DNA of 64,000 bases, from the NCBI RefSeq assembly GCF_011386835.1, contig NC_088791.1:357120001-357184000 (forward strand), in the 5' to 3' direction. A model generated the notes under the pieces. That model was not told where the DNA came from. It was given only the letters and a program-made list of their open reading frames with translations, and ran no database searches. This DNA is from Chrysemys picta bellii. Lineage: Eukaryota. The first letter of the stretch is position 1. The number at the start of each line of letters is the position of its first letter. The position numbers were made by a program, and so were the translations under genes. This document shows, one piece after another, positions 1 to 64,000 of the stretch.

Positions 1-17
1 GTGTTGGAATCTGACAT
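1..17 (-). CDS. 5' end of a fourth OR52-like olfactory receptor (unit A), truncated by the window edge
   Basis: Reverse complement ATGTCAGATTCCAACAC (MSDSNT) is identical to the start of OR D, and the upstream leader and flank match the other three OR copies. Intactness cannot be judged. Confidence 0.8.
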
Positions 18-152
18 GGAGTAGGGGAGAAAGTGTCCAACGCTGAGGCACAACGGTGAATCCTGCATGTACCGAACTTTCACATGGCTTCCTGTATGTG
101 TCTAGGGTGATGGCCGCAGTACAAATGCCTGATGGAGAGACAATATTAATAT

Positions 153-629
153 AAGATAAGTTTACGGAGGGGTGGTATGATGGGATAGCCTAATTTTGGC
201 AATTAATTGATCTTTGATTATTAGCAGGTAAATATGCCCAATGGTCTGTGATGGGAGGTTAGATGGGGTGGGATCTGAGTTACTACAGAGAATTCTTTCC
301 TGGGTGCTGGCTGGTGAGTCTTGCCCACATGCTCAGGGTTTAACTGATCGCCATATTTGGGGTCGGGAAGGAATTTTCCTCCAGGGCAGATTGGCAGAGG
401 CCCTGGAGGTTTTTCACCTTCCTCTGCAGCATGGAGCACGGGTCACTTGCTGGAGGATTCTCTGCACCTTGAGGTCTTTAAACCACAATTTGAGGACTTC
501 AATAACTCAGGCATAGGTTAGGGGTTTGTTACAGGAGTGGGTGGGTGAGATTCTGTGGCCTGCGTTGTGCAGGAGGTCAGACTAGATGATCATAATGGTC
601 CCTTCTGACCTTAAAGTCTATGAGTCTAT
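153..629 (+). mobile_element. CR1 LINE 3' fragment (long-3'UTR subfamily) in the intron of OR A
   Basis: Ends in GGTCCCTTCTGACCTTAAAGTCTATGAGTCTATG. It is absent at the paralogous site in unit B (AATATTCATATGAGACACTAC, ~23335-23355). A related copy lies at 45234-45659. Confidence 0.8.
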
Positions 630-862
630 GAGACACTACATGCAGTACTGGAGGCTGTTCTCATAGGTGAAGCAAATTGGTAGCTCTTCACACAATGGAA
701 AATGACATTTTCACTACTCAGATAAATGAATTATGAACAACTGTCCCTACTAATGTCAATTCCATATTTTATGGTGCTCCTTCCCTCAATAATTCCTACA
801 CATTATGGTGTGGAAAACTTTAATAGGAACCAGCAAGAAATTGATCCATCATTGTTCCTTAT

Positions 863-1561
863 GCCTTGTCTACACTGCAAAGTTTTTTAGCCAAAAGACA
901 GCTTTTAAAGACAGTTAAACAGTGGAGATGTATACTCTGCAAAGCAACTTTCGATGACGGAACTCCTCAGTCTCAGTGAGATTATAAAACCACCTTGACA
1001 AAAGTTGTAAGGCTTTTTAATCAAAAATTTTGTCACCCAAGTGCCAATATAGACATTTGTACTTGATTTTATCCCAGTAATAGGCCTCCGGAAGGCATCC
1101 CACAATTCCCAGCCTGACTATTATGGTTAGTAGTTTCAATTCTGCTACCCTGCATCCAGGCAAACACCTTCCACCCACGCCCCCCTGTAAAGTCCCGGGA
1201 ATATTGAAATTCCTCTTCTTGTTTGCTTGGCGTGGAGAGCTCACATCACATGTTCCCAGGTAACCACGGTGAATCCACGCAGCAATTGCCCTCCCACTTG
1301 GACCACTTCAGAGCTGCTGGATCTACTCACTATTTGGGGAGAGGAGGCGGTGCAGTCCCAGCTGTGCTCCAGTTGTTGGAATTTCGATACGTACAGGCAG
1401 ATTTCATGCAGCTTGTGGGAAAAGGGCTATGATAGGAACACACTGCATTGCAGAGCAAAGGTGAAGGAGCTGATGCATGTGTACCGGAAGGCAAGGGAGG
1501 CAAATGGTTCCTCTGTTGCCCCAGACCTGCTGTTTTTATGAGGAGTTGGATGCTATCCTTG
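863..1561 (+). mobile_element. 3'-truncated Harbinger element with a decayed Myb/SANT-like ORF
   Basis: Left TIR GCCTTGTCTACACT follows TTA. ORF 1227-1541 (WTTSELLDLLTIWGEEAV...CRAKVKEL...YEELDAIL) resembles the Myb protein at 52093. Units B and C have an empty TTCCTTAATG site here. Confidence 0.75.
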
Positions 1562-1749
1562 ATGCAATGAAAACCAGGCTAGAGAATCCATGCTGTAGGG
1601 AGTTTCCTATTCACCTAGTTACTGAAAATCTGAGAGTGGAAAAAAACCCAAACCTTTGCCAAGACATGTGCCAGGGGAAAACATCCCAACTAGAACACAG
1701 CTCCATGGAAACACCTGCTTATTTGCTGTAGTGGCCAAAACAAAGACAA

Positions 1750-3368
1750 TGTTCAGATGCCTAAGGAAAGGGATGGAGAATAACCTGCTCAGGATATGCA
1801 CTCAGTTTTTGTCACCCAGTCTCTCACAGATAGAGCAGATAGAAAGGGGATTTCTGAGACAGGCTCTGAGAATTGAGGAGGTTACTATATGTGGGCTGAA
1901 AAGTCTGGGACTGTTTAGTTTAGAGAAGAGACAAAGAAGGGGGCATATGATAACGGAGAACAAAATGAAAGAATGGAACTGATTACATTCCAATGGACAA
2001 ACAGAGAACAGTTCCCAACCGTTAATAGCAAAACTGATTAGGAGGAAAATATTAGACAGGAAAACGGAATGAAAATTGGGAATTCGTTAAGAAGAGTTTG
2101 TTGGATAGCTAAAAAGTCATGATTCCACAGTCAAGGAAGTGGAGAACTTTGGCTAAAAACCTGGTTCAGTGGCAAAGTGAAGGCAGGAATTATGTGTCAA
2201 AAAAACAATATATACAAATGTGAAAGAAGGGAAAATAGATAGCAAGCAATATAAATGGGAAGTTATGAAAATTGAAAAGGGATGTTAAAGACAACAGGGA
2301 AAACTCCATGCTTGGCGGGGCTAAGATTAATAAAAAGGAGGTTATTAAGTACATTAAGAACAAAAAAAAATAAAACAAAAAACAAAAAACAAAAAAGGTT
2401 TAGGCCAATTCCTAGAGGGAGAAAGGAATCTTGTTAATGTTGCAGAAAACGTAGATGTGTTGCAGAAATAGTACTGTTCTGCATTTGGAAAGAAGCAGTA
2501 TGAGGTGCTCGTATCACATGAGGTGATGAAATAGTCTCCAGTCCATTAGCTGCCAAGGAGAATGTTAAACAGCATCTACAATAGAACTGTAGAGTTACGA
2601 ACACCAGAGCTACAAACTGATATATCCACCACACATCTCATTTGTCAGGAGTAGAGCCAAAAAAATAAAATAAAGGACCGTTCTGGGTTAAACGTAAACT
2701 CTTAAAAAATGAAGGGAAAGTTTAAGAAAAAAGATGTGACAAGTTTAGGGAACAATGGAAAAGCTGGTATGGGATTAGTTCAGAAAAAGTCTAGGAATAT
2801 TATTAACGCCAGTCAACAATGTTGTTTATGGAAAACAGGTCTTGTCAAATAAAACTGATTTCATCCTTTAATGAGAGGATACATTTGGTTGATCAAGGGT
2901 ACTGCGCAGATGCAATAACCTTCAATTTCTCTGAGGCATTTGATTTAAAAAGGAAAAACATCTCCACATGGCATTGGTGAAACGGACCGCATCCAGTGCT
3001 GGGCTCTACATTTCTAAAAGGCTGTTGAGAAATTGGAGAGGGTGCAGAAAAAAGCCTCAGAAATGATTGGAGGATGGAGAAAATGCCAGACAGTGGGAGA
3101 CTTAAAGGGCATCAGATATTTAACTTATCAAAAAAATGATCAAGCGGAGACTTTCTTGGGGTTAGAAGCATTGGTGAAGCGGAGAAAGGCAGAGCAAGAC
3201 CCAATGGCTGGAAGCTGAAGCCAGACAAATTCCAGTTGGAAATAAGGGCCAAATGTTTAGCACTGAGGGTGATTAACCATAGGAACAAACTGCGAAGGGA
3301 AGTGGTGGATTTTCGAACTCCGCATGTCTGCAGATCCAGACTGGATGCTTACGTGGAAGATCTGCTTG
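1750..3368 (+). mobile_element. Ancient CR1 ORF2 fragments that are part of the OR duplication unit
   Basis: Degenerate RT-like stretches (e.g. GGTCTTGTCAAATAAAACTGATTTCATCC; GACTGTTTAGTTTAGAGAAGAG). The same fragments recur in units B, C and D. Confidence 0.55.
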
Positions 3369-3369
3369 A

Positions 3370-4166
3370 GGGCTTTTCTACACTTAAAATGCTACAGCAG
3401 TGCTTCCTTAGCATTTCAGTGTAGACACGACTTACACTGATGGTGGTAACTAGGTTGATGCTGTCTACACCAGGGTTAGGTTGATATAACGACATCCTCC
3501 AGGGGTGTGTACTATTTTGCTGTTGCAAACAAAGCAAATGCAATTTTGGGGTTGCATTAACAGAGACATAACATGAAAGTCATGGTAGGTGATACTACCA
3601 CTCTACTCAGTGCTGGTTAGGCCTCAGTTGAAGTACTGTGTCCAGTTTAGGTCACTAAGGTTTAGGAAGGATGTAGAGATACTGGAAAGGATCTAAAGGC
3701 AAGTGACAAAGGTGATCCAAGGGATGGAATTCAAGCCATATGAGCAAGCTGAAGGAACCAGGTATGTTTAGTTTGGAAAAGAGGAGATTGAGGGGACATG
3801 CCAGCGGTCTTCAGATCCTTGCAAGGCTGCCATAAAAAAGATGGGGAAAAGTTGTTCTCTCTTGCCACAGAGGCAGGACAAGAGTCAATGGGTTCAAACT
3901 GCAGCATAGTAGATTCAGATGAAATCTCAGGAAAAACTCCCTAAATGTAAGATCAGGCGAACAATGGAACAGTCACCTAGACAGGCTGTGGGGACTCCTT
4001 TGCTGGAGGTTTCCCAAAGGATGCTGGGTAGTCATGTGCTTGGGATGGTTTAGATATAACAAATCCTGCATCTCAGCAGGGGTTAGATTAGCTGACCCTT
4101 GTGGTGCCATCTCACCCTGTGGCTCTATGATTCTATGATGTAAAATCCTAGTGTAGACCAGGCCTT
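3370..4166. mobile_element. Old Harbinger MITE containing a CR1 3' fragment (~3540-4139)
   Basis: Termini GGGCTTTTCTACACT / AGTGTAGACCAGGCC, flanked by TGA / TTA. The internal CR1 piece ends CTCTATGATTCTATGAT. The composite also occurs in unit B (~27650-28516) and in remnant form in C and D. Confidence 0.6.
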
Positions 4167-4680
4167 AATCACACGCAAGTCATTGGGCTCAATACAGGGG
4201 TAACTGGGTGAAATTTAGTGGCCTCTGTTATACAAAAGTTCAGACTGGATGATCTAATGGTCCCTTCTGACCACAAACCCTATGAATGGATCAGGCATTT
4301 ATATTTACTCTGTCTCACAACATACGAACAAGGGAACATTCAATTACATCAGAAATCTCAAAGTATAACACTGATGAAAGAAAGTTGTTTACATAATTCA
4401 TAGTTGGCCTCTGGAACTCCTTACCACTGATATTACTGGAGCAAAGAGTTTAGTTGAAGGGGATTTACAATGATCCACTGTGCCACTGAAATGCAGCCAC
4501 CTTGGGGCTGGAGGCCATCAGCCTAGGAGGCACAGAAAAGAGGGATGTTTTGGCCCATGATACTGGAGCAAACTCATCCCCTGTGCAAGGGTCCCGGGAT
4601 GTTTAATTGCTGCACAAAATGGGAAGGACCCCAGACCTATTCTCAGTCATCAAGCAGGTGACCTCCTCAGCAATAGATGG

Positions 4681-4980
4681 GTACCTGTGAATTCTGAGAT
4701 GGAAGCGTCTTCCCTGGGAATCCCCCTCAGGTAGCCGTGTCCCACACTTCTCTCAGCCCAGCATCTGCAGCAGCATCCCATGCTGAGAGCCGACACAGGG
4801 GTGTGCACTGTTTATAATATAGCTCTGTGCAATCCCAGTGGGGTTCGCTCAGCCTCTAGGGGAGAAGCCGTATCTGGATATAAACAGGCTGGAGCCTGGA
4901 GACACTCTAGCCAATGTCTCTCTTTCCATGCCTGCACTTCTGTGCTGTTTATCCAGCTTTAGGAGTAAACAGCAATTAAG
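4681..4980 (-). promoter_or_regulatory. Candidate OR promoter and 5' non-coding exon, unit A
   Basis: In gene sense: TAATTG (4973-4978), TATATTATAAA (4811-4821), ATTCCCAGGGA O/E-like site (4711-4721), CAG|GTACCC donor (~4685). The same block is present in all four units. Confidence 0.55.
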
Positions 4981-5294
4981 GCGCCTTCCCAAAGGGAGAT
5001 GAGAACCCTTGTGCTCTCCGCAGAGTCAGAGAGGAATTGGCTGCTCTGTGCTTTTGTGTATTTTTAAAAATTATAGTTGATTAGTAAGAAAACCAGGGAT
5101 AATTCCTAGATTGCCCAAGGGTCTGAAACCCTGCAAATACCCAGGACAGCTGGCTAGATTGTAGACAGACAGATCTGGATATTGACGACTGATGGGAGAC
5201 ACAAGCACTCTCTGCAGGCACATGGGGCTGCTGCTAAGGGGTCAGAGATCAGTAATTCTCGTCTGTAACTATGACCATACTGAGCAGCACCTTT

Positions 5295-5460
5295 CACTGA
5301 AGGATGTTCAAAACACCTAGCAAAGGAAAGTCACTATGAACATATCCCCACAATAGAGATAGGGAAACTAAGGCATGGGGAGAGGTGAAGTGGCCAAGGT
5401 CTCACAGAGATTGTGTGGCAGGATGACAGACAGAACCCAGGAGTCCTGACTTCCCTGACA
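5295..5460 (-). mobile_element. MIR/CORE-type SINE remnant
   Basis: AGATAGGGAAACTAAGGCATGGGGAGAGGTGAAGTGGCCAAGGTCTCACAG...AGAACCCAGGAGTCCTGACT resembles the CORE-SINE consensus. A paralogous copy lies at ~57930-58075. Confidence 0.55.
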
Positions 5461-5840
5461 TGAGCACAGTCTCTCCATTACACCAAGAGGGAAATAGACT
5501 CCAGCTCTGACAGGGGCTGTTCATTGGTGGGATGCAGAGGAAAATCTGGAAGAGGGAGCCTGAGCCTTCACCATCCTCTGAAGGTGAATCTGAGATTTTC
5601 AGACCTAGCTGGAAGTTGTGAGCTCCCCGCTCCTGTGAGGTGTGAACTCTTGGACTCCACTTCTGCTCCCACTCAGAAACCTGCCAACACATCACAGTCA
5701 CTGGGGTCGCTTCAGGGGAACAGAGTTAGTAAAACCAACACCAACAGAATGTTCCCCAAAGCTTCTGTGGAACAAGGAGGGCCCTATAGGCAGGATAGAG
5801 GTTGGATTAGTGTTTGCATTGGATTTATTTTCTCCCTCTC

Positions 5841-7326
5841 AAGGAGCTAATAGAGGAGGTATCTGAGCCTCTAGCTATTATCTTTGGAAAATCATAGGAG
5901 ATGGGAGAGATTCCAGAAGACTGGAAAAGGGCAAATATAATGCCCATCTATAAAAAGGGAAATAAAAACAACCCAGGAAACTACAGACCAGTTAGTTTAA
6001 CTTCTGTGCAGGGGAAGATAATGGAGCAAGGAATTAAGGAAATCATCTGCAAGCACTTGGAAGGTGGTAAGGTGATAGGGAACAGCCAGCATGGATTTGT
6101 AAAGAACAAATCATGTCAAACCAATCTGATAGCTTCCTTTGATAGGATAACGAGTCTTGTGGATAAGGGAGAAGCTGTGGATGTGGTATACCTAGAATTT
6201 AGTAAGACATTTGATACGGTCTCGCATGATATTCTTATTGATAAACTAGGCAAATACAACTTAGATGGGGCTACTATAAGGTGGGTGCATAACTGGCTGG
6301 ATAACCGTACTCAGAGAGTTGTTATTAATGGTTCTCAATCCTGCTGGAAAGGCATAACAAGTGGGGTTCCGCAGGGGTCTGTTTTGGGACCAGCTCTGTT
6401 CAATATCTTCATCAACGACTTAGATATTGGCATAGAAAGTACACTTATTAAGTTTGCGGATGATACCAAACTGGGAGGGATTGCAACTGCTTTGGAGGAC
6501 AGGGTCATAATTCAAAATGAGAAATGGTCTGAGGTAAACAGGATGAAGTTTAACAAAGACAAATGCAAAGTGCTCGACTTAGGAAGGAAAAATCAGTTTC
6601 ACACATACAGAATGGGAAGAGACTGTCTAGGAAGGAGTACGGCAGAAAGGGATCTAGGGGTTATAGTGGACCACAAGCTAAATATGAGTCAACAGTGTGA
6701 TGCTGTTGCAAAAAAAGCAAACGTGATTCTGGGATGTATTAACAGGAGTGTTGTGAGCAAGACATCAGAAGTCATTCTTCTGCTCTACTCTGCGCTGGTT
6801 AGGCCTCAACTGGAGTATAGTGTCCAGTTCAGGGTACCGCATTTCAAGAAAGATGTGGAGAAATTGGAGAGGATCCAGAGAAGAGCAACAAGAATGATTA
6901 AAGGTCTTGACAACATGACCTATGAAGGAAGGCTGAAAGAATTGGGTTTGTTTAGTTTGGAAAAGAGAAGACTGAGAGGGGACATGATAGCAGTACTCAG
7001 GTATCTAAAAGGGTGTCATAAGGAGGAGGGAGAAAACTTGTTCACCTTAGTCTCTAAGGATAGAACAAGAAGCAATGGGCTTAAACTGCAGCAAGGAAGG
7101 TCTAGGTTGGACATTAGGAAAAAGTTCCTAACTGTCAGGGTGGTTAAACACTGGAACAAATTGCCTAGGGAGGTTGTGGAATCTCCATCTCTGGAGATAT
7201 TTAAGGGTAGGTTAGATAAATGTCTATCAGGGATGGTCTAGACAGTATTTGGTCCTGCCATGAGGGCAGGGGACTGGACTCGATGACCTCTCGAGGTCCC
7301 TTCCAGTCCTAGAATCTATGAATCTC
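5841..7326 (+). mobile_element. 5'-truncated, relatively young CR1 LINE
   Basis: Interrupts host TCTCCCTCTC|GGTTC (empty site at 31451-31465), with TCTC on both sides. 3' tail GGTCCCTTCCAGTCCTAGAATCTATGAATCT. Confidence 0.92.
5901..7241 (+). pseudogene. CR1 ORF2 reverse transcriptase, C-terminal 446 aa
   Basis: RT motifs [50 protein letters not shown]. It lacks the endonuclease domain, has a TAG just upstream, and has a 5-aa in-frame deletion after IIQN. Confidence 0.88.
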
Positions 7327-7814
7327 GGTTCATTTACTCCCAGTCTCTCCCAGGTGGAATTAAAATTGAATGTTCCAGGCTGAGTCAGACTTTCCAGCAC
7401 TGCCCTGGCTGGAGGGCACTTGGATTCCCACAGCTGAACTCTCTGCATGCTCCTCTGGCTAATTGGGGATTTCTCTGGTGCGGAGCACCTGGGTTTTTCA
7501 GCGCTGGAATGATGCTGAACAAATTCTCCTCTCCAAACTGAACAGGGACACCATGTCCACCTGTATTCAAGTTACTAACACTCTGTAGCTGGCAAGCATG
7601 GTTTGACCTTCCCCTGTCACTAAAAGCAAGGGGGTTCTAGGGCTGATTTGGCTGGATTGTTGTGTTTGTAATTTATTATCTGAATTGTGGAAGCCTCCAG
7701 AGGTCCCACTCCAGTTCAGGGCCCTTTGTGCTGAATCCTTCGCAAACACAGAAGAGAAACAGCCCCTGCCCGAAGGAGCTTAGGAATCAAATTCTGACAA
7801 GACACAGCTACTGT

Positions 7815-8420
7815 GTGTAACAAACCAGCAAGGGTGCAGGTGGGGAGATGGGGGAGGAACAGCAGTAAGAATGGGGGGTTACATAGGCTGATGGGTGGGT
7901 GTGAGACAGCGGAAATGCACAGCCCTGCCCTGGCTGTCGGAAGTGTGTCCTGGGCCGTTAAGACCAGAGCACAGGTTGGGAACTAGATTGGGGCTAGCAA
8001 GAATGGGCCATTGAGTGGCGGCTGCACCAGACACACAGCTGGGAGCACGTGGCTCTCCGTTAGCTTTTGTAACTCTGCTTTACTTCTAATCACGCCTCCC
8101 TTCTTCGAGTGCAGACTGAGCCTCCGTCTCGTGAATTCCCAGGACAACCCCTGGTACCAGTGGGGATTCCAGAGGAGAGGGCAGAGGTAACAGGGCTGTG
8201 GTATAGAAATAAAGAAGCCATCCTGGAGATGGAACACCTGAAAGCCTCCAAGGAGTTGAAACTCACGGGCAATGCAGCAGATTCCGGGAAGCGATTCAGA
8301 CAGAGTTTTGAGATATATCTGTGATTCTGTGATTCGAAGCAGCTGGGTTTGGTGAGAAAGACCAGCAGAAAACTGCAATCTTCTTAACCAGTGCAGGACT
8401 TGAGGCTTTATTATAATGCA
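7815..8420 (+). mobile_element. Decayed Gypsy-type LTR plus gag N-terminus relic
   Basis: MEHLKASKELKLTGNAADSGKRFRQSFEIYL followed by QKTAIFLTSAG resembles the Gypsy gag N-terminal pattern (LKPP..L..GN.A.NW..F.Q.F..YL...K.AILL). Paralogues at ~32875-33480 and, partially and inverted, ~56810-57110. Confidence 0.5.
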
Positions 8421-8425
8421 ACTCA

Positions 8426-8910
8426 GGCTTTGTCTACACTGGCACTTTTGTCAGTAAACCTTTTGCCGGTTAGGGGTGTGACAAAACCACCCCCTCCTAA
8501 CTGAGAAAAGCGCCAGTGTTGGCAGCGTTTTGTCAGCGGGAGACCAATTAAAAATAAGGAGAAACTGGGAAAGGTGGAAGGAAAACCCATCACCCTGCTC
8601 TGTGGCACGGGGGAACCCCAGACAGTGGCTGAAATGTCAGGGCAGTTCACAGTCTGTTCATCACACAGCCCAGGCCCTGCCCAGGTCCTCGCTCTGCTGC
8701 AGGGATCCTGCAGGTCGGACACTCGCTTTGGTGGTGGCCACATGCCCTCATGCTCTGAATGGCAGGGCCCTTCTTCCCAGCATTGCCACCACCCATCAGG
8801 CCTCTTCACCTGGGGCGTCTCCCTGCACTTCCTGGCCCCAACTGTTCACTGCACCCGGCTCCGGACTGCTCCAGCTTCAGCTCCAGGCCCTGTTCCAGGT
8901 CCCATACACA
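8426..8910. mobile_element. Truncated Harbinger MITE (8426-8545) followed by an LTR fragment (8546-8910)
   Basis: TCA|GGCTTTGTCTACACT is the same insertion site as the complete MITE at 33489. The LTR piece matches the interior of the solo LTR at 45723-46947. Confidence 0.55.
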
Positions 8911-9655
8911 GAGCTGAAGCTAATGCGCCCAACCTGCAGCTGTTGACAGTTAACAGAAGACTTCAGAGCTCAGGACGGTGGGGTCGGAGCAGGAGATGGC
9001 CCATCCCATTCTTCAGTCACACACTGGAGTTCAGCCCAAATTCAGTGCACCTGGAATGATAGATACAAAAGACCATACACACAATGGTTTGGTTTGTGCA
9101 CTGAAGGACGCTGGGAGTGTTATATAGAGAGATGTAGGGGTGCACAAAGAATCACAGGCAGTCTGGTTCATTTCCTATCAGCGGCATTGAATAACAAGCA
9201 TCATTGAGCTTTGAATTTCCTGTGTTCCTTTCAACCTGCCCAGAACCAAAATGTGATACCCAAGGTGTGACAAGGACACAGAATGAGGCCCACACAAATA
9301 TTATCCTTGCAGGGGACTCTAGAGAGATTTATAGATTATATGGCCAGGAGGGACCATTGTGATCATCTGCTCTGACCTCCTGCATTCCACAGGCCCTGGA
9401 ACTGCCCTGGATCAATTCCTGTTTGAACTAGAGCAGATCCCATCTTGATTAAAACATGGCCGGTGATGGAGACACAACATGATCCTTGTTAAATTGTTCC
9501 AATGGTCAATTACACTCAGTGCTAAAAATTCCACTTTCTCTCTAGTCTCAATTTGTCTACCTTCAATGTCTAGCCAGCAACTCTTGTTAAACCTTTGCAT
9601 GATAGCTTTACGAGCCCTCTATTGTCAAGTTTCTGTTCCCCATTATAAATGTTGA

Positions 9656-11062
9656 ACATAACATAAGAACGGCCATACTGGATCAGACCAAAGGTCCATC
9701 CAGCCCAGTATCCTGTCTACCGACAGTGGCCAATGCCATGTGCCCTAGAGGCAGTGAACCTAACAGGTAATGATCAAGTGAACTTTCTCCTGCCGTCCAT
9801 CACCACCCCCTGATAAACAGAGGCTAGGGACAGCATTCCTTTTCCATCCTGGCTAATAGCCATTAACGGACTTAACCTCCATTAATTTATCCAGTTCTCT
9901 TATAAATGCTGTTATAGTCCTAGCCTTCACAACCTCCTCAGGCAAGGAGTTTCACAAGTTGACTGTGTGCTGTGTGAAGAAGAATTTCCTTTTATTTGTT
10001 TTAAACCTGCTGCCTATTAATTTCATTTGGTGCCCCTAAGTCTTATATTATGGGAACAAGTAAATAACTTTTTCTTATTCACTTTCTCCACATCACTCAT
10101 GATTTTATATACCTCTAGCATATCCCCCCTTAGTCTCCTCTTTTCCAAGCTGAAAAGTCCTAGCCTCTTTAATCTCTCATCATATGGGATCCAATCCAAA
10201 CCCCTAATCATTTTAGTTGCCCTTCTCTGAACCTTTTCTAATGCCAGTATATCGTTTTGAGATGAGGAGACCATATCTGTATGCCGTATTCAAAATGTGG
10301 TTTATATAAGGGCAATAAGATATTCTCCATCTTATTGTCTATCCCCTTTTTAATGATTCCTAACATCCTGTTTGCTTTTTTGACTGCTGCTGCACACTGC
10401 GTGGACGTCTTCAGAGAACTATCCACGATGACTCCAAGATCTTTTTCCTGATTAGTTGTAGCTAAATTAGCCCCCATCATATTGTATGTATAGTTGGGGT
10501 TATTTGTCCCAATGTGCATTACTTTACATTTATCCACATTACATTTAATTTGCCATTTTGTTGCTCAATCACTTAGTTTTGTGAGATATTTTTGAAGTTC
10601 TTCACAGTCTGCTTTGGTCTTAACTATCTTGAGCAGTTTAGTATAATCTGCACACTTTGCAACCTCACTGTTTACCCCTTTCTCAAGATCATTTATTAAT
10701 AAGTTGAATAGGATTGATCCTAGGACTGAACTTGGGGAACACCACTAGTCACCCCTCTCCATTCTGAAAATTTACCATTTATTCCTACCCTTTGTTCCCT
10801 GGCTTTTAACCAGTTCTCAATCCATGAAAGGATCTTCCTTCTTATCCCATGACAATTTAATTTACGTAAGAGCCTTTGGTGAGGGACCTTGTCAAAGGCT
10901 TTCTGGAAATCTAAGTATACTATGTCCACTGGATCCCCCTTGTCCACATGTTTGTTGACTCCTTCAAAGAACTCTAATAGATTAGTAAGACATAATTTCC
11001 CTTTACAGAAACCATGTTGACTTTTTCCCAACAATTTATGTTCTTCTATTATGTTCTTCTTC
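9656..11062 (-). mobile_element. 5'-truncated CR1 LINE (ACATAAGAAC-tail subfamily)
   Basis: RT ORF pieces 10023-10274, 10238-10537 and 10720-11034 ([22 protein letters not shown]). The empty site AAATGTTGATAGAATG is seen in the inverted paralogue at ~50565-50582. Confidence 0.88.
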
Positions 11063-12002
11063 TTGATAGAATGTCATTGTGTTACTCCCTAACCTTGTCC
11101 TCATTAAGAGCGCGGAGGACAGGTCTAATGTGCTCGCAGTAGCCTGTGTTGCTAAGGAGACTCTCTGCAGCCTTCAGTACTAGTTGGAGTTTCGTAAGCA
11201 GTGAAGGCGTCATGCCCAGGTATACTGCATTGCTACAGTCCAGACAGGAGTGGCTAAGGTCTATAAAACTGAGGCCAGGCCATCATCCACCAGTATGGAA
11301 TGGAGTCTCCTAATCAACCGAACATAGTAGAAAGCACTACTCACAGACGCTGCTATGAGAGAGAGCTCAGCGTCAGCAAGGCATCCAAGAGCCCTTTTAG
11401 ACTATGGAGAAAATTGCCCTATTGTGAGTGTGACCCTTCAGTCAAAGGACACTGCACCATGGCTGATAACTCTTCAAAATGCTTTGCTTTGCTGACCAGC
11501 ATCACCTCTGTCTTGCTTGGGTTCAGCTTCAGCAAGCTGTTCCTTCCAAGAACTGGGTCAACTTGTGGTGTCGTCGTACGGGAAGGATAGGAGGAGCTCG
11601 ATGTTACATGCATATTGCTGGTGTTTGAGTCCATGTTGTGTAACCCGTTACCATACTGGCTGCATGGAGATGTTGAAGAGCCCCACAGGGAGAACTGATC
11701 TTTTTGGGACTCCACCAGGTATGGCTCTAGTGCTGGAGGTGCAGTTTCCCATCACCGCTAATTGGATGCTGTGACGTTATTGACATAAACTGGGACCATA
11801 TAGATCATTGTTGCAACCCAGGTCCTGTAGTGGCACCTAAATCTTGTATAAAGGGGGTCAAATGGGGTGTCTAAGACAAGGTTATGGTTTACTGGTTATG
11901 ATTATGCTGTCTATATGTGTGTATCAGATTTGTAGTTGAAGATATGAATATTGGCTGTATACTGTCTGTATGGCAAACTTATGCTATGCTTCTGGGAGAC
12001 GT

Positions 12003-15000
12003 CATAGAATCATAGAATCATAGAATATCAGGGTTGGAAGGGACCTCAGGAGGTCATCTAGTCCAACCCCCTGCTCAAAGCAGGACCAATTCCTAACTAA
12101 ATCATCCCAGCCAGGGCTTTGTCAAGCCGGGCCTTAAAAACCTCCAAGGAAGGAGACTCTACCACCTCCCTAGGTAATGCATTCCAGTGCTTCACCACCC
12201 TCCTAGTGAAATAGTGTTTCCTAATATCCAACCTAGACCTCCCCCACTGCAACTTGAGACCAATGCTCCTTGTTCTGTCATCTACCACCACTGAGAACAG
12301 TCTAGATCCATCCTCTTTGGAACCCCCCTTCAGGTAGTTGAAGGCTGCTATCAAATCCCCCCCTCATTCTTCTCTTCTGGAGACTAAACAATCCCAGTTC
12401 CCTCAGCCTCTCCTCATAAGTCATGTGCTCCAGCCCCCTAATCATTTTTGTTGCCCTCCGCTGGACTCTCCAATTTTTCCACATCCTTCTTGTAGTGTTG
12501 GGCCCAAAACTGGACACAGTACTCCAGATGAGGCCTCACCAATGTCGAATAAAGGGGAACGATCACGTTCCTCGATCTCCTGGCAATGCCCCTACTTATA
12601 CAACCCAAAATGCCATTAGCCTTCTTGGCAACAAGAGCACACTGTTGACTCATATCCAGCTTCTCCTCCACTGTGACCCGTAGGTCCTTTTCTGCAGAAC
12701 TGCTGCCTAGCCATTCGGTCCCTAGTCTGTAGCAGTGCGTGGGATTCTTCCATCCTAAGTGCAGGACTCTGCACTTGTCCCTGTTGAACCTCATCAGGTT
12801 TTTTTTTGGCCCAATCCTCTAATTTGTCTAGGTCCATCTGTATCCGAACCCTACCCTCTAGTGTATCTACCACGCCTCCTAGTTTAGTGTCATCTGCAAA
12901 CTTGCTGAGAGTGCAGTCCACACCATCTTCCAGATCATTAATAAAGATATTAAACAAAACCGGCCCCAAGACCGACCCTTGGGGTACTCCGCTTGAAACT
13001 GGCTGCCAACTAGACATGGAGCCGTTGATCACTACCCATCGATCCCGACGATCTAGCCAGCTTTCTATCCACCTTACAGTCCATTCATCCAGCCCATACT
13101 TCTTTAACTTGCTTGCAAGAATACTGTGGGAGAGCGTATCAAAAGCTTTGCTAAAGTCAAGGAATAACACATCCACTGCTTTCCCCTCATCCACAGAGCC
13201 AGTTATCTCCTCATATAATGCAATTAGATTAGTCAGGCACGACGTCCCCCTTGTGAATCCATGCTGACTGTTCCTGATCACTTTCCTCTCTTCTAAGTGT
13301 TTCATAATTGATTCCTTGATGACCTGCTCCATGATTTTTCAAGGTACTGAGGTGAGGCTGACTGGTCTGTAGTTCCCTGGATCCTCCTTTTTCCCTTTTT
13401 TAAAGATGGGCACTACGTTAGCCTTTTTCCAGTCATCCAGGACCTCCCCTGATCCCCATGAGTTTTCAAAGATAATGGCCAATGGCTCTGCGATCACATC
13501 CGCCAACTCCTTTAGCACCCTCGGATGCAGTGCATCCGGCCCCATGGACTTGTGCCGATCCAGTTTTTCTAAATAGTCCCGAACCACTTCTTTCTCCACA
13601 GAGGGCTGGTCACCTTCTCCCCATACTGTGCTGCCCAGTGCAGCAGTCTGGGAGCTAACCTTCTTTGTGAAGATAGAGGCAAAAAAATCATTGAGTACAT
13701 TAGCTTTTTGCACATCCTCGGTCACTAGGTTGCCTCCCTCATTCAGTAAGGGGCCCACACTTTCCTTGACTTTCTTCTTGTTGCTAACATACCTGAAGAA
13801 ACCCTTCTTGTTACTCTTAACATCTCTTGCTAGCTGCAACTCCAAGTGTGATTTGGCCTTCCTGATTTCACTCCTGCATGCCTGATCAATATTTTTATAC
13901 TCCTCCCTGGTCATTTGTCCAATCTTCCACTTCTTGTATGCTTCTTTTTTGCATTTAAGATCAGCAAGGATTTCACTGTTTAGCCAAGCTGGTCACCTGC
14001 CATATTTACTATTCTTTCTACACATCAGGATGGTTTGTTCCTGCAACCGCAATTAGGATTCTTTAAAATACAGCCAGCTCTCCTGGACCCCTTTGCCCTT
14101 CATTTTATTCTCCCAGGGGATCCTGCCCATCTATTCCCTGAGGGAGTCAAAGTCTGCTTTTCTGAAGTCCAGGGTCCGTATTCTGCTGCTCTACTTTCTT
14201 CCTTGTGTCAGGATCCTGAACTCGACCTTCTCATGGTCACTGCCTCCCAGATTCCCATCCACTTTTGCTTCCCCTACTAATTCTTCCCTGCTTGTGAGCA
14301 GCAGGTCAAGAAAAGCTCTGCCCCTAGTTGGTTGCTCCAGCACTTGCACCAGGAAATTGTCCCCTACACTTTCCAAAAACTTCCTGGATTGTCTGTGCAC
14401 CGCTGTATTGCTCTCCCAGAAGATATCAGGGTGATTAAAGTCTCCCATGAGAACCAGGGCCTGCGATCTAGCAACTTCTGCTAGTTGCCAGAAGAAAGCC
14501 TCGTCCACCTCATCCCCCTGGTCTGGTGGTCTATAACAGACTCCAACCACGACATCACCCTTGTTGCTCACACTTCTCAACTTTATCCAGAGACTCTCAG
14601 GTTTTTCTGTAGTTTCATACCAGAGCTCTGAGCAGTCATACTCCTCTCTTACATACAACGCAACTCCCCACCTTTTCTGCCCTGCCTGTCCTTCCTGAAC
14701 AGTTTATATCCATCCACGATAGTACTCCAGTCATGTGAGTTATCCCACCAAGTCTCTGTTATTCCAATCACATCATAGTTCCCAGACTGTGCCAGGACTT
14801 CCAGTTCTCCCTGCTTGTTTCCCAGGCTTCTTGCATTTGTGTATAGGCACTTAAGATAACTCATCGATCGTCCCTCTTTCTCAGTATGAGACAGGAGTTC
14901 CTCCCCTTTTGCGCTCTCCTGCTTGTGCTTCCTCCCAGGATCCCATTTCCCCACTTACCTCAGGGCTTTGGTCTCCTTCCCCCGGTGAACCTAGTTTAAA

Positions 15001-15767
15001 GCCCTCCTCACTAGATTAGCCAGCCTGCTTGCAAAGATGCTCTTCCCTCTCTTCGTTAGGTGGAGCCCATCTCTGCCTAGCACTCTTCCTTCTTGGAACA
15101 GCGTACCATGGTCGAAGAATCCAAAGCCTTCTCTCCGACACCACCTGCGTAGCCATTCATTGACTTCCACGATTTGACAGTCACTACCCAGGCCTTTTCC
15201 TTGCACAGGGAGGATGGATGAGAACACCACTTGTGCCTCAAACTCATTTATCCTTCTTCCCAGAGCCACATAGTCTGCAGTGATCTGCTCAAGGTCATTC
15301 TTGGCAGTATCATTGGTGCCCACATGGAGAAGCAGGAAGGAGTAGAGATCCGAGGGCTTGATGAGTCTCGGCAGTCTCTCCATCATATCGTGTATCCTAG
15401 CTCCTGGCAAGCAGCAGACCTCTCGGTTTTCTCGGTCGGGGTGGCAGATAGATGACTCAGTCCCCCTGAGGAGGGAGTCCCCGTCCACCACCACCCTCCT
15501 CCTCCTCTTGGGAGTGGTGGTTGTGGAACCCTCATCCCTAGGACAGTGCATCTTTTGCCTTCCAATCAGTGGAGTCTCCTTCTGCTCCCTTCCCTCAGAT
15601 GGGTCATCTAGTCCACTCTCTGCATTAGAACCTGTAGAGAGAACATGGAAACGATTGCTCACCTGTATCTCCATTGCTGGTACATGGACGCTCCTCTTTC
15701 TCCTTCTGGAGGTCACATGCTGCCAAACTTCTTCACCATCCTTCTGTCCCTGCTGTGCCTGCTGTGA
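12003..15767 (-). mobile_element. Near-full-length CR1 LINE (PsCR1-like), truncated within ORF1, with a frameshifted ORF2
   Basis: (ATTCTATG)3 tail at 12003-12026. ORF2 endonuclease ([25 protein letters not shown]) and RT ([22 protein letters not shown]) are spread over seven ORF pieces. Confidence 0.95.
14991..15716 (-). pseudogene. CR1 ORF1 C-terminal part with an SGNH/GDSL esterase domain
   Basis: Motifs GDSLL, HVGTND and RDGLHL, ending VRRALN immediately before ORF2, as is typical of CR1 ORF1. Confidence 0.85.
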
Positions 15768-17504
15768 ATCCCAGACAAGCTGGGATTAGCTCTGCTTAGC
15801 CTGCTTGATGGCCCATTAAGGACCATCAGCTATACAATGGACCCATTGAGAGAAGGCAAATATGCCTTCAGACTCAGCAAAGTATGCAGGGACTGGCCCA
15901 TGTGACTCCAGACTCCATTTTACTGTAATTTTCCACAGTAAGAACAAAGAGGTGTTCTTACACCTGGAAAAGACTATATAAGGCTGATGCCTCATCTCCT
16001 TTTTGACTTCAGTCCTGCTTCTTACCTCTGGAGGGACTTTGCTACAAACTGAACCTCTGAACAAAGGACTGAGGACCCATCCGAGCTGGGGATGTATTCC
16101 AGAGACTTTATTTGAACCTGCAGTTTATTCTATCACTGCTGCAAGCCTGAACCAAGAACTTTGCCATTACTGTATGTAATTGATTCCGTTTAACCAGTTC
16201 TAACTCTCATCTCTATCTTTTTTCTTTTATCAATAAACCTTTAGATTTTAGATTCTAAAGGATTGGCAGCAGCGTGATTTGTGGGTAAGATCTGATTTGT
16301 ATATTGACCTGGGTCTGGGGCTTGGTCCTTTGGGATCAGGAGAACCTTTTTTCTTGCATTGGGGTATTGGTTTTCATAACCATTTGTCCCCATAACGAGT
16401 GGCACTGGTGGTGATACTGGGAAACTGGAGTGTCTAAGGAAATTGCTTGTGAGACTTGTGGTTAGCCCGTGGGGTGAGACCGAAGTCCTGTTAGTCTGGC
16501 TGGTTTGGTTTGCCTTAGAGGTGGAAAAAACCCAGCCGTGGGCTGTAAGTGCCCTGTTTTAGCAATTTGTCCAGAGTTGACACTCTCAGTTGGGTCTCGA
16601 CAGAACCGCATCGTCACAGATGCATCCCTCCCAGAAGGATTCAGACCATTTTAGTGCATCCCTCTGGACTCCCGCTGCCTTTCAGGTGAGACAGCAGTAT
16701 CTCATTGCCAACAGTGTCAAATAATGCCAAGAGGTCCAGGAGGCTGATCATGGATGTCTGCTCCCCGTCCATGGACAGAAGATCATCCATCAGTGCCTCT
16801 AAAATATGGGAAGTGGATAGCAACTGATACAAATTAGAAGTTTTGAACTATAGAAAATGGCTTAGGGAAGCAAAAAACACTAGAGACTCATACATGGCTG
16901 GCAGGGCTAAGAAAAAAGAGGAAGATTTGCAAGTACATTAGAAACAAAGGAAATCCAAAGAGGCCTGTACTAGATGGAGATGGTCACACTATTAATAATG
17001 ATGCAGAAAGGGCACAAATGTTTTTCAAACCTTTCTGTTCTGTATTAGAAACAAGAAGGATGCTGTACTCATGAACGTGAACTTCTTTGCAGTTCACTGG
17101 TAGCTATGGAGGATGGAAAACAACACCTACTATGGATCAATATTTTTAAATCAGCCGCCCCAGTTATCTCGCACCCAGAGAGTCCTAAACAAGCTGTCTG
17201 CGGAGATCTCTGTCCCGCTAATGTTAATTTTTAATAAATATTAGAACGCCAGGGATATCCCAGAAGACTGACAGAGTGCTAATGTTATGCCTGTTAGCTT
17301 GACATCACTCCTGGGCATAAAAATGGAAAAGTGGATAGGGGATTTAATCAATAACGAATGAAAGGGTGGGACTGCAATTCATGCCTTTATTGGGCAATAA
17401 CAAGTTTGAGTGATAAAGGGAACTGGGGAGATCAAATATACATAGACCATTGCAAGTTTCTTTACCTAGTACCACATGACGTTCAAATTAACAAACTAGC
17501 ACTA

Positions 17505-17600
17505 GACAAAAACAACAAAGAGTCTTGTGCCACCTTAAAGACTAACAAATTGAATAGATCATAAGTTTTCTTGTACTATTGCCCACTCCTTCAGATGAAT
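17505..17600. mobile_element. Decayed Penelope-like terminal repeat fragment
   Basis: AACAACAAAGAGTCTTGTGCCACCTTAAAGACTAAC...CCCACTCCTTCAGATG is similar to the copies at 20738 and 60646. Confidence 0.55.
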
Positions 17601-17654
17601 GGAGTGAAAATTAAAGTAAAAAAAAATGAAGAAGTGAGTCATAGCCCACAAAAG

Positions 17655-20095
17655 GCATCCTCAGAGAGATCATTGACCATCACGATAACCACATGGACGG
17701 TGACTCCACCTTCACATAAGTCCAGGTGGAGGTCGATCGGTAGCAACACTCCCAGTTGAACTGCATTTATCTATCTTGCTTCCACCTGGCACAGGCCCAC
17801 TGCTTCAACATCTGGCCTGCCCCATTTTTGGACCACCATTTGGTGGCCATGATGGCCTCTCTCACCTCTGAGAGGCTGGTGCCAGCCTATTGGCACTTCA
17901 ATAATAGCTTGCTGGAGGACCTGGGCTTCGTGGCATCCTTCTGGGAGTTTTGGCTGGCCTGGCAGGGGCAGCGACATGCCTTTCCCTCAGCGCAGCGGTG
18001 GTGGGATGTGGGGAAAGTACATGTCTGCTGCAACTTCACGGCAGCTGGAGAAGAGATGTGGTGATGGAGCAGTTGGAGTGGGAGGTCATGGAGCTGGAGA
18101 GGCATCTGGCCATCATCCCCAGGGATCCATCCCTTTCACAGTGTGCCAGGAGAAGCGGGAGGAGCTCCGGGCTCTGGAGGATCATTGGGCCCGAGGCGTG
18201 TTTGTCCGATCCCGCGTCCATCTCGTTCAGGAGATGGATCATGGCTCCCGCTTCTTCTACATCCTGGAGAAAGAGAGGAGGGCTAAGAAGCACATCACCT
18301 GCCTTTTGACAGAGGACAGCGCCCCCCTCATGGATCCAGAGGAGATGTGTGGAAGGGTCGGGGCCTTCTATACCAGCCTCTTCTCCACAGATCCGACCAA
18401 TGCCGATGCCTACACAGTGCACTGGTACGAACTCCTGAAGGTCAGTGCAGATGACCAGGACCAGCTGAAGCTGCTTCTCATTCTGTCCGAGTTCTCAGAA
18501 GCCCCTAATAATTCTCCGGGCATGGACAGGCTGACCGTGGAGTTCCACTGCATGTTCTGGGATGTCCTTGGTCCTGACCTTGTCACTGTCTGGGCTGAGT
18601 CAATGGGGAGCAGGTTCCTCCCTCTGTCATACAGGCTTGCTATCGAAGAAAGGGGACCTCTGCAACCTTTGAAACTGGTGACCCAACTCGCTCCTCAGCA
18701 CGAACTACAAAGTCATACCGAAGGCCATCTCACTGTGGCTGGAGTCCGTGCTGCGTATGTGTCCATCCTGACCCGACTTGCACTGTCCTGGGCTGCACCA
18801 TCTTTGATAATTTCTATTTGGTCTGGGACCTTCTGGAGCTTGGGTGTAGGGATGGTCTGTCATTCACCCTCCTGCCCCTGCCGGACCAGGAGAAGGCATT
18901 TGACAGGATGGACCACGGGTATCTCAAGGGCACTCTGTGGGCATTAGTCTTCTGGCCTCAGTTTGTGGGTTTTCTCTAGGTGCTGTATGCCTCCGTGGAG
19001 TGCTTGGACCGTGACCGAACCAGTCAGCTTTGGGCCAGGGATATGTCAGGGGCGTCTGCTGTCACGCCGGCTGTATACTCTGGCAATCAAGAACTTCCTC
19101 TGTCTCCTCCACCAGAGATTGACAGGGTTTGTGCTCCGTGAGCTGGAGTTGTGGCTGGTCCTGTCAGCATACGCCGATGATGTGCTCCTCTTGGCCAAAA
19201 CATAAAAACAGAAGAACGGCCGTACCGGGTCAGACCAAAGGTCCATCTAGCCCAGTATCCTGTCTGCCGACAGTGTCCAATGCCAGGTGCCCCAGAGGGA
19301 GTGAACCTAACAGGTAATGATCAAGTGATCTCTCTCCTGCTATCCATCTCCACCCTCTGACAGACAGAGGTTAGGGACACCATTCCTTACCCATACTGGC
19401 TAATAGCCATTAATGGACTTAACCACCATGAATTTATCCAGTTCTCTTTTAAACGCTGTTATAGTCCTAGCCTTCACAACCTCCTCAGGTAAGGAGTTCC
19501 ACAAGTTGACTGTGCACTGTGTGAAGAAGAACTTCCTTGTATTTGTTTTAAACCTGCTGCCTATTAATTTCATTTGGTGACCCCTAGTTCTTGTATTATG
19601 GGAATAAGTAAATAACTTTTCCTTATCCACTTTCTCCACATCACTCATGATTTTATATACCTCTATCATATCCCCCCTTAGTCTCCTCTTTTCCAAGCTG
19701 AAGAGTCCTAGCCTCTTTCATCTCTCCTCATATGGGACCCATTCCAAACCCTTAATCATTTTAGTTGCCCTTTTCTGAACCTTTTCTAGTTCCAGTATAT
19801 CTTTTATTGAGATGAGGAGACCACATCTGTATGCAGTATTCGAGATGTGGGCGTACCATCGATTTATATAAGGGCAATAACATATCCTCAGTCTTATTCT
19901 CTATCCCCTTTTTAATGGTCCCTAACATCCTGTTTGCTTTTTTGACCACCTCTGCAACCTGGGCAACCTGGGGCAGGTGGAGGCCTGTCAGGCGATCTAC
20001 TCAGCAGCCTCCTCTGCCTGGGTCAACTGGGTCAAGAGCTCTCGCCTGATGGTCGGGCACAGGTGGCAGACGAGCTCCCTCCCACCCACGCGCAC
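17655..20095 (+). mobile_element. Tx1/L1-clade LINE ORF2 fragment, interrupted by a CR1
   Basis: DHHLV..PAYWHFNNSLLED, ARGVFVRSRV..EMDHGSRFF, SPGMDRLTVEF, LSAYADDVLL (YADD at 19170-19181), resuming at 19957 as ...VEACQAIYSAASSAWVNWVKS. Confidence 0.8.
19197..19956 (-). mobile_element. 5'-truncated CR1 LINE inserted in the Tx1 RT
   Basis: Same subfamily as 9656-11062 (AGAACGGCCGTACCGGGTCAGACCAAAGG tail region; [17 protein letters not shown]). Confidence 0.88.
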
Positions 20096-20737
20096 TAGAA
20101 GCGGGTCCACTGCTCTATCTCGGCATTTACCTTTCCACCACTGTAACAAAGCGGCCTTTGGCAGGACACTACTGAGAGTATCAATTCAGGACAAATTGCT
20201 TAGAGCAGGGCAGTCACAGCCCAAGGCTGGGGTTCCTCCACTACTGAGGCACACCAAACCAGCCAAAAAGAGAAGACTTCGGTCTCATCCCACTGTCTAA
20301 CCAGAAGTCATACAAGCAATTTCCTCAGACACACCAGTTTCCCAGTATCACCACCAGCACCACTCCTTATGGGGATGAATGATTATGAAAACCAATAGCC
20401 CAGTAAAAGAAAAATGATTCTCCCAATCCCAAAGGACCAAGCCCCAGACTCAGGTCAATATACCAGTCATATCTTACTCACAAATCATGCTGTTGCCAGT
20501 CCTTTAGAATCCAAAATCTAAAGGTTTATTCATAAAAAGGACGAAATATAGATGAGAAATATAAATTGGCTTGTTGGGATTACAGCTGATTCAAACCAAT
20601 CAAGTCTCTGGAGTACAAACATCCCAGCATGTTTGGGTCATTCAGTCCTTTGTTCAGAGCTCCAGTTTCAAGCACAGTTCTCCAGAGGCCAGAAGAAAAC
20701 CCCTTTGTTCTTACTGTGGAAAATCACATCACACATA

Positions 20738-20950
20738 CAAGTATCAGAGGGGTAGCCGTGTTAGTCTGAATCTGTAAAAAGCAACAGAGGGTCCTGTGGC
20801 ATCTTTAAGACTAACAGAAGCATTGGGAGCATAAGCTTTTGTGAGTAAGAACCTCACTTGCATCTGAAGAAGTGAGGTTCTTACCCACGAAAGCTTATGC
20901 TACCAATACTTCTGTTAGTCTTAAAGGTGCCACAGGACCCTCTGTTGCTT
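20738..20950. mobile_element. Penelope-like element terminus forming an 81-bp-arm hairpin
   Basis: Arms 20779-20859 and 20870-20950 are inverted repeats with 5 mismatches and a 10-nt loop. It starts CAAGTATCAGAGGGGTAGCCGTGTTAGTCTG and is flanked by ACATA(CA) on both sides. Confidence 0.8.
20860..20900 (+). ncRNA. Candidate minimal type I hammerhead ribozyme motif
   Basis: GCAU-CUGAAGA-AGUGAGGUUCUUACCCAC-GAAA-GCUU-AUGC: helix I GCAU/AUGC, core CUGANGA and GAAA, helix II GUG/CAC, palindromic AGCU helix III. Confidence 0.6.
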
Positions 20951-22253
20951 ACATACAGACAGCATAATCATAACCAGCAAATTACAACCTTTCCATAGAC
21001 ACCTTACTTGATCTACTTTGTACAAGATTTAGTGCAATTATGTTGCAACAATGATCTATATGGTCCCAGTTCATGTCAATAACGTAACAGACACACATCC
21101 TTCTTTGGTAGGATTTGGAGGCCAGGGTGGGTGAGTGGCTGGGGAGATAGACAGGACTACTCCAGTGACTTTCCCTTGCTCTGGTACCGGTTCAATATCC
21201 TGAGCCCAGCCCCAGGGATCCTGGCCCAGCTCCACAGGGTTGCTCTGGAGTTCTTCGGGCCAGGACTTCACTGGGACTCTGCATAGGTTCTGAGTCTTTT
21301 TTGACTGCTGCTGCACATTGAGTGGATGTTTTCAGAGAACTATTCACAATGACTCTAAGATCTCTTTCTTGAGTGGTAACAGCTAATTTAGACCCTATGA
21401 TTTCATATGTATAGTCGGGATTGTTTTCCAATGTGCATTAATTTCTCCTAACCACCCTGGAACATACACTGGGATTTGGTCAGAGCCCTGCAGGGTATCT
21501 AGGGACCACCTCCTGCAATTCATGTCTTTTCCTCCACCTTGAGTCTGTCTCTCTGCTGCAGCCACAGCCCTGCAACCAAAGAGACCCCTCTGCCACCCTT
21601 GTGCCTCTCTCTCTCTCCTGTCCCATCTAGTCTCTGTGTTTTTAAAGGGCTGAACCAACACTTTTTCTCTCTGTCCCCTCTTCTGGCACAAAATGTCAGA
21701 ACATGTTAGTATTAGAGCTGAGTGGGTCTAATATTTATTTTATTTCCTTTTTTATACACGAGAATTAGATACAGAGCTCCTGTCAGCTAGCTGCTAAGTT
21801 ATCTGCCAAAAACCTGGAGTTTTCAAGACCTTAAGTAGCCTTTGGAATCACGGTTAAAGTTGACACCTCTACCAAAATCTGAAAATGCTCCCTTGTAGCT
21901 GGGGTCAGGGGAGAGGGGTAGAACTAATTCAGCAAGAGACAGGGGGAGGGGAATAGAGGCCTTGGGGGGGGGGGGGAAGAAGTAAAGCAGGGTTGGAGCC
22001 TTGGCAGAAAAGGTGGGGCAAAGGGTGAGGTTTTGGGTGTCCAGATACCAGCAATTAGAAATGTGGCAACCCACTGAATTGTCCATAGACCTATTCTCAG
22101 TTTGTCATGCTGACACAGCACAGTAAGGTCTGGAAAGGATTTAATGTCTTTTTGACTGTCCGGTAAGTGATCCAGGGATGAGGGCCCAGCACCATCTCAC
22201 CAGCCAGCTCTGCACAGAGTTCAGTCTGAGAGCCAGAGCAACAGGAGAAAACT

Positions 22254-23201
22254 TTAGGTCCCTTTATGACTAAGTAGCCGGAGCAGCCTGTCCCGGATCT
22301 GTTTGGTCCTCACCCCATAGATGATGGGGTGTAGCACGGGGGGCACGAGAAGGTTCGCGTTGGCCATGAGAATGTGGAAATGGAGGGCCACATTGTAGCC
22401 AAACCGGTGCATGAGGGAGGAGAAAAGAACGGGGATGTAAGAGGCTAAAATGACAAACAGGTGGGACCCGCAGGTCTCAAAAGTCTTGAGCTGGGCATCC
22501 TTTGTGGGGAGACTGAAAATGGCCCTGAGGATCTGGATATAGGACACAGCAATAAAAAACAAATCCAGACCAGTCACCATGAATCCCACAATGAGGCCGT
22601 AGTAACTACTGACACGGGTGTCGGCGCAGGCCAGTTTCACCACAGCCATGTGTTCGCAGTACGAGTGGGCGATGATGTTGATTCTACAATATGGCCACTG
22701 CCTTGCCAGGAAGGGATAGGGCAGTATTAGCATTATTCCACGCAGCACCATTACCAGGCCAATCTTGGCCACCACGGGGTTTGTCAGGATGGTGGAATGT
22801 CTCAGGGGATCGCAGATGGCCACATAGCGATCCAAAGCCATGGCCACCAAGATGCCAGAGTCCATCACTAAGAAGCAGTAAATGAAGTACATCTGGGTGA
22901 GGCAGGCATTGAAATCGATCTCCCTGGAATTGAACCAGAAGATGCTCAGCATTTTCGGTAGGATGGATGTAGACAGGACCAGGTCACTGACGGCCAGCAT
23001 GCAGAGGAAATAGTACATGGGCCCATGGAGGCTTGGCTCCCTCTTCACAATGAATAGGATGGTGAAGTTCCCCAAGACGGCTATGGCGTACATGGTGCAG
23101 AAGGGGATGGAAATCCAGACATGGGCCATCTCCAGGCCAGGAATGCCCAGCAGGATGAAGGTGGAGGGGTTGGTGAAGTTGGTTTTGTTGGAATCTGACA
23201 T
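22254..23201 (-). CDS. Class I olfactory receptor, OR52-like (unit B), 315 aa (332 aa from the upstream in-frame ATG at 23252)
   Basis: Uninterrupted ORF with LHGPMYYFL, MALDRYVAICDPLRH, HSYCEHMAVVKLAC, TCGSHL, HRFG and PVLHPIIYGVRTKQI. Confidence 0.93.
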   Translation of the reverse strand: MSDSNKTNFTNPSTFILLGIPGLEMAHVWISIPFCTMYAIAVLGNFTILFIVKREPSLHGPMYYFLCMLAVSDLVLSTSILPKMLSIFWFNSREIDFNACLTQMYFIYCFLVMDSGILVAMALDRYVAICDPLRHSTILTNPVVAKIGLVMVLRGIMLILPYPFLARQWPYCRINIIAHSYCEHMAVVKLACADTRVSSYYGLIVGFMVTGLDLFFIAVSYIQILRAIFSLPTKDAQLKTFETCGSHLFVILASYIPVLFSSLMHRFGYNVALHFHILMANANLLVPPVLHPIIYGVRTKQIRDRLLRLLSHKGT

Positions 23202-24296
23202 GGAGTAGGGGAGAAGTTGTCCAACTCTGAGGTAGAATGGTGTCTCCAGCATATACTGTACTCAGCCCTGACTTCCTGTATGTGCCCAGGCTCTAGGGTG
23301 ATGGTCACAGTACAAATGCCTGGATGAAGAGACAATATTCATATGAGACACTACGTGCACTACTGGAGGCTGTTCTCATGGGTGAAGCAGATTGGTCGCT
23401 CTTCACAAACTGAAAAATTACATTTTTGTTATTCAGATATTGTTATGAACAACTGGCCCTACTAATGCCGATTCCATATTTGATGGTGCTCCATGTGTCA
23501 ATAATTCTACATGTTGCGGTGTGGAAAATGTTTATAGGCACCAGCAGGAAACATGAGTGTGGACACTGGTTATCCATCATTGTTCCTTAATGTAATGCAA
23601 GCTAGTCTAGGGAGTCCATGCTGTAGGGAGTTTCCCATTCACCCGATTGCTCAAAATCTGAGAATTAAAAAAAAAAAAAAAACCTTTACCAAGACATGTG
23701 CCAGGGAGAAACATCCCAACCAAAACACACCTCAGGGAAAAGACTTGGGTGTCAATGATAGCAGGTCAACAAAACACCTGCTTTTTTGCAGTAGTGGCCA
23801 AATCAAATACAATATTTGGATGCCTAAGAAATGGGATGGAGAATAACCTGCTCTGGATATGTGCTCAGTTTTGGTCAGCCAGTCTCTAAAAAGGATACAG
23901 CATTATAAAGGGGATTTCTGAGACGGGCTCTGAGAATGGGGAAGGCTCCCATACGCAGACAGACTGAAAATCTGGGACTGTTTAGTTTAGAGAAGAGACA
24001 AAAATGGGGGTATATGATAGAGGAGAGGAATATAAAGAATACAACTGATTACATTCAATTAGACAAACAGAGAACCATTCCCAACCAGTAATACCTATAG
24101 ATACTTAGTGCTTCAAAAGGACTAATTTCCCAAAGGTTAAGAAAATTATCAAGAAAACTGACTAGGAGGAAAATATTAGAAAGGAAAATGGGAATGAAAA
24201 TTGGGAGTTCTTTACTCTTTGTTGCTTTTTACAGATCCAGACTAACACGGTTAGCTAAAAAGTCACGATACCGCAGTCAAGGAAGTGGAGAACTTT

Positions 24297-27200
24297 GGCT
24301 AAAGACCCCTTTGAATGGTGAATGAAGGTAGCAATTATGTGGGGAAAAGCAATCTATACAAATGGGGAAAAAGAGAAAATCGATAGCAAACAATACAAAA
24401 AAGACATTAGGGAAAAAAATCCATGCTTGCGGGGGCTAAGGTTAACGAAAGGGAGGTTATTAAGTATATTAAGAAGAAAAGAAAGCATAGAGGAGGTTTA
24501 GGCCAATTCCTAGAGGGAGAAAGGAAGCTTGTTAATGTTGTAGAAAACGTAGATGTGTTAAAGAAATAGTTTTGTTCTGCATTTAGAAAGAAGCGGTATG
24601 AGATACTCATATCACATGAGGTGATGAAATAGTCTCCAGTCCATTAGCTGTCAAGGAGGACGTTAAACAACATCTACAATAGAACCTTAGAGTTACAAAC
24701 ACCAGAGTTACAAACTGACCAATCAACCACACTTCTCATTCACAAGTGGAAGTACACAGTCTGTCAGCAGCAGAGCCAAAAAAAAAAGGGGGGGGGGTAA
24801 ATAGAAGACAACTCTGTGTTAAGTGAAAAGTATTTAAAAAATAAAAATAAAAAGATTTGACAAGATTAGGAAACAATAGAAAAGCTGGTATGGGATTAGT
24901 TCAAAAAAAGTCTAGAAATATAATTAATTAATTAATCGATGGCTGTAAACAACATGGTTTATGGAAAATAGGTCTTGTCAAGTACAACTGATTTCATCCT
25001 TTAATGAAAGTGTGCACATTTGGCTGGTCAAGGGTACTGCACAGACGCAATAAACTTCAATTCCTTTGAGACATTTGATTTAGTAGGGAAAACTTTCAGA
25101 TAAAAAATGAACAGTCCTGCAGTAGAGCACATTTAAAGTGGAATAAAAACTAGCTAACTCACAGATCTCAGAAAGCTGTTGTGAATGGGGTTGTTTCACA
25201 AGCAGGGTTCTGCAGGGACCATTTCTAGGCCCGATGCAATTGAATATTTTCATCAATGATCTGGAAGGAAATAGAAAATCACTGCAGAAAAAAATTGTGG
25301 ATGACGCAAAGATTGGCAGAGTGGGTACAATGAGGAGGCCAGGGCAGGCACACCAGTTGGTCTGGAGCATTTGGTGAGCTGGGCCGATACAAACAAACTG
25401 TTTTAATACAGTCACATGAAAAGTGATTCCCTCGGAACAGGCAATGCAGGCCCGACCCACAGACTAGGGCACTGTATTATGGAACGCAGGGACCCTGACG
25501 TGGATTTAGGGGTCACTGTGGACACCCAGCTCATTGTGAGCTCCCAGTGCGATGCTGTTGCCAAAAGGGCTGATGCGATCCTTCAATGCATAAACTGGGG
25601 AGGGGTGAGTTGGAGCAGGGGAAGGATTTTACCTCTGATGTGATATTGGTGAAACTGACTGCATCCAGGTCCGGGGTCCACATCTCAAAAAGGTTGTTGA
25701 AAAAATTGGAGCTGGTGCAGAAAAGAGCCACAAAAATGCTTTGAGGATGGAGAAAATGCCAGACAGAAAGAGAATTAAAGGGCATCAAACATTTAGCCTA
25801 TCAAAAAAATAATCAAGCAGAGACTTTCATGAGGTGAAAACCATTGGTAAAGTGGAGAAAGGCAGAGCAAGACCCAATGGCTGGAAGCTGAAGCCAGAGA
25901 AATGCCAGCTGGAAATAAGGGCCAAATGTTTACACTGAGTGTGATTAACCTTTGGAACAAACTGCGAAGGGAAGTGGTGGATTCTCCAGCTGCCCGTGTC
26001 GGCAGATCCAGACTGGATGCTTTCCTGGAAGATCTGCTTGAGGGCTTGTCTACACTTAAAACTCTACAGAAGCACTGCCAGAGTGCTTCAGCGTAGACAC
26101 GACTTACACCGATAACAGGGGTTCTCCCATCCGCGTAGGTAGCTCACTTCCCCAAGAGGTGGTAACTAACAAGAGGTGGTAAGAATTCTTCCATCGACCT
26201 CATGCTGTCTACTAGGTTGATATAGCTAAAAACCCAGTTCATTGGCAAAGTGAAGGCAGCAATTGGGAGCGGGGGCAATATATCACAAATGGGGAAAGGG
26301 AATATAGATATAAAGAAATACAAATTGGAAGTTATGAATATTGATAAGAGATGTTAAAAACATCAGAGAAAACTCCATGCTTGGCAGAGCTAAGGATAAC
26401 AAAAAGGAGGTTATTAAGTATGTTAACAACAAAATAAATTGTAGAAAAGGTTTAGACTAATTCCTAGAAGGAGAAAGGAAACTTGTTAATGTTGCAGAAA
26501 AGGAAGATGTGTTCAAGGAATAGTTTTGTTCTGCATTTGGAAAGAAGCAATATGAGGTACACATATCACATGAGGTGATGAAATACTTTCCAGCCTATTA
26601 GCAGTGAAGGAGGATGTTAAAGAGCATCTACAATAGAACCCTAGAATTAGGAACACCAGAGTTACAAACTGACCCAATCATCCACATGTCTCATTCGGAA
26701 CCAGAAGGACACAATCTGCCAGCAGTAGATCCCCTCCCGCCCCAAAGGCAAATACAGGGCAGTACTGCACACATTAAATGGACTAAAAACTGGCTAACTG
26801 ACAGATCTCAGAAAGCAGTTGTCAATGGGACATTATCAGTGAACGGGCTGTTTCTAGTGTTGTTCTCCAGGGATGAGTTCTAGGCCCGATGCTATTCAAT
26901 ATTTTCCTACATGACCTGGGAGCAAAAAGGAAATCACTGCAGATCAAATTTGCAGATGACCCAAAGATTGGCACAGTGGTTACACCGGGAGCCAGGGCAG
27001 GCACAACAATTGATCTGGAGCATTTGGTGAGCTGGGCCCCTACAAACAAAGGATTTGAATACAGTCACATGAAAAGTTATTCTCTCAGAACAGGCAATGC
27101 AGCTCAGCCCACAAACTAGGGCACCGTATTAGGGAAGCAGGGACCCTGAAAGGGCTTAGGGGTCACTGTGGACACCCAACTCATCGTGAGCTCCCAGTGT

Positions 27201-27840
27201 GATGCTGTGACCAAAAGGGCTGATTCGATCCTTGGATGCATAAACAGGGGAGTGGTGAGTTGGAGCAGGGGAAGGATTTTGCCGCTGCACAGGGAATTGG
27301 TGAAACAGTCTGCACCAGTTCTGGGGTCCATATTTCAAAAAGGCTGTTGAAAAATTGGAAAGGGGACACAAAAAGGCATCGAAACTATTCAAGGTGGGAG
27401 AAAATGCTGGACAGTGATAGAATTAAAGTGCTTCATTTATTTATATTACATAGCAATAACAGGCTCTGTAATCTAGTGGAGAATGGCTGGTAGCTGAAGC
27501 CAGACAAATTCCATTTGGAAATAAGGGCCAAATGTTTAGCACTGATGTTGAACAACTTTTGGGACAAACTGTGAAGGGAAGTGTGGGATTCTCCAACCCC
27601 CTTATGTCTGCAGATCCAGACTGGATGCATTTCTAGAAGATCTGCTTAAGGGCTTGTCTTCACTTAAAAGGCTACAGGGGCGCTGCAGTACCGCTTCAGT
27701 GTAGACACCACTGACACAGATAGCAAGCGTTCTTCTGTCAGCTTAGATAATCTACCTGCATGAGAGGAGGTAGCTAGGTCGATGGAAGAATAATTCCATC
27801 GACCTCATGCTGTCTGCACCAGGGTTAGGTTGATACAGCG
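24297..27840 (+). repeat. Internal tandem duplication within the intron of unit B (copies ~24297-26226 and ~26227-27840)
   Basis: The same ordered set of CR1/MITE-derived landmarks (AACTCCATGCTTG..., GAGGTGATGAAATA, GTGAGCTCCCAGTG.GATGCTGT, GGCTTGTCT.CACTTAAAA) occurs twice. Units A, C and D have it once. Confidence 0.65.
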
Positions 27841-29580
27841 ACATCTCTCTGGGGTGTGGATTTCTTTGCTATTGCAAAGGAAGAAAACGCAGTTGTGGGT
27901 TGCATTAACAAAGGCAGAGCATGCAAGTCTCCGGAGGTGATAGTATTCCTCTACTCAGCGCTGGTTAGGCCTCAGCTGGAGCATTGTGACCAGTTTAGGT
28001 CACCAGTGTATAGGAAGGATGTAGAGGAACTGGAAAGGAACCAGAAGCGACAGACAAAGAGGATCCAAGGGACGGAGCACAAACCATATCAGCAAAGGCT
28101 GAAGGAACTGAGTATGTTTAGCTTGAAAAAGAGGAGATTGAATGGGGATGACAGCGGTCTTCAGCTACTTGAAAGGCTGACATTAAAAAAAGATGGAGAA
28201 AAATTGTTCTGTCTCACCACAGTAGGTGGGACAAGAGTCAATGGGTTAAAACTACAGCAGAGCAGATTTATGAAATCTCAGGAAGAACTTTCTAACTGTA
28301 AGAATAGGAGGACAATGGAACAGAGGCCTCAGGAGGACGTGGAAGCTCCTTTGCCGGAGATTTTCCAACTGAGACTGGATACTCATCTGTCTGGGATAGT
28401 TTTGGTGCAACAAACCCTGCATCGTGGCAGGGAGTGAGACTAGATGTCCCTTGCGGTCCCTTCTCACCCTGCAGCTCTATGATTCTACAATATAAAATCC
28501 TAGTGTAGACCAGGCCTTAGTCAGACACAAGTTATTGAGCTCAATACAGGGGTAATTGGGTAAAATTTCATGGCCTGTGTTATATTGGAGGTCAGACAGG
28601 ATGAACTAATGTTGCCTTCTGACATTGAACCCTATGAATCCATTGATAACGAAAAGATAAAGATCAGACATTAATATTTACTCTGTCTCACAACACACGA
28701 ACAAGGGAACATTCAATTACATGGAAAATCTGAACATATAACACTGAGAAAAGAAAATTGTTTACATAATCCATATTTGGCCTGTGGAACTCCTTGTCAC
28801 TGACATTATTGGAGAGGAGCTTAGCTCAATGAGATTCACAAATGGATTGGCCATTGTAGGTGGTGCTGGTGGCACCACAGTTAGTTGAGTCCTTCTGACA
28901 CCTTCAATTAGGAGACCTGATTTTCAGTTGCTTATAAGTTTGCTAAATTTTACGCATTTGGACTGAAATTTCCCACGATGGGTGTCTGCTTCCAGTTGAT
29001 TTGTGTTTTGAAAGTTTCAGGCATAACACTTCAGCTGACTTCTCCGCTAGGAGAGAAGATGTCTTGCCCATGTTGAAAAGTTCTTATAATTGTTCCAGCG
29101 AGGAGCCCTAGCACCTCCATGCTCTCCAGTATATAAAAGTCAGGTAACAGCCCCCCCCGTTAACAGTCAGAGCCCTGAAATGCAAGAGCAGGAGGTGACA
29201 GTGTCTGTGCATTAACACACAGCTGGACCCTGAGGTCTTTAATCAGTTTTTACTCCAAGGGGAGTTTTGCCCCAGTGGGGCCATAGCCTCAGAATTTGGC
29301 CTTGTACTGTGCATCTACTAACACCTTTCATCCTGAAGGGTCCACCGTGCCACTGAAATGCAGCCACCTCAGGGCTAGATGCCATCAGCCAGGGCGGGAG
29401 GGAGTGCCCAGGAAAGAGGGACATTTTGGCCAGTGATACTGGAGCAAATTCATCACCTGTGGCAAGAGCCCTGGGATGTTTAATGGCTGTGCAGATCGGA
29501 AAGGACCCCAGACCTACTCTCTGTCCCATCACGCCCACATTGCACTGGGATTGTCGAGCAGGTGAGCTCCTCAGCAAGAG

Positions 29581-29860
29581 ATGGGTACCTGTGAATCCTG
29601 AGACGGAACCGTCTTCCCTGGGAATCCCTCTCAGGTAGCCGTGTTCCACACCTCTCTCACCCCAGCATCTGCAGCAGCATCCCATGCCGAGAGCCGAGAC
29701 AGGGGTGTGCACCATTTATAATATAGCTCTGTGCCATCCCAGTGGGGTTCACTCAGCCTCTAGGGGAGGAGCGGCATCTGAATGTAAACAGGCTGGAGAC
29801 AGGCCTGTCTGCGCTTCTGTACTATTTATCCGGCTTTAGAAGTAAACAGTAATTAAGGGA
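29581..29860 (-). promoter_or_regulatory. Candidate OR promoter and 5' non-coding exon, unit B
   Basis: TAATTA 29850-29855, TATATTATAAA 29715-29725, ATTCCCAGGGA 29615-29625, CAG|GTACCC at ~29589 (gene sense). Confidence 0.55.
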
Positions 29861-30492
29861 CCTTCCCAAAGGGAGATGAGAACTCTTGGGCTCTGTGCTG
29901 AGTCAGAGAGGAATTGGCTGCTCTGTGCATTTGTGTATATTGAAAAATTGTAGTCAATTAGGAAGAAAATTAGAGATAATTCCTAGGTCTCCATAGGGTC
30001 TGATATCCTGGAAATGCCCAGGGGGGATGGGTAGGTAGTAGCCAGAGAGATCTGGGGATAGATGACTTAGGGGAGATACAAAATTTTCTGCAGCCATACT
30101 GGACTGTCGCTAATGGATCAGAGATCAGTAATTCTCATCAGTAATGATCATCAAACTGTGCAGCACCTTTCAATGAAGGATTTTCAAAACGCCTAACAAA
30201 GTAAAGTCACTATGAACATATCTCTTCACCATCCTCTCAAGGTGAATCTGAGGTTTTCAGAACTAGCTGGAGTTTGTGATCTACCTACTCCTGTGAGGTG
30301 TGAACTCCGGGACTCCACTTTCGCTCCCACCCAGAAACCTGCCAACACATCACAGTCACTGGGATCACTTTGGTTGAACAGACTCAGTAAAAGCAACATC
30401 AACAGAACGTTTCTGTGGACAGAGGGCAGCCGGGGGCCTGTCCTGGGGACAGAGACCACCCCCCTACAAAACTGCCTTGGAAGAAGGGGGGC

Positions 30493-31397
30493 TGTCAAGG
30501 CTGAATTCCCACTCTGTCACTTCGAGTACAGAAGTGGGGCCCGCAAGGATTTTAAAAATTAATACTGGCCACTCCAGGCTTGTATTAAACTCCCAAGGTT
30601 ACAGCTTTTCTCTGACCTTGACTTGGTAAACACTGCCACCACCCAAATGTAAAAAGAAACAACAACCCAAAAAACCCTCCTGTGGGGTACCCTCAAGCCC
30701 TTTCACCGCCCTCCCCCCGGGGAAGAGCTGAAAAAGAAAACAAAGGAAATTAGCTGTTGCTGCCAACTACTCCAACAACATGCACAAACCTGTTAGGAAA
30801 CCAAATATCCAAATCCTGGTCTTACAAAAGGTGAATTTTATTAAAAACAAAAAGGAAGAAAATACATCTGGAACTTCGGCTTTTGCTAGATTTTAAAAGA
30901 GCAATTCCCAAAATTAGGCACCCAAAATTGCTTTCTTTGGAGGTTCAGCTTAAAGGTTACAAGCAAACAAAAGCATCGGGGGTTAGCACAGAGGAGATCC
31001 ACATGCCAAATAAAGAAATAAACGTGATCACGTCTAGCTAAACATTCCTAATTTACTTACATATTTGGGGGGGTTCAAATGAGTAATTCTAGGTACGATC
31101 TGAAGAATTTTCATACCTCCTTCAAGCCTGTTTATAGCATTGCTGCTCTGTGTCCCTCCAGCCCAGAGAACAACAGACAAAGGGAAAGTTTCTTTCCCAA
31201 TTTTTAAAAGTTCTACCTTCCCATTGGCTCTTTTGGTCAGGAGCCCACTCCTTTCCTTTACCTGTGGGCTTGTTAACCCTTTAGAGGTCAAGCTAGCAGA
31301 GAACAGACACCAAGAGGGATTTTTACAGCTAACTGGCTGGCTGGGTGTCCAGAAGGGAGCTACGACCCCCTCCCCCCTGCCGCCTTCAGTTATCGCA
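30493..31397. mobile_element. Solo LTR (905 bp), unit B specific
   Basis: TG...CA termini, flanked by GGGGC / GGGGT. The empty site AAGAAGGGGGTCCCTATA is present in unit C (reverse complement near 35855-35872). Confidence 0.75.
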
Positions 31398-31657
31398 GGG
31401 GTCCTATAAGCAGGATAGAGACTGGTTCAATGTTTGCATTGGGTTTGTTCTCTCCCTCTCGGTTCAGTTCCTCCCAGTCTCTCCCACGTTGAATTGAAAT
31501 CCAATGTTCCAGGATGAATCAGTCTTTCCAGGACTGCCACAGCTTTAAGGCAGTTGGATTCCCACAGCTGAACTCTCTGCCTGCTCATCTGGCTAATTGG
31601 GGGTATTTCTCCGGGGGTATTTGTCCAAACCGAACCGCGGTGCCATGTCCACATGTA

Positions 31658-32624
31658 CAGTAACACCTCACTTAGCATCTTATGTTCCTGAAAAATGAGA
31701 CTTTAAGCAAAACGATGTTAAGTGAATCCAATTTCCCCATAAGAATTAATGTAAATAGGGGGGGTTAGGTTCCAGGGAAATATTTTTCACTTTTTTATAT
31801 ATTTAACACCATTATAAATGCTGGTAGCAAAGCAGGGTTTGGGGTGGACCCCCCATGTAATAACCTCATGACCCCCTGAGGGGTCACGACCCCCAGCTTG
31901 AGAACCCCTGTGCTAAATGTTGAACTAGCACTCGGCTGAGCCCTCAAGGGTTAACATGTTGTTGTTAATGTAGCCTCACACTCTACAAGGCAGCAGGAAT
32001 GGACGGAGGGGAGACAGCATAGCAGACAGAGACAGACATACACCTTGTGTGTGGGAAAGAGAGAGAGATGCACACTGCCCCTTTAAGTAAGCTGACCCAC
32101 TCTTAAGTGCATTGTCTTTTTAAGTGGATCAGGAAGTTGAGACAGCAGCTGCTGCCCCAAGCTCTCTCTGTCTCTCTCCATCCCTGTCTCCACCCTGCTC
32201 TATATGGAGAAGGGGTAAGAGGAGTTCAGGAGCAGGGGGGAGGGGGATACCCTGACATTAGCCCCCCCTTCCTCAACGCATAGCACCCAGGAGGCTGGGG
32301 GAGCAGCTCCAAGGCAGAGGGCAGGAGCAGCACATGGCAGTGGGAGAAGGGACAGCTGCAATTGCTAGCCTGCTGGCAGCTGCTGCACAGGGAACTTAGG
32401 GGAGCAGGGAGCTGATGGGGGGCTGCCGGTCCACCCTGGTTCCAAGCCCCCACCAGTTAGCTGCAACAGAATGCTGTTCCTGCAAGCAGTGGACAAAGCA
32501 GGCGGCTGCCAAACGACATTAGAAGGGAGCATTGCACAACTTTAAACGAGCATGTTCCCTAATTGATCAGCAACGTAACAATGAAACAACTTTAACCAGA
32601 ATGACTTTAAGTGAGGAGTTACTG
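31658..32624. mobile_element. Non-autonomous Tc1/mariner (Tigger/pogo-like) element, 967 bp
   Basis: TIRs CAGTAACACCTCACTTA / TAAGTGAGGAGTTACTG (16/17), TA TSD. The empty site GTCCACCTGTATTCAAG is in unit A (~7555-7571). Confidence 0.8.
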
Positions 32625-32874
32625 TATTCAAGTTACCAACACTCTATAGCTGGCAACCATGCTTTGATCCTTTTTCTTTATCTAAAGGCAAAGGGGGTCT
32701 AGGCCCTGTTTTGGCGGGATTGTTGTGTTTATAATTTATGATCAATATTTCTATTGTGGAAGGCTCCAGAGGCCCCGCTCCAGTTCAGGGCCCCTTGCGC
32801 TGGGCCCTTCGCAAACACAGAAGGAGAAACAGCCCCTGCCCCAAGGTAAATCAAGTTAAGATAAGACACAGCTA

Positions 32875-33480
32875 CTGTGTGTAACAAACCAGCAAGGGGG
32901 CAGGTGAGAAGATGGAGAAGGAACAGCACTAAGGATGGGTGGTTACAAAGGCTGCTGGGTGGGTGTGAGACAGCAGAAACGCACAGCCCTGCCCTGGCTG
33001 TTGGAAGTGTGTCCTGGGCTGTTAAGAGCAGAGCACGTGTTCAGGGGAACTAGATTGGAGCTAGCGAGAACGGGCCATTGAGTGGCGGCTGCACCAGACA
33101 CAAAGTTGGGAGCGTGTGGCTCTCCGTTAACTTTTGTTACTCTGTGTTAGTTCTAATCACGCCTCCCTTCTAAGGGTGCAGACTGAGCCTCCTTCTCATG
33201 AATTCCCAGGACAACCCCGGTATTAGAGGGGAGACCAGAGGAGAGGGCAGAGCCAACAGGGCTGTGGTGAACAGGGAAGGAGTCACCCTGGAGATGGAAA
33301 AATTGAAAGCCCCCAAGGAGTTGAAACTCTCAGGTAACGCAGCAGACTCCGGGAAGAGATTCAGACAGAATTTTGAGATATGTCTGTGCAAGCGGCTGGA
33401 TTTGGAGAGAAAGACCAGCAGAAAACTGCAATCTTCTTAACCAGTGCAGGACTTGAGGCAGTGGACGTCTTTACTATAAT
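32875..33480 (+). mobile_element. Gypsy LTR/gag relic, unit B copy
   Basis: MEKLKAPKELKLSGNAADSGKRFRQNFEICL; paralogue of 7815-8420. Confidence 0.5.
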
Positions 33481-33488
33481 GCAGCTCA

Positions 33489-33732
33489 GGCTTTGTCAAC
33501 ACTGGCACTTTTGTTGGTGAAATGTTTGTTGGTCGGGGTGTGAAAAAACACCCCCTGACTGACAAAAGCACCAGTGTGGACAGCGCTATGTCAGCAGGAG
33601 ACGCTCGCTGGGGGTGGTGTAATTCTGCCAGCTGGAGAGCTCTGTCCCATGGGCACAGAGCGGCTATGTGAGAGCAGCGTAGGTGCAGCGATACAGCTGT
33701 GCTGCTGTAAGGTGTGCAGTGTAGACAAGGGC
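33489..33732. mobile_element. Harbinger MITE, 244 bp
   Basis: Termini GGCTTTGTCAACACT / AGTGTAGACAAGGGC with a 3-bp TSD TCA on both sides. Confidence 0.8.
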
Positions 33733-33878
33733 TCAGTCAGGCAGAAGGAGCAGGTTATTCCTTGTTTTGCAGATATTTGAAGAGCCTTGTGTGGCGCAAA
33801 AGAGCAAAATGTTCCAAGGGTAAAAGTTTCCCCTTAGAAGACAAAAGTGAGGCGAGTCTGTGAAGAATTCCTAACAGA

Positions 33879-34800
33879 TGTAAGTAGGGGAACGGTCCCA
33901 CTCTTCTGGGGAACTTTCCTGGCTTATACACTACGACGATGCAATGGGCTAGTGAAAGGATCTGACTCTTCACTCCCACGCCCTTTACCCAGCGGCCTGC
34001 CTGACTCGATGGCCCCCCTTCCACTCTCCAGGGTGGCAGAGTCCACATAACCCTGGCAAGGCTGCGCCCAGGATTCCTGGGGGGCTTGACCACCAACCTT
34101 GTCGAGATCACTTAGGATAGGACTTGGATGTCCCCACTCCAGGGTGCTCTCTCTGCTCTGAAAACTGAGCTCTGAAGGCTTCTGTTAACTGTGAACAGCT
34201 GCAGGCTGGGCTCATTAGCTTCAAGTCTGTGTGAGGGGACTGTTGTCCTCTCAGTAAAACTTAGTGGGGTGGTGGTTGACTGGCCAGCTCCCAGTACCAA
34301 AAGGAAGGAGAAGGGTGAATGAATTAAGCGCCCGGTGCAGAGAGAGCACCCCAGAGTAGGGAAACCCTAGTCCCTGTCCTAAGTGACCTCGACAAGGTTG
34401 GGGGTCGAGCCCCCGAGCAATCCTGGGCCCAGCCTTGCCAGGGTTACGAGGACTCTGCCACACACAGGAGTGGAAGGGGGGCCCTCAAGTCAGGCAGGCC
34501 TCTGGGTAAAGGGAGTGGGAGCAAGGACTCAGATCTTTTCACTAGCCCATTGCATTGGGGAGAAGGGTTCTGCCACCTAGAGTGTGAGGAGTGCGGCCAC
34601 CACCAGGTTAGCACAGCCAGGACATGGGCAGGGGCCTGGGACAGGTGAAGGACAGATTGTGAACTGCCCTGACATCCAGCCCCACCTGTTTGAGGTTCCC
34701 CCGTGCCACAGAGCGGGGTGATGGGTTTTCTTTCCACCTTTCCCAGTTTCTCCTTATTTTTTAAATTGGTTCCTGTTTAATAAATTGTATGCGCTTGAAC
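33879..34800. mobile_element. Rearranged LTR fragments in opposite orientations at the mirror axis
   Basis: 33940-34157 and 34340-34556 are inverted copies of each other, and both match the solo LTR at 45723-46947. Confidence 0.7.
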
Positions 34801-34859
34801 TATATGCAAAGATCTGTGGGTCAGGTAAGCGTCAGAAGCAGAGATTGCTGGAACCAGAC

Positions 34860-35460
34860 TAGAAGGAGGCTAGTCTGTAAAAGGAAGCTTACTGGAACAT
34901 CTCTGAGGGTGAGGTTTTATCTGTATTCAGTTTTCCTACTGTATTAGGCATAGACTTGCGTGTTCTATTTTATTTTGCTTCATAATTCACATTGTTCTGT
35001 CTGTTACTACATGATACCACTTAAATCCTACTTTCTGTATTTAATAAAATTACTTTTTACTTATTATTTAACCCAGAGTATGTATTAATACATGGGGTGG
35101 GGGGACAAACAGCTGTGCATATCTCTTTATCAGTGTTATAGTGTTATAAAGGGTGAACAATTTATGTGTTTACCCTGTATAAGCTTTATACAAGTTAAAA
35201 CAGATTTATTTGGAGTTTGGACCCTTTGGGATTTGGGCATCAGAGTATTAAAGACAGGAACACTTCTTAAGCTACTTTCAGTTAAGTCTGCACTTTGTGG
35301 GACGTGGTTCAGACCTGGGTCTGTGTTGGAGCAGACTGGCGTTTCTGGCACAACTAGGCAGGATCTGGAGTCCCAAGCTGGCAGGGAAAGCAGGGGCAGA
35401 AGCAGTCTTGGCACATCAGTTGGCAGCCCCAAGGGGGTTTCTGTGATCCAACCCATCACA
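34860..35460 (+). mobile_element. 3' part of another LTR
   Basis: AATAAA at 35043, ending CCAACCCATCACA. The 5' end was not identified. Confidence 0.5.
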
Positions 35461-36454
35461 CCCTCCACATGGCACCCGTCAAAACCCCCTTTACCTTAGC
35501 TACAAACAAAGATCAAAGATCAAACCAGGCTTGCCAGCCACAGAGGGTTAGTAACTTGAATACAGGTGGACACGGGACCCCTGTTCAGTTTGCACAGGAG
35601 AATTCATTCAGTCTCATTCCAGTGCTTAAAAACCCAGGTCCTCCTCACTAGAGAAATACCCCCCAATTAGCAAGACGAGCAGGCAGCGAGTTCAGCTGTG
35701 GGAATCCAACCGCCCTTCAGCCGGGTCAGTCCTGGAAAGTCTGACTCAGCCTGGAACATTCGATTTCAATTCCACCTGGGAGTGAATGGGAGGAAATGAA
35801 CCAAGGGGGAGAGACCAAATCCAATGCAAACATTGAATCAGTCTCTGTCCTGCATATAGGGACCCCCTTCTTCCAAGGCAGCTTTTGGGGGGAAGCAGGG
35901 CAAGGCCTCTGTCCCCAGGAGAGGCCCCCGGCTGCCCTCTATCCACAGGAACATTCTGTTGGTGTTGGTTTTACTGAGTCTGTTCCCCCGAAGCGACCCC
36001 AATGACTGTGATGCATTGGCAGGTTTCTGAGTGGGAGCAGAAGTGGAGTCCAAGAGTTCACACCTCATAGAAGCGGGGAGCTCACAAACTCCAGCTAGTT
36101 CTGAAAACCTCAGATTTTCTAAGTATTTTGAGGATCCTTCAATGAAAGGTGCTGTACAGTCTGATGATGGTTACTGATGAGAATTACTGATCTCTGATCC
36201 CTTAGCGACAGTCCAGTTGGCTGCAGAAAGTGTTTGTATCTCCCCATAGTCATCTATCCCCAGATCTGTCTGTCTACTACCTACTCATCCCTCCTGGACA
36301 TTTATAGGCTATCAGGCCCTATGGAGACCTAGGCACTATCACTACTTTTCTTCCTAATTGACTATAATTTTTCAATATACACAAATGCACAGAGCAGCCA
36401 ATTCCTCTCTGACTCAGCACAGAGCCCAAGAGTTCTCATCTCTCTTTGGGAAGG

Positions 36455-36730
36455 TCCCATAATTACTGTTTATTCCTAAAGGTGGATAAATAGCACAAAA
36501 GTGCAGACAGGCCTGTCTCCAGGGTGTTTACATCCAGATGCAGCTTCTCCACTAGAGGCTGAGCAAACCCCATTGGGATTGCACAGAGCTATACTATAAA
36601 TGGTGCACACCCCTGTTTTGCTCTCTGCATCAGATGTTGCTGCAGATGCTGGGGTGAGAGGTGTGGGACACGGCTACCTGAGGGGGATTCCCAGGGAGGA
36701 CACTTCCATCTCAGGATTCACAGGTACCCA
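36455..36730 (+). promoter_or_regulatory. Candidate OR promoter and 5' non-coding exon, unit C
   Basis: TAATTA 36460-36465, TATACTATAAA 36590-36600, ATTCCCAGGGA 36687-36697, CAG|GTACCC 36721-36729. Confidence 0.55.
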
Positions 36731-36896
36731 TCTCTAGCTGAGCAGCTCACCTGCTCAACAAAGCCAGTGCAACATGGGCGTGATGGGATAGAGAGTTAGT
36801 CTGGGTTCCTTTCTCTTCTGCACAGCCATTAAACATCCTAGGGCCCTTACTACAGGTGATGAATTTGCTCCAGTATCACTGGACAAAATGTCATAA

Positions 36897-39520
36897 GGAT
36901 CCCCTCTGTCCATATCCTTGTTGACCCCCTCAAAGTGTTCTAGTAGATTGGTGAGGCATGATTTCCCTTTATAAAACCATGTTGACTCTTCCTCAACAAA
37001 TTATGTTCATCTATATGTCTGACAATATTGTTCTTTATTATAGTTTCAAGCAGTTTGCCCGGTACTGAAGTCAGGTTTACTGGCCTGTAATTGCCGGGAT
37101 CACTTCTGGAGACCTTTTTAAAAATTGGCACCACATTAGCTATCCTCCAGTCATTTGGTACAGAACCTGATTGAAATGATAGGTTACAAACCACAATTAG
37201 CAGTTCTGCAATTTCACATTTGAGTTCCTTCAGAACTCTTGGGTGAATACCATCTGGTCCTGGTGACTTATTGCTGTTTAATATATCAATCTGTTCCAAA
37301 ACCTCCTCTACTGATATCTCTATCAGGGATAGTTCTGCAGATTTGTGACATAAAAAGAAAGGCTCAAGTTTGGGAATCTCCCTCACATCCTCAGTCGTGA
37401 AGACTGATGCGAAGAATTCATTTAGCTTCTCCGTCCTTGATTGCTCTCTTAGCACCTCGATTGTCCAGTGGCCCCATTGGTTGTTTAGCAGCTTCCTGCT
37501 TCTGATGTACTTAAATTTGGTTTTGGTATTACTTTTGAGTCTTTGGCTAACTGTTCCAGAAATTCTTTTTGGCCTTCCTAATTGTGTTTTTCCACTTCAT
37601 TTGCCAGTGTTTATGCTCCTTTCTATTTTCCTCACTAGGATTTAACTTCCACTGTTTAAAGGATGCCTTTTGCCTCTCACTGCTTTTTTTTACTTTGTTC
37701 TTTAGCCACTGTGGCTCTTTTTTGGTTCTCTTACTGTGTTTTTTAATTTGGGGATACATTTAAGTTGAGCCTCTATTATGGTGTCTTTAAAAAGTTTCCA
37801 CACAGCTTGCAGGCATTTCACTTTTGGAACTGTGCCTTTTAATTTCAGTTTAACTAACCTCCTCATTTTTGCATAGTTCCCCTTTCTGATATTAAATGCT
37901 ACAGTGTTGGGCTGCTGTGGTGTTTTTCCTGCCACACGGATATTAAATTTAATTATATTATGGTCACAATTACCAAGTGGTCCAGCTATATTCACCTCTT
38001 GTACCACATCCTGTGCTCCACTAAGGACTAAATCAAGAATTGCCTCTCCTCTGGTGGGTTCCAGGACTAGCTGCTCCAAGAACTAGTCATTTAAGGTGTC
38101 AAGAAACTTTATCTCTGCATCCCGTCCTGAGGTGATATGTACCCAGTCAATATGGGGATAGTTGAAATCCCCCATTATTATTGATTTTTTTATTTTAATA
38201 GCCTCTCTAATCTCCCTGAGCATTTCACAGTCACTATCACCATCCTGGTCAGGTGGTTGGTAATATATCCCTTCCGCTATATTCTTACTATTAGAGCATG
38301 GAATTACTACCCATAGAGATTCTATGGTACAGTTTGATTCATTTAAGATTTTTACTTCATTTGACTCTAGGCTTTGTTTCACATATAGCGCCACTCCCCC
38401 ACCAGCACGACCTGTTCTGTCTATATTCTGTACCCTGGCATTATTATTATTATCCTCATTCCACCAAGTTTCTGTGATGCCTATTATATCAATATCCTCA
38501 TTTAACACGAGGCACTCTAGCTCACTGATATTATTATTTAGACTTCTAGCATTGGTATATAAGCACTTTAAAAACATGTCTCCTTTTAGCTGTCTGCCAT
38601 TACACCATGTAATTGTATGGGACTCTTTTTTATTGACTGTTTCTGATCAGACCCTGCCTGTATTTTATCATCTTCCATCCTCTGGTCCTCACTAGGATAG
38701 AGAGAATCTCCATTAACAGATCCTCCCCTAAACGATGTCACTGTCTGAATCACGTGCTCCTTCGCACCTGTCGGCTTTGCCCCAGCCCTTAGTTTAAAAA
38801 CTACTCTACAACCTTGTTAATGTTAAGTGCCAGCCATCTGATTCTGTTTTGGTTTAGGTGGAGCCCATCCTTCCTGTGCAGGCTCCTCCTTTCCCAAAAG
38901 TTTCCCCAGGTTGTAATAAATCTAAACCCCTCCTCCCTACACCATCGTGTCATCCACACATTGAGACCCTGGAGTTCTCATCTACGTACCTCTCTGTCTC
39001 TCTTAGCTCCTCCAGTTCAGCCACTCTGGTCTCCAAAGCCCGTACGCAGCCTCTGAGGGCCAGGAGCTCCTTGCACCAAATGCACACATATGCCACCCGC
39101 CCATAGGGCAGGTGATCATACATGCTGCCTTGGGTGCAATAAACTGGGTAGCCCCCACTCTGTTGCTGGACTTCTGCCTGAATTCTCTTTTTACTGTTGC
39201 AGCTGGTTCCATTATTGTTTGGTTTATATCAAGGGGGTGGTTTTGGCTTTTAAGTTTAAAGAATGTTGAGTTCTCTCCCCTGCTCACACTCCCCCTCTAA
39301 ACTCCCTCACCAAACTCCCCGTTAGCCGCTGCTGTTTGTAGCTCTTCTGGTCGCTTGGGAGCTGGCTTTTTAAAGCCCTGGTCTCCCTGAGTAGCCCCGC
39401 CCCTGGTTAAGGGTTGATGGTGCTAAAAGGCTTAGGGATCGCAGCCTCGTTAAGAAGCTCTCAGCGCTCAGCCGTGCCTAGCAGGCCGCTAAGCTCAGCA
39501 CACACATGGTCAGAACACAG
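36897..39520 (-). mobile_element. CR1 LINE retaining its 5' region, ORF1 remnants and the endonuclease but lacking the 3' half
   Basis: ORF pieces 38083-38577 (KCLYTNARSL, ITETWW, MGDFNYPHI), 37702-38079 and 36940-37455 (KSPGPDGIHP, GNYRPVNLTS, QHGF). No RT C-terminus or tail is present. Confidence 0.85.
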
Positions 39521-42500
39521 TCCCCCAAACCAAAATCTGCTCTGCTGTAGTTTGAACCCATTGACTCTTGTCTCACCCACTGTGGTAAGACAGAACAACT
39601 TTTCTCCATCTTTTTATGGCAGCCTTTCAAATAGCTGAAGACTGCGGCCATGTCCCCATTCAAGCTTGTCTTTTCCAGATATATTCAGTTCCTTCAGCCT
39701 TTACTCGGATGGTTTGTATTCCATCCCTTGGATCCTCCTTGTCTCTCAACTCTGGATCCTTTCCAGTTCCTCTACATCCTTCCTATACACTGGTGACCCA
39801 AACTGGTCACAATGCTCCAGCTGAGGCCTAACCAGTGCTGAGTAGAGGAATACTATCACCTCCGGAGACTTGCATGCTCTGCCTTTGTTCATGCAACCCA
39901 CAACTGCGTTTTCTTCCTGTGCAATAGCAAAAAAATCCACATTCCTGAAAGTTGTCGGTGTATCAACTTAACCCCTGTGTAGACAGCATGAGGTCGATGG
40001 AAGAATTCTTCCATTGACCTAGTTACCACCTCTTGAGGAGGTGAGCTACCTACGCGGATGGGAGAACCCTTTTATCGGTGTAAATAGTGTCTACGCTGAA
40101 ACGTTCTGGCAGTGCTGCTGTAGAGTTTTGAGTGTAGAAAAGCCCTCAAGCAGATCTTCCAGGAAAGCATCCAGTCTGCATCTGCCGACAGGGGGAGTTG
40201 GAGAATCCACCACTTCCTTTCGCAGTTTGTTCCAAAGGTTAATCGCCCTCAGGACTAAACATTTGGCCCTTATTTCCAGGTGGAATTTGTCTGTCTTCAG
40301 CTTCCAGCCATTGGGTCTTGCTCTGCCTTTCTCCGCTTTACCAATGCTTCTCACCCTATGAAAGTCTCCGCTTGATCATTTTTTAAATACGTTAAATATC
40401 TGATGCCCTTAAGTTTCTCACTGTCTGACATTTTCTCCAGCCTCAAATAATTTTTGTGGCTTTTTTCTGCACCCTCTTCAATTTTTCAACAGCCTTTTTG
40501 AAATGTGGACTACAGAACTGGTCGCAGTCGGTTTCACCAATGCCATGTGCAGAGGCAAAATCCTTCCCCTGCTCCAACTCACCACTCCCCTGTTTATGCA
40601 TCCAAGGATCACATCAGCCCTTTTGGCCACAGCATCTCACTGGGAGCTCACGATGAGTTGATTGTCCACAATGACCCCTAAAGCCTTTTCAGGGACCCTG
40701 CGTTCCATAATACAGTGCCCTAGTCTATGGATCCGGCCTGCATTCCCTCTTCTGAGACAATAACTTTTCATGTGACTGTATTAAAATGTTTTGTTTGTAT
40801 GGGCCTATGCTCCCGATCAATCAATGTGCCTGCCCTGGCTTCCTCATTGTAACCAGTGATTTTCTATTTCCTTCCAGATCATTGATGAAAATATTGAATA
40901 GCATCGGGACAAGAACTGATGCCTTCAGAATCCCACTAGAAACACCCCCATTCACCCCCTTGACAACTGATATCTGAGATCTGTCAGTTAGCCAGTTTTT
41001 AATCCACTTTACATGTGCTCTAATGATATTGTAGACTGTTCGTTTTTTATATGAATGTTTTCCCCTACTGAATACAATGTCTCTGAGAAATTGAAGTTTC
41101 TTGCATCTGCGAAGTACCGTTGACCAATCAAACGTGCACTTTCTTTATAGGATGAAATCAGTTTGATTTGACAAGACCTGTTTCCCATAAACCATGTTTT
41201 TACTGGAATTAAGTATATTCCTAGACTTTTTTTAAACTAATCCCATACCAGCTTTTCCATTGTTTCCTAAACTTGAGAAATCTTTTAAATTTCCCATTTA
41301 ACACAGAACTCTCCTGTATTTGCCTTTTTTTTTTTTTTTTTTTGGCTCTGCTGCTGACAGATTGTGTACTTCCACTTCCGACGAGGATGTGTGGTTGATT
41401 GGTCAGTTCGTTACTCTGGTGTTTGTAACTCTAAGGTTCTACTCTAGATGCTGTTTAACATTCTCCTTGGCAGCTAATGGACTGGGCAGTATTTCATCAC
41501 TTCATGTGATATGAGTACCTCATACTGCTTCTTCCCAAATGCAGAACAAAACTATTTCTTCAACACATCCATGTTTTCTGATTTGAGAGCCAAAGAAGTT
41601 TCCTTTCTCCCTCTAGTAATTGCCCTAAACCTTTTCTAGGATTTCTTTCCTTCTTAATATACCTAATAACCTCCTTTTTGTTATTCTTAGCCCCACCAAG
41701 CATGGAGTTTTCCATTTTAACATCCCTTTAACATCCCTCATCAATTTTCATAACTTCCAATTTGTATAGATTGCTTTTACCCACATAATTCCTGCCTTAA
41801 CTTTGCCACTGAATCAGGTTTTTAGCCAAAGTTCTCCACTTCCTTGAGTGTGGAATCGTGACTTTTAAGCTATCCAATAAACTCTTCTTAAAGAACTCCC
41901 AAGTATCAGTCCCATATTTATGTCTAATATTTTCCTCCCAATCAGTTTTCTTGATAATTTTCTTCTGTTTGGGGAATTAGCCCTTTTGAAGCACTAAGTA
42001 TCTATAGATATTACTGGTTGTGAACTGTTCTCTGTTTGTCCAATTGAATGTAATCAGTTCTATTCTTTATATTCCTCTCCTCTATTATGTGCCTCCTTCT
42101 TTGTGTCTTCTCTAAACTAAACAGTCCCAGACGTATCAGTTTGTCCATATATGGCAGCCCTCCCCATTCTCAGAGCTTGTCTCAGAAATCCTATTTATAA
42201 TGCTGTATCCTTTATAGAGACTGGATGACCAAAACAGAACATATATCCAGAGCAGGTTATTCTCCATCCCATTTCCTAGGTATCCAAACATTGTCTTTGA
42301 TTTGGCCACTACTGCAAATGAGTATGTGTTTTGTTGACTTGCTATCATTGACACCCAGGTCTTTTCCCTGAGGTGTGTTCTAGTTGGGACGTTTCTCCCT
42401 GGCACATGTCTTGCCAAAGGTTTGGGTTTTTACAATCTCAGATTTTGAGCAACCGGGTGAATGGGGAACTCCCTACAGCATGGACTCTCTAGCCTGGCTT

Positions 42501-42767
42501 TCATTGCATTAAGGAATAATGATGGATAACCAGTATCCATACTCGTGTTTCCTGCTGGTGCCTCTTAAGGTGTCCCACATCACAACATGTAGAATTATTG
42601 ATGCATGGAGCACCATCAAATATGGAATTGGCATTAGTAGGGCCAGTTGTTAATAAGTAATTTCTCTGAATAATGAAAATGTCATTGTTCAGTGTGTGAA
42701 GAGCGACCAATCTGCTTCACCCATGAGAACAGCTTCCAGTAGTGCATGTAGTGTCTCATATTAACAT

Positions 42768-42782
42768 TGTCTCTCCATCCAG
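42768..42782 (+). promoter_or_regulatory. Candidate 3' splice acceptor of the OR coding exon (unit C; conserved in all four units)
   Basis: TTGTCTCTCCATCCAG|G. Equivalents: A TTGTCTCTCCATCAG (AG at 129-130), B TTGTCTCTTCATCCAG, D TTGTCTCTCCATGCAG (AG at 62866-62867). Confidence 0.55.
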
Positions 42783-42900
42783 GCATTTGTACTGCAACCA
42801 TCACCCTAGAGCCTGGGCACATACAGGAAGTCAGTGGAAAGTACGGTACATGCAGGAGACACCGTTCTGCCTTAGAGTTGGACACCTTCTTCCCTACTCC

Positions 42901-43848
42901 ATGTCTGATTCCAACACAACCAACTTCACCAACCCCTCCACCTTCATCCTGCTGGGTATTCCTGGCCTGGAGGCGGCCCATGTCTGGATCTCCATCCCCT
43001 TCTGCACTATGTATGCCATAGCCATCTTGGGGAACTTCACCATCCTGTTCATTGTGAAGAGGGAGCCGAGCCTCCATGGGCCCATGTACTATTTCCTCTG
43101 CATGCTGGCCTTCAGTGACCTGGTCCTATCTACATCCACCCTGCCCAAAACTCTGAGCATCTTCTGGTTCAATTCCAGGGAGATCAATTTCAATGCCTGC
43201 CTCACCCAGATGTATTTCATTCCCTGCTTCTCAGTGATAGAGTCTGGGATCCTTGTGGCCATGGCTTTTGATCGCTATGTGGCCATCTGCGATCCCCTGA
43301 GACATTCCACCATCCTGACAAACCCCGTAGTGGCCAAAATTGCCCTGTCCGTGGTGCTGCGTGGTGGCATGCTTGTACTGCCATATCCCTTCCTGGCAAG
43401 TCGGTGGCCATATTGTAGAACTATAATTATCCCCCACTCATACTGTGAGCACATGGCCGTGGTGAAGCTGGCCTGTGCTGACATCCACGTCAGTAGTTAC
43501 TACGGCCTCTTTGTGGCATTCATGGTGACGGGTCTGGATGTGTTTTTTATTGCCGTGTCCTATATTCAGATCCTCAGAGCCATCTTCAGCCTCCCCACAA
43601 AGGATGCCCAGCTCAAGACTTTTGGTACCTGCGGCTCCCACCTCTTTGTCATTTTAGCATCTTACATCCCAGCTCTCTTCTCCTTTGTCACGCACCGGTT
43701 TGGCCACAATGTGGCTGTACATTTCCACATTATCATGGCCAACGTGTACTTGCTCGTGCCCCCCATGCTGTACCCCATCATCGATGGGGTGAGAACCAAA
43801 CAGATCTGGGACAGGCTGCTCCACCTACTTACTTATAAAGGGACCTAA
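42901..43848 (+). CDS. Class I olfactory receptor, OR52-like (unit C), 315 aa; open ORF but the NPxxY motif is altered
   Basis: LHGPMYYFL, MAFDRYVAIC, HSYCEHMAVVKLAC, TCGSHL, HRFG. TM7 reads PMLYPIIDG instead of PMLNPIIYG. Confidence 0.9.
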   Translation: MSDSNTTNFTNPSTFILLGIPGLEAAHVWISIPFCTMYAIAILGNFTILFIVKREPSLHGPMYYFLCMLAFSDLVLSTSTLPKTLSIFWFNSREINFNACLTQMYFIPCFSVIESGILVAMAFDRYVAICDPLRHSTILTNPVVAKIALSVVLRGGMLVLPYPFLASRWPYCRTIIIPHSYCEHMAVVKLACADIHVSSYYGLFVAFMVTGLDVFFIAVSYIQILRAIFSLPTKDAQLKTFGTCGSHLFVILASYIPALFSFVTHRFGHNVAVHFHIIMANVYLLVPPMLYPIIDGVRTKQIWDRLLHLLTYKGT

Positions 43849-44370
43849 CGTTTTCTCCTGGTGCTCTGGCTCTCAGACCGAGCTCCGTGCAGAGCTGGCT
43901 GGTGACATGGTGCTGGGCCATCATCCCTGAATCACTTACCGGATAGTCAAAAAGACATTAAATCCTTTCCTGACCTTAGTGTGCTGTGTCACCATGACAA
44001 ACTGGGAATAGGTCTATGGACAATTTAGTGGGTTGCCACATCTCTAATTGTTTGTATCTGGACCCCCAAAACCCTACCTCTTGCCCCACCTCTTCTGCCA
44101 AGGCTCTGCCCCTGCTTTATATCTTCGCCCCCAAGGCCCCGCCCTGTCGCTTGCTCCTTTATTCCCCTCCCCCAGTCACTTGCTGGATCATTTCCAGCTC
44201 CCTCCCTCACCCCGGTTACAAGGAAACCATTTCAGATTTTGGTGGGGGTGGCAACTTCAACTGTGATTCCAAGGGCTACCTAGGGTCTTGAAAACTCTAG
44301 TTTTTTTGGCAGATAACTTAGCAATTAGCTGACAGGAGCACTGTATCTAATTCTGATATAAAAGAAAGAA

Positions 44371-44376
44371 AATAAA
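44371..44376 (+). terminator. Candidate polyadenylation signal of OR C (mirror copy for OR B at 21734-21739)
   Basis: AATAAA lies ~520 nt after the stop codon at the equivalent position in both paralogues. No transcript evidence. Confidence 0.35.
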
Positions 44377-45233
44377 ATAAATATTAGATCCACTCAGCTC
44401 TAATACTAACATGTTCTGACATCTTGTGCCCAGTCACTTAAGGGACACCGGTTAGGATTAACATATTAATGTATATTCTTACTTTGTTACTAATTCTGCG
44501 GAGAGAGAGACCCCATGAAGACTCCTGGGTTCTAGCTCAGCTCTGGGAGGGGAGTGGGATCTAGTGTGTTACAGCGCAGAGGGTGGAGATACATCTAGGG
44601 TCTCTATAAAAAACATCAGAATGGCCATACTGGGTCAGACCAATGGTGCATCTAGCCCAGTATCTGGTCTTCCGACCGTGGCCAATGCCAGGTGCCCCAG
44701 ACTGAATGAACAGAACAGGTAATCATCAAGGGATCCATCCCCTGACGCCCATTCCCAGCATCTGGAAAACAGAGGTTAGAGACACCATCCCTGCCCATCC
44801 TGGATGATAGCTATTGATTGACCTATTCTGCATGAATGTATCCAGTTCTTATTGGAACCATGTTATAGTTATGGCCCTCACAACTTCCCCTGGCAAAGAG
44901 TTCCACAGGTTGACTATGAAGAAATACTTCCTTTTGTTTGTTTTAAATCTGCTGCTGACTAATTCTATTGGGTGACCCTTAGTTTGTGTGTTATGAGAAA
45001 AAGTAAATAATACTTCCTTCTTTTCTTTCTCCACACCAGTCATGATTTTATAGACCTCTGTCATATCCCCCTGTGATGTTATGAGTGTAATATAATATCT
45101 CATTGAAAGGTGACCAGGCTAGAAAGAATAAATTACTTCGCAGGCTGACCTGACCCATGGCTGAACTTCAGAGGCTGGTTAGGAAGATCTGTAAATGAAT
45201 AGAGCTTTGAAATTCAGCCGGCATTGTTAGAGG

Positions 45234-45659
45234 TAGACTCATAGACTCATAGACTTTAAGGTCAGAAGGGACCATTATGATCATCTGGTCTGACCCCCTG
45301 CATGCTGCAGGCCACAAAACCGTCCCTACCCCTTCCCTGGACTCTGCTGTTGAAGTCCCCAATCCTGTGTTTTAGTGACTTCAATCGGCAGAGACCCTCC
45401 TGCTAGTGATCCCTGCCCCATGCTGCGGAGGAAGGCGAAAAACCTCCAGGGCCTCAGCCAATCTATCCTGGAGGAAAATTCCTTCCCAACCCCAAATATG
45501 GCGATCAGTAAGACCCCGAGCATGTAGGCAAGAGTCTCCAGCCTGACCCCTGTTAGCCATTATACTATTTATCTACCATTGCTTGGTATTCCTTGGCTAA
45601 TATGTTTTACCATTAAACCATTCCCTCCATAAACTTATCTAACTTAATCTTAAAACCAG
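45234..45659 (-). mobile_element. CR1 3' fragment (long-3'UTR subfamily)
   Basis: Tail TAGACTCATAGACTCATAGACTTTAAGGTCAGAAGGGACC; related to 153-629. Confidence 0.8.
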
Positions 45660-45722
45660 TAGAAGGGTAGGTGTTTGCTCAGGTCTTGTGATGTAAGCAA
45701 ACAAGTCTTGTCTATTGCTATA

Positions 45723-46947
45723 TGTAAGCGGGGGAATGGTCCCGCTATTGTGGGGAACTTTCCTGGCTTCTGCACTACCCCGGTGAAGTGGGCTAGCGAA
45801 AGGATCTGAGTCCTCGCTCCCACTTCCTTTACCCAGAGGCCTCCCTGCCCTTGAGGGCTCCTCTTCCATTCTCCTGTCTGGCAGAGTCCTCGTAACCCCG
45901 ACAAGGCTGGGCCCAGGATTCCTGGGGGGCTCGACCCCCAACCCTGCTGTGGTCACCCAGGAGAGGGGCTAGGGTGTCCCCACTCTGGGGTATCTCTCTG
46001 CACTGGGCACCTCCCTGACCCACTGATCATTTCATACAATTTAAAGCAAATACAAGTTGTTTAATTAACAATTAATTTTAAAAAAGAGAATAAGGAAAAA
46101 TGGGAAAGGTTAAAGGAAAACACATCACCCCACTCTGTGGCCGGGAACATCACAACCAGTGTCTGGAACGTCAGGGCAGGTCACAGTCTGTGCCTTGTAG
46201 GTCCCAGGCTCCTTCTCAGGCCCTGGCCGTGCTGCAGAGACGCTGCGGGTCGGACACTTGCTCTGGCGGTGGCCACACGCTCTCAGGCTCTAGGTGGCAG
46301 GACCCTTTTTCCCAGCGTCGCCCCCGCCCGGTCGGGGTTACGATCCCCCTCCAAGTCTGGCCTGCAAGGCCTCTTGGCTGAGGTGTCTCCCTGTGCTGGG
46401 CCCACTGCCCAGGGTCCCCCTCCCCCGCTCTCCCCAGCTGCTCACCGCACCCGGCTCCGGACAGCTCCAGCCCCAGCTCCAGCCCCAGCTCCAGCCCCAG
46501 CCCCACTCGGCCTCAGCACGGCTGCTGCTGCTGCTCTGCCCCCAGCTCCCTGGGCTGCTTGTCTGGCCCCTCTGGCTCTGGTTGCTGCAGCTCTGCCCCC
46601 AGGGCAGCTCTGCTCTCTCTGGGCCGTGCTCTGGCTTTGGGGCTGCAGCTCTGCTCCCAGCAGCTCAGCTCGGGCCCCTGCTCTCCCCTTAGCTCGGCCC
46701 CACCCTGTCTGACCCAGGCCATTCCAGCTCACCCGGAGGACGGGACCCCCTCTGGCCTCCTGACTCCCTGATTAGCTGCCTGCCCTGTCAATCAGGCTTA
46801 TCTGGAGCATTGGCCTCCCCCCATTGTTCCTGGGGACTGTCAGTCTCAGGGTCCTGATTTGCCATTGACCCTCCTCCTTTTAGTGCTGGGAGCTAGCAAC
46901 CAAAACACCCCACTGAGTGTGAGTAAGGGGGCAACAGTCCCCTTACA
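45723..46947. mobile_element. Solo LTR (1225 bp), Gypsy-like
   Basis: Termini TGTAAG...CTTACA and a 4-bp TSD TATA within the palindromic target GCTATAGC. Confidence 0.85.
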
Positions 46948-47754
46948 TATAGCTTTGATTCAAAGATCAAAAAAAGGAGTATTAACATTTAGAAAGATAC
47001 TTGAGTGAAATAGTATTATTGTCTATATGTCTCTTTGAAGGTTGTGGTAACTTGTTTAATGGGTAAATTACCCGGTGCTAATTGCCATGATGTTTGGGAG
47101 AAGGAGAGTTAAGCCTATTGTTTTCTCAGGCCAAAAGGCTGCAGGAAATGTATAAAAACCCTGGGACATGATCCTTCTTCATCTCAGATCTGCTTTGGGT
47201 TTCAAGAGGGGGAAACCTTAAGCCACAAGGATTCAGATCCCAGTCACTGACTGGAGTCACCCTGAATATGGACATTGGACTATAACCTCTGGACTATTTC
47301 TAAAAGGAGTTTTGGCAACTACAAGCTCATCTCTGCTATGTATCTGAACCTCAAGAATTGAATTCAAGTCTGTCTGTATATTGATCTTTTAACCAACACT
47401 CTCTCTCTTTTCTTTTTTAATAAATTTTAGTTTAGTTAACAAGAATTGTCTATAAGCATGTATTTTGAGTAAGATCTACGTTATCATTGGACCTGGGTCT
47501 GGGGCTTGGTCCTTTGGCATCAGGAGAACCTTTTCTTTTATATGATGAGATAAGATTTTCAGAATTTATCATCATATGTCTGACAGGTGTGTCTGGATGG
47601 AGGCCTGAGGCTGGGCACTTCAAGGGAACTGCGTTGTTTGGACTTCTAAGCAACCAGTGAGGTACTATAGAAGCTGTTTTGTGCTGGTTTGGTAAATCTA
47701 AGTACTGGAATATCCACCATCATTTGGGGTTTGTTTGCCCCATTGTGTTTGCAG

Positions 47755-47937
47755 GGGGGGAGGGATAGCTCAGTGGTTTGAGCATTGGCCTGCTAAACTT
47801 AGTATTGTGAGCTTAATCCTTGAGGGGGCCATTTAGGGATCGGGGGGGGGGAATAGTTGGGGATTGGTCCTGCTTTGAGCAGGGGGTTGGACTAGATGAT
47901 CTCCTGAAGTCCCTTCCAACCCTGATATTCTATGATT
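47755..47937 (+). mobile_element. tRNA-derived SINE with a CR1 3' tail (tortoise Pol III/SINE type)
   Basis: A-box TAGCTCAGTGG (47766-47776) and a degenerate B-box. The 3' ~75 nt are almost identical to the tail of the CR1 at 12003-12090. Confidence 0.88.
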
Positions 47938-49007
47938 TACCCTGATTGAGTGACCTCAGCTGGCTCCCACAGGCAGCAGCAGCATCACACACACCCTTAG
48001 GTGTCTCTTTTCCAAGCTGAAAAGTCCCAGTCTTATTAATCTCTGCTCATATAAAGCTGTTCCATACCCCTAATCCTTTCTGTTGCCCTTCTCTGTACCT
48101 TTTCCAATCCCAGTATATCTTTTTTGAGATCGGGTGACCAAATCTGCACATAGTATTCACAATGTGGGCATACCGTGGATTTATATAGAGGTAATATGAT
48201 ATTTTCTGTCTTATTATCTATCCCTTTCCTTATGATTCCCAACATTCTGTTCATTTGTCTGATTGTCACTGCACATCGAGCAGATGTTTTAACCCTATTA
48301 ACTCACATTAGATTGTATGGACTGTGAGTATCCTTATATCTTTGGGCTTTTCCTGAACTCTTCGCTCATCCTCCTTGTAGTAAGGGGCAGGAGGCTGGGG
48401 CAGAGGCATCTGTCTATAAATAGGCTGCTCATTAATAACTATCAGCCCTAACGAGATCTCGTCTGGACAGAGGAAGGGAGTAAATGCATTCTAGGTAAAC
48501 CCCTCAGTTTTCTCCAGCTTCTCTGTGGACTGGTGGGCATGGAAGGAATGTAACCTCCCAGAAGAGAGAACAGAGAGAGGAGGAGTTGGTCCATCCCTTT
48601 AAAAACACAGAGACTGGATGAGTCAGAAGAAGCTCTGCCAGGAGAGAGGCACAAGGGCGGCAGAGGGGGCTCTGTGGTTGCAGGGCCATGGCTGCAGCAG
48701 AGAGACAGACTCAAGCTGGAAGAGAAGCCATGAATTGCAGGAGATGGTCCCTAGACACCCTGGAGGGCTCTGACCAAATCCCAAAGTGTGTTCCAGGATG
48801 GTGAGGACAAATTAATGCACACTGGAAAACAATCCCAACTATACATATGAAATCATGGAGTCTAAATTAGCTGTTACCACTCAAGAAAGAGATCTTGGAG
48901 TCATTGTGGATAGATCTCTGAAAACATCCACTCAGTGTGCAGTGGCAGTCAAAAAAGATTCAAAACCCCTGCAGAGCCACAGTGAATTCTTGAAGAGAAG
49001 AACTCCA

Positions 49008-49402
49008 TGTGACGTTGCATTCCATATGTTTATGGAAATATGTTTGTGAGTTTAAATATAATGTAACTGGAATATGCTTTATGCAAAAGGTCTCTTGTAA
49101 TATATCATTACAAAGCTTATAATCTACTGAATGTGTTCATCCTATTTGTATGAATGTATCATTCTCGTATCTGAAGCTAGAAATATGAAGTATTGCTCTG
49201 AAGTCCTATTGTAACTATACAAAGTGTGGGGTGTTAATGGTGGCTTGGAATCTTGATGGTTCCCATTAACTAGGACAATTGGTTGTGAATGGCTCTGTTT
49301 ACTTGCAAACCTTCCTGGTTACGAGCAGGCCAGCTCTAAAATAATGGAAAATGAGATCTTACAGTGACATGTAATCATGTCACCTGGTACTGGAATCCAG
49401 AT
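49008..49402 (+). mobile_element. LTR 5' fragment
   Basis: Starts TGTGACGTTGCA, with AT-rich U3-like sequence similar in style to the other LTRs. The 3' end was not found. Confidence 0.5.
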
Positions 49403-49899
49403 ACTGTCTAGTGCTAGTTTGTTAATCTGAATGTCATGTGGTACTAGGTCAAAAAATCTGCAATGCTCTAAGTCTGTTCCATCTTCCCAATTCCCTTTAT
49501 CAGCCAAACTTGTTATTGCCCCAAAAAGGCATGAATTGTAGTCCCACCCTTTAATTCTTTATTGACTAAGTCCCCTATCTGCTTTTCCATTGTTATGCCC
49601 AAGACTGATGTCAAGCTACCAGGCAAAAAAAAATGGAAAGAATAGCTGGCTGAACCCAAGTGTAGGTTGGTTACCCCACTCCTGGGATAAAAGGAGTGAG
49701 AGCGGCTGAGGGAGGCTGGCTGGATAACTGGCCACAGCTGTGAGTAAGGAGCCGTGTGAGTCTCACTCCAGCCCTGGAATGAGAAGGCCCTAGCTGCCTG
49801 GGAGAGACAGCAGGAAGTGCTCCGAGGCTGGACTGAGCTAATTCCTGGACTGACCAGCAGGAGACGCTGCGGCAGTGAGTAACCGCCGTGTTACACCAA

Positions 49900-50530
49900 G
49901 GAAGAGAGAATTGATACTGGTGGGCAGAGCAAAGCATTTTGAATAGTTGGAAGCTACGGTGCAGAGTCCTTTGACTGAAGGGTCACACCCACAATAGGGC
50001 AATTCACTCTGTAGTCTAGGAGGGCTCTTGGATGCCTTCCTGATGCTGAGCTCTCTCATGGTAGCATCTGTGAGTACTGCTTTCTACCATCTCCGGTTAA
50101 CTAGGAGACTCTGTCCCACCCTGGGGGACGATGTCCTGGCCTCAGTTATATAGACTTTAGTCACTCCTGTCTGGACTGTAGCAATGCAGTATACCTGGGC
50201 ATGACGCCTTCACTGCTTATGAAACTCCAACTAATACTGAAGGCTGCAGAGAGTCTCTTCAGCAACACAGGTTACTGTAAGCACATCAGACCTGTCCTCT
50301 GTGCTCTACAGTGGCTTCCCAGAGAACATCACGTCAAGTTCAAGGTCTTTGTCCTTATCTTCAAGGTACCCAAAGGCCTGGGGACTCACAGACCCTACAG
50401 TTCAAGCAACTGCACTTCTCTGGCACAATGGGGCTCTCGACAGCGGGGGTAAAGCTCACCTGTGCAGGAGCCAGAACTTTCTCAGGGGGCCAGTGCAAGG
50501 CTGCCCCAGGTACTCAATGAGCTCCATCAC
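49900..50530 (+). mobile_element. L2-clade LINE fragment, inverted paralogue of 11100-11530
   Basis: GCAGAGCAAAGCATTTTGAA...GAAGGGTCACAC.CACAATAGGGCAATT matches the reverse complement of 11410-11500. Confidence 0.65.
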
Positions 50531-51267
50531 TTAACGAGGAGAAGGTTATGGAGTACCATGATTGCATTCTATCAACATTTATAATGGGAAACAGAAACTT
50601 GATAATAGGGGGCTCGTAAAACTAGCAGGCAAACATCAAACGAGTCGGTGGCTGGACATTGAAGGTAGACAAATTGAGACTAGAGACAAGCAAGGATCAT
50701 GGTGTGTCTCCGTCACTGGCCACATTTCAGTCAACATGGGATGTTTTTCTCAAAGATCTGCTCTAGTTCAAACAGGAATTGATCCAGGGCTGTACTACGA
50801 CCTGTGCAATGCAGGAGGTCAGAGCAGATGATCACAATGGTCCCTCCTGGTCATATAATCTACAAATCTCTCTAGAGTCCCCTGCAAGGATAATATTTGT
50901 GTGGGACTCATTCTGTGTCCTTGTCACACCCCGGGTGCCACATTTTGATTGTGGGCAGGTTGAAATGAACACAGGAAATCCAAAGCTCAATGATGCTTGC
51001 CACGGATAGGAAATGAACTTGACTGCCTGTGATTCATTGTGCACCCCTACGTCTCTCTATATAACACTCCCAGTGTCCTTCAGTGCATGAACCAAACCAT
51101 TGTGTTTGTGGTGCTTTGTATCTATAATTCCTGGTGCACTGATTATGCGCTGAACTCCAGTGTGCGACTGGAGACTGGAATGGGCCATCTCCTGCTCCAT
51201 CCCCACTGGCCTGAGGCACTGAAGGCTTCTGTAACTGTCCAAGTTTGCAGGTTGGGCTCATTAGCTG

Positions 51268-51598
51268 TGTGAGGGGACTGTCAGCCGCTAACTAAAACTT
51301 AGTGAGGATTTTTGGTTGGCCCACTCCGAGTACCAAAAGGAAGGGGGAGGGTTGACGAGAATCCAGAACCCTGAGACTGACAGCCCCCAGCAGGAATGGG
51401 GAGAGGCCAACAGTACAGGGCAGCCTGATTGACAGGGCAGGCAGGCCAATGAGGGAGTCAGAAGGCTGGGGCTGCCTGGCCGGAGCAGGGCTGTAAGGGA
51501 GAGCAGGGGCCCGAGCTGAGCAGAGAGCAGAGCCACTGCCAAAGGCAGAGAAGCAGCACAGGGAGATGGAGATGGAGCTGGGGCTGAAGCAGTCTGGA
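51268..51598. mobile_element. LTR terminal fragment (family of 45723-46947)
   Basis: Starts TGTGAGGGGACTGTC, at the same host junction (CTCATTAGCT...TGTGTGAGGGG) as 34230 and, inverted, ~8910. Confidence 0.65.
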
Positions 51599-52092
51599 GT
51601 TTCCATGGAGCTGTGTTCTAGTTGGGATGTTTTCCCCTGGCACATGTCTTGGCAAAGGTTTGGGTTTTTTTCCACTCTCAGATTTTCAGTAACTAGGGCC
51701 TGGTCTACACTAGGCGTTTATGTCGAAGTTAGCGCCGTTACATTGAATTAACCCTGCGCCCGTCCACACTGCGATGCTATTTAGTTCGACATAGAGGTCT
51801 CTTTAATTCGACTTCTGTACTCCTCCCCGACGAGGGGAGTAGCGCCAAATTCGACATGGCCATGTCGAATTAGGCTAGGTGTGGATGGAAATCGACGCTA
51901 ATAGCTCCGGGAGCTATCCCACAGTGCACCACTCTGTTGACGCTCTGGACAGCAGTGCGAGCTCGGATGCTCTGACCAGCCACACAGGAAAAGCCCCGGG
52001 AAAATTTGAATTGGAATTCCTTTTCCTGTCTGGCCAGTTTGAATCTCATTTCCTGTCTGGACATCGTGGCGAGCACAGCAGCACTGGCAACG

Positions 52093-54139
52093 ATGCAGAG
52101 CTCTCCAGCAGTGATGGCCGTGCAGTCTGTGAATAGAAAGAGAGCCCCATCATGGACTGATCGGGAAGTCTTGGATCTCATCGCTCTGTGGGGCGATGAG
52201 TCCGTGCTTTCCGAGCTGCGATCCAAAAGACGGAATGCAAAGATCTACGAGAAGATCTCTAAAGACATGGCAGAGAGAGGATACAGCCGGGATGCAACGC
52301 AGTGCCGCGTGAAAATCAAGGAGCTGAGACAAGGCTACCAGAAGACCAAAGAGGCAAACGGACGCTCCGGATCCCATCCCCAGACATCCCGTTTCTACGA
52401 GGCACTGCATTCCATCCTCGGTGCGGCCGCCACCACTACCCCACCAGTGACCGTGGACTCTGAGGATGGGATAGTGTCCACGGCCGGTTCCTCCGACATG
52501 TTAGGGGACGGGGAAGATGAGGAAGGAGATGAGGAGGGCGAGGCAGTCGGCAGCGCTCACAACGCTGATTTCCCCGACAGCCAGGATCTCTTCATCACCC
52601 TTACAGAGATCCCCTACGAAGCGTCCCCAGCCGTTACCCCGGACACAGAATCTGGTGAAGGATCAGCCAGTAAGTGTTGTAAACATCTAAACATTTATTT
52701 TTAACAAAACAGGAATATTAACAATTAAAAGAATGGGTTGTTCATGATTAGTGTGCCCTATGCGCTTAACGGTTTAGTCATGGGCAGTGCAAGTTTTGAA
52801 AAAAAATCTAGCAATGTCCGGTTTTCAGTGATTGTCCTGCACAAGCCGCTCTACTGTTTATTCCCTGCTACTGCAGCTACAGTAAAATGCGGTCTATATG
52901 TCCGGGGATAGAGCAGTAATCCTCCTGGGATATCTCGATGAAGCTCTCCTGGAGGTAATTTGAAAGCCGTTGCATGAGGTTCCTGGGGAGAGCGGCCTTA
53001 TTGGGTCCTCCGAAGTACGACACGTTGCCGCGCCACGAGACTATCACGTACTCGGGAATCATTGCTCTGCATAGCAGGGCGGCATACGGCCCTGGTCTTT
53101 GGAGGCTTTCCCGGAGCATTCTCTCTCTGTCGCTCTCAGAGATCCTCATCAGGGTGATGTCGCCCATGGTGACCTGCTTTGAATTAGGTAGGGGAATGTT
53201 AGTGTTGGGACTGCTTTCCCGTTCCTTGACAGAACTGTAACCGCTGGTTTGTAGCCACGCGGTGGAGGCGGGAGAGGGGCAGCCGAAAGAGATCGTTCCC
53301 GGGGAAAGCCGCGAGGGGGTGGGACAGGGGCAGAGTTCCCGCTTGCCGGATTGCTGGCTGCAGGAACTGACATAGCTTTAAATGTGAAATGAGGCCAGTG
53401 CTAATATAAAAGTTTTAAACTGCCACAAGTGTACGGCTCACCATGTCTGCCTGCAACAGAAATTCCGTTGTGCTGCCCCGCTTCTCAAATGTGCTGTGCA
53501 AGACCCCAGGCACTGAATGCGAAGGCTGAAAATTCGACCTTGTGCTGAGTGCGCATGTGATAGGTGCTGTGCATGGTCTTGTTCACAGAGAAAGACTATG
53601 TTCTTTGTTCACAACTACATTTTTCTTTCTGAGGAATTCACTCCCTTTTTCCCATTTCCACAGCCCCATCTGCGACTGTCTCACAACCTAGCCTGGAATC
53701 ACACTCCCAGAGGCTAGCGCGGATTAGGCGTAGGAAGAGGAGGACACGGGAGGACATGTTCTCTGAGCTTATGGCCTGTTCCCAAGCCCAGGCAGCACAG
53801 CAGACCCAGTGGCGGGAGAACTTGACCCGAATGCACCAAGCCAACATGGATCGGGAGGAGAGGTGGCGGCAGGAAGACCAGCAGGCGACTCAAACGCTGC
53901 TTGGACTACTGAGGGAGCAAACGGACACGCTCCGGCGCCTTGTGGATGTTCTGCAGGAACGGAGGCAGGAGGACAGAGCCCCGCTGCAGTCCATCTCTTA
54001 CCGCCCTCCCCTGCCACCAAGTCCCATACCCACCTCACCCAAAGTGCAAAGAAGGAGAGGCGGCAGAGTCCCTGCTAAGTCTCACTCCACCCCTGCAGAG
54101 AGCTCTAGTAGCAGAAGGCTCTCATTTCCCAAAATTTGA
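52093..54139 (+). CDS. Harbinger Myb/SANT-like DNA-binding protein, two exons (52093-52669 and 53664-54139), predicted 350 aa
   Basis: WTDREVLDLIALWGDE...YEKIS..M.ERGY.R.ATQCRVKIKELR. Donor GTAAGT at 52670 and acceptor TTTCCACAG at 53663 join in frame (577+476 nt). The product has an acidic linker, a basic RIRRRKRR stretch and a coiled-coil-like tail. AATAAA at 54211. Confidence 0.85.
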
Positions 54140-54888
54140 AAAGTTCTTTCCTTCCCGCCTGACACAAGCCCCCGTCCAAGTTTCACCTCCCAATGCCATG
54201 TGTAGTTGATAATAAAAAATACGTTTCTGTAAACTACTGTTTCAATCATGTTCTTTTGGAGGAGGATGGGAAAGGGGGTTGGTAATTGGACAGGACAGTC
54301 ACCTTTGGCAGGGTACATAGTCGGGGGCAGGCACAGCAGCAGGGCACATACACAGTGCAGTGATGCAGTGACTAGTTACCCTGGTTAGTCTGGGAGGTTG
54401 TTTTCATGTTATGTGGTGGGGGGTGGGTTGCTCTGTGACTTTGTGGCAGGGGAGGGCAGTTACAGATCTTAAGCGGCGGTCCTTAGGCAGGATCACAGAG
54501 CCACAAGCAGGGGATCTGTAACCGTCCTCCCCCTGCCACAAAGTCACATAGACCCCCCCATACACACAGTCCCGATCAGGAGGGGTGACAGGCTCCGTTG
54601 AAACAACCATCCCACCGCAGTGGAGCCTGTCGATCCTTGAGTTTAGAAGCTGCATTCGCGTCACTACACTACACCCGCTCCGCACCACAGTCTGCATCCC
54701 AGTTTTAAAAAATTCCCGCGAAAACAGTATTAAAGAAAACGGTGTGCTTTAACAAAGTTGAACTATTTTTATTTCGAAACGTGTGTTGGAAGGGGGGTGA
54801 AGGGGGTATGTAACTGGATAGGATAGTCAACATTAACTGGGTAAAGAAACGGGGGCAGGTTTAGCTTCTCAGTACACAAACTTTAAAG

Positions 54889-56172
54889 TCACAGGTTACC
54901 CTGCTCACTCAGGAACTTTGCTTTCAAAGCCTCCCGGATGCACAGCGCTTCCCGCTGGTCTCTTCTAATCGCCCAGCTGTCTGGCTGTGAGTAATCAGCA
55001 GCCAGGCTATTTTCCTCAACCTCCCACCCCGCCATAAAGGTCTCCCCCTTGCTCTCACAGAGATTGTGGAGCACACAGCAAGCTGCTATAACAATGGGGA
55101 TATTGGTTTCGCTGAGATCACAGCGAGTCAGTAAGCTTCTCCATCTCCCCTTGAGACGGCCAAAAGCACACTCCACCACCATTCTGCACTTGCTCAGCCG
55201 GTAGTTGAAGAGTTCTTTTTCAGTGTCCAGGGCGCCAGTATAGGGCTTCATGAGCCAGGGCATTAGCGGGTAGGCTGGGTCCCCGAGGATCACTATAGGC
55301 ATCTCCACATCCCCAACAGTTATTTTGTGGTCCGGGAAGTAAATACCTTGTTGCAGCCGTCTAAACAGACGAGAGTTCCTGAAAACACGAGCATCATGAA
55401 CCTTGCCCGGCCATCCCACGTAGATGTTGGTAAAAGGTCCCCTGTGGTCCACCAGTGCTTGCAGCACCATGGAAAAGTAGCCCTTTCGGTTAATGTACTG
55501 GGTGGCCTGGTGGTCCGGTGCCAGGATAGGGATGTGAGTTCCATCTATGGCCCCACCGCAGTTTGGAAATCCCATCACTGCGAAGCCATCTATGATCGCC
55601 TCCACGTTTCCCAGGGTCACTACCTTTGGCAGCAGTACATCAACGATTGCCTTGGCTACTTGCATCACAACAACCCCCACGGTAGATTTGCCCACCCCAA
55701 ACTGGTTCGCGACTGACCGGTAGCTGTCTGGCGTTGCAAGCTTCCAGAGGGCTATGGCCACTCGCTTCTGTACACTCAGTGCAGCTCGAAACCGGGTGTC
55801 ACTGCGCTTCAGGGCAGGGGACAGCAACTCACAAAGTTCAAGGAAAGTTCCCTTCCGCATGCGAAAGTTTCGCAGCCACTGGGATTCATCCCAGACCTGC
55901 AGCACTATGCGGTCCCACCACTCAGTGCTTGTTTCCCGTGCCCAGAATCGCCGTTCCACGGCATCAACATGACCCATTGCCACCGCGATGTCCTCGGCGC
56001 TGGGTCCCGTGCTTTCTGACAGGTCCGTGCTACTCTCAGACTTCAGGACATCACCGCGGTGCCGTAGCCTCCTCGCCTGACTTTTCTGCATCTGCCTCAG
56101 GGAAACCTGTATGATAAGCTGCGAGGCGTTGAGAGCGGCCACAACTGCAGCGATGGTCACAGCGTGCTCCAT
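54889..56172 (-). CDS. Harbinger DDE transposase (HARBI1-like nuclease family), 427 aa, intact
   Basis: GAIDGTHIPI, SMVLQALVD, GWPGKVHDARVF, LGDPAYPL, FNYRLSKCRMVVECAFGRLKGRWRSL. Minus-strand AATAAA at 54768-54773. Confidence 0.93.
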   Translation of the reverse strand: MEHAVTIAAVVAALNASQLIIQVSLRQMQKSQARRLRHRGDVLKSESSTDLSESTGPSAEDIAVAMGHVDAVERRFWARETSTEWWDRIVLQVWDESQWLRNFRMRKGTFLELCELLSPALKRSDTRFRAALSVQKRVAIALWKLATPDSYRSVANQFGVGKSTVGVVVMQVAKAIVDVLLPKVVTLGNVEAIIDGFAVMGFPNCGGAIDGTHIPILAPDHQATQYINRKGYFSMVLQALVDHRGPFTNIYVGWPGKVHDARVFRNSRLFRRLQQGIYFPDHKITVGDVEMPIVILGDPAYPLMPWLMKPYTGALDTEKELFNYRLSKCRMVVECAFGRLKGRWRSLLTRCDLSETNIPIVIAACCVLHNLCESKGETFMAGWEVEENSLAADYSQPDSWAIRRDQREALCIREALKAKFLSEQGNL

Positions 56173-58177
56173 GCTCGCAGTTCTGTGGCGTCCGCGCTGT
56201 CAATGACTGGAAAAGTGCGCAAAATGATTTCCCGCTGGCGCTTTCAGGGAGGGAGGGCGGGAGTGATGGACGGATGACGACAGTTACCCAAAAGCACCCT
56301 CGCCACATTTTGTTACCCAGAAGGCATTGCCGGCTACACCCAGAATTCCAATGGGCAGAGGGGACTGCGGGAACTGTGGGATAGCTGACCACAGTGCACC
56401 GCTTCGAATGTCGACGCTTTCACCGTTAGTGTGGACGCACAAAGTCGAATTACTGTCCTTAGTGTGGACACACACGTTCGACTTTGCAATATCGACTACA
56501 AAAATTCGATGCAAGTAAAATCAAACTACTCTCGTAGTGTAGACAAGGCCTAGGTGAATGGGAAACTCTCTCAGTGGCTCTAATGTCCCAGCTGCTTGCC
56601 CTGCTAGAGCCTGGGTAATGCCCCTTGCTTAGGTGGCTAACAGCTCTCGCACCATCGTGGGATGAGAACATGGTGTGATGCTGTATGATTGAATAATGAC
56701 CAGATGTATCATTGTTGCTACCACTGTTATACAATTGCAACAAATATTGTACAGAGTATGTCCTGCCAGGTGTCAATGGGAAAGTTACGATTTGCTAAAT
56801 AGGTTTTTCCTGTTTACATGCAACTAAAGCAGAGTTACACAAGGTAAGGGAGAGCCAAGTGCTCCCACCTGTCTGTCTGGTGCAGCTGCTACTCACTGGC
56901 CCGTTCTCTCTAGCCCCAGTTTTGTTCCCCCAAACATGTGCCCTGCTATTGAAGGCCCAGGATATACTTCTAACAGCCAGGGCAGGGCAGTGCATTTCAC
57001 TGTCTCACACCCACTCAACAGCCTATGTAACCCCCCATTCTTAGTGCTGTTACTCCCCCATCTCCCCACCTGCCCCCTTTCCTGTTTCTTACACACAGTA
57101 GCTGTGTCTTGTCTGAATTTGATTTATAAGCTTCTTCGGACACGGGCTGTTTCTCCTTCTGTGTTTGCGAAGGGCTGAGCACAAGGGGTCCTGAAGTGGA
57201 GCAGGGCCTCTGGAGGTTTCCAAAATACAAATAATGGTCATGAATAATCAAGAAAATAATCCAGGTAAATCAGGGCCTGGCCCCTCCTTTTTACCGGATT
57301 GGACAGGAGAATTCATACAGTCTCATTTCAGTGTTTAAAAACCCAGGTGCTCAGCACTGGAGAAAAACCCCGATTAGCCAGACGAGCAGGCAGAGAGTTC
57401 AGCTGTGGGAATCCAAGCACCCTCCAGCCTGGGCAGTCCTGGAAAGACTGACTCAGCCTGGAACATTAGATTTCAATTCCACCTGGGAGAGGCTGGAAAA
57501 TGAACTGAGGGAGAGAACAAATCCAATGCAAACACTAATCTAGTTTCTATCCAGCCTACAGGGCCCCCCTTTTTCCAGGGCAGCAGTGAGGGGAGGGCCA
57601 GGCCTCTGTCCCCAGGTCAGGCCCCCTGGCTGCCCTCTATCCACAGGAGTATTCTGTTGGTGTTATTTTTCCTGAGTCTGTTGCCCCAGAGTGACCCCAG
57701 TGACTGTGATGCGTTGGCAGGTTTCTGAGTGGCAGTGGAAGTGGAGTCCTGGAGTTCACACCTCACAGGTGTTGGGAGCTCACAACTTCCAGCTAGTTCT
57801 GAAAACCTCAGATTCAGCTTCAGACTATGGCGAAGGCTCAGGATCCCTCTTCCAGCCTTTCCTCTGCATCCCACCCAATGAACAGTCCCTACCAGAGCGG
57901 GAATCCATTTCCCTCTTGGTGTGACGGAGAGACCGTGGTTAAGGCAGGGCAGTCAGATCTCCTGGGTTCTGTATCTCATTCTGACACTCAATCTCTGTGT
58001 CAATTCATGTTGCCCTGGACAATTCATGTCACCCTGTGCCTCAGTTTACCTATCTGTATAATGGGGATATGTTCATAGTCACTTTCCTTTGCTAAGTGTT
58101 TTCAAGATCCTTCAGTTAAAGGTGCTGTACAACATGATGATAGTTACTCATGAGAATTACAGATCCCTGATGCCTTA

Positions 58178-58463
58178 GGGTACGTCTATACCCAGCCGCT
58201 AGTTCGGCGGCTGGCAATCGAACTTCTGGGTTCGAGTTATCGCGTCCTGTCTGGACGCGATAAGTCGAACCCGGAAGTGCTCGCCGTCGACTGCGGTACT
58301 CCAGCTCGGCGAGAGGAGTACCGCGGAGTCGACGGGGGAGCCTGCCTGCCGCGTGTGGACCGAGGTAAGTTCGAACTAAGGTACTTCGAACTTCAGCTAC
58401 GTTATTCACGTAGCTGAAGTTGCATACCTTAGTTTGATTTGGGGGTTTAGTGTAGACCAAGCC
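58178..58463. mobile_element. Young CpG-rich Harbinger MITE, 286 bp, unit D specific
   Basis: Termini GGGTACGTCTATAC / AGTGTAGACCAAGCC, TTA TSD on both sides, and a single TTA at the empty site in unit C (36202-36204). Confidence 0.88.
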
Positions 58464-58709
58464 TTAGAGACAGTCCAGTGTGCCTGCAGAAAGTACTTGT
58501 GTCTCCCCTCACTCATCATTCTCCAGATTTGTCTGTCTAATATCTACCCATCCCTCCTAGATATCCATAGGGTATCAGGCCCTATGGAGATCTTGGCATT
58601 AGCCCTGTTTTCTTCCTGATTAACTATACATTTAGATATACACAAACACACAGAGCAGCCAATTAGACACTGAGGACAGAGCCCAAGAGATCTCATCTCC
58701 CTTTGAGAG

Positions 58710-58990
58710 GTCGCTTAATTACTGTTTACTCCTAAAGCTGGATAAATAGCACAGAAGTGCAGGCATGCTTGTCTCCAGCCTGTTTACATCCAGATAGTCC
58801 TTCTCTACTAGAGGCTGAGCGAACCCCCCCTGGGATTGCACAGAGCTATATTATAAACAGCACAAACCCCTGTATCAGCTCTCGGCATGGGATGCTGCTG
58901 CAGATGCTGGGCTGAGAGAGGTGTGGGACACGGCTACCTGAGGGGGATTCCCAGGGAAGACACTTCCATCTCAGAATTCACAGGTACCCA
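58710..58990 (+). promoter_or_regulatory. Candidate OR promoter and 5' non-coding exon, unit D
   Basis: TAATTA 58716-58721, CCCCTGGGA ~58827-58835, TATATTATAAA 58847-58857, ATTCCCAGGGA 58947-58957, CAG|GTACCC 58981-58989. Confidence 0.55.
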
Positions 58991-60645
58991 TCTCTTGCTG
59001 AGGAGCTCACCTGATCAACAAACCCAGGGCTCTGGCTGTTCCCTGACTTTTATTTGCTGGAAAACTTGGAGGTGCTATGGTTCCTCACTGCGGCAATTAT
59101 AAGAATTCGTCAGCATAGGCAAGACATCTTCTCTCCTAGCTTCATTCAAGAAGACATCGAATTGTAATGCCTGAATCTTAAAAAAAAAAAAATAAACAAT
59201 TTGGCCATAAGCAGATGCCCAGTGTGGTAAATTTCAATCCAAACGCTTAGAGTTTGGCAAACTCATACGCAATTAAAATGACGACTTCTAATGGAAGGTG
59301 TCAGCCACCTAACTAAAGGTGGTGCCACCAGCACCACTTTCAATGGCCAATCCACTTGTGAATCCCATTCAGCTAAGTTCTTTGCTCCAATAATGTCTGT
59401 GGCAAGGAGTTCTACAGGCAAAATAGGTGTAATGTAAACCATTTTCTGTTATTACTGTGATATGTTCAGACTATCAATGTAATTGAATGTTCCCTTTTCG
59501 TGTGTTATGAGACAGAGTAAATGTAAATGCTTCATCTAGTTTCTTTATCCACCGATACATAGGGTTCTAGTCCAGAAAGGCCAATGATGTCCAGTCTGAC
59601 CTCCTGTATAACGCAGGCCATTAAATTTCACCTAGTTGGCCATGGATTGGGCTCCATAACTTGTGTTTCACTGAGCCCTCATGTACAATAGGATTTTACA
59701 TCATAGAACCAGAGAGCCACAGGGTGAGAAGGCTCCACAAGGGTCATGTAGACTAACGGCCTGCCAAGAAGCAGGATTTGTTGCATCCAGGACAGATGAC
59801 TGTCCAGCCTCCTTTGGAAAACCTCCAGCAAAGGAGCTTCCATGTCCTCCTGAGGCGACTGTTCCATTGCCCTCCTGTTCTGACTCTTAGGAAGTTTTTC
59901 ATGAGATTTCATCTAATTCTGCTGTGCTGTAGTTTGACCCCATTGCTTCTTGCCTTGTGCTAAGTGGAAAGAGAGAACATTTCTCCATCTCTTTTATGGC
60001 ACCCTTTCAAGTGTTTCAAGACTGCTACCATGTCCCCCTCTAATCTCCTCTTTCCAAACTAAACACACCCAGTTCCTTCAGCCTTTTTTTCATATGGGTG
60101 GTATTCCATACCTTGGATAAGCTTTGTCTGTCACCTTTGGATCTTTTCCAGTTTTTCTACATCCTTTCTGTCCACTGGTACCTGGAACTAGACACAAAAC
60201 TGCAGCTGAGGCCAGACCAGTTCCGACTAGAAGAATACTATCACCTCCTATGACTTGCATGTTATGCTCCTGTTAATGAAACCCCAAACTGCATTTCTGT
60301 GGGGTTTTTGCAATAACAAAAAAAAATCCACAACCATGAAAGATGGACCTATAGCAACCTAACCCCGGAGTAGACAGCATGAGATCAACATAAAATTCTT
60401 CCCTTGACCTAGCTACCACCTGTCTGGGAGGTGGATTAACTACGCATCCTGGAGAACCCCAGCTGTCCTTGTAAGTAGTGTCTACACTGAAGCCCTACGG
60501 TAGCTGTAGCCTTTTAAGTGTGGACAAGCCCTCAAGCAGATCTTCCAGAAAAGCATTGAGACTTTATCTGACATGTAGAGCTTGGGAATGCATCACTTCC
60601 CTTTGCAGTTTGTTCCAATGGTTAATCACTCTCAGTGTTTATTCT

Positions 60646-60778
60646 CAAGTATCAGAGGGGTAGCCGTGTTAGTCTGGATTGGTAAAAAGTGACAAAGAGT
60701 CCTGTGGCACCTTATAGACTAACAGAGGTATTGGAGCATGAGCTTTCCTGGGTGAATATCCAATTCGTCAGACACATG
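60646..60778. mobile_element. Penelope-like terminal repeat with a decayed hammerhead motif on the minus strand
   Basis: Starts CAAGTATCAGAGGGGTAGCCGTG, with a 12-bp TSD AGTGTTTATTCT (60634-60645 and 60779-60790). Confidence 0.8.
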
Positions 60779-62954
60779 AGTGTTTATTCTGTTCATTCTC
60801 TTATTATAACTCGCAGTGCTAATCATTTGTCCTTGGAATATGTCTGGCTTCAGCTTCCAGCCATTTGGTCTTGCTCTGCCTTTCTCTGCTAGATTAAAGA
60901 GCCCATTAAAACCCACATTGTTCTTCTCATTAACGTCTCCCTTGATCCTCTTTTTGATAACAGAAGTAGGTGTAACTCTTTAACTCTCTCACTATCAGGC
61001 TTTTTGTCCATCCTCAAAGCTTTTTTGTGGCTCTTTTTTGCACTCTCTCCCAATTTTTCAACATCCTTTTTAAAGGTGAACCCCAGAATTAGATGTAGTT
61101 GCTTTGCACCAATACTGTGTGCAGAGCTATAATCCTCCCCCTGTTCCAACCCACCAATCTCCTGTTTATGCATCCAAGGATCACATCACCCTTTTCACCA
61201 CAGCATCGCACTGAGAGCTCATGATATGTTGGTTGTCCACAGTGACGCCAAAACCCTACTCAAGGCCCCTCTGTCCCATAGTCTGGGGGGTTGGGCCTGC
61301 ATTCCCTGTTAAAAGTTGATAACTTTTCTTTTGGCTGTATTAAAATGCTCCAGATCAATCGGTGTGCCTGCCCTGGCTGCCTCATTGTAACTGCCCTGCC
61401 AGTCTTTGGGTCGTCTGCAAATTTTATCTGCCGTGATTGTCTATTTCCTTCCAGATCACTGATTGAAATATTCGATAGCATCGGGCCCTTTTTCATATTT
61501 TTGGGGCTCTGCTGCTGCCTGATTGTGTGCTTCTGCTTCCAAACGAGAAGTGTGGTTGATTGGTCAGTTCGTAACGCTGATGTTCGTTACTCTAAGGTTC
61601 CATTATACATGCTCTTTAACAGCTTCCTTGACTGCTAATGGACTGGAAAGTATTTCATCACCTCATGTGATATCTGTACATCATAACACTTCTTTCCAAA
61701 TGCAGAACAAAACTATACTGTGAATACATCTGCCTTTTCTGCAACTTTAACAAGTTTCTTTTCGCCCACTAGGAATTGGCTTAAACCTTTTCTAGAATTT
61801 ATTTTTCCTCAATGTTTTTTATGCCCCAATCAGTGTTCATACCTACCAATATGTATTGCTTCCATCTATTTTCCCTTTATCCCATTAGTTCTATATGGCT
61901 TTCCCCCCTATTATTGCTACCTTCACTTAGCCACTGAACTGGCTTTCTAGCCAAAATTGGGCACTTTTTGTGTCTGGAATCGAGGATTGTTAGCTATCTA
62001 ATGAACTCTTCTTAAAGAACTCCCAATTTTTATTCTCATTTCCCTGTCTGTATTTTTTCCTCCCAATCAGTTTAGCTGATAATTTGCCCCAGCTTTGGGG
62101 AATTAGCCCATTTGTAGTAATAAGTGCCAATAGATATCGCTGGTTGGGAACTGTTCTCTGTTTGTCCATTTTAATATAATCAGTTCCGTTCTTTATTTTT
62201 CTCTCATCGATCATATGCTCCCTTTTCTGCCTCTTCTCTAAATTAAATAGTCCCTGACTTTTTATTCTGTCCATATATGGCAACCTCCCCCATTCTCATA
62301 CCCTGCCACAGAACCCCCCATTTTATTTGCTATGTTCTTTATAGAGACTGGGTGACCAAAACTGAGCGTGTGTCCAGAGCAGGCTATTCTCCACCATATT
62401 CCTTTGACATCTGAACATTATCTTTGTTTTAGCCACTGCTGTGAATGAGCAGGTGTTTCCATGGAGCTGCTAGCAAGGATTAACATGTTTTTTTTTTCCC
62501 TGTGGTGTGTAGCACTTTGGAGGTTTCCCCCGGAACATGTCTTGGCAAAGGTTTGGATTTCTTTCATTCTCAGATTTTGAGCAACTGGGGGAATGGGAAA
62601 ATCCCTACAGCATAGACCCTCTAGCCTGGGTTTCATTGCATTTCCTGCTGATGCCTATTAATGTTACCCACGCCAGAATTTGTAGGAATTATTGATGCAC
62701 GGAACATTATAATATATGGAATAGGCACTAGTAGGGTCAGTTGTTTATAATTAATTTCCCTGAATTATGAAAACACCATTTATCAGTGTGTGTAGAGTGA
62801 CAAAACTGCTTCACCCATGAGAACACCTCCAGGAGTTCATGTAGTGTCACATTGTCTCTCCATGCAGGAATTTTGACTGTGACCATCACCCTAGAGCTTG
62901 GGCAGATAGGAGACACGGTTCTGCCTCAGAGTTGGACACCTTCTCCACTACTCC

Positions 62955-63959
62955 ATGTCAGATTCCAACACAACCGACTTCACCAACCCCTCCACCTTCA
63001 TCCTGCTGGGCATTCCTGGCCTGGAGGCAGCTCATGTCTGGATCTCCATCCCCTTCTTCACCATGTACATCATAGCCATTTTGGGGAACTTCACCATCCT
63101 GTTCATTGTGAAGATGGACCCGAGCCTCCATGGGCCCATGTACTATTTCCTCTGCATGCTGGCCATCACTGACCTGGTCCTGTCTACGTCCATCATGCCC
63201 AAGACTCTGAGCATCTTCTGGTTCAATTCCAGGGAGATCGATTTTAGTGCCTGCCTCACCCAGATGTACATCATCCACTGCTTCTCATCGATGGAGTCTG
63301 GAATCTTTCTGGCCATGGCTTTTGATCGTTATGTGGCCATCTGTGATCCCCTGAGACATTCCACCATCCTGACAAACCATGTGGTAGCCAAGATCGGCCT
63401 AGCTGTGGTGCTGCGTGGTGGCCTGCTTGTACTTCCCCATCCCTTCCTGGTGAGGCAATGGCCATATTGCAGAACCAACATCATCCCCCACACATACTGT
63501 GAGCACATAGCTGTGGTGAAACTGGCCTGCGCAGACATCCGAATCAGTAGTTACTACAGCCTCTCTGTGACATTCTTGGTGACTGGTGTGGATGTGTTTT
63601 TTATTGCCATGTCCTATACCCAGATCCTCAGTGCCATCTTCTGCCTCCCCACAAGGAACGTCCGGCTCAAAACTTTTGGGACCTGCAGCTCCCACCTCTG
63701 TGTCATCTTAGCCTTTTACATACCAGCTCTCTTCTCCTTCATCACGCACCGGTTTGGCCACAATGTGCCCCTGTATTTCCACATTCTCATTGCCAATGTG
63801 TACCTCCTGGTGCCCCCCATGCTCAACCCCATCATCTACGGGGTGAGGACCAAACAGATCCGGGACAGGCTGCCCCAGAGCTGGCTGGTGACATGGTGCA
63901 GGACCCTCTTCCCTGAATCACGGACTGAACAGTCAAAGAGACATTCAGCCCTTTCTTAG
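62955..63959 (+). CDS. Class I olfactory receptor, OR52-like (unit D), 334 aa with a read-through C-terminus
   Basis: LHGPMYYFL, MAFDRYVAIC, HTYCEHIAVVKLAC, TCSSHL, HRFG and PMLNPIIYG are all intact. The last 28 aa derive from former 3'UTR. Confidence 0.92.
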   Translation: MSDSNTTDFTNPSTFILLGIPGLEAAHVWISIPFFTMYIIAILGNFTILFIVKMDPSLHGPMYYFLCMLAITDLVLSTSIMPKTLSIFWFNSREIDFSACLTQMYIIHCFSSMESGIFLAMAFDRYVAICDPLRHSTILTNHVVAKIGLAVVLRGGLLVLPHPFLVRQWPYCRTNIIPHTYCEHIAVVKLACADIRISSYYSLSVTFLVTGVDVFFIAMSYTQILSAIFCLPTRNVRLKTFGTCSSHLCVILAFYIPALFSFITHRFGHNVPLYFHILIANVYLLVPPMLNPIIYGVRTKQIRDRLPQSWLVTWCRTLFPESRTEQSKRHSALS

Positions 63960-64000
63960 CCTTACTGTGCTGTGTAATAGTGATAAACTGGGGAATCGGA

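What the first reader, a model, noticed from the sequence alone, without database searches (positions are those of the whole stretch)
51697..56550. Complete, possibly still active two-gene Harbinger transposon in an amniote genome
It has both TIRs, an exact TSD, an uninterrupted 427-aa transposase with the D/D/E motifs, an in-frame spliceable Myb partner, a polyA signal for each convergent gene, and conspicuously retained CpGs compared with the flanks. PIF/Harbinger elements need both proteins. Mammals retain only domesticated derivatives (HARBI1, NAIF1), so a natural intact amniote copy is a candidate active element and tool. The TAG TSD differs from the TTA/TCA/TGA of the MITEs in this window.
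Basis: partly seen in the sequence, partly recalled or inferred. Interest (0 to 1): 0.75.

Follow-up and report, generated by a model that had tools for sequence, protein, structure and literature searches.

The report
Intact older Harbinger copy, painted turtle
This is a real, complete copy of a Harbinger-type jumping gene from a painted-turtle family that was catalogued in 2015; the family moved very recently, but this copy is an older one that is slowly decaying, so it is not the best candidate for a live element.

Summary
Window 51697-56550 is a 4,854-bp PIF/Harbinger element. It has 17-nt TIRs and an exact TAG duplication, which a paralogous empty site at 1601-1630 confirms. It carries an open 427-aa DDE_Tnp_4 transposase with the triad D210/D260/E334. 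It also carries a two-exon Myb/SANT gene (52093-52669 and 53664-54139) whose intron is spliced out in an RNA run. Both polyA signals are present, and CpG o/e is 0.65 against 0.17-0.28 in the flanks.

- **Known family type.** Han et al. 2015 list 15 such "NuwaII" families in Chrysemys picta bellii (Repbase Harbinger-1..5D_CPB), with both ORFs intact.
- **This copy is not the young one.** Its closest fetched relative differs by 2.1%. It has 38-52 private substitutions with a neutral-like N:S of 12:4, and CpG decay accounts for 12 of the 38.
- **The family did move recently.** Three copies on three chromosomes, with different TSDs, are 99.88-99.98% identical to each other.
- **Expression comes from other copies.** RNA contigs carry the other copies' letters at this copy's private sites.
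- **Not strictly two-gene.** A third conserved ORF (52877-53167, minus strand) lies in the Myb intron. This scan had already noted it on other pieces of this genome.

Activity of this copy is unproven.

The parts
51694..51696 (.). Left target-site duplication, TAG
   Evidence: The paralogous empty site at 1601-1630 carries a single TAG.
51697..51713 (+). Left terminal inverted repeat (Myb-gene side), GGCCTGGTCTACACTAG
   Evidence: The terminal 22 nt are identical in the young copies L001, L003 and L005.
51697..51916 (.). Left subterminal region with six TCGAC/GTCGA motifs. These are candidate binding sites for the Myb-like protein (inferred).
   Evidence: 11 of 13 motifs in the element lie within 220 bp of an end (P=2e-10). 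This region differs from L003 by 1.8%, against 4.2-4.4% for internal non-coding DNA.
52093..52669 (+). Myb/SANT-like gene, exon 1 (ATG at 52093; 192 codons plus 1 nt)
   Evidence: Pfam Myb_DNA-bind_4 6.6e-22. The frame is open in the window copy and in L001, L003, L004 and L005. RNA depth is high here.
52670..53663 (+). Myb gene intron (GT..AG, 994 nt)
   Evidence: RNA run X19 shows the joint 52669->53664, skipping 994 nt with GT..AG ends. Splice sites were read.
52877..53167 (-). Third conserved ORF (96 aa), antisense inside the Myb intron. It is preceded by a kept splice acceptor (cag|GTCACCATG, exon start about 53173). A BEN-like fold is possible but not established.
   Evidence: Open in all 7 copies. 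dN/dS is 0.14-0.23 against L007 and L008. No Pfam hit. AF2 mean pLDDT 67. Four BEN structures score Z 4.0-4.5 among the top 12 of 48,161 chains, tied with unrelated helical proteins. The Malaclemys gene model uses this exon.
53664..54139 (+). Myb/SANT-like gene, exon 2 (through the TGA stop at 54137-54139)
   Evidence: Frame continuity was checked by arithmetic and per-exon translation. It is open in all 7 copies.
54211..54216 (+). AATAAA polyA signal of the Myb gene, 72 nt after its stop
54768..54773 (-). AATAAA polyA signal of the transposase gene (minus strand), about 115 nt after its stop
54889..56172 (-). Transposase ORF, 427 aa, DDE_Tnp_4, catalytic D210/D260/E334
   Evidence: It is 97% identical to P0121 and P0122 of Chrysemys picta bellii.
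56331..56550 (.). Right subterminal region with five TCGAC/GTCGA motifs
56534..56550 (-). Right terminal inverted repeat (transposase side), GGCCTTGTCTACACTAC on the minus strand
56551..56553 (.). Right target-site duplication, TAG
1601..1630 (-). Paralogous empty site: another copy of the host repeat into which the element inserted, uninterrupted
   Evidence: 29/30 match; 51596-51696 is 99% identical to 1615-1715.

Best explanation
The stretch is a full-length, structurally intact copy of a painted-turtle PIF/Harbinger family of the type Han et al. 2015 call NuwaII (Repbase Harbinger-x_CPB).

**Mechanism (established for Harbinger3_DR, inferred here).** The Myb/SANT-like protein binds the transposon ends. 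Here the likely sites are the TCGAC/GTCGA repeats clustered in the terminal 220 bp. The Myb-like protein also brings the DDE transposase into the nucleus and to the ends. The transposase then cuts the element out and pastes it into a 3-bp target. The family's usual target is C|TNA|G; this copy used the near-cognate C|CTA|G inside an older repeat.

**History (shown).** The family transposed very recently, but from a slightly different source lineage. This copy is an earlier insertion that has since picked up about 0.8-1.1% private changes in a neutral pattern, with heavy CpG loss. The CpG loss suggests it sits methylated in the germline.

**Status of this copy (inferred).** Its three reading frames are still open, mostly because it is not old enough to have lost them. 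Its termini are identical to those of the young copies, so it should still be movable by proteins supplied in trans. Whether its own proteins still work is open; I put that at roughly 0.3.
For: - **Anatomy** is confirmed.
- **Family membership.** The window copy aligns end to end at 97.2-97.7% with four C. picta copies.
- **Recent family activity.** L001, L003 and L005 differ from each other at only 1-6 of 4,854 sites. They lie on CM062327, CM062323 and CM062328 with unrelated flanks and TSDs TGA, TTA and TCA.
- **Age of this copy.** It has 38-52 private substitutions, 12 of the strict 38 by CpG decay.
- **Selection pattern.** Private N:S in transposase plus Myb is 12:4 here and 14:4 in L004, against 5:9 on the stem leading to the young copies (Fisher 0.018 pooled, 0.063 for the window alone).
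- **Ends.** End motifs are enriched (P=2e-10) and the ends are 2-3 times better conserved than internal non-coding DNA.
- **Expression.** One RNA run shows the exact Myb splice joint, with depth high on exons and low on intron and ends.
- **Literature.** The two-protein mechanism is described in PMC9392472, citing Sinzelle 2008. The family type and target are in PMC4482050. In the transposase orientation, the base 5' of the TSD is C in 5 of 7 copies and the base 3' of it is G in 6 of 7.
Against: - No assay was run, so neither activity nor inactivity of this copy is shown.
- Only 7 full-length copies were compared. They were fetched through annotated intact proteins, so closer relatives of this copy may exist unseen, and the sample is biased towards open frames.
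- Some 'private' changes may predate insertion, so the age is an upper bound.
- The RNA run is a metatranscriptome of a coded organism and consists of contigs, which drop rare variants. Absence of this copy's letters there is weak evidence.
- The catalytic triad and both TIRs are intact. In the wider 48-protein sample only one private replacement (R400W) hits a strongly conserved position, so the proteins could well still work.
- Identity with a particular Repbase consensus could not be checked by sequence.
Confidence: 0.8

Rival explanations
1. This very copy is a currently active, autonomous source element. On this view its own transposase and Myb-like protein are made in the germline and mobilise it and related MITEs.
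For: - All ORFs are open, the DDE triad is intact, and the TIRs are identical to those of the young copies. The splice sites and polyA signals are present.
- CpG o/e of 0.65 is far above the flanks.
- Most private replacements fall at variable positions in the wider alignment.
Against: - No near-identical daughter copy was found. The nearest fetched copy is 2.1% away, whereas another lineage has copies 0.02-0.12% apart.
- The private substitution pattern is neutral-like (12 N: 4 S), and CpG decay is roughly 9 times the non-CpG rate.
- R400W sits at a site that is R in 44 of 48 relatives.
- RNA contigs carry other copies' letters at its diagnostic sites.
- Its protein is not among the annotated proteins of the collection.
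Confidence: 0.15
2. The family is extinct. On this view the near-identical copies come from segmental duplication, gene conversion or assembly error rather than transposition, so nothing here is a candidate live element.
For: [quoted passage not shown]
Against: - L001, L003 and L005 lie on three different chromosomes. Homology ends exactly at the TIRs, and each copy is flanked by its own 3-bp duplication (TGA, TTA, TCA) and unrelated flanks. That is the signature of transposition, not duplication.
- One to six differences in 4,854 bp is very young even on a slow clock.
- Both genes are transcribed and the Myb intron is correctly spliced.
- The stem leading to these copies shows purifying selection, N:S 5:9.
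Confidence: 0.04
3. The locus is a domesticated host gene pair, in the manner of HARBI1 and NAIF1 or the MSANTD genes, kept by the host for a cellular function rather than a transposon copy.
For: Both ORFs are open at about 1% private divergence. Harbinger genes are often domesticated (PMC9392472).
Against: - Both TIRs and the TSD are intact, and the copy is one of many full-length elements.
- Private changes are neutral-like, not constrained.
- Open frames at this divergence are expected by chance (P about 0.6 for the transposase).
- No gene model with this protein is in the collection.
Confidence: 0.01

Closest known systems
NuwaII-type PIF/Harbinger families of Chrysemys picta bellii (Han et al. 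2015, PMC4482050 Table S7). An example is NuwaII-3_CPB = Repbase Harbinger-1_CPB: 4,896 bp, TIR 19, transposase 427 aa, Myb 348 aa, 289 copies.
   Same: - Same host lineage.
- DDE_Tnp_4 transposase of exactly 427 aa, and a Myb_DNA-bind_4 partner of about 350 aa.
- Length about 4.85 kb and TIRs starting with GG.
- Sister copies use TNA targets with C and G flanks.
   Different: - Sequence identity to the Repbase consensus could not be tested because Repbase is not on hand.
- This copy's target is C|CTA|G, one base off C|TNA|G.
- The table lists two ORFs, whereas a third conserved ORF is present here.
Harbinger3_DR of zebrafish, the reconstructed element shown to transpose in human cells (Sinzelle et al. 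2008, as described in PMC9392472)
   Same: It has the same two-component logic. A DDE transposase works with a Myb-like protein that binds the ends and imports and recruits the transposase. It also has TIRs and a 3-bp TSD.
   Different: - That element had to be reconstructed, whereas the turtle copies are natural open copies.
- The target and TSD preference differs: TNA here, against the TWA of canonical PIF/Harbinger.
- No activity data exist for the turtle element.
- The protein sequences were not compared here.
HARBI1 and NAIF1 (and the MSANTD genes), domesticated Harbinger derivatives of jawed vertebrates
   Same: They have homologous domains: a DDE_Tnp_4-type nuclease and a Myb/SANT trihelix protein that interact. 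Several database relatives of this transposase are auto-named 'putative nuclease HARBI1'.
   Different: Those are single-copy host genes without TIRs or TSDs. This locus is a TIR- and TSD-bounded multi-copy element decaying neutrally.
Coelacanth Harbinger elements (Smith et al. 2012, cited in PMC5381603)
   Same: Both are Harbinger families with signs of ongoing accumulation in a slowly evolving sarcopterygian genome.
   Different: The host and family differ. They were not compared by sequence here.

Membership tests
PIF/Harbinger (PHIS) superfamily | Transposase with a DDE_Tnp_4 domain and a complete D-D-E triad | tested here: met
   Pfam PF13359 at 5.3e-36 over the full profile, 1-158 of 158. 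D210, D260 and E334 are kept, in columns that are 46-47 of 48 conserved.
PIF/Harbinger (PHIS) superfamily | Second gene for a Myb/SANT-like DNA-binding protein | tested here: met
   Exon 1 hits PF13837 at 6.6e-22. The two exons are in frame. The intron is removed in RNA.
PIF/Harbinger (PHIS) superfamily | Short TIRs and a 3-bp target-site duplication | tested here: met
   17-nt TIRs matching 15/17. An exact TAG duplication, confirmed by the paralogous empty site.
Canonical PIF/Harbinger group (sensu Han et al. 2015) | TSD = TWA | tested here: not met
   The TSD here is TAG (CTA in the transposase orientation). Sister copies have TGA, TTA, TTA and TCA.
NuwaII group (Han et al. 2015) | Target C|TNA|G (3-bp TNA duplication flanked by C and G) | tested here: inconclusive
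   Met by the family: the four close copies have TGA, TTA, TTA and TCA. The 5' flanking base is C in 5 of 7 copies and the 3' flanking base is G in 6 of 7. This copy has C|CTA|G, one base off.
NuwaII group (Han et al. 2015) | TIRs of 13-46 bp beginning with GG; autonomous length about 4.7 kb; DDE_Tnp_4 plus Myb ORFs; present in a turtle | tested here: met
   The TIRs begin GGCC and are 17 nt long. The element is 4,854 bp. The host lineage is Chrysemys picta bellii.
NuwaII group (Han et al. 2015) | Sequence identity to a named consensus (for example Harbinger-1_CPB) | not testable with these tools
   No Repbase or Dfam library is on hand. Only tabulated lengths could be compared.
Currently active autonomous DNA transposon | Near-identical copies at different genomic sites | tested here: not met
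   For this copy the nearest fetched copy, L004, differs by 2.1%. The feature is met for the family: L001, L003 and L005 differ by 0.02-0.12% on three chromosomes.
Currently active autonomous DNA transposon | Insertion polymorphism (empty and filled alleles) | tested here: inconclusive
   No element-skipping joint appeared in three DNA runs. One contig of organism B crosses the right junction (56529-56649, 0 differences), but only 22 nt of it lie inside the element. A contig ending at 51697 in X11 fits the paralog at 1615-1715 rather than an empty allele. The runs are contigs of coded organisms.
Currently active autonomous DNA transposon | Transcription of both genes from this copy | tested here: not met
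   Family transcripts are present and spliced. At the private sites 54975, 52186, 51846, 53623, 53401 and 55291, the RNA contigs carry the other copies' letters. This rests on one run of contigs only, so the evidence is weak.
Currently active autonomous DNA transposon | Excision or transposition in an assay | not testable with these tools
   This needs a bench experiment.
Domesticated Harbinger-derived host gene (HARBI1/NAIF1 type) | Loss of TIRs and TSD, single-copy orthology, purifying selection at the locus | tested here: not met
   The TIRs and TSD are intact. The element is multi-copy. Private N:S is 12:4.
BEN domain (for the third ORF, 52877-53167, minus strand) | Sequence or fold match to BEN domains | tested here: inconclusive
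   There is no Pfam hit at E<=1. The AF2 model has mean pLDDT 67. Foldseek gives nothing at E<=0.001; BEND3 BEN4 reaches TM 0.52 at E 4.2. With VIA-align, the BANP, BEND3, Bsg25A and NACC1 BEN domains score Z 4.0-4.5 over residues 3-96, within the top 12 of 48,161 chains, but tied with unrelated helical proteins.

The most novel reading that the evidence does not exclude
This painted-turtle Harbinger lineage is still transposing in living animals. That would make it a natural, unreconstructed active Harbinger in an amniote. It would work as a three-component system in which the small conserved ORF in the Myb intron, possibly BEN-like, is a needed or regulating factor. On this reading the window copy, with its intact ends and open frames, would still be mobilisable and perhaps still coding-competent.
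Probability: 0.2. Interest if true: 0.7.

Novelty: already known. Interest (0 to 1): 0.33.

Why it matters
Harbinger transposons are absent as mobile elements from mammals and birds (PMC4350176). The only vertebrate Harbinger shown to transpose had to be reconstructed (PMC9392472).

A natural working amniote element would be a useful two-component gene-transfer tool. It would also be a model for how HARBI1/NAIF1-type genes arise.

This window adds little by itself. The family type is catalogued, and this copy is an older, neutrally decaying member.

Two things seen on the way are worth more:
- Three essentially identical copies (0.02-0.12% apart) on three chromosomes point to very recent transposition in a famously slow-evolving genome.
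- A strongly constrained third ORF appears in every copy examined. The two-gene description of these families does not mention it.

Tried and rejected
1. tblastn of the transposase against the phage collection gave no match. It was an irrelevant collection and a wasted call.
2. The PDB sequence search with the transposase found no solved relative at E<=0.01.
3. blastn of the whole element against the rest of the window found no other copy beyond 17-nt TIR-level similarity. The MITE-like termini in the window therefore belong to other families that share the GTCTACAC core.
4. Bird proteins in the transposase's 90% cluster (Apaloderma, Eurypyga, Cariama 'PHD finger protein 20') looked like possible horizontal transfer. 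The Apaloderma one, P0135, is a genuine PHF20 fragment with a PHD_5 domain. I infer that a long C. picta PHF20 model, P0138, chains these proteins into the cluster. That lead is rejected.
5. I first read R246P and G268R as hits on invariant residues in the 15-protein alignment. In a 49-protein alignment these columns vary (R 34/48 and G 31/48). Only R400 is strongly conserved, so I softened that argument.
6. A contig of run X11 ending at 51697 looked like a possible empty allele. It aligns only over 51599-51697, which is the span shared with the paralog at 1615-1715, so I read it as the paralog.
7. Literature searches for a paper on active Harbinger elements in turtles, or on Harbinger plus a BEN domain, found none in the held library.
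8. The spliced Myb protein was never joined. No search or fold of the full 350-aa product was therefore run.


Full report
**What is there**

Window 51697-56550 (4,854 bp) is bounded by 17-nt inverted termini. The left one is GGCCTGGTCTACACTAG. The right one reads GGCCTTGTCTACACTAC on the minus strand, a 15/17 match.

TAG lies on both sides. The pattern 'left flank + one TAG + right flank' occurs uninterrupted at 1601-1630 on the minus strand (29/30), where none is expected by chance. That site belongs to a paralogous copy of the older repeat into which the element inserted: 51596-51696 is 99% identical to 1615-1715. The ends and the 3-bp duplication are therefore confirmed independently of the element itself.

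**Coding content**

- **Transposase.** On the minus strand, 54889-56172 is an open 427-aa frame with a full-length DDE_Tnp_4 match at 5e-36. D210, D260 and E334 sit in columns that hold D, D and E in 47, 47 and 46 of 48 turtle relatives.
- **Myb/SANT gene.** On the plus strand this gene has exon 1 at 52093-52669 (Myb_DNA-bind_4, 7e-22), a GT..AG intron of 994 nt, and exon 2 at 53664-54139. That is 577+476 nt, or 350 codons plus stop. The length matches the 350-residue models annotated on sister copies. I treated the exons separately throughout and did not join them.
- **3' ends.** AATAAA follows each of the convergent genes, at 54211 on the plus strand and at 54768-54773 on the minus strand.
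- **CpG.** CpG o/e is 0.65 inside, 0.17 and 0.28 in the flanks.
- **End motifs.** The pentamers TCGAC/GTCGA cluster at the ends, with 11 of 13 within 220 bp (P=2e-10). The ends are 2-3 times better conserved than internal non-coding DNA. I infer that these are the binding sites of the Myb-like protein.

**A third ORF**

Inside the Myb intron, on the transposase strand, lies a 96-aa ORF at 52877-53167.

- It is open in all seven copies compared, including two whose Myb exon 1 is frameshifted.
- It has dN/dS of 0.14-0.23 against the divergent copies, lower than the transposase's 0.35-0.69.
- It is preceded by a kept acceptor, cag|GTCACCATG.
- A Malaclemys gene model splices a host-side first exon onto exactly this exon of a distant family member.
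- Pfam finds nothing.
- My AlphaFold model is only moderate, with mean pLDDT 67.
- Foldseek gives nothing significant.
- VIA-align places four BEN domains (BANP, BEND3, Bsg25A, NACC1) at Z 4.0-4.5 in the top 12 of 48,161 chains, but these are tied with unrelated helical proteins.

So it is a real coding exon, and the BEN-like fold is suggestive only. Earlier notes of this scan reported the same ORF on other pieces of this genome. I confirm the constraint. I do not confirm the fold or the transcript structure.

**Where it comes from and what is known**

The best protein relatives are Chrysemys picta bellii proteins, 97% identical for P0121 and P0122. Other turtles follow at 59-84%. The window's exact protein is not in the collection.

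Han et al. 2015 (PMC4482050) split the PIF/Harbinger superfamily by target site. They define a 'NuwaII' group by these features:
- target C|TNA|G;
- TIRs beginning GG;
- mean autonomous length about 4.7 kb;
- a DDE_Tnp_4 ORF plus a Myb ORF.

Their Table S7 lists 15 such families in C. picta bellii, all already in Repbase as Harbinger-1..5D_CPB. One example is NuwaII-3_CPB = Harbinger-1_CPB: 4,896 bp, 427-aa transposase, 348-aa Myb, 289 copies. They call families with both ORFs intact 'potential active'.

The sister copies here use TGA, TTA, TTA and TCA. The 5' flanking base is C in 5 of 7 copies and the 3' flanking base is G in 6 of 7. The family fits that group. The window copy used C|CTA|G, one base off.

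I could not compare sequences with Repbase. The two-protein mechanism is taken from PMC9392472, citing Sinzelle 2008: Myb binds the ends and imports and recruits the transposase, and both proteins are required.

**Is this copy live?**

I fetched seven full-length copies through annotated proteins, which biases the sample towards open frames.

- **A young burst exists.** Three copies (L001, L003, L005) lie on three chromosomes with unrelated flanks and their own TSDs. They differ from each other at 1-6 of 4,854 sites. That is the signature of very recent transposition.
- **The window copy is not part of it.** It is 2.7% from these three and 2.1% from its nearest fetched relative, L004.
- **Its private changes look neutral.** It has 38 private substitutions (52 if only the four close copies must agree), and 12 of the 38 are CpG to TpG or CpA. 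In transposase plus Myb its private changes are 12 non-synonymous to 4 synonymous, and L004's are 14:4. The stem leading to the young copies has 5:9. Fisher P is 0.018 pooled and 0.063 for the window alone. The source lineage therefore stayed under purifying selection, while this copy has drifted since insertion.
- **Replacements.** Among its private replacements, R400W hits a site that is R in 44 of 48 relatives. R246P and G268R hit moderately variable sites.
- **Open frames are not surprising.** Fourteen random substitutions leave the transposase frame open 60% of the time.
[quoted passage not shown] This is an upper bound. The young copies come out at well under about a million years.

**Reads**

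Three DNA runs of differently labelled (coded) organisms hold the flanks at single-copy-like depth and the element at a summed depth 1,000-5,000 times higher. That figure is not a copy number, but it does show a large family.

- No joint skipping the element was reported.
- One contig of organism B crosses the right junction without a difference, though with only 22 nt inside the element.
- A contig of organism D that stops at 51697 fits the paralog at 1615-1715 and not an empty allele.
- In the one certain RNA run (a metatranscriptome of a coded organism), depth is high on the Myb exons and the transposase ORF and low on the intron, the intergenic part and the ends. The exact joint 52669->53664 (GT..AG) is present.
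- At this copy's private sites (54975, 52186, 51846, 53623, 53401, 55291) the RNA contigs carry the other copies' letters.

All runs were contigs, so rare variants may be lost.

**Verdict**

This is an intact autonomous-type Harbinger of an amniote, and its family looks recently mobile. However, the family type and its 'potentially active' status were published in 2015, and this copy is an older, neutrally decaying member rather than the likely live source.

Because its ends are identical to those of the young copies, it probably remains movable in trans. Whether its own proteins work is untested.

Noticed in passing
L001:5623-10476, L003:5623-10476, L005:5623-10476 (C. picta chromosomes CM062327, CM062323, CM062328): Three full-length sister elements differ from each other at only 1-6 of 4,854 sites. 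Each has its own TSD (TGA, TTA, TCA) and unrelated flanks, and all three ORFs are open. The transposase of L003 (P0122) is listed at three places in the assembly. These copies, not the window copy, are the signature of very recent transposition.
   Followed up: partly
window 52877-53167 (minus strand); L010:6001-6081 and 10279-10572: The third ORF in the Myb intron is the most constrained coding piece of the element, with dN/dS 0.14-0.23 against divergent copies. Yet on the stem leading to the youngest copies it has 5 non-synonymous and 0 synonymous changes. In Malaclemys, a gene model (LOC128826488) splices an exon lying outside a distant family member onto this exon.
   Followed up: partly
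L002 (Oxyura jamaicensis assembly GCA_011077185.1, contig JAACYN010021769.1, 2,319 bp): A ruddy-duck contig consists only of the transposase-side 2.3 kb of this turtle element. It starts at the TIR, is 99.6% identical to the young painted-turtle copies, and encodes a 427-aa protein identical to a C. picta one. With no flanks, turtle DNA contamination of the duck assembly is the simplest reading. Horizontal transfer is not excluded.
   Followed up: partly
window 1615-1715 (minus strand) versus 51596-51696: A 101-nt stretch of the left flank recurs 50 kb away, inverted, at 99% identity. It runs on through the target TAG for about 18 nt. Weaker copies (81-87%) lie at about 23647, 42363 and 62524. 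The host repeat is itself a multi-copy family with one very similar pair.
   Followed up: partly
window 4148-4164 (minus strand), 28500-28516 (minus strand), 8426-8442 (+), 58447-58463 (minus strand), and further GTCTACAC cores at 868, 3419, 3463, 26048, 27699, 33719, 39977, 60480: There are many other Harbinger-type termini in the window. Two have exactly the 17-nt left TIR, followed by TTA. They share no internal similarity with this element, so they are presumably MITE families that use the same or related transposases.
   Followed up: no
protein cluster of P0002; L009: A 1,274-aa C. picta 'PHD finger protein 20' model (P0138) sits in the same 90% cluster as Harbinger transposases and as bird PHF20 fragments. 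It is probably a chimeric gene model that has swallowed an intronic Harbinger. The bird member checked (P0135) is a plain PHF20 with a PHD_5 domain.
   Followed up: partly
window 53852 (loose ends in runs X13 and X19): Several DNA and RNA contigs match only from 53852 rightwards and carry unrelated sequence before it. This is probably a related subfamily or a rearranged copy that shares the 3' part of Myb exon 2.
   Followed up: no
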